DNA of 63,806 bases, filler included, from Reticulomyxa filosa (taxonomy: Eukaryota; Protista; Foraminifera), in the NCBI GenBank assembly GCA_000512085.1. It is 20 parts of 20 records of this genome, joined end to end, with 100 filler letters (N's around TTAATTAATTAA, not from the genome) between each part and the next. Parts side by side here need not be neighbours in the genome. Positions count along the whole stretch, not along the records: positions 1,148 to 5,261 come from ASPP01026815.1; 19 more parts are not named here. The stretch is one strand, 5' to 3'. Each line of letters starts with the position of its first letter. Positions within the stretch are counted from its first letter, which is position 1. Positions 1 through 63,806 of this stretch are shown here, piece by piece. Both the position numbers and the translations under genes were made by a program. Below the pieces are notes generated by a model. That model saw nothing but the letters and a program-made list of their open reading frames with translations. It was not told where the DNA came from and did no database searches.

Positions 1-771
1 TTGTTTTGACGAAAGCTATTTTTGTAAATTGGAGGGGAGGGGGGCATTTTACAACGTGTTTTTCTTAGTTCTCATTTTTTGTGCATTTTTGTTTGTTTTT
101 ACTTTTCGCTTTTTTTTGGATTTTACTGGTGACACTTTGTCACTCTTTGAATTGCAATGAATATTGTTTTTTTGGAATGACATCAAAACAAACGAAAGCC
201 ATTCTTTTTTGATTTCAGCCATGCTACCAAGTCAAATATTTTTTTTTTTTTACCCAGAAAATGGCAAAAAACATGTTTCATTTCATGTTCTGACTGTTGG
301 ATCACATGAAACAAATGTGGGTCATTTATTATCAATTGTGGGTCATTTTTATATTTTTTTGAACTGATTATTATAAAAAAGTACTTTTTTTTTTAGAAAA
401 ATGTAGTTAAAAGGGGGATGTTGTTCCAAATTTTTTATTTTTTTCTTCTTAATGGTTGTTGTTGCTTTGCAACTTTAGCCGCATTGACTAGGATCTTTGT
501 GACTATGTGAGACCAATCGTTGCTTTTGTGAAGTCTTGCTATAATCATTGGGCCACCTTATTGTCAATTGATATTTCTACAATCTACTTTCGTTCGTGCT
601 TGAAATTCGCGGATGCCTGCATTGAGATATTTAGTATTCAAATGGCAAAAGAAAAACGGTCGAGCTTGTTTACAAGTGGTATATACGAAGGCAAGGAAAA
701 AAAGTGAGGACATTATTAACGTGATTGCCATTTCTTGCGAAGCATATGTTATGAATGAACATGGGATATGA

Positions 772-1047
772 GTTCACGTGTATTTGGACCCATTGCTGCC
801 TCGCATTGCAGAGTTGATGCAAAATTGAAGCGATCGACGGACCAAAGTCGCAGCATGCGAGGCCATACATGCCATTATGGTGAAAATAGTGTCGGACAAT
901 GCCAGCGATCCCAATATCGATAAACACAAGGCAAAGACACTAGGAATATCACAAAATCTATTCCCATTTATTCCCTTGTCCTGCTCCGATTGGCCGTCGA
1001 CACCGAACAGGTCGCCCAACAAATGTTCCGTTCTTTGGTCAAACAGC
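772..1047 (+). pseudogene. PRKDC: DNA-dependent protein kinase catalytic subunit (DNA-PKcs) fragment, disrupted
   Basis: Manual translation gives VYLDPLLPRIAELMQN*SDRRTKVAACEAIHAIM, then after a frameshift LVLLRLAVDTEQVAQQMFRSLVKQ. This matches the DNA-PKcs HEAT segment (IFLDVFLPRVTELAL..SDRQTKVAACELLHSM...[23 protein letters not shown]). In-frame TGA at 826-828 and a frameshift near 940-970. Confidence 0.8.
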
Positions 1048-1147
1048 NNNNNNNNNNNNNNNNNNNNNNNNNNNNNNNNNNNNNNNNNNNNTTAATTAAT
1101 TAANNNNNNNNNNNNNNNNNNNNNNNNNNNNNNNNNNNNNNNNNNNN
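1048..1147. other. Artificial contig-joining spacer N44-TTAATTAATTAA-N44 (first of 19)
   Basis: Identical 100-nt block with stops in all six frames at 1048, 5262, 6931, 8804, 22336, 25331, 26465, 27766, 29340, 30454, 31614, 34351, 35715, 44045, 45817, 48945, 54538, 57234 and 61573. Confidence 0.99.
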
Positions 1148-1223
1148 GAAAAAGAAATAATCAAAAAGACAAAAAAAAAAAAAAAAAAAATATTCAATCA
1201 ATCAAAAAAAACAAACAAATGAA

Positions 1224-1883
1224 GTGTTGATGGGTGCATCAATGGGCGGTGCTGTGGCAATAATGGCGGCGAAACATTACAAAGAACGCATTCAAGCGAT
1301 TGTTTGCGATTGCAGCTTTTATTCATTGCGTGAAATAATAGGATATCGATTGAGCAAGTGGAACTTCTTTCCCGTGGCCCTCATTCCCTCTTGCTTGTAT
1401 GTAATGAATCTGATGAACGAGTTTGTGTATGGCTACAGCGTCGATGATATCTCGCCTATTCGTGTAATCACCGACAAGGACTTTGATATCCCAATGCTGT
1501 TTGTGCACTCATCTAACGACTCGGTTGTTCCAATGAAACACAGTGAGTGCATGTATGACCAGTGCAAAAGTGCAAAAAAAGATTTGTGGATCATTGACGG
1601 CATTGACCATTGTGGTGGGTTTTTTTATCAACCAAAAGTCTTTGTCACGAAAATTACCAATTGGGTGGACAATGTGTTGGAAGAAGAAAAAGGGCATCAG
1701 AACCACAACAAATCATCTTCATCTTCATCTTCATCAACACTGCCATCCCAATCACAACAAACATCGTCCCCAATTCAATCCAATGACACTCCGACGCCCA
1801 TTCCTGAGGACAATACTTCCAATAACAACTCAAATCTTTTTTCTTTGATTGGAATAAAAAAAAAACAAAAAGAAATTGTCTGA
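1224..1883 (+). CDS. Alpha/beta hydrolase (YqkD/ABHD-like), 3' exon
   Basis: Nucleophile elbow GASMGG, PMLFVHSSNDSVVP (catalytic Asp) and IDGIDH (catalytic His). Ser-rich tail. 5' part lost at the contig edge. Confidence 0.9.
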   Translation: MLMGASMGGAVAIMAAKHYKERIQAIVCDCSFYSLREIIGYRLSKWNFFPVALIPSCLYVMNLMNEFVYGYSVDDISPIRVITDKDFDIPMLFVHSSNDSVVPMKHSECMYDQCKSAKKDLWIIDGIDHCGGFFYQPKVFVTKITNWVDNVLEEEKGHQNHNKSSSSSSSSTLPSQSQQTSSPIQSNDTPTPIPEDNTSNNNSNLFSLIGIKKKQKEIV

Positions 1884-2678
1884 GTGTCAAAACTGCAACA
1901 TATACTCTAAAGGGAGGAGGGAACAGAGAGGGGCAAAATCAATATATCAATACATAACTGATTCTTTGCTTTGCATCATACCAAGGGCTTCTTTTTGCAT
2001 TTTTTGCAATTTGAATTTTTTTGTTGTTGTTGCTGCTGTTCTGTTGTGCTGCGTTGCGGTTTTGAAACAATATAACTGTTGCTCCACTGTTAAACACCAT
2101 TGTTCCGTTTGCCTTGGTCGACATTTTTAACACTTCGTTTCTTGCTTCATTGTTTCCAAATATATTTTAGTTTTCTGTATTTCGTGTATCTTTTAATCAT
2201 CATACATTGTATTACCTTGCTTTTTAGTTGCGTTTCTCCTTCTCTGCTTGGCATTGCTCAATATTTACTTTTTTTTTGTTTGCTCATAAACGCACTTTTA
2301 GAATGTTATGACAATGCACACTTTGGGCAAGATGCAAATTAACTGGCAAAGTGTAGAATCGAACAAACAAAATTCCTTTTAATTTTTGGTTGTTGTTTAG
2401 CATACCAAAAATATCATCTTTAATAATCAATCTATTGATAAATATCTACATTTGAACTTTGTTGGAAATAGCACTGTCAATAGCGCCTTGATAACACAAG
2501 TTGAAGCTTCAAGTTTCAGTCAAGCATCTTAAATAAGCTATGCCATTTATCAGCAACCAAACAATTGTAATTAAAAGAAAAATATTTCATCAAATCTGTG
2601 TTGTATGAAACTGACAAAACAGCAAAAAAAGGGCATGTGAACTTTTAGCATAATCCTTTATTGATTTCAAATTAAAAG

Positions 2679-4668
2679 ATGAAAGGTTTTTTCAGCACAT
2701 GTCCAGTGTCTAGCTCAACTAAAATCCTAAAAACACAAAAAAGTTATTTTGGGCATACACAAAGGCAAGCTCAGACGGAAAAAGTCAAGACTTTCAGTTC
2801 AAGCAAAATTCCAATTGTAATACCTACAAATAATGCGCCCGTGCACTTGTACACTTCAAGGGTTGAGGAAAAGGCATTCAGTCAAGTGTTGGCGCTTGCA
2901 AATTCTGGTAACATTGATTACAGCTGTAGTTTTTCTTTATTTTTTTTTCATCCAGCTAAAATCAATAAAAAAAAAGATCGACAATCCAACTCAAAAAAAA
3001 AAAAAAGATATTCCAGTAGGTCCTTTGGCCATTATGCCCGACGTTCATTGGGGGAAGGGAAGTGTCGTTGGTGCAGTTTTCGCATGTAAGGATAAGATCT
3101 GTCCAATGGCCGTAGTTTCGTGTGCACTTTTAAATGTCCCCTTTTTTCGCATGATTTGTGATTGGAAGGGAGAGAGGGATGCTTAAGAAAAAAAAAAATT
3201 GAGGTTGCTTCTTCTTTTTTTTTTTTTTTTTTTTAAAAAAAGGGAGTCGATATCGGTTGTGGAATGACAGCAGTCCGAATAAAAGATATAAGTCACAATG
3301 AGATAAATGACAACCAGTTGGAACATCTGCAACAACTGATAAAAGAGCGTATACCCGTGGGGTTCAATTCGCACATAAAACCCCTGAGAGACAGCGACGT
3401 GGCATTGAAGAAGTGTTGCGAGCTCCATTCACCAAGCAATTGGCTGCACCGATATTTGAGAAAGGACAACATGGTGGCCAATCAAATTGGGACATTAGGC
3501 GGAGGCAATCATTTTTTGGAAATATTGTACGAAGACCAGTTAGCAAAGGATAAAACCGGAAATATCATGTTACCAAGCAATGAGATCAAATCTCTCTCTG
3601 AAAGTTTAAATCATACAAAAAGTTTGTGTTTAAGAGAGAGAGAGAAAGAGAGAAGTGGAGGGGATAGAACATTGGAAAGGGGGGGGGAGGGGAGGAAAGA
3701 ACAGAAATAGACAGATTATTTGCACAATCAAAATATATGAAGAAAGGACGAAACCTGCAGATCCAAGACCGGTTTGGTTGATGCTTCATAGTGGTTCACG
3801 ACGCGTCGGTAATAAGACGGCAGAGTATCATGAAGGGATAGGGATTCGAAAGTACAAGCGCAATAGCGATCCGCTGGCCTGGCTTCCTATTGATAGCGAT
3901 GATGGCCAAAATTACTTAAATGACATGCGCTGGTGCCAAGGTTCTTTCTCTCAATGACGTGGTGTGTGTGTGGACGTGATTGCTTGTTTTATCTTTTCTT
4001 ATTTGAATTTTATTTTATTTTATTTTTTTTTTTTTGTATACGTATATATGTATTTGTGTGTATATTTGATATTCATATTTATATTTATATTTGTATCTTC
4101 TTATAAATATGTGTGTGTGTTTGTGGGGAGAGAATACGCCTATTTAAATCGCGAATTCATGCTGAAGGCGATGGTATCGTGCGTTCAAGACGTATTGAAA
4201 AAAGAACCGGATTGGAACACTTTTGTCACTGTTCATCACAATTATTGCACATGTGAAAGCTGTCGCTACAAAGACAATAGAACTGGCCAATGGCGAGAAG
4301 AGGAACTATGGGTCACAAGGAAGGGCGCCACTAGTGCAAAGAAAGACGAATATGGGATTATCCCCGGCTCCATGGCCACGGGAAGTTTTATTGTCAAAGG
4401 TCTGGGGAATGATATGTCGTGGCACAGTTGCAGTCATGGCGCAGGTCGGCGAATGGGCAGGAAACAGGCTGCGGGCATTTTGTCAACGAAAGAATTTTTT
4501 AACCAGCTCGATGCCTCGGGAGTGGTATGTGATCGTGATGAACGCTTAATTGATGAGTCTCCACTAGCCTATAAAGACTTAAATGAAGTCATCAGACACC
4601 AGACCAATGCAAGTATTATCAAAATTGAACATAGGTTACTGCCTTTGGTCAATGTGAAAGGTTTTTAA
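2679..4668 (+). CDS. rtcB: RtcB 3'-phosphate/5'-OH RNA ligase, bacterial (E. coli-like) type, five exons
   Basis: Exons about 2679-2907, 3008-3114, 3243-3603, 3743(or 3761)-3940 and 4133-4668, joined by GT-AG introns in frame. Motifs MPDVHWGKG, GVDIGCGM, QIGTLGGGNHFLEI, LMLHSGSR, VHHNY, VTRKGA, IIPGSM, SCSHGAGR, DESPLAYKD, VNVKG. Confidence 0.95.
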
Positions 4669-5747
4669 ACTGTAAGATTACTCTTTACTTTGGAGCCTTT
4701 CCAATCAATCATCAAAAAATGTTACCACTTGATCACATTCTCTCCTTATTGTGATTGTTTTGTTTTTCTCCTCATTTTACATGGGAGGATGGTGATATAA
4801 ATTGGCCAAGTTGGGATTTTGCTAGCATTTTCTTCTCACTAAAGATACCCACAAATTTATTTTTGCAAACTGCTCTATGGTAGAGGGGGAGCTCCAACGG
4901 AGCTTAGGGAATCCTCTTTCTAAAAAAAAACAGTGGATTTTCAGTATTCCGAATTTTTCTTTTGTGGAAAGAACAAAAGAGATAATTGTGAAACGACAAC
5001 TTGATGATGCTACTTATGTTAGATGGGATACTTCAAAGACAAAATTTATTTCATTTTGTCTATTTTCAAAATAACAATATATGATCTTATAAATGACATC
5101 TTTAAAATCCTTAAGAAAGAAATGAACTCTAAACTAAAGAGACTGAATACGCACTTTTTTTTGGGTTAAGCATAAGAAAATGGAGGAAAAGTTTTAACAG
5201 TGCTATTTTCATTTTTCTTTTTTTGATATTGGATCATGTTGTTTGCACAAAAAATTTGATCNNNNNNNNNNNNNNNNNNNNNNNNNNNNNNNNNNNNNNN
5301 NNNNNTTAATTAATTAANNNNNNNNNNNNNNNNNNNNNNNNNNNNNNNNNNNNNNNNNNNNTCACCACGAGGTACACATCTTCAACTAAAGCACTTTTCA
5401 AAAAATGTTTTTGTCTTCGAAAAAAGGTTTTCTTTGGCGATGTTTTGCGAAGATAGAAAGCGAACAATTTGCAAAAGTATCTAAAAAAAATTATTTTTTT
5501 TTGTCGCCGAGACGATGCTAGCAGAAATTTTGACAAATAACGAGTTGAAAGAAGATCTCGCGACAAAATGTGGATATATTTTGAGCATTTTTGAATGCCG
5601 AAAAGTCTTTAAAAGCTGAATCACTTATTAAGTGCTTTGTTCGATATACAGTTTAGTAGTGTTCTCAAGTTAAAAAAACAATGTGACACAAAAACGATCA
5701 AAAAAACAGGACATTAGTATAATTGTGCCAAGAGTGGAAAAAAGAAG

Positions 5748-6830
5748 ATGAGTAAGCAAATGAATGTAAAAACAAAAAGCCACATTAACGAACACGAACG
5801 AAAGGACATAGTGATCAAAAGGTTACTCAGTGTGCGTAGTTTAAAAAAGTTGTACGAAGGATATAAGACAAAAAATAGCGATAAATGGACATTAATGAAA
5901 AATATAATAATATCCGCTCCAGAAAAGTTTGTGAAAGATTATTCACAGCAAACTGCTTTTGTGCTCGAAAGAAACAAAGCAGTTGTCTTTGCAATTGATT
6001 TTGTTATAAGTCCAATATCAACATGGTCAGTGGACGTTACAGACTGAACACAAAGAGAGCTGTCCCAACGATTTTTTTTCTTTTGACGAAATAAAAAAGT
6101 CCATTTTGGAAATATTTCGCCACTTTTTGCATTTGTGTTCCATTGTACATGTCCAAAAACTTGATGCTATTTGTAAAGACAGACTCACTTTGAGTTTTGA
6201 AAAAAACGTTGTTGTTTTGCATGAGTGGCATACCAAAGACGACGTGTTCTTTGCAACATCATTAAAATCCGTTTCGAGTTTGTACTCTGCAGCGGATGAA
6301 TACCAAAACTTGCTCAAAAATCAAATGCTCACACTTTTCGAAGCAAAGTTGGGATGAGTTTGTTTCAAAGTATGCTCATCAATCTTTGTTTGTTTTGGCA
6401 ATGTGGAGTGTTGCAATCTCTTATGTTGTACCTTCACCGAGCTGACAACAGAGTAAATAAACTATTTCAAACATTTGTACTTACAAGACAAAGACGATTC
6501 ATCGTCTCCTACACATACTAGTTGTTGGTGATGGCAACTTTTCGTTCTCGATAAGTCTGGTATATATTTGGCCACACATTTGCCAATCGAAGTCGCTGGA
6601 GTTAATCGCTACATGTTACCACTCCAAAGATGAACCGATCCAGAGATATGTCAACGATGGTATCGGCCAAATTGTGCATGACATACAACATGTGCTAACA
6701 GTGACTTGAGTCACTCCATCATTTTATATGGAGTCGATGCCACCAACTTGGAGCTGAATTTCCCAGTGTCAACCCAACATAACCTACTTGAAGAGATAAA
6801 GATCATGCAAAGAAAGATTACTTGGAGTTT
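5748..6830 (+). pseudogene. Degraded coding sequence of an unidentified large protein
   Basis: Coding-like composition broken into short ORFs in different frames (5748-6047, 6106-6357) with scattered stops downstream and no intron-like tracts. Confidence 0.4.
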
Positions 6831-7055
6831 TTCGATTGGATTATTTTCAATTTCCAACATGTTATAATACATACATTTATTGGATTATATATTAAGTTAC
6901 AAAAAAAAAAAGGTGGAGCCTGACAATGGANNNNNNNNNNNNNNNNNNNNNNNNNNNNNNNNNNNNNNNNNNNNTTAATTAATTAANNNNNNNNNNNNNN
7001 NNNNNNNNNNNNNNNNNNNNNNNNNNNNNNTATAAATCTTAATCATTTTTAATAA

Positions 7056-7349
7056 GTGGTCACTTTCATTATTTGTACGTATTTCTTTTTTTTAACTTTG
7101 GTATGTGTTTTTGGTGTTTTTGGTGTTTGCAAAGATTCTTGGGATTGTGAAGGAATGTGTGGCACGCTAGTTTGCAAAGAACAATCTACGGGAGGCAAAG
7201 AGACATTGTCTTTTAAAGAAAGTGCTGGAATTGTCGCTGGTGGCGTCGCCTGTCTTTGGATCATTGCTTACTGTGTCTATCGACTCAAAAAACGACGTAA
7301 TAAACAACCTTTATTAGTTCCAGAAAATTCTAGAGGATATAATACGTAA
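7056..7349 (+). CDS. 3' exon of a single-pass membrane protein
   Basis: Cys-containing segment, then hydrophobic AGIVAGGVACLWIIAYCVY followed by basic RLKKRRNK. The 5' part of the ORF is probably intron. Confidence 0.5.
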   Translation: MVTFIICTYFFFLTLVCVFGVFGVCKDSWDCEGMCGTLVCKEQSTGGKETLSFKESAGIVAGGVACLWIIAYCVYRLKKRRNKQPLLVPENSRGYNT

Positions 7350-8574
7350 AAAAAAAAATGTTAGTTTTTATTTGGGTGTAGTTTTTTTTTTGCTAAATAT
7401 CGATAGTGTTTGTTTTTGTTCTTGTGCTCGTATTTTTAAATAATCAAATATTTCGTTTGAAAATTTACGACGTCTATGTCTTCTTTCTTAATACATTCGC
7501 TCCTCGCTATTACATAAGACATTACGACGAAAGAAGAATATGTGTACAAATTGCTTAAAATAAAAATGTCATTTCGTTGTGTTGTCGTATATGTTTACTT
7601 TGTACCATATCAAAAAAATTATTGCATTGATAAAGTTACGAATACAAAAAGAAATACAAGTAAAGACACCAATTGCACTTGAAAGTTTTTTATTGTTCGC
7701 AAAGAATTAGTTATGATAATAATTCACAAACAATCTACAATTTGATGCAAAAGCTTACTTGTAATCTTTATTGAGCAAATATAATTGTTTGCCCTTCTTT
7801 TTGTTATTGTGACTTTTTATAATATCAGATTCTCATTTTTTTAAAAGATAACTACGAAAATTTCCAAAAAAAGAAGTGTTATGAATATACAATTGCAATA
7901 TTATTGATATTTGATTTATATTAATATTTATTTTAAAATTGAAAAAAGAATATATAAATGATATATCATTATAACAATATTTCCAAATTAATAACATAAT
8001 AATTTTAATGTTTACATATATATATGTGGGTACTACAAAAAACAGCACATGTACAACACTTTTTTTAAAAAAATAATTTATCTTATTTATAGTTAAAAAG
8101 TTATTAAAATCTGTAAATCTCGTTTTTGACACTTAATTTAAAAAATTCATTGTAAAAGTGGTAACTCAAATAATAGTAAAATTAAATATTCTATTAGTCC
8201 TGTTGTGAACAAATAATAGCAATTGTTGAAATGGAACAACAAATCAAATAATGTGTTACAACAAAACAGCACTCTTTGTTTCCTGATTTTGATTTATATA
8301 GAACAATTTGGGTTCGACAAACGAGTTACCTGTAAAAAGGGGTTTTGGAAAGATATCCAAATTGGAATTAATAGGGCAAAAAGCCTCATTTGTAACATGA
8401 ATCCTTTTGGAAATGTAAGGATTGCTAATATTTTTTGTTATTATTTGTTTACTCTGCAAACAACAAACACTTCAAAACAACAAAAACAATGAAGAGTGCG
8501 TACGACAGCAGTTGGCAGAAGTTAAGACCAACACGAACAAACAACAATGTGAAAGCAATGATTAATGTGAAGAA

Positions 8575-8803
8575 ATGTGTGATGTACGAGGAGATAGTGA
8601 GGAGACAACAAACTCAAGTTTCAACAATCAAAAGAAAGGACCGAATGAAAACATTTATGGAGACAACAGCAATAGCAACAACGTGACAAGAGAAAAGTCA
8701 AGTAAAACGATAGACAACAGCAACTTGGCCCTCAGAGAAGAAAGGCTTCGCAACAAAGAGAAGGCATTATTGGAGCGAAAGCAGCATTTGGATAGATTGT
8801 GTG
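8575..8803 (+). CDS. Hypothetical coiled-coil protein fragment
   Basis: Open to the contig end, with LALREERLRNKEKALLERKQHLD heptad-like stretch. Confidence 0.3.
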
Positions 8804-9690
8804 NNNNNNNNNNNNNNNNNNNNNNNNNNNNNNNNNNNNNNNNNNNNTTAATTAATTAANNNNNNNNNNNNNNNNNNNNNNNNNNNNNNNNNNNNNNNNN
8901 NNNAAAAAAAAATTTTACATTGGAAAATGTATCCACCAGATTATAATCGTGGTTTTGATATTCCTTCATCTATTATTCATATTCTTTATCCATCTTTTTC
9001 TTATAATTCTATTTCTTTATCTAATTTGCATCTTTTTAATTCTTCTTCTTCCAATTATAGTAATTTTATTTTTCAAGATATTATTTTTCCTGTTAGAATA
9101 TATCTTCCACAATTATTGATTTTATTACCTTATCCTGATATGAGTTTTGTTTATATATATATATATATTATATAAATATATTATATATATTTATTTTTAT
9201 TTATATCATCATATACATGTATACATATATATATGTATATAGGTATGGTTTTCAATGTTATTGCCTTTTCTTCTACTTTACTCGCATTTTATTTTGGCAC
9301 CGCTTTTAATAATTTATATCGTCCTATTTCTGATTTACATAATAAAAATATTCATGTCCTTTTGCAATATATTTCCAATCTTTATGCAAAAATTAAACAA
9401 AGGTTTCGATTTTAATTATTGTTGTTGTGTTATTGGTTTTATGAATTTTACAAGTAAATCATGCCATGTGGTATATTTTCATTATTGATAATCTTGGAAA
9501 AACACAAGTAATTAAATAGAAACAGAATATATTGAACAATTTCATTTTTGTATCTCTTGTGCATGATTACCTTAGCCAACAAAAAGATAAATAGCTTGTT
9601 TGTACAACAATGAAAATATCAACACATGAACATTATGAGTATTGAAATCTAAAAAACTTTTATAAAGCGTCAAATCCAAATTTTTGAAAA

Positions 9691-10861
9691 ATGGAAACGA
9701 AAACAAAAATTTTTTCAAATATCTCTGAAAAAGAAATGTTGATTTATTTAACACACTGCCAAGAGCAAAAAGATATGGATCAATTTATGCATGAGTACAA
9801 AATCCGAGAAGAAAAAACAAAACTGAAACAAATTTCCGAAGAAAGTCTATTTCATATATACAACGAACTTTGCTCATTCTTACGTGTTCCTCCGACCGAT
9901 ATTTGTTTCAAAATTTTAAATCGAAATGATAATGACAGAAAAAATATTACCGAGATAGTATTTCCAAATAAGTGTCCACCTCTCTCACTGGCCAAAATGC
10001 TGTCAATCATATTATCTTATTTTTCTTGTCGTGTTTCACTCAAATTCTTCAATGAAGCATTAAAAGAAAATATTTTTGGTAATTCATTGGAAGAATTCGT
10101 AAGTATTTTGAAAGAAAACATTGAAATTATATCGATACAACATGTTTCACTAGCTTTAAAAACTGGTATGGAAAAAATATTTCAAACAATAAGAGATTAA
10201 GGTATATGCCAAATATTAGTTTTTTTGACAAAAAGGCTTTAACCAGCTTTTCAATTTATTTCCATTCCAGTATTTACGTTGTCTTGTCATGAAGAATTGT
10301 CATCTCGACGACAAAGATTGTAGTGTAATATCGCAACAAATAATGAAACCCTCAAATAGCCCAGATGTATTATACTATTTGTCTTCTATAATCTTGGACT
10401 TCAATGATATTGGCAATGAAGGGTTCTTAGCGCTGCTCAATGCTGTTGTTAATGAAGAAAATCAAATTCAAATTATGCATTTATCATTGGCATACAATAA
10501 AGTTGATGATATTGGATTTGCACAATTAGTTACAACAATTGCACAGGGAATTAAAACAAATTCTCGAAATGAAGTGTTAAGTCCTTTAAAAAAAATTGAT
10601 TTAACTGCAAATCGTGTTACTTCAAAATCAATTGAATTACTTTATTCCACAACAATAATTTGCTCCAAACAACAAGACAAGCTCAATGTAACTAAAAATG
10701 CTAACGTTGCTTCCACTTCAGAAAAGCCAGATTGCAATCCAGAAACAACCCTTGTTTCACAACTTGGTGAGATAAATATTGTCTTGAGACATAATATTTC
10801 ATCGTTTGAAGTTGAAAAAGTGAGACAAGAATTTTTTGTTCCAAACGTTACGTTACTGTAA
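9691..10861 (+). CDS. Leucine-rich repeat protein (RI/RanGAP-like LRR), two exons
   Basis: Intron 10166-10235 (GTATGG...AAAAG) joins the two ORFs in frame. LRR units LVMKNCHLDD, IILDFNDIGNEG, LSLAYNKVDDIG, IDLTANRVTSK. Confidence 0.85.
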
Positions 10862-11219
10862 AAACTGACCACTAATTTTGTTTTTTTAAATGTTTTAAAC
10901 GTAGCATTCATTTGAAATAAACTTTTACATTCCAGCTGACACATTTTGGTCATAAGTCTATGAACTTATCATACAGTTCAAATATTTCTAAATGATAACA
11001 GTAGTAATCTTTTCTGTTTAAAGAAAATTTGTGTCACACAATGAACACTCCCAAAATTAATTTGAAGCATAACTCAGTGTTATTTAAATTAAATCTATGA
11101 TATTATTAAATAAATAACTATACATTTGAATTATTGGTTCCAACAAACATGGTACTACGTTATAAATAGTTTGAAAAATTTTGGAGTCAATGTTTTGCAA
11201 TCTTCATAAATTTGCGCCT

Positions 11220-14200
11220 TTACGGACAATTGGCTTCAATGAAGAGTATTTCGTCAATAAGTGAGAGGAGTCTTTCAATTTTGCTATTGGGAACATCATT
11301 GCCACTACAAATTTTTTTTAGCTTTTCATGTATTTCCTGTGAGTTTTTATGTTTTTCCTCAAAAGAAAGAGTCTTGACCAACGCATAAGCCAACTGAAAT
11401 TCTTTGAATCCCACACATTCTATGCACTGACTGTTTTGTATATGGAATTATTTGCGCCAAATCCAAACATTATAAACAAATTTTTTTAGCAAAACTTTTT
11501 GATTTGTTGAATTCGATCTGCTAATCTTCCTGTAGGGATGTCTCCTGAAGACTCCGAAGAATTGTCACACTCGGGCTCGGTTTCACTGGCACTATTGTCT
11601 TCCTCTTCGTGATCAACTACAACGATTGCTTCGCATTTGTCATTGATGTTCTTGTTATCATTACTGTCACCGCCGTTGTCATTAATATCATAGTTCGGCT
11701 TGTCTTCATTGACGGAGTGTGTCTGAAGCTGTTGAAACTGCGCAGAAACTTGTTTTTCCTGTTTCACAAGCATTGACTCGATATCTGATCCAGAGTCATC
11801 ACTTTCTTCTGGTACAAGATAATCCACATTTTGCGAATCATCGATGCTCGATCCCACTTTGTTGTCCGCTGCTATTGTATCTTTGGGAAAAGGCAATTTA
11901 CGAAGCTCCTCAATCTCTGCTTCAATGTTTCCGTCTTCAATTTGATGCTCTTCCTCCTCTTCTTCTTCTTCTTCTTCTTCTTTTTTTCCCTCTGACAGTC
12001 TTTCTTGCTTTGTCTCGAAATTCTCACACAACATGCTCACTTCTTGTTTTTCGGGCAAGTGTAAATCATCACTGATCTTCAATAAGCTTTGTTGATTTAT
12101 CTCAGCTCCCCCACGCACCGCAAGCTTATTTAACTGTGCTTGCATCTTTCGAGAATGAAACTCCGACTGCGAGGCTTGCCTAAGTTCAAATGCTCTGGCA
12201 TCCGCTTCTGCACGTTTCCGTGCAAGCATGCGCTCCCTCGGATTCATCAGTGATGCCTCTGTATACTGATCTGCAACTACATTTTGGCTCAATTCACCCT
12301 CTGAGCGGCTATCATCGATGATAGAATTTACTCCTAAAGGTTGTTGAATTAAATTCGTTGAGCGAACCGGTGTCGAATGGACTGAACTGACCGTGTCTTG
12401 TTTTGAACTACATAACGCTCTTTCTTCGTTTTTTTCAATGTGCCTCTTTTTCAACTCATCCAAACGTTGTTGTACAAGTTCACGGCGTCTACGAACTTGC
12501 TCCAATATATCATACTCGTTCTGTATAACGACAAAAACATTGTTGTGATTGCACTTTTGTCCAACCAAAAGAAGCTCACTGAGTTAGGCAACTGGCTGAA
12601 ATTACAATGATTATTTGCTAGAACATCGTCACAATTGTTCCCAAGATTGTTATTGCTTACTCCCCGTTGTTGTGGATTTAAAAAAATCTTTTTTATTGGC
12701 TGATGCGTTATTTTGAAACAAAACTGCTTTTGTTGTTTTTGGGTGTAAAAAGGAGACATCATTCACACTGAACTTGTCATTCTCTTGAATTTTACTTTTC
12801 CTGTCTAAAAAATGATATTGTACGAAACTGTCGCTTTGTTGCTGCATTTGATCATTTATATTTGCTTCTGTTTTTTCTGTTGTTGGAGATTTTTCCTGTT
12901 CAGTGTTTGAATCTTTTCTCCTATTAGAACGGATGCCCTATATGTTCACGAAACACTGAGTGTTATAATATAGTGAGAAAGTCAAGAAAAAAGATACCTT
13001 TTTCTTTTTGTTTGAGTTTATGTCTATTCTTTCGACTATTTTCTTTGATTGGGCCTTTTTTGCATTATATAATTGGCCGTTTTGTGAACAACTTCTACGT
13101 ACAGACGGAGGATACCGATTTTTTAGGCAACTATTCAATTTTGCATTTTTACTGTCTTGATTGGAAAAGGGTTTTGAAATTTTTTTCTTGTATTGATTTT
13201 GTCCCCATTGTCGTTCTTGTTTTAATTTAAGGGCGGCTATTTCCATATTTAAATTGGGTTGCATTTCTTGTTGAGCGTGCTTCTTCACTATGGACCCCGT
13301 TTTACACGAATTTGTTGTATCCTGAATATTTTTTTTTTATTTCCTTTTTTAAGTAAAAATGTTGTGCTCAGTTCTTCCATATTATCAAAGATCCAATCCA
13401 TATTTAAATCTTTGCGAATTTGTAACTCCAAATTTTGGTAAGCTTTTTCCGATAAGAGATTATTGTTGTATTTTTGGTGGGCTGAAACACAATAGTCGCG
13501 TATACGTGACTTCAGCCAATCCATTTTCCCCAAGACTTGTCCTAAATCTGGACGACTACTAGGATTAATATTTAAAAGTTGGTTTATCAGCTCCCTTGTC
13601 TCTTTGGAACACATTGAGATAGGAATTGATTGGAACCGTCCTTTGATTATTTTCTGTGCCAACAAATTAAGATTACCAGCATTGAAAGCGTGATTGAAAG
13701 TTACAATTTCATAAAGGACGCAGCCTAATGCCCACATCTATGTGTATATAATCTTTTTATCCTCGAGACTGATATAAAAAAAAATTAAATTAATAATAAT
13801 GCAAATGCAACAAATAAGGTTTGTGCTGTCGTTTACATCAGATTTGAAGTCGTAGGGTTTGCCTTCGAAAACTTCAGGACTCATATAATACGGTGTTCCG
13901 ATGATAGTTTGTGCAAACTCCATGGGCTCTGTTAGCACTTTGGAAATTCCAAAGTCGCCCAATTTCAATTGTCCGTTTTGTATAAAAATATTTTGACTTT
14001 TTAAGTCCCGATGCAAGATATTTCTGCAATGTACAAAATGTAGAGCCAATCCGATTTGCACAAACATATCTTGCACTTGTTTTTCCGTTAGATGTTTTCC
14101 TTTTTGAGATTTTAAAAAATTAGTTAAATCTCCTCCTTCGCAATAAGTCATGACAACACATAAAAATGTCTCCGATGTGGTCGTATGAAGAAATGATTCT

Positions 14201-14400
14201 TCATAGCCAACGATGCAAGGATGATTTAACTGTTCTAACAATTGAACTTCCAAATGACACATTTCGCGTTCTTTGGCAGAAACACTCCCAATTTTCATTT
14301 GTTTCAATACAAAATATTCCATGTCCTTTTTCCGTCTCACTAGCGTTACGCCGCCAAAAGAACCTTTTCCAATGGGCCGAACCACTTCATATCTTTGCAT
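11220..14400 (-). CDS. NEK1: NIMA-related Ser/Thr kinase (NEK1-like), multi-exon, long coiled-coil/acidic C-terminus
   Basis: GKGSFG, VLK, HRDLKSQNIF, LGDFG, GTPYYMSPE, PYDFKSD|MWALGC (intron 13836-13738). C-terminal GRLADRIQQIK and F..AY helix are typical of NEK1/4. One apparent frameshift in the A-run at about 13329-13338. Confidence 0.9.
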
Positions 14401-14873
14401 TTTATTTTTTCTTTTTTTTTGTATTATATTAATTTTTGTTATATTTTAATTATGAGATCTGCAACGTTTTAAAAGATACGCAATCAAATGCTGAACAAAA
14501 AATATGCTCAGATAAAATGGGTTATTGTTCGGATTGCTTTTTATTTTATTTTCTCTTCAAATTTATCCTCAATTGTATTTTTTTCAACAATCACGTCGAA
14601 TGATTAGTCATGTATTTTATCACTTAAGTTTTGACAAATGACAAAAATAAATCAATAAAGCAAGTACTATTCAATTTTACATTGTTGAAGAACCAATATA
14701 TTGAAAAGAAATTTAACTCGTGTTTTTTTCTTCAATTTTTAAATGAAAAATAAAAAAATGATCATACATCGATTCTGAGCGCAAAAAGTCATTTTTTCTA
14801 AAGAAGACAGCTCCAAAAAAAACAACGCTCTATAAACTACTTTAAGCTTCCGTCTTTAAGGGATAAAAATTAA

Positions 14874-16611
14874 ATGCACGGAAATCAAAAATTTTACAAG
14901 AATGGCCGTTTGACTGATGCAGCCAGAGAAAAACTCAACCAAAGACTAAAAGAGGAAAATGCAAAGGCGCAAAACTTGTCCAATGAATATGGCAATAACC
15001 AGGTTCTGTGCTTTCCATCTTAAAGTATCGAACATATCAAAATATCCTACTTACGATAAAAAACAACAGTCAAAAGTAAGCCAAAAGAATTGTGAGAAAA
15101 GTTATGACAAATCAACAAATTATCACATGTTGATGACTCCCAACGAACAGTTAGAAGCGACGGAAATTCCTCGACCACAAACTCAAACAAAACAACAAGC
15201 TCAGGATGAACATGTTAATAGAAAACCCCTTTCAACAAGATTTTTTTTAAACCACCGATTTTTTGTTTCTTTTCTCATTAAAGGATCTAAATTGGGTCTC
15301 TTTGACCGCCTACAATCAAAAAATGTTCGAAGCTGAAGAAAGATTACAAAAGAAAACGCAAAAAGTAACAACAGAAAAAACTCGGAAAATGTTAGTTGGT
15401 CAAATTACTGAACAACAGCAACAAAGAGAAAAAGAAGAACAAGTTAAGTTCATTGAAATAAAAAATTGAATAAATATTTAAAGGAAGATGACAATATTGA
15501 TTGCGGATACAATCTAATCGTTTTCATAGGAACGAGAAAAATACCGCAAAGAGTTGCAAATGAAATATCGTGCAGATGATGAAGAGTTCAAGAAACAACA
15601 ATTACAAACATATGAAAAAACTCAACAATTGAAACAGGCCAGAGAAAAAGAAATACAGCAACTGGGAGTCAGGAGACGTCGCGAGGAAAGAAAATTACAC
15701 CAACATGAGATCTATGAAACACATAAATTTGAAGAAGAGTTGAAACAAACAAAGAAAAGCGATGACCTTAAACGAGTCCAAGAAATGGTGGCATTGCAAC
15801 GAATGCTGCACGAAAATGAAAAACAAAAGCTAATTAAAGAAGAAGAGAGACAAAACGAAGAAAAAGAAGCAGTTCGCTTGCAAAAAATACATGCTAAAAT
15901 GTTGGAAGAACAAGAGAAGTCACGTGAGAAGCAATTGCAAGCAACATATAATAAATATCAAAAAAAAGTCGAAGCAGTGATGGCTACCTTTAGCAGCACG
16001 AATACATGTTATACATTTTACTGAATTTTTTTGAACGCCCTTTTTGAACTTGTCCTATCTTTTTCTTACTTTATATAATTTGTATTTTATGCGTTACTGA
16101 AGATACAAGCGATGCTGTTGTTGCAAAAGAATTAAAAATTCGTCAACAAGCTGAAGATGAAAAAATACGAGCGAATGAAAAAAAAAGAAAGCACGAAATG
16201 TTAAATTGTCATCAAATTCTTGTTGAACAAATCAAAGAAAAGCAAAAAAATCTACGTGAAGAAATTCAAAAAGATAGAGATTATGGTAAAATGCTCAAAG
16301 AAGATGTTCAATTATCAAAGCAGCAATTTGAAGAAGAAAGAAAAACCAAACTGCAAAAAACAAAAGAGCAGTCAAGATACTTGCAAAGACAGATCAGGTA
16401 CAGTGGAGTAAAACAAATATGTTTTCTATATATCAAAACTGGTTTGGAAGAATAGTTTATTTATGTATTTTCTTTTTTCAGAGAGTCTGAGCTAAGAAAA
16501 TTACAAGCAAAGACCGAAATGGACGAAACAGAAAAAGCAATGAATAAAAAGTTGTTGGACAAAATTTGGAGTGACCAACACCCCGGAGAAGTAAAAGTAA
16601 CACAAAACTGA
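14874..16611 (+). CDS. E/K/Q-rich coiled-coil protein (TPH/ciliary microtubule-inner-protein-like), multi-exon
   Basis: Successive exons 15283-15443, 15530-16000, 16100-16397 and 16481-16611 (approximate). Contains LNWVSL..YNQKMFEAEER...RKMLVGQ and L..QI repeats. The family assignment is tentative. Confidence 0.65.
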
Positions 16612-16877
16612 CACATGCTTGATAATTTGCCATTTTGAGAGAACAATGAAAGTGTGTGTTTTTCATGTTTGATAAATTTTAAGTCCTGTACTTTACAATT
16701 CCTAGTGCTTTTTTTTTTTATAAAAAAAAAAGAGCTAGTACTGTGAATATATTTTTCTCGAGCTCAGTTTGACTACTTGTACCACGAGTGCAAGAAATGC
16801 TATACTCCTTGCACTCATTTATGGCATTTTTTGGTTTGTCACATGGATATTTGTACATAAAAAAAAAAAAACGCCAA

Positions 16878-17868
16878 CTAGGTGAGCAAAAGTGGTTTAT
16901 CTATTAAGGGCTCACAACCAAACACACTCATTCCATGTATGTGTATGGCAATGGCACACACTTGAAAATACACGCTTGATTCGCACTTGTAGCGAAGCAA
17001 CAGAGCCAACAACCACGCCCATATGGCGTGATGCATATGAAATGAGTTGTTATTCGTTAGAGTGCACAAATATCGCACCGTCAACAGATAGCCAATAATA
17101 GAAGCCAATCCGGCGATATACAACGTCCCTTCGCCACACTCCATGTGTCCATAAACATTTCGAGAAAGCACATATATTAGCAATCCAAATGTTATGAATA
17201 ACACAACCACCGCTTCAATTCAAACAAAAACAAAAAAGTGTTGGGATATCAAATGTAATAACAGTCCATACATATACATGTGCATACACAGTTTTTCAGA
17301 ACAAACCAGAAATTGATGATTGGAAATTGCTGGAAAGTTGAATGCTTTCCGGACAAATTTCAAATGTTAATGTATATATAAGCAATTGGTACGCAAGTAG
17401 GCCATAGTATCTGAAGTTGTTCCGTTGATGTGCTAATATCAAGGGCAATCCACAGAAAAATATGCTTTCATCCGTTACTGGAATTGTGAGCAGCTTGTCT
17501 TGAAGGTTACCACAATAAAAAAGTAGCACTCCACGCAACGTCACATTGAACATATCTTCCAAATGTAACGCGTAGGATTTCTGATTACTTCGAAAGTTTA
17601 ATGTCACTACCACGATACGACATGCTATATAAAACAAGTTCAACGTCACGCACCATCCGATTATCGTCCTAACAACAGTTTGTTTCGGATTGATGCTATT
17701 TTCTGAGCTTGTTGGAACTAACGAATACACGTAGGGGCTATGTTCCTCTATTATTCCACGAGGACGCCACTTTCGCTGGGAATATTGTCGTATTTCTTTC
17801 AAAACAAACCATATACCAGGGATTATAAACAAGGCAAAGTTTATGAGACACTGTGCTTCTGCTGACAT
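16878..17868 (-). CDS. Multi-pass membrane protein, two exons
   Basis: ORFs 17296-17868 and 16878-17210 separated by a short intron. Several hydrophobic helices, with HMHHAIW and HIHG His motifs. Confidence 0.7.
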
Positions 17869-18109
17869 TATGATTCTCGTTTAAATAATATGGGATTCAA
17901 TTACTTGTTGAAGACATTGTCCTTTGGGGAAAAGCCTTGCGGGAAAATGATTCCTGGCTATTTATTTGTTCAAAAAAGAAATAGATTGTTGAGATAAAAG
18001 AGAAAGCGAAACAAAAACTTGAAAAGTGAACTATTGACCGCTATAAAAGAAAAAAGCAAATAAACGAACAAAGAACCATTATTTTTTGCATGGAAATGTG
18101 GAGAATATG

Positions 18110-19499
18110 TCAAGTAAGTTTGAAAGGTTGAATGTGTGCAAGACGTTGGTAATACCCTTCCTCCTGTTTGTGTTGCGACGCTCGAAAGTCGGTCATGCAA
18201 CAGAGCTCTAATTTATTGAGAAATTGGACTCCAATATTGGAAAGCCAAGGACATTTTTCATTGGCTAATTCGAACAACAATTTGCAAGGATAAGTGAGCG
18301 CAGCATTGCGCTTCCCTTTGCCCAATAAACTCAATTTCATCAAAGTGATGTGTGCCTCAAACTTATCCGACTGTTGAATGAAATGTCCACACTGCTGTTG
18401 CAAGCACGTGTGCAAGGCGTGGAATACGTTTTCGAGTTTGTCTTTGTTGTCGTTGTTGACCACACCGACGTGGACAACGCGTTCTTTGAAGTGGCCCAGT
18501 CCACCGATCGTGAGTCCGACACTAAGTTTGGAGGGAACCAAGCGCTGGAACAATGTATCGCCAAAGCGATTGAACGCCTGGATAGTCTCAAACACGTTTT
18601 CGTCCGTGGGAATATGCAGCGCACTAATGGTAATATGAAAGTTGTCACTATTTGTTAGCGACTGTCGATAAAATGTTGGCAGAAATGGGGCGTTGATTAG
18701 TGTGTCCTGCAGCACTTTCAATCGCTTCAAACACATTTGATCCGTGATTCGGAGTGCGATAAAATAGTTTGGAGGGCATTTCTTTGACCCCTTTCCATTG
18801 CCCAACTTTCTCGAAGACAATGGTCGATCTACGGCTCCTCCACGTTCCTCGTCTACATTCCATGTCTCTTGGTCCTTCAATGTCTGTGTCTTTTGATCAT
18901 GCGCTTCGCTCTCCTTGTTTGTGCCATCCTTGGAAAATGCTCGCTTTTTCTTGTTACCTGTTGGCTGCTACATTGTATGTGGATTGACGTCTGCCAATCA
19001 AATTGCATTTTTTGATTGGTTACTCTTTTTGTTTTGCAAAATAAAAAGGCACATTTTTTTTTACATTTAGAGATGAGGTCTCGAGTTGTGACTTTGGATT
19101 GCCGCGGGGCAGATTTGCATTGTAATACTGTTGAAATTCTTCGTGCTGAAAGATGACCTGATCTAACGCACGGTCGTCGCGTAGTGTCGAAATGTTGTGT
19201 TCGGATTCTGGTTTTAACATACACAATGCCGATAACGGATCATTGGCTGACGCTTCACCGCCCATGTCTCCTTGTTCTACTTCGTCCCTCTCATTGTCAT
19301 TATCATGCTCGGTTTGTTCTTCGATGACCTTTGAAGTAAGCGCAAGTTTTGCTATGTCAGTTTGTGATGCTTGGTTCGCGGTTTTTCTACTTTCTAGTTC
19401 TTCAATCATCCTTTTTGATTTCTCTTGGGATGATTCTTCTTTCATCATTCGATATCTGCGTCGTGGTCGGACGCGTTGAGGTTTATCCTCTTCATTCAT
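18110..19499 (-). CDS. AKAP7-like 2H phosphoesterase (2',5'-phosphodiesterase/LigT fold) with charged N-terminal extension
   Basis: PNYFIALRI, two HxT motifs (NFHITI, EAHITL) and C-terminal EEGYY. Exon 1 (19499 to about 19066) can splice via GTAAAA...TAG to exon 2 (about 18967-18110). Confidence 0.85.
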
Positions 19500-22435
19500 G
19501 TCGTATTACGGGACCTTTTTTGAGCTTTTACTTTTGGGACTTTTAGAAACAAGACGTCCTGCTTGCATATTGTATACTTTTAATTTTTTTAGTATGAAGA
19601 GCTAACCATATCTCAATTCTACATTTGCAATTAAAAATAGGCACGTTGCAGTTTTCAGATATTGTAGGTGATTTTTTATGCATCATTAATAAGAGCTGCT
19701 TATTTTTGGAATTAATTCGCGCATAGAGCATGCATACCGAATATTTATATTTTCTGTTACTTTTTAAAGGGCAGTAATATTTCAAGCTGTATTCCTTATC
19801 CAATATAACATGTACTGCAATACCCTAATAATTGAAGAAGTTCCATATGAACGAGTGAACCTTTTTTCCTCAACAACATTCACTGTCTTCTTCTTTACTT
19901 TTCTGTTTTCTTATTTCTTTACTTGGTAATGCCCATCACTCTTCATACAAACATAACAAAAAATAAGTGAATATTATCGAGTATTTGTTTTTATTTGAGT
20001 TTTTTTTATCACAATTAACCATTTATTTTTTTCTCAAAGATAGACATATTTCGATGATTATTTGTTTATGAAAACTTCTTAATTTTGTTATTATAATTTT
20101 CATTTTTAAAATTCAATATTATTAATTTCTTTTTAAAGCAAAGATTTTTAGATTTTCTGTACGCTAATTTACGTTTATTTGAAAATTTAGCAATTTTGGT
20201 ATTATTCAAATTGAATACAAACAAAAAAGATTTGTTGATATGTGATGTATAGACAATTTCGAGAAAAAAAAATTCATTTATCATCGATATTAACTTTTGA
20301 CAAAAAAGTTATATTTTGAATGTGAAAACGTATGAAATTGCAAGATAATTATACACTTAAGTGTTTTTGAAAGTATTTTGAAAATCGAGATTAGAGATTT
20401 CGAAACGAGTATAGTCAAGAAATTCGTAAAAGTAAAGAAGTTAAGAAAGAAACTTTTATTTTTTTACTACTTGAAATCTTTTTATAGTAGGAATATTTTG
20501 AACATTGTGGAAATTGTGTGTATTTTACAGCATTTGGTTCTTTGTTTGGAGAATTATTTGTTGCAGTTTATTTGGATATAGTGGTTGTAGTATGTCATTT
20601 AGCATAAATTACTACACTACTAACAGTAAGACACATGAAGTTAAAAGAAAGAGTCTTTTACAGCAGCGAAGTGCTAACAAGAAAACCGTTGGCAAGGCTA
20701 ACTGGCCAATTAAAGTAGAGTAGACAATGTCATTTTTTAGTGAAGTTATTAAGCAGAGAGGGAAACGGTATCAATAAAGACAACAACAGGTACATTACTT
20801 AATCGATTGCTGGTCCTAATTTATTGATTAAAAATTGGATTGTTAACCAATCAAAGATATTGCAAAAAGATATTGTTATTGATGCAGATATTATTTTTTA
20901 TTTTATTTTACTAAAACAAGTAAATCACTCAAACGTGAATACAGTATTAAATAATACAATACGTTACAAAAAGTAACTGACAAATAACATTCAAGCTTCA
21001 ACATTGAGCAATAATTTTAATTAGGTGAAGATAAAAAATGCATCATTTTATATCATTTCAAAAAGATTTCAGTTTAATCCACAAAACTTTTGTGATTATC
21101 ACAAAGCTGATTGACTTGTATCTCAGAGGGAATACAAGGGTCAGATTATAAATCTCAATCAAATTAAAATGGATAAAATCCAACACTATCCGTTATCACG
21201 ATTACAAAATTGAATAAAACTATTGCAATCAAAAAACAAACATAAAAATTGATGAAACATTTCAAGTCGTTGGTTTCCTGGCCTTCGGGGGTATTTTTCT
21301 TTGATTTTCGGTCCTTAAGTAGTTTCCAGGCATTCAGGGGCTTTCGATTGCCTTTTCTTTGGTTTTAGGGAATTTAGTGACCTTTTCTGCTAGGAGCATG
21401 AGGCTACTCGCACGTTGCTGGCACGAGCGCTTTCCTCGTATCTTAATGAGCTGCCGGGTAGCGATGATTTTGGCATTCTTGCCACTAACTTTTGCTAGAC
21501 TGTTACCACCTGTTGACTTTTAGCTAGCCAATGATGAAGGGGGATATATATATTTTTTTTATGTAGATATGCATAATGGGGAATCAATCGATTTTCTGAA
21601 TTTGGAGATTATGTTTAAAATGAAACATCAAGCAAAAAATTGAGGCATTTTGCACTTATTGTTATTTCACAAGATAATCGATCAAATGAATCGAAAGAAC
21701 AACAAGAATACAAGAAGAAAAAAAAGAAATAAACGAAAAGAATATATAGAAGCAAAAAATGAATGTTAGAAAGAATTTTTCTGCAAGAATTACTAACATT
21801 AGTAATTGGCCCTGTTAATGGACATTCATTGAAATCACAAAAATCGATATTGAAGATATTTGGGAAAAATGGTAAGATATTGGCAGCGACAATTAAGGTA
21901 CATACATTATCACGACAACATTTGGAGAACAAAAAGTTAATGAAAACGGAAAAGAGAATCAAAAAAAAGAAGCAAAGAACTATGAAATGCTTTATATATA
22001 ATTTTGGATTGTTGAAGAAACAAACAAATAAAACACAACAAATCCAGAAATAACAAGAAAGAAATGTAAGTATTGCGGAAGGAATAATCATGCATTCGAA
22101 GATTGTTTCCACAAGAAGAACAAGGAAAGGCAATCACGATAGTGATTTGACTGTTATTCAAAAGACAAGACAAAAAATTGTTAAAAAGGACAAGTAAAAC
22201 AACAAGAAAGAGGAAATAAAAAATACTTTTCAAATTCCAAGATAAAAACAATAAAAAGAACAAAGAGAAAAAGAAGTTAATCAACAACGATAATGAATAT
22301 AATCAATGAAATTATATTCCAGAACATCAACTGCCNNNNNNNNNNNNNNNNNNNNNNNNNNNNNNNNNNNNNNNNNNNNTTAATTAATTAANNNNNNNNN
22401 NNNNNNNNNNNNNNNNNNNNNNNNNNNNNNNNNNN

Positions 22436-22753
22436 TTCAATTGTTCAATGGACATATAGATGTTGTATGGTCTGTTGAATATTCACCATTTGTAATAAAG
22501 AATAGTATTGGTAATTCGAATGTGATATGTTCTGGTCATGGGTAATACAATTCAATTTTGGGATATTCGATCAAATAAGAATGAATTATATATGATCAAA
22601 GGAGATAAGAAAGAAGATGATGGAATAATTTGTCTTAAATTCATTTTATTGAAAAAGAAAGATAAGACAAAGAATTTTACATATGATTTGAATTTGTGTT
22701 ATGGTTCATTGAAAGGTCCCATTCATATTTGGGATAATTTACTTTTTTGTTGA
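22436..22753 (+). pseudogene. WD40-repeat gene, 3' end, frameshifted
   Basis: LFNGHIDVVWSVEYSPFVIKNSIGNSNVICSG, then a frameshift to NTIQFWDIRSNKNEL...LNLCYGSLKGPIHIW. Confidence 0.85.
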
Positions 22754-23219
22754 ATAAGAAATGAAAGTGTTTTTGTTTGAAAAGTTTGATTTAAAAAAAG
22801 TAATGTGATATTAAGCATGTTTGATTTGATTGAATGCCGTCATTGAAAGATGTGTTTTATCTTTGTTGTTTAAAAATATTCAAAAAGTTACGTTCAATGT
22901 TTTTTAAAGCATTCAAAAGCGTAATTAATGAAAATTGTATTCAAATATCAAAATAAATTGCAAGATATTTCAAGTATTGCGTTTTCTTCATTGCAAATCA
23001 CTACTAATTTTTAGATAGTCTTTTTTTTTCTGTTTGATATTGTTTTTTATATAGTAGCGAACACTCAAAACAGGATAAAGTTAAAGAGCAATAGTGTACA
23101 TTATCAAAAAGCAACATTTTCTCCTGAAGTAAGACATGGATGATCACTACGGTGTTTCACAAGTGTTTTTGTTCATCTTTCAAATACTTTGAGTTTTTCC
23201 AAATACTTCCTTTCATTAA

Positions 23220-23455
23220 TAAGCCAGTTTGATTGCCTACTTTTCAAATATAATTCTATATCCATCTGACAAAAATTTTGCATCAAATGCACCATCCAAT
23301 AATTGAATTTGTCTTTCTGATTATATGTCACATATTCGAATTGTCTCAGATGAAAATTGAATTCTCTTCACTTCCGCTTGTGCTATGGCAATATCTTCTT
23401 CCATTTCTTGTTTTCTTGATTTTTGACACAGTAATATTTTTCAGACGAATATCTT
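23220..23455 (-). pseudogene. Heavily degraded WD40-repeat remnant
   Basis: Minus-strand TIRICDI*SERQIQLLDGAFDAKFLSDGYRII resembles WD40 units, with stops and frameshifts. Confidence 0.5.
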
Positions 23456-24258
23456 TATACACAATCCTTACAGATACAAACAAATGAACTGTGGAATATT
23501 ACATTTCTACAAAAAATGTTTCGGTCAAATTGGAGCTTGACCATTTTTTTTTAGAATTAATTTATGTGATCCAATCTTTTAAAAAGATTAGTTTGTTATC
23601 ACAACCTAATAACGAAAAATCAAAATTATATTTAAAAGCATGATTTACAAAATCTTAACTGTACTTCTTTACAATTTATTTCATCTACTATATTTCATAA
23701 TAATTTTATCAAAATCATCGACCCATACTAACTTTACTTTAAAGTTCGAATCCAATATTGAGTAATAAATTTTATTTCATTTTTTTTATTTTTGTTTTCT
23801 TCGTTCATTTTACTTATCAATGAAAGGAATGTAAGACAATTTATTATCAAGGTTTGTTGCCTTCGAGAATCTACTTAACTCAAAAATATCTGTTTACGTG
23901 TCCCCTGCGGACAAGCCTGTGTTTTCCACTTCTTCATCTATGTACAAACAAATTGATTTTAAATAAACAAATTATCGCCTCAAATCTAGAGAAATAAAGT
24001 GAAATATTGCTTTTGCTATCGTCATGTTTTGTTGCACTTGTCATAATAGCTATCTGCTCGCTGTTACCAGAACTTTTGTTTAAAGTATTTTTTTTACAAC
24101 CAAAGAGGTGCTCGTCCTGTATAAAGAAAAGACAAAATAGACTTTTTAAAGCATTCCAAATAAATATAATAATGATTTTTTAAATAAGCTATAGATTGCG
24201 ATATTAATTTACGACAAGTAAAAGTTCAGTAACCCAGCTGAACTCTTCGACATTGGAG

Positions 24259-24870
24259 ATGCCTCGTCTATTAGGAATAAAGAAGTGGATTATCATTCCA
24301 GCTTTTGCGTGCGGTACTTCTTTTGCATTTTTTTTTTTTATAGCATTGCGAGAACATATGTATTCTTTATTGAATCTCTGATGACGTTTGGAAGGGAGGG
24401 GGCACATTGGGAAACGACATATTTAAAACAATTGAAACTAAGCGACGTACTCAGTGTGGCAAGGACAAGACCATTTGCGACTGTGGTACAACAACTCTGG
24501 CGGAGGTGAAGGTTCAAGCAAGGGAGTAAGCGGCAACAGCACGAATCGATTGGTGTTTGTGCAAGTGTATCATAGACATGGTGATCGGACTCCGTTGGTG
24601 TGTTTACATAAAAACCATGACTTGGAAACGAAAATGTGGAGCCACTTGGTGTGCAAAAGCTATACCCCATATGTGCTACCAGCGCACTTGGAAACCGACA
24701 GAGACAGTGTAGTAGAAACAGAAGACGCTCATCATGTGCATACCCACGACGCGGATGCCGATCCACATGAGAAAAAGGAGTCCGAAAAAATATGCCAGTG
24801 GAAGAATATCGCACAGCGATTGCGAGGCACGTATCTTGTGCATTCTGACGACAATTACTATGGTTAATTT

Positions 24871-24901
<31 letters not shown>

Positions 24902-25260
24902 AAATGGAGGCACTCTTTTTTAAAAGACTCTTTTAAAAATTCCTTTTTTTTTTTTTTGTAGGCAAAAATTATATAATCGATTCGCGTGATCCAAAACGGT
25001 TCAAAGATAAATTGGAGATGCTGACGTTTGAACAGAATTACACGAAGGCTTGGATGGGACACCTGACGGAGAGAGGCGTACGTCAAATGGAAGAGATCGG
25101 ACGTTGGCTGCGAAAACGTTACATCGACGAGTTAAAGTATTTGTCACCCACCTTCCACTCGAAAGACGACGGAACGGGCAATTCCGACACGCTTTGGATA
25201 CAAAGTACCAATTTTGCGAGAACCATTTATTCCGTCGATTCGTTATTGATGGGACTCTGT
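24259..25260 (+). CDS. Histidine acid phosphatase (ACP6/lysosomal-like), 5' part, multi-exon
   Basis: RHGDRTP catalytic motif, GHLTERGVRQMEEIGRWLRKRY and QSTNFARTIYS. ATG 24259 and intron 24314-24454 join in frame. Truncated at the contig end. Confidence 0.9.
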
Positions 25261-25299
25261 TTCGTGCAATATATGTATATGTGTACATATATATATATA

Positions 25300-25330
<31 letters not shown>

Positions 25331-25590
25331 NNNNNNNNNNNNNNNNNNNNNNNNNNNNNNNNNNNNNNNNNNNNTTAATTAATTAANNNNNNNNNNNNNN
25401 NNNNNNNNNNNNNNNNNNNNNNNNNNNNNNGTGTGTGTGTATGTGTCTGTTAGGCGTGTATTGCATAAGTAAGCAGTGTAATTATTGTGACGACAATCAT
25501 GACAAAAAAAAAAAAAAATGGACAGGTGTAATAAAATGAGATTTGTGAGTGTAATCTTGAACAGATGAATTTTCAGATTCGCGTCAAGTA

Positions 25591-26462
<872 letters not shown>

Positions 26463-26789
26463 GGNNNNNNNNNNNNNNNNNNNNNNNNNNNNNNNNNNNN
26501 NNNNNNNNTTAATTAATTAANNNNNNNNNNNNNNNNNNNNNNNNNNNNNNNNNNNNNNNNNNNNAATGTCCTTTGGCTAGAGCTGCTTTCACTACGAATT
26601 TGTACAAATAGTCTAAAGAGAAAGGACAATTACAATTTTTTTTGTTGGTTGAATATATCCAACAAAAAAATTACAAATAATAACTAATTAAAAAAAATTA
26701 TTTCATTTCAATCAAAAAAAAAATAAAAAGGAGCTTCGCAATATATACCAACGGAAACGTTAAGTGACGGCTGCCTCTGGGAATCGTCT

Positions 26790-27520
26790 TCGAGTCGTCG
26801 GGGTCAAAGTACAATAGGTAGTTGCTCATGGTTCAATATCACTTTCGAACATAAGTCGTTGCAAGTGCTGGCGACACATACATATTGTCGACATGAATGC
26901 TAAGATGTACATGTGATCGCCCGGAAACGACTCGCAATGCAGGTGCTCGTCTTCAAATATATTACATATCCATATCTCTTTCGTAATGGATTCAGTTTAA
27001 AACGATCTATTATTTTCTCCTTTCCTTCTTCTTCATCATCGTCGTCGTCATTGTCATTGTTGTTGTCATCGCTGTCACTAATATTCACATTATTCCCGTG
27101 CTTTGTTTCGCTCCTTTGTTGCTCTGGACCTATCTCCATCTGAACTTGTTGTTCTACTCCTACTCCTAGTCCTTCTTTTGTTTTTTCCACTTTTTCTTCG
27201 TTCGTCTCTCCATCTTCTGGCACTGGAGTTGATACCTTTTCTTTTGCTTTTAATACACCCCTTTTATTTTTATTTTGTAAATGCATGTCATTCATGTATA
27301 ATTTTTTTTTTCTCCTTTTTTATTTGATCGATTTTATTTTTCCTCTTCCCCTTTTTTTTTTTCTACTGCACTAACATGTCTCTCTCACTGTTACATACAG
27401 TATTTCGTTGTTGTGACATGAATCGAGTTCTATCAAAACCTCATTGTTCGCATTTAGTATCTTTCGAGTGGAGTGACAATAAACAATTGATGATCCTGCA
27501 TTAGAATGGGAGTCTAGTTT
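26790..27520 (-). CDS. Hypothetical protein with acidic tract, multi-exon
   Basis: Exon-like ORFs 27371-27610 and 26900-27295 with a D/N/E-rich low-complexity segment. No recognisable domain. Confidence 0.4.
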
Positions 27521-28066
27521 TTTTTTTAAAGTACAAAGTTTTTTGTTTGTGTTCTTTTTAACAAAAAAGTTAGTTACACTATTGCAATTGTAATCTAAAA
27601 TAGGATACATTAGTTTTTTTTACTTTGTCTACAAAATAAATATCCCTAAAAAATGTTGTTCATACCTTGTTCACTTTTCCATACATAATAATTTACCCTA
27701 ACTTATTATTGTCATATATCAATTTACATAACGAGAAAACTAATTTTTAATACTTTGATCTGTCTNNNNNNNNNNNNNNNNNNNNNNNNNNNNNNNNNNN
27801 NNNNNNNNNTTAATTAATTAANNNNNNNNNNNNNNNNNNNNNNNNNNNNNNNNNNNNNNNNNNNNAAAAAAAAAAAAATTAAATGTGTATTCACAATATT
27901 GGCAGAAATTACAACAATACATCAATCCTTTTCACTACGCTATCACATATCCACTAAATCACACCATATTATTACTTTTCTTGCTATTGCACTTAACTGT
28001 CGAGATGTCGAATAATCAATGCAAAGGATAACAACGACAATGCTCAAATAGCCAACTCATGTCGCA

Positions 28067-28810
28067 ATGTCACCTTCCGACTCTGTGCCAAAAATATCAG
28101 CGCAAAAAAACACAAAAAAGACAACGACAAGTATCAAAAGAAACTTAGCAATGGTCAATCCCATTGTCAATCTTATGCCCGAGCCCGTCACTGTGGCTCA
28201 TCTTTATGAGCACAAACATTCATTGGCTCCAGTATGTCCAATACTCCAAGAGTTGAAGCTGTAAGTTCACAATACAGTACATATGTCATATACATATATT
28301 TATAAATATACATAAATATATTTATTTATGTATATTTATATATGTAATAGCAAATCTTCTTTTTTTTATCAAAAAAACAAACAAGTTTTCAGTGTGGCTG
28401 AAAGAAAAATGCAACTTGGTCAATACTTAGAGCTATTCACAAAGGTGGAGATTGCAGACATCACTCTGTTGAACACGATCGCGTCGGAACAAGACTTGGT
28501 CGACATTGGGATCAGCTCCAAGTTCAATCGAAGACGCATTTGGCAGCAGGTCCAAGACTTTCGATTGGCAATGCTCGAGTTCGACCAATGACTCGATAAA
28601 ATTCAAATGCGCGAGCTGTACAATTAGCAGCTTGAAAAGCGCGGCGTCGTGACTGTCGGCGCGTTGCTTCGAATCATTGACCCGCAAAACGACAGTAACA
28701 AAGTCAAAATTGCACAATACTTTGGAGTGGAAAACATGTCCCATTGGGAGTTGATTTGGATCACTTGAAGAGATACTCCACACATCCGGGGGGTCCTGCA
28801 ATTGTTATGT
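28067..28810 (+). pseudogene. Tandem SAM-domain gene with premature stops
   Basis: LGQYLELFTKVEIADITLL...DLVDIGISSKFNRRRIW (SAM), then FDQ*LDKIQMRELYN*QLEKRGVVTVGALL (second SAM-like unit). In-frame TGA 28589-28591 and TAG 28625-28627. Confidence 0.7.
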
Positions 28811-29439
28811 GTATCGTGATCTATTCAGCAAAAATAATATATATATATATACATATAATATAAACTAATAGACTCGCAAAGACAGCCTAGCAGAGTGATT
28901 TTGCACATGAGTGCTCAAGCACAAGTTCAATTAGTTCAAAAAAGCTGTGGCTAAGGAGTTGCTTAAATTAAAAGCGACAGAAGAAAACGATAACTGTTGC
29001 GCAATTGCGTAAACGTGAAAGTGATCGTCTCAACATCCATCCACATTGGGAAGAGTTGTAGGCGACTTCAAACGCAAATTGGAAGAAGAAAGTCCGTTTA
29101 TTGTGACAAGCCAAAAAATTTGGAAACCCAATCCCAAGAAAACCTAAACAAAAACAAGCCAAAGTTCAACCTGCTGCACAATAAATACATAAAAAAAAAC
29201 AAGTCGTAACAAACAAAAACTCTTGAAATTGCTCTCTTGGCGCAAATTGTCTCACTCATCGTGTATTTAGTTTGTTTGCTGTTGATTTATTCACAAAATT
29301 GTTTTATACTTTGAAAATAAAACATTAATTCGAAACACCNNNNNNNNNNNNNNNNNNNNNNNNNNNNNNNNNNNNNNNNNNNNTTAATTAATTAANNNNN
29401 NNNNNNNNNNNNNNNNNNNNNNNNNNNNNNNNNNNNNNN

Positions 29440-29474
<35 letters not shown>

Positions 29475-29544
29475 TTGTTTGTTATATTTACATTTGCATG
29501 GGAAAAAAAAAAAAAAAAAGAGAGAAAAATATTACTAATAAAAG

Positions 29545-30340
29545 GCTTCTATCTTTCTTGCGGCGAGACGTTCTTAAGTGACACAAAGGTAATGTTGCAG
29601 AAAACAATCGATGAATATTGCAACGACGAAGCGAAAAGTCGAGGATTCAATATATCTCTGTCTTTGAGATTGGCAAACTTTTTCTATAATGCCGCCATGC
29701 CTCGCATCCATCTTATCTTCACCGAATTCAAAAAGAAAGCAGATAATATACAATCCAATGATCTGAAGCTGAAATCTCACATCTTCAATGGATTAACCAT
29801 TGATGTAAGCGACGGTATGGGACGGATAACGCTTTATTCCATGTCTTTGTTTGTTTGTTTGTTTGTTTGTTTTCGGCTATTTATTTGAAGGTGTGCTTAT
29901 ATTGATCCCAATGTGATAGTCCACACGGTATCCCAGTCAACCAAATTGAAAAGAGAGGCGGAGCGACACAGGATGACTGTATCAATGCCACTCAAGTATG
30001 CGGAAAGGTTTTCAATGATTCGTGAGGCGGTGTTGGAAAATTATTTGCTGAAAGGCAATGAACCCGAAAGGGTGCTCGACACAAAAAATGCAAAGTCAAA
30101 TCAGGACAACCAATCGGCGGGGCCTGCCTCCAATCCATTTATGTCGAGTGATTCCGAAAAAGCCAAGAAGTTTGCAATAGGTAATGACGACGACGATGAC
30201 GCAAACAACACGACGCTTGTCTATAAAATCCAAATGTCTGCAAACATCACTTCGAGTGAAACCATGCAATTATTAGTCGATGTGTTGGATGGCAAGGTCT
30301 TACAACTGACCGCTCAACAACTCAACAATCTTGACAAATG
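29545..30340 (+). CDS. Internal exons of a large protein (weak resemblance to the central region of DEAH12-type helicase-RING-IBR proteins)
   Basis: Two open exons separated by a GTATGG...GAAG intron. YKIQMSANITSSETMQLLVDVLDGKVLQLT loosely recalls the DEAH12 linker. Unverified. Confidence 0.45.
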
Positions 30341-30779
30341 TTTGTTTTATTTTTATCCAATTATATTATAATTATACATATGTGTATATGTATTTATATA
30401 TGTATAGTGATTTTTTTTTTTTTTTTTTTTTTTTAATTTTTTTTTTTTTTTTTNNNNNNNNNNNNNNNNNNNNNNNNNNNNNNNNNNNNNNNNNNNNTTA
30501 ATTAATTAANNNNNNNNNNNNNNNNNNNNNNNNNNNNNNNNNNNNNNNNNNNNAATAATCTACTTATTGTTTTGTTCAGAACAATAATGATTTTCCAAAT
30601 AGTTCAACAATGAAATTAATTATAACATGTTACAAAATAAATATGAAAGTTTTGAATATGTCAACATCACTTATCTTATTTTATGCACATTCATCTACCT
30701 TTTATAGAACATTTTGGATAACATCAGACAAAATAGATTATCTCAATTTCTAATTAATGATTGTATCCTTTGTAAACAA

Positions 30780-31320
30780 ATAATGGTGATGTTTCTATTT
30801 TTGGTCGTATAATTACGTCGATAATTTTTTCTTTACTATCTCATCATCGAATTGTTTTATCACGAGCATGACACTGATTTTAAATCATCTGATGATAAAT
30901 AAATGTAATTAATAACTCCATTATGTCCTTTTAGTACTTTCATTTGTTTTTCTAAAAACACATCCCATATTTGAATAGTGTTGTCATTTGAATATGAAAT
31001 AACTTTAAAACCATCTGATGAAACTTGTATTCATCGCATATCATTGCAATGCCATTGTAATATTTAAATTGTTTTTCAAGTCAATATATCACACAATCTG
31101 TCTTATCCTTTAGACAAGACGCAATTATAGTGCAATCTGGAGAAAATCTTACCTCAGTTACACCTTTATTTCCTTCGAATAAAAACAGCTGATTTTTCAG
31201 ATGATATATCACATACTCAAATTGTGTTATGATACAAATTTAGAACCATCTGATGAAAGTTGTATCTTTTTTACAAAATGTGTACGTCCTTCAAATGTTT
31301 GAATAAATAACATTTCAAAT
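30780..31320 (-). pseudogene. WD40-repeat pseudogene
   Basis: Minus strand IQVSSDGFKVISYSNDNTIQIWDVFLEKQMKVLKGHNGV plus neighbouring FEGRT..VKKIQLSSDG units, with many stops and frameshifts. Confidence 0.85.
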
Positions 31321-32020
31321 GCCAAATGTTGATAATATTATTGAACAGATAATGTATTTGAATGTTTTTAACATAAATATCAATTAATTGTTCATTAAAT
31401 GCTTACCAAATTGTTAGTGTTTATTTCATTTAATGAAGTGTTTCGTTTACATTCCAAAAACAAGATATAAATTGTTGTGAAGTATGAAAACAGATGGAAA
31501 ATGTCTCGACAGCTAAATTTTTTGAAGATGCAACAGTGTTGAGCGAAGAAAACACATGCACGCATTTGATTGCTTTTTTTTTAGCTTTCCGAGTTCTACA
31601 AAAGTGTGTTTTTNNNNNNNNNNNNNNNNNNNNNNNNNNNNNNNNNNNNNNNNNNNNTTAATTAATTAANNNNNNNNNNNNNNNNNNNNNNNNNNNNNNN
31701 NNNNNNNNNNNNNAAAAGGTTTATTTATTTTTTCATTTTTTAATTTTTATTTTTTTTTGATGAAATGTACGTTTGCGTTTGAATAGGCATGCCCCCATAA
31801 AAAAAAATGTTTGTCCTCCGCCTCCCCTGCGCAAAAGAAAAAAAAAAGATAGGAAAATGGAATCTGAGCTTTGAGCTCGAAGGCAAAAGTATGTTTATTT
31901 GTTTTTTTTTAAATGAAAAAAATTTGATTTGTGATTCAAAAATAGGAGTCGATATCAAAATGAAATGTGGAAGTTTTTTTTTATTTTTATTTTATTTTTT
32001 ATTTTTCTATTTGGAAGGTG

Positions 32021-32126
32021 GATAGGGAAAATATGGGGAAGATATGGGGAAAAGATGGGGAAAAGATAGGGAAAAGGATGGGGAAGATATGTGGGAAAAG
32101 ATGGGGAAAAGATGATGGAAAAGATA
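32021..32126 (+). repeat. Degenerate ~11-bp G/A tandem repeat (GGGAAAAGAT-like)
   Basis: About 9 imperfect units such as ggggaaaagat, gggaaaagat and ggggaagatat, followed by a purine-rich low-complexity tract to about 32360. Confidence 0.8.
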
Positions 32127-32369
32127 GTGAAAAAATAAATGAGAAAAAATTGAGAAAAATTTATTTAAGAAAAATACAAAAGAATGATAAAAAAAAGAAA
32201 AGAATGAGAAAATTAAAAAAATTGAAAAATGTTGAAAATTAAAAAAAAATGGCAATTGGAAAAAAAGAAAAAAAAGAGAAAAATGAAAAAAAGATAGAAA
32301 AAAATAGAAAAAGTAAAAGGGGAAAAGAGGGAAAATGAAAAGAAGAATGAAAAAGGAAGAAGCGCAAAA

Positions 32370-34350
32370 TATGTTCGCGCTGATCGCTAGATTGGAATTC
32401 TCTGTCGTTCGACAAGGCCAAAGTGTGTCCGTAACGACAATAGCAACTTCGTAATTGGAAAAAATCGTAAAACAGTGGACAAGATTACACAGTTCAATAT
32501 CGAATAATTTGGATCTTGGTGCGTCTCCAGATTTGATGAATGTAGTTATGTACGGCTCTTCGCGACAGTGAGTGTAACTTTGTGTATTTTAGACATGGCT
32601 ATCTTCCAATAGAACGCGCTAATCAAGGACAATGAATAAGTTGTGGAAACTTATGTAGTGGCAACCCGAACAATTGGCGCACACAAATCTATCAGAAAAT
32701 TGTGACATGGCAAAGCGCCAAAGAGGGTTCGAACTTTGATCTGCAGACATAAACGAACAAGAGAAACTCGACAATTATGAAAACGTTACTAACTTGATCA
32801 ACTAATTGCAATAATCGAAAAGCAGTATTGGAAACTCGTGTTGGAACTTGTTGTGTGCGTACGCACATTCGCAACCTTGGATGTTAGCTCGTGCGTATGT
32901 CAGTAGGAGGAATCTTAGCAACGAATGCGCACAAGAATGAAAAAAAATGGTAATCCCTTCATCATCAAATTGCAAATAGAAACATTAGATATGCTGGAAA
33001 TGCCGCTTAAAGTTGTCTCTCATCAAAAGGGAGACGATTTTTTCAATTGCGAAGCCATCCACTCTCGTGTAACATTTGGACAAGATCTTCCCGACCAATT
33101 CCGGAAAGTTGGATCTTGGTTCCAGACGACGAAAGAAATCACCAAGAAGAAAAAGGAAAGATGTTGCGATACGCGCAAAGTAGAAAAGATAGTGTCGCAA
33201 CAACTTCATAGAAGAAGTGGAAAGCAAAAAACGTGGAAATCGATGAAGCAAAGAACGTGGAAGTTGTTAGTAAATAGTTACTCATCGCAATCGAGAAAGT
33301 CGATCAGCGGGAGAATGTTCCATATGAAGTGGCTCAACTTGATGGAGATTGTGCGAAAATCCGTGAAGGTATTGACAGACAAGAAGATAAATATGAGTAA
33401 GATGAGGAGAAAGATGGTAATGAAGAAAGAATCTCGCTTTGGATCGTTAAAAAAAAAATCTTCTTCAGATTTTCTTAGTGTGGTTATGTATAGCTCTTCA
33501 CGCCCGCGAGTGAAGAATTTGTGTTTCCAGAACATACACTACCTTTCAATAGAACGCGCGCCGATCAAAGACAATGAATAAGCGTGTGGAAATGCTTTGC
33601 AGTGGTTACGCGAACAATTGGAACGAACTTGACCATCAATATATATTCACACAAATCTCTGGCGCTGTGTCAAGCCAACAATCATTCGCAAAGATGTTCC
33701 AACGAGCAAGGGAAGCGAGATTGTTATAAAAATAGAGCTAACTACTAGTGTCGAAACTGGTCGTGACCATGCGCATATCCGCAACTTTGGCTTTTTAGTC
33801 GTCCGTGTGCTGTTGATGGGAGAAATGATCAGATCGCGAGTAACATAAGCAATAATAACTGTGAAAAGAGATAGAGAGAGAACTGAATTAGTTCGGCAAA
33901 AGATTATCGTCAGACGCAAGGCACTCAATTCTTGCAGTGACGGTCTGCAGATTAATTATGAACTACAGACGGTGTGTCGGATGTGACGCAATACTTTGTA
34001 TTGGTTGCATTATCACAGTGCGTGGAGAATATTGAAGTGCAAGTTGCCAAATTTAGTTGGATTCGAGTCGACGTGGTTTTAAATTGTTGAGCTCAAACAT
34101 CGTTGAGCCATGACACTCAAGAACGCAAGAGCGAATACGTCAAATAATGAAGAAAGAAATACGAATTGTACCATCACTCAATCATTGAAGCGCCTATGCA
34201 AATATTGTCGAATGAATGCGTGGTGATTGATGCAAAAAACTTCTAAGAACGGCCATTATCCAATGTCAATGTGTGTCCTTCATTATAAGAGCGACGAGAG
34301 TGGATAAGCTTCGTATTTTGAAAATATCCATCATATGATGGCATCGGAAT
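32370..34350 (+). pseudogene. Degraded large-protein pseudogene with an internal ~940-bp diverged duplication
   Basis: Coding-like GC with stops in all frames. 32508-32900 aligns by eye with 33438-33810. Confidence 0.55.
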
Positions 34351-35916
34351 NNNNNNNNNNNNNNNNNNNNNNNNNNNNNNNNNNNNNNNNNNNNTTAATT
34401 AATTAANNNNNNNNNNNNNNNNNNNNNNNNNNNNNNNNNNNNNNNNNNNNTTTTTTTTTTAATTTTGAATATTGGTTCTTTTTCTAGGGGAGTACTTTTG
34501 AGGGAGCATGCAAGACTACGTCGCATGCATTTTTGTTTGCGGGGATAGCTCTTGTACGAAACATTGTACATGCACAACTTTTACACAAGACAACAGACGC
34601 TGCAACTAATAGAACTACAAAAGATAAAACTTTCGCACATAATTTCTAACAGTTCATTTATTTCTTCATGTCCATTTAGTAACCAAACGGAACATCGAAA
34701 AGCTTAGGCTGCATTTACTCTGCTTTGAAAATATACTTTCTCTGGCTTCGTACAAGAGAAATAGGACAACGTATAACATTAATATTATTTTGGCTCAAAC
34801 TCCCCTTTTGATATTTTTTTTATTATTGTGATGTACTTGCTGAAATAATCTTCAATATTACCATACAAAAGAATTCGTCGAATTACAATGCATACTATGT
34901 TTACTGTCATTGTAAAAAAGTCAACACTTATAAAGATTTTTTCGAAGAAAAAGAAAATACAAAACGAAAAAATTTTCAACTTAATGGTACGTAAAGTAGT
35001 TGTTTTATTTTAAAAAAAATTTACTTTATTTTATTATCTATACTATATTGTCAACTAGTTCAGCTCACGTGACTTCTATGACATTTGAGAAATTAAAAAA
35101 ATGAGGACATAGCTGTTGAAATTAGCAAAAGAGCTAGTATGATTAAAGATAAAAAAGATAAAAAAATGTAACTAGCCCTTTTTTTGGAACTTTTTGAAAT
35201 TGAAAATTTTTTTTACACAATATTCATACAGTTTTGTCTTTGGTATTTTTGGAAGTAAAAATTAAAAAATTTGTTCATATCTTGATTATAATAACAAAAT
35301 GAAAAAGTTGATATAATATAAAAGTGAACGTGAGACATCAATCAATATTTTAAAAATGTATCAGTAATGTATTAATGTATTCCTTTGAAAGAGATCAATC
35401 AGAGCATTTTAAAGATGAAGGAGTACATATTTTGAAAGAAAAAGCAAGAAGAAAGCCATTGATCAAAGAGATATTTGTAAGTAATAATGATCACAAAATC
35501 GGAACAAAAAGAAACCATTTGTATTACAAAAAACAAGGCGGCTGGGAGAGAGAGAGAAAGAAGGAAGGGAATGGTATTGAGCCTCGTAACAATAGTCATT
35601 CTTCTTCCATTCAATTAATCTTTACATCTTCAACAAGTGTACAAATGAACCACAAACAAAAAAGGGAGGAGGAAGAGATCCCTTTTTTTTTTTTAATTAT
35701 TAAAAAAAAAAAAANNNNNNNNNNNNNNNNNNNNNNNNNNNNNNNNNNNNNNNNNNNNTTAATTAATTAANNNNNNNNNNNNNNNNNNNNNNNNNNNNNN
35801 NNNNNNNNNNNNNNAAAAAAAAAAAAAAAAAAATCGTATACAAAAAAAAAAAAAAACAACACAAAACACGTCAGTTAATTGTGATCGAAAAATCAAATAT
35901 GGGGGGGTCAACTCTC

Positions 35917-36889
35917 TTACGCCATAACATCGGCCTTCCTGGCATCGTAAAATTCCGAAATTCCTTGGCTTTCTCTCCTCCTCTTGCGATGGGGATCACT
36001 CATCTTCACTTCAAACGACTTGTATCCCGGCTTCCCTACGTTCTCATTATGCAGCCACATCGACGCATTCTTCGTCTTCTTCAAGCCAAAGTCGACGGCC
36101 ACACCAAAGTCAATGAGGACGATTCGTGGGTGACGCACATCCTTGTTGCATATCAATATGTTTTCTAAGGACAAGTCCAAGTGACATATTCCTTTGTTAT
36201 GCAGCCAATGCAATGTATATACGATCTGTTGGAATATATATTGAATTGTTTCCAAACGTGGGTATATCTGATCTTCTGGACAAAACTCTTGTCGATGTTC
36301 ACTCATATATTTTCTTTGCGACGCATCTTTCAGAGAAAAGAATACAATTTTTAACTTTTTTTTTTTTTTTACAAAAAAAAAATAAAAAAAAATACTACCC
36401 CTCCCCTTTCGCACCCCCCTTTTCGGCTGTACCTGGTGAAAATTCAGGAAATTCTGTAAAGTTGTGCAATTTATATTTCATATAATTAAACAGATTTCCA
36501 CCACTGCAATATTGCAACGCAAAATACATGTATTCAAACGCCGTCCATTCGCAAATGTATTGACATACACTTGGAGGACAATCTTCCATTGATGCCAACT
36601 TACGTAATAAGTCTCTTTCGTACCCAAAGTTCTCTGGAATATTTCCTCCATCCAAACACAGTTGCTTCTCCACATACTCTTTTTTTGCTGCTTTTATACA
36701 CCGATAACAATGATCTTTTTCATCAAATGCTTTACATATATATCCTTGCAACGCGTCTGCAATGTATTCAGGCCCAACAAAACGAGGAATTTCAACATGT
36801 CGCTCCAGCTGCTCATCATAATGCACAAAAGTACAACTTGTAAAATCGCGGAGTAAATTTTCATATTTATGATCCACTTTTTGTGTCAT
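35917..36889 (-). CDS. Protein kinase, atypical HLDLSLEN (non-RD) subfamily, 3' end missing
   Basis: IADALQGYI (degenerate P-loop), CIKAAK, ENFGYE (alphaC), QYCSGGNLF, CHLDLSLENIL, LIDFGVA, VGKPGYKSFEV, DARKAD. Two exons. Confidence 0.9.
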
Positions 36890-37329
36890 AATTTGTCTTT
36901 TATTTGGTGTTTTTCCCCACGGATCTTTCTCAAGTTTCTTTTTTGTAACTCCGAAGACAAGCAAATTTTACAAATTCTTTTATAAATATTGCAGAAAAAT
37001 GATAATGATTATGAAAATTTCAATGTATAACCTTTTTTCATGCAATATTTAAAAATACTATTTAAAAAAGTTATTTAATTAATTTAAGTCATGTGGAATA
37101 ATATTTAAACAATACTGAACACATCATTGATTTTTATTAGTATATTTTAAACTTGCTAGGAAATGTTTCAAGAAATTTTGTAAAATTGTAAAATAAAATC
37201 TAATTGGATTGTATAACACAATAAAAGTAATAAATCTGCAATTTTTACGAAATATACTATCAACATTTTTTTGATTGCTGAAGAAAAAATACTATACAAG
37301 TATAATGGAATTCAGCGTTTTTTAAATTT

Positions 37330-38790
37330 TCTGATATATTTTAATTTAGTATCTGTGTTTTCCAATTATACAATCGTTGTTATCAAATGGTTTGTATTCT
37401 GAAAGATAATGTGCATTATTCTTGCAAATAAAAACGTTTTTTTGTAAAATTAATAAATATTTTATGCCAACTTGACCAAACAATAGCATTGAATAGTATC
37501 AAACTTGTCAATGTTAGTCTAATTAACAATTCTACGTTGTACAAACAAAAGTCAGTGATATTTTTGATTATAAATTATGCTAAATATCACGTACAGTATC
37601 TTCATTAAGAATTATATCATTTGTTGGCATTTGATCGCAAACCCATAAATATTCAGTGCCAAATAATACAGGAAAACATGTGTCCAATTTTTTAATTTTT
37701 TTTGAGTTCTGTTTGCAAAATACAAATATAAAATATATTTTGTAAATACAAGCATTTTTTTTATTAACTGGAACAACAGTAAATCCCATAATGTTTGTAT
37801 AAGTCTGTTGTAATACACAAAATTAGATATTTTATTGTTATTTACAAAAAGTAAAACTAACTTCATTTATCTTTCTCTTTTTTTGAACATCTTTTGGTAT
37901 CTATTTAAATCCGTTTTATAAGAAATATGTTACGTAAACTAAATATATTTTAATAATTAAAAGTCATTTAGCTTAACTGATTCTGGATACAAAATACCAA
38001 CAAAATTTTTCAATAATAAATTATGCTTTAATAACGTTTTTTTAATTAGCAATGTCACTTCTGATTTTTCAATAATATTGTTGTAATATTGTGATTTACT
38101 TTTATTCATAATATTTTTTTTTTCTATACGCAAATACACAATAAATGTATCGTCTTCTGTTTGACGAACTGCCCCAATAACAGGGTTATTGCATTTGTCA
38201 AATCTACTGTCACATGAACCATTTGAGTTTCCGCAAATACGAATACTCAAAATCCACAACGGTTTGTCACAGTTATTATAAAATAATATTTGATTATTTC
38301 TTTCTTTAACTAACGTAAAAAATTTGTCATTTTCTCCCTTTGGTTAATTGTATTACTACATGTTAAATTTTTTATTTTAATTCATAAAAAATAAAACAAA
38401 ACTTTTTTCCAACGTCTTTTGCAAGTATTGACACCGTTTATTGCAAAGTCAATCTTAAGTATTTCTTTTTCATTTTCAATAATTTGAAGTTTTGTAGCTT
38501 TGCAAGATTCTTTGCTTTCGTCTGATCCGAAATGTAAATGACCAGCCCTTCCTTTAAATTGCCCAAAATTAATTAATGAATACTTTACAACATCCCAATT
38601 TACGTCAGGCGAATCTGAAATTTTTCTTGTTGTTATGTCTTTATGATGTAAGTTTTTGTTTTAAGTCAGAAGAAATTTAAAAATACTTGGCAATATGTTC
38701 TTGGCAGCTTGTTAACTGTTGACTGCACAACATAGAATGTTGATGCATACAATCGATTTTGTTGTAAGTACATCTTTTATAACACGTCAT
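37330..38790 (-). CDS. Hypothetical multi-exon protein
   Basis: Stop-free exon-like frames, e.g. about 38639-38403 (DITTRKISDSPDVNWDVVKYSLINFGQFKGRAGHLHFG...), 37957-38340 and 37580-37789, separated by AT-rich gaps. Confidence 0.45.
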
Positions 38791-39356
38791 TTCAAACTTT
38801 GAATTTTTGATTAGCCCCTTGAATAACACTTGTCTGAAGGTAAAATTAGACATTCACAGATAAAACATACAAGATAGTAAAGTGATACAATATGAAAGAG
38901 AATTTATTGTTAGAAAATAAGGACAATTCGGGTACAACAAAGATTATTTCTTTAAATATTTGAATTTGTCTATACAAAGATAAATTATTGTAAACCTACA
39001 TACTCAAAGATTTTTTTGTTTATAATCTTTTCACTTCTGCTAATAAAAACTAATTTAAAGGTAAAAAAAGTAAAACTCTTGAAAGTTTGTCTCAAACCTA
39101 GTATCATTTTGCGGCATGAAAGAAATATTACTTGTACAAAAAGTAATGAACTGTTATTTACGAATGAATTGTACGTGTTTCAACACTTATTATCTTTCTT
39201 TAATATATGAATATATAAAAACTAAAAATAATTTTGCAATACTATGAATAAAACTTCAAACCTCGGCTTTATCATGATATTTCAAAAAAATATTTTTATG
39301 ATTTTAGTACTATTATTGCTTTAATACATAAAATAGTTCAAAAGAAAGAATTGCCT

Positions 39357-40528
39357 TTACAGAAAATAATCAGGTCGATATGTTTGAAATGATTCGTGCT
39401 CTCCAGTAGAAGCAGAGTTGAATATTTTGAACGATGAATTCAGATGCACATCGACTTCCATAATAGACGCAACATTTCCACACCTGAAAAGAAAAAAAGA
39501 TTGAGAATAGACATTGGATGACGATCAAAAAGGAAAGGAGTGATACCTATAGCAGTAATTGGGAGCGGACCACACAGTGACAATAGATCCATCGAACATG
39601 TGTCGATAACCTTCCATGACCAGTTGATGAGCACGATAAATTGTATCCACTTTGTTGGTTCGGCAAAACTTTTGCACAACGGCTTTTCCAAATAAATAAC
39701 CCGCTCCTCGTGGGCTCACACCCCATCCATTTATCTCATCCGGATCAGACCACAGCAAATCACACATCGCACCACTATGCGGTATCTACACCTTGCCAAA
39801 AAAAAACCAAAAAAAATGGAGGCAGTTGTGCCATTTTGTCACAGACTCCAAAAAAAAAAAAGTACAACTTCTTGCTTTCGATCAATTACTCGAATTTGGT
39901 CCAATGTGTTAACCGAAGGTGAAAGACCTCCATGCACGCAAAACAGACGATCTCCAATCAGAGCGGACAAGGGCAGATTGTCGAATACCTCAGTGCAATA
40001 CCGCCATATATTGACATTTCCAAATTTTTTAATGCATTCATCATAAAGGCCTTGCACCTGGGTTATTTGACGGCTTTCGTGATTGCCTCGAATCAACGTG
40101 ATCCGATCAGGGTAACGGAGTTTCAATGCCAGCAAATACAAAAAGGTTTCTGCACTGTGATAACCTCGATTCACTAAATCTCCCATAAATAAATAATTGA
40201 AATTTGGAATTTCGCCTCCAACCTTGAACAATTCCAAGAGATCGTAAAATTGACCATGAATGTCCCCACATACCTATTTATTTAAACAATGTGAATATAC
40301 GTCATGCTACGAGAACTGCGTGAAAAATTTAACTATGACAGGAGGGTTGATTCGTTGAACATTTGATTCTTCCATTAGCACCTCAATCACTTTTCGGCAT
40401 AATACTTTCGCTTGAGATTCCGCTATGCACTTACCTTTTTGTAACTGCTCGATTTGCTTGTCCAAATCTTTATTTCCGTCATCTGTTGTTATCGTTTTAG
40501 ATTTGTCTATTTCAACTCCTTGAGCCAT
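39357..40528 (-). CDS. PPP4C: Serine/threonine protein phosphatase 4 catalytic subunit-like (PPP family), four exons
   Basis: [77 protein letters not shown] and C-terminal PDYFL* (TAA 39359-39357). Confidence 0.93.
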
Positions 40529-40883
40529 TGTTTATAGAGCAAATCAAAATTCTTGCTAAATAATGAAGAGAGTTTTTAGAAATGAAGTGCCTGGTCCAGG
40601 CATTGTGTTTGTGCTGTGCCTCTTTCGTGCAAACGTAAAAACTTAAAAAAATTTTTATCGGCCAAAAAGATTTGTTATTTGAGCAAATTAATAGAAAATA
40701 AAAGGAACAGTAAGTATAAAAAGAAAGAATGAAAAGATGAGATGTTTCCGAGTTTCCAACGTAGGATCTTGTTCTACATGTTTTATTGGCAATCATAAGC
40801 ACTTCTTATTGACTAGATCATTTGAAATAATGAAACAGATAACTTAAATTATTGTGATCTGTTAGTGCTCGAAGAATATAATA

Positions 40884-41811
40884 CAGTAGAATGCGAAAGA
40901 AAGTTGACATAAAATAGCACATTATATGATGATTGATTTTCTTCATGAAAAAACAACATCCAGAAAAAATATCTACAAATCGTGTAGTTTTTAAACATGT
41001 TTTGGTTTTTTATTAAATCTTTCTTAATTGTTAAAATTTGAATGTTTTTGATGTTTGAAAACTTTCGGGAAAAAGTTGACAACAGTGACTGTATAGTAAC
41101 TATGAAATTTGCCAACTTTTTTCAAGCGTTTTCAAAAAATGTTCCATTTGCATTAAAAAATAACAAGATTCCTCAATGGAAACGAAAAAAATTTGTTGAA
41201 AAATGTGTTAAAAAAAAATCATTAATAGAGTTAAAAAAACAAAAATAAATGACGGCAAAGTAATTTAGAATGTTATAATTTAAATAAGAGTTTTTAAATT
41301 TGATTTTTTAATTTTTTGTTTTTGACTTTTTTGCATATCTATTATTGCTCAAGCATTACTGGCAATAATAAAAGATAAATGTTACATAAAAATAAATCAA
41401 GAAAAATTTCAAAAGATTTTTTCCCAAAATAACTGTCATTTTGGTTATTGTGGTCATTCAGAGAATAAAAAAGAACATAAAGAATAAATGTAATAAAAGC
41501 CGCAAATGTAAAAAGAAATAACTATAATACAAAATAAAATGTACAAGGGCAACCAAACAACAAAAATGGCAAAAATTTTCAAAAAACTTAAAATAAGCAA
41601 TTCTTTTAAAAAACAAAAATTCTGTCGAAAAAAGGATTTAAATTTTTAAACAATTAGGAAAGACGTAATAAAAAACCAAAATCATATTTAAAACCTACAC
41701 GATTCGTAGATATTTTTCAAAAAAAATTAGGAATGAATGTTGTTTTTCATCAAGAAAATCAATCTATATAATGTGTTATTTTAGGTATCAACTTTCTTTT
41801 GCATTCTACTG
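40884..41811. mobile_element. Non-autonomous DNA transposon (MITE/foldback) with ~170-190-bp terminal inverted repeats, Tc1/mariner-like ends
   Basis: Left arm 40884-41050 (CAGTAGAATGCGAAAGAAAGTTGAC...) is the imperfect reverse complement of right arm 41625-41811 (...CAACTTTCTTTTGCATTCTACTG). Flanked by TA on the left and TG on the right. No transposase ORF. Confidence 0.75.
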
Positions 41812-42136
41812 TGTTTATCAAAAGAAATGTTGTAGTAATAAGAAGCGTTCAAACTTTCATACACAATTGTGTTTCTCTAAATAAGGACACAAGTCATTCA
41901 AATTTTTGTAAAATTCTTTTGGTGTATTTGAATTATATTAAGTATGCCCACAAATAAAAACAAAAAACAAGAATTGGCTGATTTGTATCAAAAAATCCAA
42001 AACACAGACAATAATTTTTCACAATATATGAAGAATTTTATTTCTTCATCAACACAAACTTCTTAAAGAACAATTTATACACTTCAAATAAGTTCACGTA
42101 TCTTATAGAATGCCCTGGGTGTTCTTTCAGCCACTG

Positions 42137-44006
42137 TTAGAATGATACCTTGTTCGGATTGCATACATTGGTAGTAAATGGCGCGTTATTAGTTTTAATT
42201 TGACCAGGAAAAGATAAATGACTCAAATGTTTGGGCTCAGATTTAGGAATGGGCACAGGAACGCGTTGCTGTCCAGTCAGCGTTTCGTCACTATCTTTTG
42301 TAAAGATCCAAAGCAAATTTTCATATTTGGTGAGCATAAAAAAGACACGCTACAAACAGTGCAATTTAAACAACAAAAAACTAAAGAAAGTGTGTCAGAA
42401 GTTGAGAAAAAATTAGTTGACTTGGATTAACGGAGGGGTCGCTTTTTTTTGTCGGCAAAAATTGTCGTGTGAGTATTTTTCTTGGTCTTGGTGGCAATTC
42501 CAAGTAACCATCAACACCTGACGAATCCTATCAATCAAAGTTCCCCCCCCCGCCCCCCATTGCACAAATAAATCTTTTATTGTGATTAATTTTTAAATCT
42601 TTAGAAATTGGTGTGCAGATGCATACCTTGGCAACAAAAATCTGGCATGATTCCTTGTAGGTGTGATCATGAGCAGTCATTACGGGAGGTGCTAAAAAGC
42701 ACACAAGCTAACGCGATTACGCAAGTATGTATGTAGACACCATGTACACGGATTTGAACATACCGCTGTTTGTAGTCGAGTTCACAGAAAGAGTTTCGTC
42801 AATTGTAAGTTTTTTTGAAATGCTGGCGCAGGTTCGCATTTGAGTTTGACCTGCTGTCGTTAGGGGTGTTTGTGGATCAAATGACTGGGGGTTGTGTTTG
42901 TTGTCGCCAGTGGCGAGCACGTGGTTTTGGTTACATGTACTTTGGCACTGTTTCAACTCTTTCACGATGCTATGTAATGTCATAATCTCATTTTGCTGTG
43001 TCTGTACTTGCTGCACCAACAACAAGATTTGCTTGTTTTGAACTTGCAATGTGTCAAGCAGCTTGTTTCTGGACTCTTCGTTTTTTGAGTGTTCGACTTG
43101 CATTTCTTGATAGCAGCGCTCGATGCGCAAGTTTATCGTGTTTAGTATCTCTTGCATATTGTATGTGGACGCCTGTTGGTCCATCACGTATGCATTCGTA
43201 TCATTGTTATTATTGTTGTTATTGTTGTTGGTTTCACTTTCGTTTCGAACACTGTTTGCACTTTTGTTTTGAGCATGCAACATGTCGTTGCCACTCTTGT
43301 TTGCAATTGCGTTGCTTTTTGCATTGCGATTGTCCTTGCCATTGCACTCCTGGTTCGGAGTGGATGGTTTTATATCACCGTCCGTGTTCTTGCCGCTGTC
43401 AGCGTTTGAACGGCTTTTTCCAGTTTTGTTGTCGAAACTGTTGCTAGCAGACGACATTGCTTTCGCTACTTTGTTTCTTTGACGGACTGTGTCCTGACGT
43501 GCGTCGGAGTGATCGGCACACCACACACGGTCGCAAACATCTCCCTTGTCAGGTTCCATTCCTTGGCAATTGTGTGAGTCATTGGAATTGGAATGGGGAT
43601 TGAGATTGGAATTACGCAGAGTTTCGGCAACGGAGTTTTTGGAAAAAGAATGACGAATAGGTGAGCTACGTTTTTCCAGTGAGTATACTTCCTTTTCTAA
43701 TGACGACAGTTTTTTAATCAAACATTTCAATCCATGGCCTTCAGTATTTCGAATGGACAGACTATGTTCACTCTTTTCTTTATTCTCCTTTTCGGATATG
43801 TCGTCTGCACTGTCATCTACAGCTGAGCCACTCTCGTAGCCATCTTCCAAAGACCATTGGCTGTCGTTGTCGGTTAGTGTATTGTTCTGATTGTTCTCCG
43901 GTCTTGGCAGGTTACGATCATCCAATGGCATGTTTTCAGCTGAGTCCTGCTTTTGAATATGCTGTTGGCTCTTTTCATGAGTTAATTGCTCTGAGGCCTC
44001 TGCCAT
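42137..44006 (-). CDS. Hypothetical N/S/Q-rich protein with coiled coil, multi-exon
   Basis: 429-aa exon with poly-Asn and coiled coil (LLDTLQVQNKQILLLVQQVQTQQNEIMTLHSIVKELK), then small GT-AG exons to TAA at 42137. 5' truncated. Confidence 0.7.
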
Positions 44007-44144
44007 ACGTTGCTTTTGATCTTTTTTTTTTTTTTTTTTTTTTTNNNNNNNNNNNNNNNNNNNNNNNNNNNNNNNNNNNNNNNNNNNNTTAATTAATTAA
44101 NNNNNNNNNNNNNNNNNNNNNNNNNNNNNNNNNNNNNNNNNNNN

Positions 44145-45020
44145 AAACGACGTATAATGTTGAACTTTGGAATTGGGAAAAATAGACAATACCGTACATT
44201 GGAAACGATACGAAAGGAGATGACGTATACGGCATTCGAGTTAGAAAAGAATACCTAAAGATACCATTGAGCAATGAGAACTCCAACTGCGTTTGTAATT
44301 ATTTGTCAAATGCCATCGATATAAAAGGTATGGTAGAACAAATGAACAAAACAAACTTCAATAATTGTGATATTTTTTTTTGAAAAAAAGACCTGGACAG
44401 TGGCATATTTGTGCGAAACCACGTAATCGAGATGGAGACATAGCAAAATTTCGCAGCCCACGTTTCGACCAAGGCGACACGAAACTTGAACAGGACTAAT
44501 GGACGGCAACAATTCCTTGTGTCGAATGCGAGCTTTACTTTCAATGGCACTTCTTCAATCAAGCATTTCGTTATTTTAGACGATTGAACTGACTTGAAGG
44601 AAGTTTCCATTGAAAAGTTCGTCCCTAGAGCTACCGTTTTGATTAAGGCCTTGCCTATATCAGGGCATTTCATTTTTTGAATCCGAATGGCTTGGTTTTT
44701 GGTAGCCGGACAATTTGATCGTATCACAGCGACGATATATTTGGGAGGCGAGAGTGGAGTATAATGCAATCGACTGTGGCACTGACGTTGACCACGTATC
44801 TACCAAACGCATTGAAGATATTCATTGCAATATTTTGCCAAATGATGGATCGACATTTGAACCGCCGATTCAACTATCAACTGGTACGATGTTGCGTTTT
44901 GCGACAAATGACGAAGCTCTTCTGCGCACATCCAATCAAATTCCTCGAATACAGCAACGGTATCCAAATATTGTCGCATACAACACCAGTCCAATATCTA
45001 AACCAATTGGCCAATAAATA
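44145..45020 (+). pseudogene. Degraded large-protein pseudogene (possibly RNF213/mysterin-like C-terminal region)
   Basis: Coding-like composition with overlapping short ORFs in shifting frames. The family guess rests on weak motif resemblance only. Confidence 0.35.
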
Positions 45021-46353
45021 GAAAAATATGGAATGCGTCGTTGTCGTCATTGGGTATTGTCACATCAATCAAGCAACTTTCATTGGGGGGGGGACGCATT
45101 GTGTGATGTTGGTTATTTGAGGATGCGCAAAGTCGCCAATCGTAGATGTGAATAGTCATTCCATAACAAGGTAAAGTCGACATACTAATCTCTCCTTGTT
45201 TTAAAATAAATCAAATGCGGTATGTCCATAGAATACTTTTTTTTTCTTTATCCACTTCCTCCTTCTCATAATCATTATCTTCTTCTTGTTCTTTGTCTTC
45301 CAGTCCAGTAGCTGCCGCAGTAATATCAACTACAAAGTCCATCAGCCGTCGTCGCCCTTGTGATTATGGACGCACCTTAGTCTTGTCGAATGGGCGCAAG
45401 CATTTCCAAAAAAAGACTATTATCCAACGCTTGAATATGCGACAACGAGCGATAGTGTCAATCTTTTTTTTCCTTCAGTCTTGGGCTGTTAGTTGTTGTC
45501 GGTTTGCGTTGGATTTTATTGCATAAGAACCTTTGGCACAAGCAAAAATCAAGTTGAAAAAGTTTTTTTTGTGTACATAACATCTTCATATGTATGTATG
45601 TCGTATGTGTTGTTTCAAATTTTGGATAGATATTTAAAGGCGGACATGGACGTACACTGCATAAGTTTGGATTCCATATGTGCGAGTTATCGCAATTTTC
45701 ATTGCTATTGATCTGTGATGAGTCTCCAATAATGATTGCAATAATGATAGAGCGGCGTGCATCGAATACGTGTTATGGTATTGCGCTTTGAATTGCGTAT
45801 ACTTTGAAAAAAAAAANNNNNNNNNNNNNNNNNNNNNNNNNNNNNNNNNNNNNNNNNNNNTTAATTAATTAANNNNNNNNNNNNNNNNNNNNNNNNNNNN
45901 NNNNNNNNNNNNNNNNTTCACTTCAATTAAGTTAATAGAGTTTTTATCTGCATTTCCTCACAAAATTTGTTAATGTATTGGCAAAATTGAGTTTTTTCCT
46001 TGTGAAAGGAAGTTTTTTCAGAATTATACCATTTGCAAACAATATCTTACACCTATAGCCATATTATGTAGTGTCAAAAAAGAGAATTTAAAAACATCTC
46101 AATTTGGAACAATTTGCTCAAAAAATTTGTTATCTTCTCATTGAAAAGAAACTACAAGTATTGTTCAATTTTATTTCTTCATGTTGAACACCTTTTATTG
46201 ATATCGCAAGATATCTAATTAATTATCAAACGTTGATAAGGATCTTAAAAATCAACTTTGGATATATCAGAGAATTCCTGACGACAAATACAGTGCAGAA
46301 TATTTGAACGTCGCCAAGGGGAAAAAAAATAATAATTTAGAAAAAATTTAAGT

Positions 46354-48093
46354 ATGTCTGAGCCCAACCAAGAAAAGGAATATGATGATAAGCTTGATAA
46401 AGATCTAAATGCGGATCTGGAAGCAACTGAAATAGGGGCTGGTGCAGGAACAAGCAAATTACCGAAGCAAAAACTAAAAAAATGGTCAGAGTTGAAAGAC
46501 CAATCGGATGCAAACATGACAAAGGCATTGGAAGAGGCAAAACAAACGAATGAAAAGATTGAGCGTGTTGCAAAAAACACGGATCAGATGATGGCTCAAA
46601 TCCATAGTTTCTTGTGTTTAATTATTAGTAATTTATTAATGTTTTGACATTTATCAAAAAAAAAAAAAAAAAAAAAAAAGAAGATAAGCAATCGATTAGA
46701 AGACCCTTTCAAACGAAGTGAGCGTGCAAAAAAAAGAAAAGAAGAGCGATTGCAAAAAAGAGCAAAGCAACACACAGAGCGACTGAGATCGTCGATAATT
46801 CATTGGGCAAAGAGATATTTGCACATCATTGAGACATTTGAAAAAGAGAATGAGCAAATGAAACATCCTTCACACATTAACGACCAATTGCACGAAATTT
46901 CACAACGTTTGGAATACTTGGGAGCAAACATATCAAAACTGATTCCGGAACAGAAAGTGATTATAATTGAAACGCAAGAAGAAATCGATTTGAACGAAAT
47001 TACCATTGAAATGCATCACTTGATCGAGGACGAACACGACGAAGATAACGAATATTATAACGAATTGGAGGATCTTGAACATGAAAGTGCAAATGAAAAT
47101 ACAAATGATAATATAAGTGAAAATATAAATGAAAATATAAATGAAAACACAAATGACAATATAAAAACCAATGAAAATGTTTCTGTTTCATCATCTACTG
47201 ATAAGAAAACAGAACAAGATATTTGCTCTTATCCATCACTCTATCTTCGTTCCAAAAGTGACATCACACATGACTCCAATTATTCTTCTTCTTATCCATC
47301 TGTCGCAACAAGTAATTTATATATGTATACATATATATATATGTATACAATGTATGCATATATAATTACAAATGGAAACTGTTTTGAGTTAGGTGTGACA
47401 AATAGATCAAACCAATGATAATAGCTCACATGCTAATATATCGCAATTGAAAACGCCAATGAAATCTACTGCCCTGGAATCCTCTCATTCATCTACCTCA
47501 GTGTTTGCATATCCCTCGTTATATCGCACAGACATGCAATCCCGCTGGGTCGATCCACATCAGCTCACCTCTTCTACACACAAACCGACATCCAACTCTA
47601 TTGCTCCGGGTATTCACACTCCAGTGCAATACACTCAGCCAAGTTTTGTTTTTCTCTCAAACACATGCAAGAAACAGATCATTTTTGATATAAACAATAA
47701 CAAAAAGTCATTGATGATTCAAATCGCCAGTCACAACACAAAAATGAACCAAACGCATCCGACTCAAACCAATCTAACTTAAGAAACATGTATCCAAATA
47801 TCTATCACAATAATCGTTCATCAAATACAAGTACAAATACAAATACAAATGAAAATGCCAATGCAAATGCAAGTGGAAATGCTAACAAAAACATAAACAC
47901 AAACGCAAATGCAAATGCAAATGCAAATACAAATACAAATACAAATGGTAAATCAAATGAAAGTAAGGCATACCCCAGCATATCTCCTCGACCTACTTCA
48001 ACCAATCCGCCATTGAGCACAAACCAAAATGACTACGACGATCTACTTGATGACTTAGATGATGTGGATGAACAAGAGATCTATCAAGTATAA
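46354..48093 (+). CDS. Coiled-coil protein with disordered tail carrying repeated YPS(L/V/I) motifs, multi-exon
   Basis: ORFs 46354, 46750, 47447 and 47788 joinable by GT-AG introns (e.g. 47643-47707). N/T/A dipeptide repeats and an acidic C-terminus. Confidence 0.7.
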
Positions 48094-48357
48094 AATCTGT
48101 TTTTGCAACAATCACAGACATTTTTTCTTCTTCTACTTTACATTGGCTTTTTTTCCCTTCATTTGAATGTACTTGAACTATTCAAATGTTACACTGTTTT
48201 TTGTTTTATGTTATATTCAACTTAAAGAAAATCGAATTAGTTTCACATTTTAAGTAAATTTGTCAAAATTGCAGTGTTCAACATCCCTTATTTCGTTTTT
48301 AGAAAGGGGGAAAAATTCTTTTTTTTTTTTAAATAAATTGGATAAAAATATTGAGCT

Positions 48358-48927
48358 ATGAAGAATTGGCTGCCACAATTCCTTTGGTCTCTGTTACTCA
48401 TAGAAGTGGCTGTGGCCTATTTGGGTTCACTTTTGACACCCTCAAATCCAGTGACAGTAAAAGACGCAGCCTCAAACTCTAAAAACTATTATCGAGTTGA
48501 CACCAGATCAGCAACAAAAAGCTTGCACATTTTTGTTGTTCCAGATGGAAACAACGACCCAGACTGTAATGGCCATATTTCTTTATTCTTGATATTCGAC
48601 ATATCTTTGTTCACTTTTGTGACAAAAATTTCTTTGATGAAACATGCAACGTGATGAGCATAGATACATATGTGTATAAATACATCTGCGAATCGCAATG
48701 GACAACACAAACAAACAAATAAACAAAAAAAAGTATTTGTAAGTTGGAATAGCAGTAATCTATATCCGAATCCCCGTAATTACAGTGCCAAGTCGATTCA
48801 CACTGGAACAGATTCAGTGACAGTGTTGAAAGAGCAATATCAGCGATCTGATGGCTATGTATATATCTCCGTTTACAATTGGTTCGCTTCAGGAGAATAT
48901 ACCATTTATGCACAATTTGATGGTTAA
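48358..48927 (+). CDS. Secreted protein with pre-peptidase C-terminal (PPC)-like domain, 5' part
   Basis: Signal-like MKNWLPQFLWSLLLIEVAVA. Intron 48566-48733 yields NDPDLFVS...YP...Y..KS..TGTDSVTV...GYVYISVY....EYTIYA, a PPC beta-sandwich pattern. Confidence 0.7.
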
Positions 48928-49044
48928 CATTTTGCACTCTTTCANNNNNNNNNNNNNNNNNNNNNNNNNNNNNNNNNNNNNNNNNNNNTTAATTAATTAA
49001 NNNNNNNNNNNNNNNNNNNNNNNNNNNNNNNNNNNNNNNNNNNN

Positions 49045-49075
<31 letters not shown>

Positions 49076-49308
49076 CTTAGTAGGTCACTGAAATAACTAA
49101 TCCTCACATTTTTGGAAATTAAATGTTGTATTTTTATAATACATTTATGCACATAAACTATTTTTATTTTGTTTGGCCAAGTTTTTCTTTCCCTCAAGTT
49201 GTAGTGTAGCTTGTGAAGGGGTCGAAAGGGGTTGGCACTTTTACATAGAGGGACTCACATTTGCCTTGTATGTACAAATATTTAACGTGTGGTGTTGATG
49301 TTTGTAGA

Positions 49309-49857
49309 CAAGGAACGGACGTATCGAACTTGGCATCATTGAATTTGGAAAAAGACGATCAATCGAAAGGGCGTACAAATTCTGTTGTCATATCCATGAA
49401 TCACGCGCGAAATCAGTCTTTGATGAACATGTTCCAGAAAAATGATAATTCAGGTACCGCTCAAACGCTGATTAAAAGACACAATCAATTGAAGGGCATA
49501 ATGCAAAAGTGCGTCGATTTTGTAATGACCAAGAAAAATTACAAAATTATCAAAGTTAACTCCGGATATTTGTCAATTTTCTGTACATGATGACTACATT
49601 TTCATAAATAACTCATCACAAAAAAAAAAAAAAAAAAAAAAATGTGTGCAATGACATAGTCAAAAGGAGAATTTCAAAATGTCAAAAAGAAACTTGAATA
49701 ACTCGATGTTCGATTGAGAAATGTCAAAAATGCGTTGGATAGGAAGGATAACGTGGACGTGTCTGACTGTAAGGCCCAACTGTTTTCAGTTGCAGCTGAT
49801 TTAGATGCATTAAAACAAATGCTCACTGCTCTCGTAAGACAGCAAAAAGAATTGTAA
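49309..49857 (+). pseudogene. 3' exons of a coiled-coil gene with an internal TAA
   Basis: Last exon reads SKGEFQNVKKKLE*LDVRLRNVKNAL...LKQMLTALVRQQKEL*. TAA at 49699-49701 interrupts a continuing heptad frame. Confidence 0.5.
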
Positions 49858-51783
49858 ACTTAAATCTTTTGTCAGTATCACTTCATCATTAATCTTGAAA
49901 TGTGAGTTGAGGTGTAAGATTTGTTGTTTTTGTTTTGTGTAGTTAGAATTGCAATTTGTCATGTTTCATGTACACTAATACAAATCTTGATAACTAGTAA
50001 AAAATAGCGACTCTTTCAATATAGGAGATTTTGAAAATTCACTGTCTCTAAGTGTTCCTCCAAAAATATCGTTCCAAAGTTTAAATCGAAACAAACATCA
50101 TATAAGCACAAATACTTTTTGAAAAGTTTCACACAAGCTCTTTGTCACGCCAAAAAAAAAGTCGAAAAATGAAAGAAGTTTTCTTGTTTTGTCGCTAGGG
50201 GTCGTTATTTTTTTTGTTCTTTGTTTTTTCTTTTGTTCAGTTGTTTTGAAAGTATATAGATAGATGGAAGGTGTCTTTCTTTTTCTTCCTGGTGCCTAAT
50301 TGTTCGTGACTTTGTTAAAGTTTAGTGACGGACCAAAAAAAGAACACGACTTGTTTTTGTTTTGATTTTTTTAATGATGACATGCCTGCTGTAGTTCACA
50401 AAAGATCTGTGGTTGCTTTTAAAAAAAGCAATATGAGCAAAATTTTTTTTTAAGAATAAATTTCACATCGCGCATGGTCAGGTGACGCTAAAAAACAGTT
50501 TTTAAAATTGTTTGGCCAGAAACCACCTGGAGCTTGTAGTCAATGTGGGGATATCAAAATTTTATCTGATCATCTTCTTTTTATCAACAATTTTTTTTTA
50601 ATTTTAAATATTTTGTTTGTTTTACTTTGTTTCAAATATAGCGCAAATTCAGAAGAAAAAAAAAATGCAATTGAATTTATGTAAATTAGTGCGATTGTAT
50701 TTTTTTTACTTGTACTTTTTTTATTTAAATTTTTAATTTTTTCAAAGTGTAAAAAATTGTTTAGACTTTCGCATTTTTTTTGATAAATAATTACAAAGCG
50801 ATAAATTTATTCTTAACTTGTTTTGTTTAACTAGAAAAATAAATTGAAAATATAAAAATAATCAATGTTAGTTTGACCGAAAAGACATCCTTTCTATAAA
50901 GTCACAAAGGTTTTATGCAAGGTAATTTGTTTGATATTGATAATCTGTTAAGTTAGAATTGGGAAAAATAAACAAATAAAAATCGCAAAGTTGGACACGT
51001 TCAAAGAATAATATATTAGTTTTAATAAAAGAGAAAATAGTAAAAATGAATTAGTGCGATGATTTACGCAAATATATTCGAAGACATGACTAAATCATAA
51101 GTTTTCGAGTATATCTAACGAATTAAAATTTTCGTGAACATTGAACAGATGTGAATTATGGTTGGAGCGATCCAGGTTAATCAAAATTTGTGTGAACTCT
51201 ACAACATTGAGAAAAGCAAATCGATTGGAGAAGGCCTGAATTGGAAATATCAATGTTTGAAGTAAGCATATATAATAACAAGTTAAAAAAGTTTGATGTA
51301 CTTGTTTTTGTTTTAATTAATAGCCAAGTAAAATAATCCGATAGTTGTAAGCATAACAAAAATTTTTCTTAATTTCATTGATTTTTTGTACTGTATTAAG
51401 TATTCATTAATTACAATTACATCACAATATTAATCGAAAGAAAATGATTCAAATTGATAGTAAGACATTGACTGTTTCAAAACAAGGACATCAAATATAT
51501 AAATGGCTCATCTACCTTTAATTCAGTAACGAGAAAAATTTTTGCGTTGAATTCTTTTCAATAAAAAAAACGTATTTGAACAATTGTCACTAGCAAGAAA
51601 AAGTTAGCTGTTTCAATAATAGTTAATTTGTAAAGATTCTAAAGACATGTTAGGTTGCGTTATTATTGTTTTTGTTCTTGATGATCAAAACCATAAAAAC
51701 GAACAAAAATTGTGTCCAGAAATCAAATAAATAGAGAAATAAAATTTTTTACTTTGATTTTTTCATAAAGAAATTGCATTTTT

Positions 51784-54508
51784 TTATGCTTTGTTCGCTT
51801 CTTCTTCGTGTTTGTGGTGTTTTCCTTTCCGGAACAATTTGAGGAATGAGCGTGGTTTTCTTGCAGCTTTCAAATATGCCAATGGTGCCATGACATAATC
51901 AGGATGGTCTTTGTCAAGTTGGAACTCAGCAAATCCCATATCTAAAAAAAAAATAAAATAAAAATGTTAATGAAGGAGTTAGTAAAAAGATCATAGAAGC
52001 AAAAGATCAATGAACCAAATGATCCAACAAACAAAAAGAAGTACAAATCCGTAACGTTGTCTGGACTTGAGTTGGTCTCCCTTATTCGATTTAAGCGCTT
52101 GTTGAGCCAAGTGTTGTTTAACATCATCAATGAAATTAGCACGCAATTCACTGTATCTTTCCAACTCCTCGATGACATGCAGCCTTGTGGGAAAGTACAT
52201 TCTCCGAATATACCGAAAGACGAGTTCAGGAAAAACACAAAGCCACACAATGAACATGACGATAAACCACATCACAGGCATTCGGAAGGCATACTGGGCA
52301 ACCTGATAAATATCATCGTTGCCCCAGCCCAAGGACAGCGGGATTGCGCTCCACACAATGGCGAACACAAACCAAAGCAGCAATGACAAGAAGAAGACCA
52401 CAGCCGTCCAAGACGTCCATGTTTTGGTTTCAATCATCATTTTGACAGTGGCAATAGTGACCAAAGCAGTGAACATGGTGGTAGCAGAGACCCAAAACCC
52501 GCCAATCTTTCCGTCGGAAGTAGTCTGGGAGTCGATCAAAAAGATGGAGCCAAAGAAGACAACAATGGAGTGCACGATTCCCTCAAAGACGTATACACCA
52601 AACAGCAGCAAGCCGAAGGATCCATGTTTAGGCCATTATCGTAAAGCTCCGGACAGCAGCGAGCAATTTCTTTGGAATAAGGTCGATCAATAGTGGCAGT
52701 GAACAGGACGGGCAAAGCAGTGAAGACGAGATTGAAACAGGAGCCACTAAAGGCATCATAAAACAAGGTTCCGCTGTAGCCACTAAAAAAGAGAACCAAA
52801 TCTGAGTCATGCTAAAGCAGATATTTTTATAAAACGAGTACAAAATGAGAACCGATATGCGTCGATAATCCCAAGCGCCATGGACTAATAGCAGTTCTTG
52901 CAAAAAGCGAAACTGGCCAATGGCATAATCACTCGCCATAACAGCTTGGAGTCCCTCCTGGCCACTAATGCCAATACCGACATGAGCAGCTTTAATCATA
53001 GGTACGTCATTAGCACCATCTCCAATAGCCAGCGTGATCGCCCCTGTCACGTTATTCTTGACCAACTGTACCATTTGCGCTTTCTGAATGGGTGACACAC
53101 GACAGCAGACCACGGCCCTGCACTTCTTGCACATGTAGAGCAGCTTCCGTTGCAATCGTTTTTCCTCTTGCAATTGCTCCATGGAGGGAGGGATTTCTTT
53201 TCCACTGGTATCACGTTTGCGATGAGGGAACACGCAACTCAATGCTTTGCCAGACACGACCAAGCCTTGATTGGGATTGTTCTCGCGACTATGTTGTAAA
53301 CACTCTGACGCTTTATCAAACTCTTCTTCCGTGATTCTTTTGGCTTCTTTATCCGATAGCTTTTCATCTGGATCGATCACGATCAATGACTTGTCCTTCT
53401 CACTCATCGCCGATGTCAACAAACGACACGAACGTCCAATATTAATCGCCGTCTCCACTTTATCCCCGGTCAACACCCAGATACTAATGCCTGCAATCGC
53501 CAGATTGGCTATCGTGTCCGGCACCTTATCTTGCAACCTATCTTCGATTGCTGTCGCTCCCAATAATGTCAACTCGCGCTCGATCTTGTCGAAACATTCG
53601 TCTACTAACTCGTCGCGATTGTCCATTGCTGCGCGTGCTATCGTCAGCTCGCGGAGCCACTCCCAGTATACGTCTGGCTCCAACTCGCGCATGCCGCATA
53701 CCAACGTGCGCAGTCCCTCCGCCGCAAACTGCGCCAGCGAGTCGAGCAATGGCGGCCACGGGCCATCCTTTTCGCTTTGTCGCAAGCGTTGGTATATCAC
53801 GTTGTCCGCGCCTTTTGTGTACAGTTTCATCTTGCCGTCGCGAGGGTCTTTCAGAATCACCGACATGCGCTTGCGTGCACTTGAAAACTCCAAAAAGTGG
53901 TAAATCTCAAAGTCATGATTGGTCCCAAAGATATTCACAGAAAAGCGCTCGCCGTCTACCACTTTGCTCTGCTCCGAAGAAGAAGAAGAAGAAGAAGAAG
54001 AAGAAGAAGAAGAAAAAGAGTGGGGATGTTTCACTTCAAGTTGGAGTGACTGCGAGTCATGGAATACGTAGTGCATGTGCCGTGCAAATACTACTAATGC
54101 CTTTTCGTCGGGGGACGAGGCTTGATAGATTATATTCGCGTAATCTGCAGTGGTGTCCGACGCTGATGTTTCCGTCTTTGTCCTTTTTTCTTCTTCCTTC
54201 TTTTCTTCTTCATCACTATTATAATTATCATTATAATTATTATTATCATTATCGTCGTCGCCGTTGTCGTCGTTGTCGTTGTTGCCATTGCCTTGTCCTC
54301 CTCGTCGACTCGCACTGTCGTCACTCCAATCCACGTTACTCCAATCCTTATCGTTGTCATCGCGCTGTTTCTGATCCTTTTTCGCAGATTGCTTTTCCTC
54401 GTCCCTCTCCGGAATTATGGAGTGGCATGTCGCCATCAAGGTCAAAAACTCGTCCACGATCTTTCGGTCACGTCGATGAGCCAGACGATTGTCTGTAAAT
54501 CTGAACAA
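51784..54508 (-). CDS. P4-type ATPase phospholipid flippase (ATP8/Drs2-like), 3' two-thirds
   Basis: YQASSPDEKALV, EFSSARKRMSV, KGAD, GLRTL, GATAIEDRLQ, WVLTGDKVETA, VCCRVSPIQKA, LAIGDGANDV, GQEGLQA, YSFYKN, TM helices, final exon GFAEF. Two single-base frameshifts at about 52785-52790 and 52631-52632. Confidence 0.93.
53976..54014 (+). repeat. (GAA)13 microsatellite encoding poly-Ser in the flippase
   Basis: Perfect trinucleotide run. Confidence 0.95.
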
Positions 54509-54786
54509 AAAGAGCCATTTTTATTATTATTATTATTNNNNNNNNNNNNNNNNNNNNNNNNNNNNNNNNNNNNNNNNNNNNTTAATTAATTAANNNNNNN
54601 NNNNNNNNNNNNNNNNNNNNNNNNNNNNNNNNNNNNNAAAAAAAAAATTAATAAAAAAAGACACTTGGACCAAACAATAAATACACAAAGAAGAAAAAAA
54701 AATGTAGGACAACATTTTGAAATGTTTCCTTGAACATAGGCTTGTTTTGGTAATGTTGTTTATCCAATAGTTCTTCTCTTTATTGT

Positions 54787-57110
54787 TTACAATTTGGTGG
54801 AAGTTCTAGGCCGGGTTGGTGACGCCGTCGCATTTGCAGTTGGTGATATTTGGTGATGACCATTTTTGGTGGAATCAATAGTTGAAGTGGCACTGGGTGT
54901 TTGAATATTAGAAGGGGCCAAAGAATGCGTATGAAGAACTCCACTATTGCGTTGGTATTTTCGATTTACACTTTTAGGACGATCGAGTTCTCTTTCGTCA
55001 ATTTCAGTACCTTCATCTAATTGTTCTTGAAGTTTGCGAAGTTCTTGCAAGTCACGTTGTTGCTTTTGGAGTTGTGTCTTCCAAATTTCATCTGTCGTTG
55101 CTTCCAATATGGAAGGACTTTTATGTTCTCGACTCGGTTGAGCATCAATATCCAAAGATTTTATTTTGTTCAAACTTAGTGTTGGACTCTCCATTCGTTT
55201 CTCTTCATTGTCTTTTCCATTTATCTGTTTTGTCGTCGTTGTCATTGTCGTTGTCGTTGTCGTTGTATTCGTAGCATTGTTTGTTGTGTTTGTATTTGCT
55301 GTTGTTGTAGCATTAGCATTAATATTAGCATTAGCAGTAGCTGCATCTTTTTCCATTTTAATTTTCTCCAACTCTTTTTTCATAAAATCGAGATTAACAT
55401 TGATATTTTTCAAAAACAAAGGCCCCGCTAATTTTTCGGGTAATAATCGCGACCATATTTCAAACCAAGGTTTGATGACATGATTAATGAATCCCGTTTG
55501 ACACGTTGGCAAATCAGTTTTGGTGCGATCGCACACTTGTGTCACAGGTAATCCGCACTCTTTTTCCCTATCGCCTTGCATCCAAAATTCTTTCATCACA
55601 CAATCAGCCCATTTTTTATACAGCCGCAAAGGCTTGGAAGGATTGCTTAAGTCGGCAGTGTGTACGGCCAAAGGAATTAACACAGCAGCCAACTCTTGTT
55701 TATTGTCAAAGACACTCGGTTCGCGAGGAGGCTGTTGTTGTCCTGCCTGACTTGGAGGCGAAGAGGCATACTTGTTATGTTGTGAATGATCTGGATCGCC
55801 TTGATCATTATCATTATCATTATCATTATCATTATCATTATCATTACCATGATCATCACCATCACCATGACCATCAATATCATCATTATCATCATTATCC
55901 GAGTCTGTAACTCCCCACATTTCCAATTCAACTCCTGCTTCATTCAATGCATCAATCAATTCGGTAAGCATATCTTGCTGTCGTTTATGCTTGCTCATAT
56001 CTGTAGCCAAAATAGCCTCAATCAGAATAAAACGAAATCTTCTCCGTTCCACAAGTGAACGTCCTTCCAAAATATTGCATCCTGGTCGCTTCAATACCTC
56101 CCATGTCTTTGCTGCGTGCATGTTTTCCAGCACGCTGACATCATTGTAGCAAATTGCCAATGGGCTTTCCAAATTGATTTCAAAGGGATTGTTGTTGCCC
56201 GGATGGCCCACATCATGACAAGCTGCACTTACCAAGCATGACAACACATCCAATCCATTCAATCCCTCGAATATATTGCATTTCAAAAAGTAGTTGGTGT
56301 TGATCAATACATCAATTCCATGCACGTGATTATGATAAGGATTATTCTTATATTCCTGCGCAATTTGCAAAAAGAAATTGCCCATATTTTCCACATTCAA
56401 TCCGTATTGTTGCGATAATCCCTTCTTTTCCACAATCGCTCCAAACACAACTGCCATGGTATAGTTTCCACACAGTTGCGCCATATCAAACACATCAAAG
56501 TCCCACTCCTCTACTTTTTGCAATTTTGCTAAAACGTTACCATTGGCCCGCCACTTTTGTAGCTTTGTCACTGGCACACATATATGTACATATATATGTA
56601 TATATGTATATATGTATATACAATATTTATGCATTTTTTTTAAAAAAGAGATAAAAAAAAAAAAAAGAAAAGTGTGTATATATGTACAACACAAATGATT
56701 TTTTTTTTTTTTTGAAAAAAGGGAAACAAAAAAAAAAAAAAAAAAAAAACAATAGTCGAAACCTACTTTTTTCTTGCCGATCATAGGCGAGTCTCTACTT
56801 TCACTAATCTCACTTTCAGAAACGGATATTTCTCGATCGTCGATATTGGCCGCACCCAATCCCAAATACGAGGTATTGTCATCGGCGAGAAAGTCTTCGA
56901 CCAGCCATTTGGCGACAGCTCTTTCGCCTTCGTTATTTTGTTCCTTGTCTTTGCTGGCATCTTCCAAATACGCTCGTCGAGCATCGGTGGCGATACTTGT
57001 GGTTTGCGACAAGGTACTCATTCCGCCAATGGTGCCACCGTCTTCGGTGAACATGGGATTGGCAGCAGCAAGTCCTGTCATTCCAATTCCCACTCCATTT
57101 CCTTGGCCAG

Positions 57111-57149
<39 letters not shown>

Positions 57150-57216
57150 GCGAAGTATTCCATGCATTCAATTGCTGATTAAGTTGGGCTAATGTCTTTA
57201 ACACCGAGTCAAACAA
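54787..57216 (-). CDS. Class I 3',5'-cyclic nucleotide phosphodiesterase, 3' part
   Basis: WDFDVF, NPYHNHVHGIDV, HDVGHPGNNN, YNDVSVLENMH, ILATDM, HTADLSNP, EFWMQGDRE, QTGFI. Probable 192-nt intron 56762-56571 is read through in the ORF track. Confidence 0.95.
55804..55845 (+). repeat. (ATCATT)7 hexamer repeat encoding (DN)n inside the PDE catalytic domain
   Basis: Direct reading. Confidence 0.9.
57112..57147 (+). repeat. (ATT)12 microsatellite encoding poly-Asn
   Basis: Direct reading. Confidence 0.95.
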
Positions 57217-57379
57217 TTGAGTGTTTTCGTTTGNNNNNNNNNNNNNNNNNNNNNNNNNNNNNNNNNNNNNNNNNNNNTTAATTAATTAANNNNNNNNNNN
57301 NNNNNNNNNNNNNNNNNNNNNNNNNNNNNNNNNTTTTTTATTTTTAAAAAAAAAAAAAAAAAAAAAAAGGGTCCCAAAG

Positions 57380-58948
57380 GTGAAAGAAAATAATGAGCAA
57401 AAAAAAGATGCCAAGTTTCAAGAGAAAGCCAAAGATGAATTGAAAGATGTGATAGACTCCAAATTGGAGGAAGAGTTGCTGTCGTTCACATCATCCAATG
57501 ACATTGCAGCGACACCGGAATATCTGAAAGACAGCCTCGACGACAGCAACGACGCAGACCTCGCCGCTGCGGATGATGGTGCATTTGCGACGACAGACAC
57601 CAGCGGCGACGAACGTCAGAGGGAATATTTTTTGACGTCTGCGGATTCATCCGACTTGCAGTCCTCTCGACCTTGGCTTCGCCATAAGCCTCATTGGAGT
57701 GAACAATCCAGGTCCATTTTTTATTTTATTTTTTTTTGACAACACACAGCCCACAACTATTTGTAAGTCAGAGAGGAGGAAGAAATTCACACATTTTTGA
57801 TTGGTTTGACATATTTTTTTACTGCGTGCATGTGTACGTATACATTTTTACACGTGCACGTTTATAAATTTATATATGTATATACATATATGTATATATA
57901 TTTTTTTTTTTGGAAATAACAGAATACCGATAGATTCGTCACAAACGCAAGAACTGAAGGGTTGGTTGGAAAATAACAAATTTGGCCAGTTTTTTCAAAA
58001 GATGTATGAAAGTGGTGTTGAGACATTAGATGACTTGCATGCACTGCAAACTGAAAACGATGTGATGGCATTGGCCGGTTCGACTGGTGTCAATATGAGC
58101 ATTATGTTCCGAAAAAAGTTTGTTCGTTGTGTTTTGGAGTTGTCTTCGGCTTCATCGACGAATGGTAACTACACTACCGAAACTTTGAACCAAGACGATC
58201 CGACTGAGGAGACAAGAGGGTTGAGCAAAGCCGAGCAAAAAGCACTCACTGATCTGACCTCTGCTATCAAAGAACACTCTGTTCAACTCAAAACAACCCG
58301 AGATGATTTGGCCAGTAAGTGAGTGGTTTTATTATGTTGCTTACTTATTTGTTTTTGGTATTTACTATTATATATCTTCTCTTATGTTTGATGTTTGTGA
58401 CTGTGGGTCTTTTTAAGATATCAAAAAGCAGGCCGAAGACTTACGCCAGAAAATAAGCGAATTGTTTGATAAAGCAATGGGGGTACTATTGGTTCGCAGA
58501 AAACATCTGGAAAATTCAATCAATTTGAAAGAGACGGAAAGAACAGAGATGTTGCAAAAAAGAATTGATGATTTCCAAAAGTCAGCCAAAAATTTGCTGA
58601 AAGTTATGTGTCATTCTCCCAAAAAAAAAATACCGGAGTTTTGTGCAAAGAATATTGTGTATGATATAAAAATAAAAGTGTAAGCTATTAATTGAACAAC
58701 AATTCAAAACCACATCTAGTGGACCAGAGCGGCACCACTTTGTTGCAACTTCAGTTGACACTGCAATGAAGGCATGCCCTTCTAAAGAGTACGAGCGTGT
58801 AGATGTTGTGTTTGATCAAGGCAGCGTATCCTTAATTGAAGTAATTTTTCTTTTTTTTTTTAAATTTTGGATAACTTTGTTGGCTTGTTTGAATAGTTCT
58901 TGGAAAACTATGGCAGAATTGCTGTGGCAATACCAAAAGTTTAGGTAA
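57380..58948 (+). CDS. SAM-domain plus coiled-coil protein, multi-exon
   Basis: ELKGWLENNKFGQFFQKMYESGVETLDDLHAL...FRKKFVRCVLEL (SAM), then a BBC-like coiled coil (ISELFDKAMGVLLVRRKHLENSI). Confidence 0.75.
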
Positions 58949-59168
58949 GTCAAAGGTGAACACAACCATTTTCAAATGGTTTTAATTGTAATTGGTATTT
59001 TTGTTGTTTTTTCTCTTTTGCAAAGAAATTTCATTGGTCCACGGGAATTTCTTTTGACATAAAGAACTATAACAAATTTGAAGTCACAGTATAATCAACT
59101 CTGAATACAATCTCCATTATTACAGTACCCACTTTTTTTTCCATTCTTTAAAAAAAAAAAGAGGGAGG

Positions 59169-61494
59169 TCACGCCGTTTCCTTAGAACGATTTACAGGTT
59201 GCAAGAGATCAAGGATACTTTTTTCTTTTTTTAAACGACGGGCCATTTTGAATGGTGTTTCTTTGGTCTGTTCGTTTTTGGCCGAAAAATGAAATAAACA
59301 ATAGAATAAAGGCAAAAGAAAAATAAACATACCAATCCGACAGTCTTCATTTCCAATAATTCATTCCAAACATTTGGTGCCATTTGTTGTTGCAAACATT
59401 TTAATCGATATAGATCTCTGTCATGTGGGTTCATTAAACTCAAATGAACCACATTGCATCCTTCAAAATCACTCATTTCCTAATCAAAAGCCACAATATG
59501 TGAGTGTAACTGAATAATCCTATTTTCATTAACACAAAAAACAAAATGACCGTGAATAGATACATACATTTAATGTCAGTTTCCAAAATTCTGCATCTGC
59601 CATTTTTGGAATAAGCGATGAGAGAATGCTATTTTCGATTTCAGGCGATTTCCACAGTGCATACATTAACGGGGTAAATCCACACTGTCGTTTATTTGGA
59701 TACAATGTCAAGAAATGGAAGATTAAAATTATATGTACGTATATAAAACAAAGATAAAAGTTAATTTTTGTATACGTAACCGTATCAGTGATTTGAAGGA
59801 GTCGCTCCATAGTTTCGGGAGGAACGTACTGGCAAAGAACTTGAATACGAGACAGAATATTTGGTAGAGAGTGTCCAAATAACAAGTGCAATACAGTCTT
59901 TTTTGCCTAAAGAAACAAAAGAAGGTGTTTGTTGTTGTTTATTGCCTTGTTTTCGTAGAATGGAAACAAACAAACAAGCAAATAAACAAAAACAAAACAA
60001 ATTCTTGAGTACACCGCATTTCCCAAAATTCGACATTTTCTTGCTGTTGCTTAGGAACGAGAGCTCCGACAATGTTTGCAGTCAAATTTGGTTGATACAA
60101 CACCGCTTCCATCAAAGGATTCAAGCCGTGCTATGTCCCACAGCATTGTACAAAGCAAGCAAACGAACAAACAAAGGAAAGGCACAAAGACAAACATACA
60201 ACAGTTTCTTGAGTGAGAATGAACTTTTCCCACATGCCGTCGGAAATATTTTGTTTCAGCAGCGCCAATATCAGCGACACATCCATGAAGACATTTCGCA
60301 TGGCAAAATGAACGCAAGAGATATTGAACTGAGGAAATGTGGAGCCGCATACGCATACAACATGCAGTTGCCATTAACATATGTACGTATACATAATACA
60401 TATATATATGTATACATATATAAGCATGTTTCACTCACTCTATTTATTTATTATTTATTAACTTTGTCCAAAGCATTCCATACTAAATTGGCATTGCTAG
60501 CGTCGGACGGGACAAACAACAGGATGGCATCGACGTACGATTGCCTTCGGAGGGCATACATGAGTGGATAGGCTCCAAACTCATTAGGCTCAACCAACTG
60601 TTTTTGTACAACTTGCGTCGGAATGAATTGATTGCTGTGCAGCAACTCCTTGGCGCAATTGTATTGCAAATGAGTTTCGTTGGCCATTTGCGCGACAAAG
60701 TTGTTTTTTTGGGCGTCTTTTCCGTTGAGAATGAGTTCCGAGTGTTTGAACTGAAGCGGATAAAACAGCATCAAAGGAGCCAAGGCATGATGATCAAAGC
60801 CGGCAATTTGCAATTGGAAATCAAAGGAATTGACATAAGCTTCTTTGGAGGCGCCATAGATGAGCAGACTTTTCTCTTCCAATTTTTTCAAGTAGTCATT
60901 GTATTGTCGTTGATATCTGGCTGTGGCTTTTAGCAGCAGTTCCACTTGTCCGACAATGCTTTCCTCGTCGCAAGTGAATACTAAGTATATCTTAAGACTC
61001 TTGGACAGCTTCCAAAAGTGTTTCGCAGTTTTTTCGCCCGTCTCATTGTACGTGCCACGATTGGCATTAGAGACATTCGCAGTGGTGGTGGTGGTGGTCA
61101 ATGTAACAGCTTTGCGAGTTGTCGATTGTGGAACAATGCCCAGTTCGTTTTGGACGCACATGATTGTGAATGATGGGTCTTTGTGGTGTTGCACAAAGTC
61201 CAACAGCTGCGTTAGACCGCACTTCAAGTCGACCCAGGTGTCAAACATGGCTTGACAACTGATGATATCGAGCACGTGCGCGGTTTTGGGAAATCTCGCA
61301 TGCTTGTGGTCCAGCTCTGCCTTTTGCTGACATTGCGAAAAAGTGAGGACGGGACAAGAGACAAAGTGACACCCTTTGCACTCGCGAAACAGTTGCTTCA
61401 GTTGCAATTGAAACGCTGGATTCAACTTCTGCGCACGCAAGAGCAAATGCGTCAAATATAAATCAAACTCATACATTGGTTTGGGTGTGAACAA
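59169..61494 (-). CDS. Degenerate RelA/SpoT-like nucleotidyltransferase domain fused to ankyrin-like repeats, multi-exon, 5' truncated
   Basis: LLLRAQKLNPAFQ...CPVLTFSQCQQKAELDH...FPKTAHVLDIISC...VQNEL...KSLKIYLVF...IVGQVELLL, then repeats GAYPLMYAL, GLNPLMEAV, GFTPLMYAL, GCNVVHLSL. Last exon ends at TGA 59171-59169. Confidence 0.6.
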
Positions 61495-61540
61495 TATAAC
61501 ATTGTCATTGTTGTTGTTATTATTATTTTCATTGTTATCA

Positions 61541-61545
<5 letters not shown>

Positions 61546-61572
<27 letters not shown>
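61546..61572 (+). repeat. (ACT)n microsatellite at contig end
   Basis: Direct reading. Confidence 0.85.
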
Positions 61573-62535
61573 NNNNNNNNNNNNNNNNNNNNNNNNNNNN
61601 NNNNNNNNNNNNNNNNTTAATTAATTAANNNNNNNNNNNNNNNNNNNNNNNNNNNNNNNNNNNNNNNNNNNNGTACGAACATACGATAAAATGCTGCTTC
61701 CGAAATGTAAATGAGTCTCCGCGTTGCCGCACTACGATTGCATAATCGATTATGCTGCCAATAAATAAATGCAATTCCTTTTTTTTTTTTTTTTTATTTT
61801 TAAAAAGGGGTAGAACACATGCTTGCACAATGAACAAATTTTTTTGACTGAGCTTGAAATAGCGAAGATTTAAAAATAAACCAATAAGCATAAAAATCTT
61901 TAAACACAATTTTCAACTTAAAAAAAACACATACATAATGCACACATATGTAAATATAACACTGTTCATCAGTAATGATTGAAGTACTCAGTACCAGTAA
62001 ACATTATCGGAAAGGGAAAATTGTAAAGCACGTTTTTATTCATTATCGTTCCGGCGACTGATGAAAGTACCCAAAAAAATAATAAAAGCCAAATTCCTAT
62101 TTTTGGAATAGCACCTCTGCCATGAGACGGTTTGTTTTTCATCATAACGAATGAGAGCGATAAGGTGCTTATTTGTGAACTTTTATTTCCCTTTCTAAAG
62201 GCGGCTTATTTCTGTTTTTGTAAACTACCCAGTTTGGGATTTAAGTGTTTTTAGATTGTGATAGCACAATTTCAAAAACAAGACAAACACATCATTCGAA
62301 ATTTAACTTTTTGGATCTGAGTTACTTATACCAACGAACAGAAATAAGTTTGTTAGAATTTGCGATAATCGGGCAAAAAGAGTGAAAAACATGAATAACT
62401 AAGGAAAGAAAAAGAGTGCACAAAAAAAAAAATTGGTCAGAGGTGCCTATCACCACACTTTTCAACAACAACACAAAACACGTTAAACAAAAAAAAAGAA
62501 AAAAAGAAGATAAAAACAAAGGAAACACATTTGTA

Positions 62536-63801
62536 CTAATATTGTACGCGAGGTTTAATAAAATTAATATTTTGGTTAATTTTTTCAGACTGCTGTCTTT
62601 GAGTGCCCTCAGATTTGAACTGTTTACTTTCTTCCACATTCGGTAAGGGTTCGCTGTTCCTAACTGTTTGAGCCAGTGCATCCTGTCCCGATTCTTGCAA
62701 TATGCTTGCCAATTTGAATTTGACTTGAGGATGCAATGGATTTAATCGATAAGCGATACGTAGCACGTGTTCAGCCTCAGACACATCATCAGGATTTCTT
62801 TTGTGTCTATAACTTCTGCTTTGAAGATAAGCATCGCTCAAGCCTAAATACGCATCGATATAAGTGGGATCGATGTGAATTGTATGTGAAAAATGGTCAA
62901 TGGCTTTGTCAAACTATGAACAAAGAAAAAAAAAAAAAAAGGAAGGAGTCGAAAGGAACAGAAGGGGATATAGCTTAACTACTTCCAGCACTTTGTATTC
63001 ATAGCCAACAAAAAAATGATGAACGTCATTGTTCGGAGCCAATCGAAGCATGGTCTCATGAATGGCAAGCAAGCGTCGATGTTTGCTCTGTTTTTCCAAG
63101 TCGGTCAAAGGCTTTTTATGCGCTTTTTTGCGTTTGCTGTTGTCCAAGTCTTTTTCAATTTCGGTGACTTCATCCAAAAGTTCTATCCATTCTGTGTATG
63201 ACACGCTTATTTGAATGGCGCCAGCCAAGACATCGCCGACATTCAACACCGCATGAAACTTTTGTATGAATTATCCCGACATTGTTCCATGTGAATTTGC
63301 TTCATTGCTAGGTTGTAAACATATACATATACATATATAAATGAATCCAATGAATAAAGAAACAAAAAAATGGACATATTTCATAGTGAAAATACAACTC
63401 AACCAAAATTCAGGAACATAAAGGCCCTGATCAAACTCTTTCCAATTGGTGCCACTAACCCCGACGAAGAAAATACCATAGTCATCATCTTTATTGTTGT
63501 GCAAATACGGCAAGGGCTTGAAATATTGGAACTGGAACCCATCCTTTTGCTTCCAAATGCTTCGATCAAAAATGTACATTGGCTCGTCTGCTGCGTTAAA
63601 ACGATTGTACGTTTGCGGGGACGTTGTGTTCAAAGTGTCATTTTGCAGCTGAGCTTTTGCATTGTCCATTGCTGTCTCCGCTGCTGTGCTTTGGACGCAA
63701 TCTTCGGGGTACAATGACTCTTTGCTTCGCATAAAATGATTGAAATACTGCGCCAATGTCGCATTCGTCGTACCGATGCCACTGTTTAATACCAATTCCA
63801 A
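62536..63801 (-). CDS. JmjC (cupin-8/JMJD8-like) domain plus TPR-like repeats, internally deleted or disrupted
   Basis: PMYIFD, GIFFVG.SGT, GLYVPEFW and FHAVLNVGDVLA (JmjC C-terminal HxVxN). Then TPR-like units MLRLAPNN and AEHVLRIAYRLNPLHPQVKFKLASIL. Confidence 0.6.
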
Positions 63802-63806
63802 TGACT

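Follow-up and report, generated by a model that had tools for sequence, protein, structure and literature searches.

A predicted intron-containing RtcB gene on a Reticulomyxa filosa contig

The DNA analysed here (the window, 63,806 nt including filler) holds at positions 1148-5261 the entire 4114-bp contig ASPP01026815.1 of assembly GCA_000512085.1, named in PMC7744380 as the genome assembly of Reticulomyxa filosa, a freshwater foraminifer. Within this contig, five collinear coding segments on the + strand, together spanning window positions 2679-4668, correspond to consecutive parts of the Pfam RtcB family (PF01139; Table 1), and the spliced gene along with every motif quoted for it in the first-pass annotation of this DNA was found on this strand and in the place given there. 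The start codon at 2679 encodes the sole Met of exon 1, and an in-frame TAA (2673-2675) lies two codons 5' of it. Rfam and tRNA scans of the 4114-bp piece revealed no non-coding RNAs, and a protein search found no full-length protein from contig ASPP01026815.1. On either side of the RtcB gene the sequence is AT-rich and contains homopolymers, and the gene next to it carries a tail rich in serine.

Table 1. Coordinates of the predicted RtcB gene and its motifs, counted along the window.
Feature	Position	Strand	Description
Exon 1	2679..2907	+	ATG 2679, end phase 1; N-terminal extension and start of the RtcB core (IPIVIPTNNAPVHLYT...)
N-terminal extension	2679..2807	+	43 aa; 8 K/R, 1 D/E, 14 S/T
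Intron 1	2908..3007	+	100 nt, GTAACA...AAAAAG, GC 24%
Exon 2	3008..3114	+	PDVHWGKG at 3037-3060; C-terminal end ...CPMAV; Pfam RtcB 13-43
Intron 2	3115..3242	+	128 nt, GTTTCG...AAAAAG; T/A homopolymers, stops in every frame
Exon 3	3243..3538	+	Minimal extent; GVDIGCGM and GGGNHF; Pfam RtcB 46-161
GVDIGCGM	3243-3266	+	Asp 3249-3251 = E. coli D75; Cys 3258-3260 = E. coli C78
GGGNHF	3498-3515	+	His 3510-3512 = E. coli H168
Interruption 3	3539..3767	+	229-nt GT-AG intron in the minimal model; borders ambiguous
Exon 4	3768..3940	+	VWLMLHSGSR; Pfam RtcB 181-241
LHSGSR	3784-3801	+	His 3787-3789 = E. coli H185
Intron 4	3941..4132	+	192 nt, GTTCTT...GGAGAG; 56% T, stops in every frame
Exon 5	4133..4668	+	HHNY, VTRKGA, SCSHGAGR, C-terminal VKGF, TAA stop; Pfam RtcB 243-426
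HHNY	4234-4245	+	Second His = E. coli H281
Clade-specific insertion CTCESCRYKDNRTGQWRE	4246..4299	+	After HHNY; Cys-x-Cys-x2-Cys
VTRKGA	4312-4329	+	Motif as quoted in the first-pass annotation
SCSHGAGR	4426-4449	+	His 4435-4437 = E. coli H337, guanylylated; aligns to E. coli 334-341
VKGF then TAA	4654-4668	+	C-terminal end

Four spliceosomal introns had been proposed for this gene. Three of them (introns 1, 2 and 4) proved to be clean, beginning with GT and ending with AG, with a GC content of 24-31% versus 39-49% in the exons and with predicted junctions that restore the consensus spacing of the family in an alignment of homologues, whereas the borders of the remaining one (interruption 3) are ambiguous and the end of exon 2 was corrected to 3114. 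For intron 1, another possible acceptor at 3015-3016 would yield a protein shorter by 3 aa; we favour the acceptor at 3008 because it keeps the length of the family (LANSDIPVG versus LAESGIAVG). The likelier end of exon 2 is 3114, with the second GT (3115-3116) as donor, because the conserved Val of PxAVGVDIGCGM is then restored and the family consensus PMAVGVDIGCGM obtained; an end at 3111 was dropped, as it would delete this Val. The junction across intron 4 gives WCQEYAYLNR, equal in length to the consensus WCQxYAxxNR. Joined in this way, the five exons would encode a protein of ~446 aa, or a longer one if interruption 3 is partly coding. From these features we conclude that positions 2679-4668 are an intron-containing nuclear gene of R. 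filosa, predicted to encode a bacterial-type RtcB RNA-joining enzyme.

Profile matches and active site residues

RtcB is a GTP/Mn2+-dependent enzyme that joins an RNA 3'-phosphate or 2',3'-cyclic phosphate to a 5'-OH via enzyme-His-GMP. Searches, alignments and trees were run on single exons, and each exon was scored singly against Pfam RtcB, for which the gathering cut-off is 27 bits. Exons 2-5 scored 29.8, 46.3, 41.3 and 164.8 bits, respectively (E = 5e-48 for exon 5), and matched the profile in order; as these matches are consecutive and each alone lies above the cut-off, chance is excluded. Exons 1-5 also map collinearly to residues 5-34, 43-71, 73-176, 180-240 and 242-408 of E. coli RtcB, the part of exon 1 that aligns there (residues 47-74) aligning with the N-terminus of the Leptospiraceae proteins as well, and identity to the E. 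coli K-12 protein is 31-55% across exons 2-5 (55% for exon 2 and 41% for exon 5).

In E. coli RtcB, one manganese ion (Mn1) is held by Cys78, His185 and His281 and the other (Mn2) by Asp75, Cys78 and His168, while GMP is carried on His337 (PMC8051266). BLASTP against E. coli RtcB revealed identical residues at all six equivalents (D75, C78, H168, H185, H281 and H337), in agreement with the initial claim that the metal ligands and the guanylylated His are complete. By its profile matches, its metal ligands and its GMP-histidine, the predicted product belongs to the RtcB family of ligases. The Cys-x-Cys-x2-Cys insertion that follows HHNY (HHNYCxCExC in the clade described below) is common to most eukaryotic members of that clade and to its Leptospiraceae subgroup, and absent in E. 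coli RtcB.

The interruption between exons 3 and 4

Frame 0 remains open as far as 3710 and frame 1 from 3613 onwards, so that a change of frame is needed between 3613 and 3710 and the third interruption is, judged by its reading frames, real. Its borders are ambiguous from the sequence, as enumeration gave more than 40 GT-AG pairs that restore the frame. With the minimal model (3539-3767) the spacer between GNHF and HSGSR is 12, compared to 13-14 in 121 of 130 homologues. Part of the interruption may encode a charged loop insert. In P0004 and P0007 (contigs L002 and L003), the closest relatives, charged inserts of ~40 aa sit in frame at exactly the same site, where the Plasmodium proteins have 46-56 aa, and positions 3622-3760 differ from the other introns in being purine-rich (A 42%, G 35%). 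A run of nine G residues (3679-3687) lies inside the overlap of the two open frames and may leave room for an assembly error or a frameshift. Together these observations offer two options, a homopolymer error of 1 nt or a shorter intron accompanied by a coding insert. The catalytic motifs are unaffected under every model.

The same interval could also be read as the mark of a broken or decaying copy, in which exons 3 and 4 differ in frame owing to a true frameshift in a once-continuous coding insert and not to an intron. Such a reading draws on the 57 codons for which frame 0 remains open beyond the minimal donor, on the 52 open codons of frame 1 ahead of the minimal acceptor, on the overlap of both frames around the G9 run, on the length of the interval (229 nt, a multiple of three plus 1 nt) and on the in-frame inserts of the relatives at this site, yet the same pattern would result, with function retained, from a homopolymer miscounted by 1 nt in a draft assembly, and many GT-AG pairs restore the frame. 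As every catalytic residue is intact, along with 37 invariant family columns in exon 5, and the remaining three junctions are exact, we hold a decaying copy to be improbable. A functional intron-bearing RtcB gene, belonging to a eukaryote-wide clade of bacterial type, is very probably what this locus contains.

Relatives and phylogenetic position

Thousands of RtcB proteins were returned when exon 5 and the longer relative P0004 served as queries in word-based protein searches. The closest relatives (55-75% identity) were metagenome fragments and fragments of one NCBI assembly, fragment P0041 (GCA_024449935.1) being 69% identical; P0004 and P0007 must likewise be eukaryotic, since the introns on their contigs L002 and L003 occupy other positions. 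The next tier, at ~44-59% identity over exon 5, consists of eukaryotes, among them Chromera, Symbiodiniaceae, Polarella, Perkinsus, Plasmodium, Digyalum, Halteria, Thalassiosira, Cyclotella, Prymnesium, Botryococcus, Coccomyxa, Trebouxia, Mesostigma, Chlorokybus, Cyanophora and Rotaria. The best bacterial or archaeal matches among 185,579 species genomes reached only 40-46% identity.

These values bear on the possibility that the gene entered the assembly as bacterial contamination or represents a very recent bacterial insertion. Although E. coli RtcB, the nearest characterised homologue (41% over exon 5), is a bacterial protein, the best bacterial identities of 40-46% fall short of the 50-75% seen with eukaryotic sequences or eukaryote-like ones from metagenomes, an uninterrupted ORF is absent, with five segments in alternating frames separated by GT-AG spacers in its place, and the AT-rich, homopolymer-containing flanks and the serine-rich tail of the neighbouring gene likewise speak against it. 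Contamination, which had been dismissed from the start, is refuted by the exon-intron structure, a five-piece frame with AT-rich or low-complexity GT-AG spacers in an R. filosa contig, and we give a bacterial contaminant or recent insertion next to no chance.

A tree of exon 5 (147 rows, 174 columns, LG+C20 PMSF) placed the window exon together with P0002 and P0007 in a clade of 93 rows (SH-aLRT 99, stem 0.56) that includes all 25 named eukaryote rows and a 12-row Leptospiraceae subgroup, with E. coli RtcB and 46 rows (31 named bacteria, 15 unnamed) on the opposite side. When exons 3, 4 and 5 were added as separate rows to a full-length tree, each of them fell on the eukaryote-plus-Leptospiraceae side (support 99). 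The split between the side of the window exons and that of E. coli RtcB received SH-aLRT values of 97-99 across the two trees, which rules out membership of the E. coli-type RtcB1 clade. The clade as a whole includes alveolates (including dinoflagellates), diatoms, a haptophyte, green, streptophyte and glaucophyte algae, a rotifer and one Leptospiraceae subgroup. This subgroup is nested among the eukaryotes in the best tree, but a tree constrained to keep the eukaryotes as one group is only 7 log-likelihood units worse (AU p = 0.30), so that a sister or a nested position of the Leptospiraceae is allowed and the direction of transfer may be either way.

On the basis of these sequence comparisons, we conclude that there is a clade of short bacterial-type RtcB proteins, widespread in eukaryotes, that is distinct from both the E. 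coli type and canonical RTCB, the archaeal/eukaryotic tRNA ligase, to which its similarity is remote. Databases label its proteins RtcB or 3'-phosphate/5'-hydroxy nucleic acid ligase, and a literature search found no paper characterising the clade. The core of the first-pass annotation, a bacterial-type RtcB domesticated in a eukaryote and bearing a presequence-like N-terminus, stands; its suggestion of an undescribed system or a lineage-specific domestication does not, as the clade spans SAR, Archaeplastida, Haptista and a rotifer. Because the family is already found in many protists and algae, the R. filosa gene is of value for annotation but does not represent a new system.

Comparison with known RtcB types

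E. coli RtcB (RtcB1; b3421) is the RNA repair ligase of the rtcBA operon, encoded by an intronless gene. The predicted R. filosa protein resembles it in its short architecture of ~400 aa and in the motifs GVDIGCGM, GNHF, HSGSR, HHNY, VTRKGA and SCSHGAGR and the C-terminal VKG. By contrast, E. coli RtcB has neither the 43-aa N-terminal extension nor the Cys-x-Cys-x2-Cys insertion, and its insert 'PVNVDAKWAELEAGYQW' is missing from the window gene.

Canonical RTCB (HSPC117; Pyrococcus, human) acts together with archease and, in metazoa, is part of a complex of five subunits. It shares the Pfam family, the catalytic residues and the chemistry with the R. filosa protein but is 480-530 aa long and carries GFDINCG where alignments with the Thermus and human chains show GVDIGCG in the window protein, a difference that bears out the E. 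coli-like signatures noted at the outset. PDB chains of human, Pyrococcus and Thermus RtcB align over the last ~100 aa only (E = 1e-5 to 1e-9). Membership of the canonical RTCB clade is ruled out by the trees together with this PDB comparison; the predicted protein does not branch inside that clade, as the canonical structures match only its last ~100 residues.

The Leptospiraceae proteins (P0166, P0186 and P0228) belong to the same clade, share the CxCxxC insertion and are ~48-51% identical over exon 5, but they are bacterial, have no N-terminal extension and possess an additional C-terminal domain of ~100 aa.

A recent RtcB phylogeny built on 1,183 sequences, of which several hundred came from protists, led to the conclusion that eukaryotes possess several bacterial-type RtcBs acquired by horizontal transfer (PMC12699882, 2025). 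Clade 1 of that work is the mitochondrial bacterial-type RtcB of Euglenozoa and Heterolobosea, in which RTCB1 of Diplonema and the proteins of kinetoplastids and Naegleria group with E. coli RtcB1 and are mitochondrial by prediction and, in Trypanosoma, by report, whereas DeepLoc2 indicated a nuclear/cytoplasmic location for two of the three eukaryotic RtcB clades (PMC12699882). For T. brucei, Trl1 is given as the tRNA ligase, and no role is known for its RtcB (PMC4931112). Like the R. filosa gene, Diplonema DpRTCB1 and Trypanosoma RtcB are nuclear-encoded protist RtcBs of bacterial type with an N-terminal presequence (a presequence-like extension in the window protein), and for them too an RNA-joining role in mitochondria other than tRNA splicing has been proposed. 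DpRTCB1, however, groups with E. coli and Myxococcus RtcB1 (PMC12699882) and has the sequence features of the E. coli type, whereas the window protein lies in a different clade, with alveolates, algae and diatoms.

The N-terminal extension and its possible role in targeting

The conserved core starts at residue 44 of the predicted protein, which aligns with the first residue of the Leptospiraceae proteins and with the second of E. coli RtcB. What precedes it agrees with the earlier description of a basic, S/T-rich and acid-poor N-terminus of ~45 aa, the length being 43 aa. Among the 29 other eukaryotic or eukaryote-like members examined, 25 bear extensions of 15-79 aa, most of them net positive with few acidic residues, while all eight Leptospiraceae-group proteins, like E. 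coli RtcB, are without one. A basic, S/T-rich and acid-poor N-terminus fits import into an organelle, a feature that is suggestive rather than diagnostic, and we see about even odds that R. filosa RtcB is targeted to an organelle. As R. filosa has no plastid, mitochondria would be the likeliest destination, and they would also be the likeliest here because the clade includes several non-photosynthetic lineages (foraminifer, ciliate, rotifer and Perkinsus). A search for literature on the localisation of the Plasmodium, apicoplast or algal members found nothing.

Alternatively, the same enzyme might act in the cytosol or the nucleus as a tRNA-splicing or general RNA-repair ligase, its N-terminal extension being no targeting signal. 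In line with such a role, the Plasmodium members are named 'tRNA-splicing ligase RtcB, putative' in databases, two eukaryotic RtcB clades are predicted to be nuclear/cytoplasmic (PMC12699882), and E. coli RtcB can, according to work cited in PMC4931112, carry out tRNA and HAC1 splicing in yeast; moreover, if the window RtcB is the sole RNA 3'-P ligase of R. filosa, a part in tRNA splicing may be possible. On the other hand, Trypanosoma has a bacterial-type RtcB that is reported in the mitochondrial matrix alongside a true tRNA ligase, Trl1 (PMC12699882, PMC4931112), and acid-poor, net-basic extensions recur in most eukaryotic members and in none of the bacterial members of the clade, the pattern expected of import signals. 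We consider the cytosolic or nuclear alternative unlikely, though by no means negligible, and favour organelle import.

Proposed origin and function

The best explanation overall, to which we assign a probability of roughly 0.6, is that the locus encodes an intron-bearing RtcB of a eukaryotic clade with bacterial ancestry, for which we infer a presequence and a function in resealing organellar RNA. In such a scheme, the clade has an ancient bacterial ancestor, and the gene gained its spliceosomal introns afterwards. The 43-aa extension would serve as an organelle presequence, most likely a mitochondrial one, and the enzyme would reseal broken organellar RNAs (in tRNA or rRNA repair, or in processing) independently of nuclear tRNA splicing.

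Extended to the whole clade, this explanation becomes more tentative. The clade could constitute an ancient, conserved organellar RNA ligase that was acquired from bacteria before the supergroups diverged, that would reside in the mitochondria of heterotrophs such as foraminifera, ciliates and rotifers and perhaps in the plastids of some algae, and that, equipped with the CxCxxC knuckle, would perform archease-independent repair or processing of organellar RNA, with the Leptospiraceae copies taken back from a eukaryote. We regard this combination as possible but doubtful.

Since eukaryotic RtcBs of bacterial type, mitochondrial ones included, have been published before (PMC12699882, PMC4931112), the advance from the R. 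filosa gene alone is incremental. It provides an RtcB ligase gene model for one R. filosa contig and adds Rhizaria to a broad bacterial-type RtcB clade for which we found no experimentally characterised members. If the extensions are true import signals, a dedicated organellar 3'-phosphate/5'-OH RNA ligase would be present in many protists and algae, which would bear on the organellar repair of tRNA and rRNA cleaved by ribotoxins or under stress.

A cysteine-containing insertion can mark the RtcB clade

Alignment of the RtcB homologues (alignment A1) revealed that a Cys-x-Cys-x2-Cys insertion is common to most members of the eukaryotic clade and to the Leptospiraceae subgroup (P0166, P0186 and P0228), whereas E. 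coli RtcB carries no such insertion after HHNY. The insertion, which can be used to mark the clade, is degenerate in the Plasmodium and Rotaria proteins and may form a small metal knuckle. The Leptospiraceae subgroup, whose proteins carry an extra C-terminal domain of ~100 aa, was placed inside or beside the eukaryotic clade in the exon-5 and full-length trees, and further Leptospiraceae copies (L055 and L086) are of the ordinary bacterial type. Transfer of RtcB from a eukaryote to a bacterium is a possible origin of the subgroup (AU p = 0.30 for the tree holding the eukaryotes together versus the best tree, with the subgroup nested among them).

Features of the RtcB contig
Feature	Window positions	Strand	Alignment A1 columns	Remarks
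Cys-x-Cys-x2-Cys insertion	4246-4299		~470-497	directly after metal-binding HHNY of RtcB
Loop between GNHF and HSGSR of RtcB	3516-3783
Alpha/beta-hydrolase gene, 3' part	1224-1883	+		truncated by left contig end; GASMGG nucleophile elbow; Pfam matches

Lineage-specific extensions, inserts and introns

In some stramenopile members (the diatom-like P0215 and P0161), the N-terminal extension is longer, at 69-79 aa, and opens with a hydrophobic stretch. As such extensions might act as bipartite plastid signals instead of mitochondrial ones, localisation of the clade's RtcB may vary by lineage. The GNHF-HSGSR loop is an insert hot spot in two separate lineages, the window subclade and Plasmodium: low-complexity, charged inserts of 36-56 aa are carried by the closest metagenomic relatives (P0004 and P0007) and by Plasmodium P0181, P0193, P0199, P0200, P0204 and P0226. 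Spliceosomal-type introns are present on the contigs of these closest relatives (L002, 125-259; L003, ~99-151) at sites that differ from those of the window gene, and neither contig has an intron at the site matching window intron 4; the window subclade therefore shows no conservation of intron positions.

Homopolymer runs and the neighbouring gene

Long homopolymers (G9, A13-14, T17) lie within and around the RtcB gene (3679-3687, 1178-1190, 2993-3006 and 3218-3234). Such runs are likely sites of length errors in a draft assembly, and one of them (G9, 3679-3687) falls in the region that requires a change of reading frame. The neighbouring alpha/beta-hydrolase fragment matches Hydrolase_4, Abhydrolase_1 and Peptidase_S9 in Pfam and ends in a serine/threonine-rich, low-complexity C-terminal tail, SSSSSSSSTLPSQSQQTSSP.
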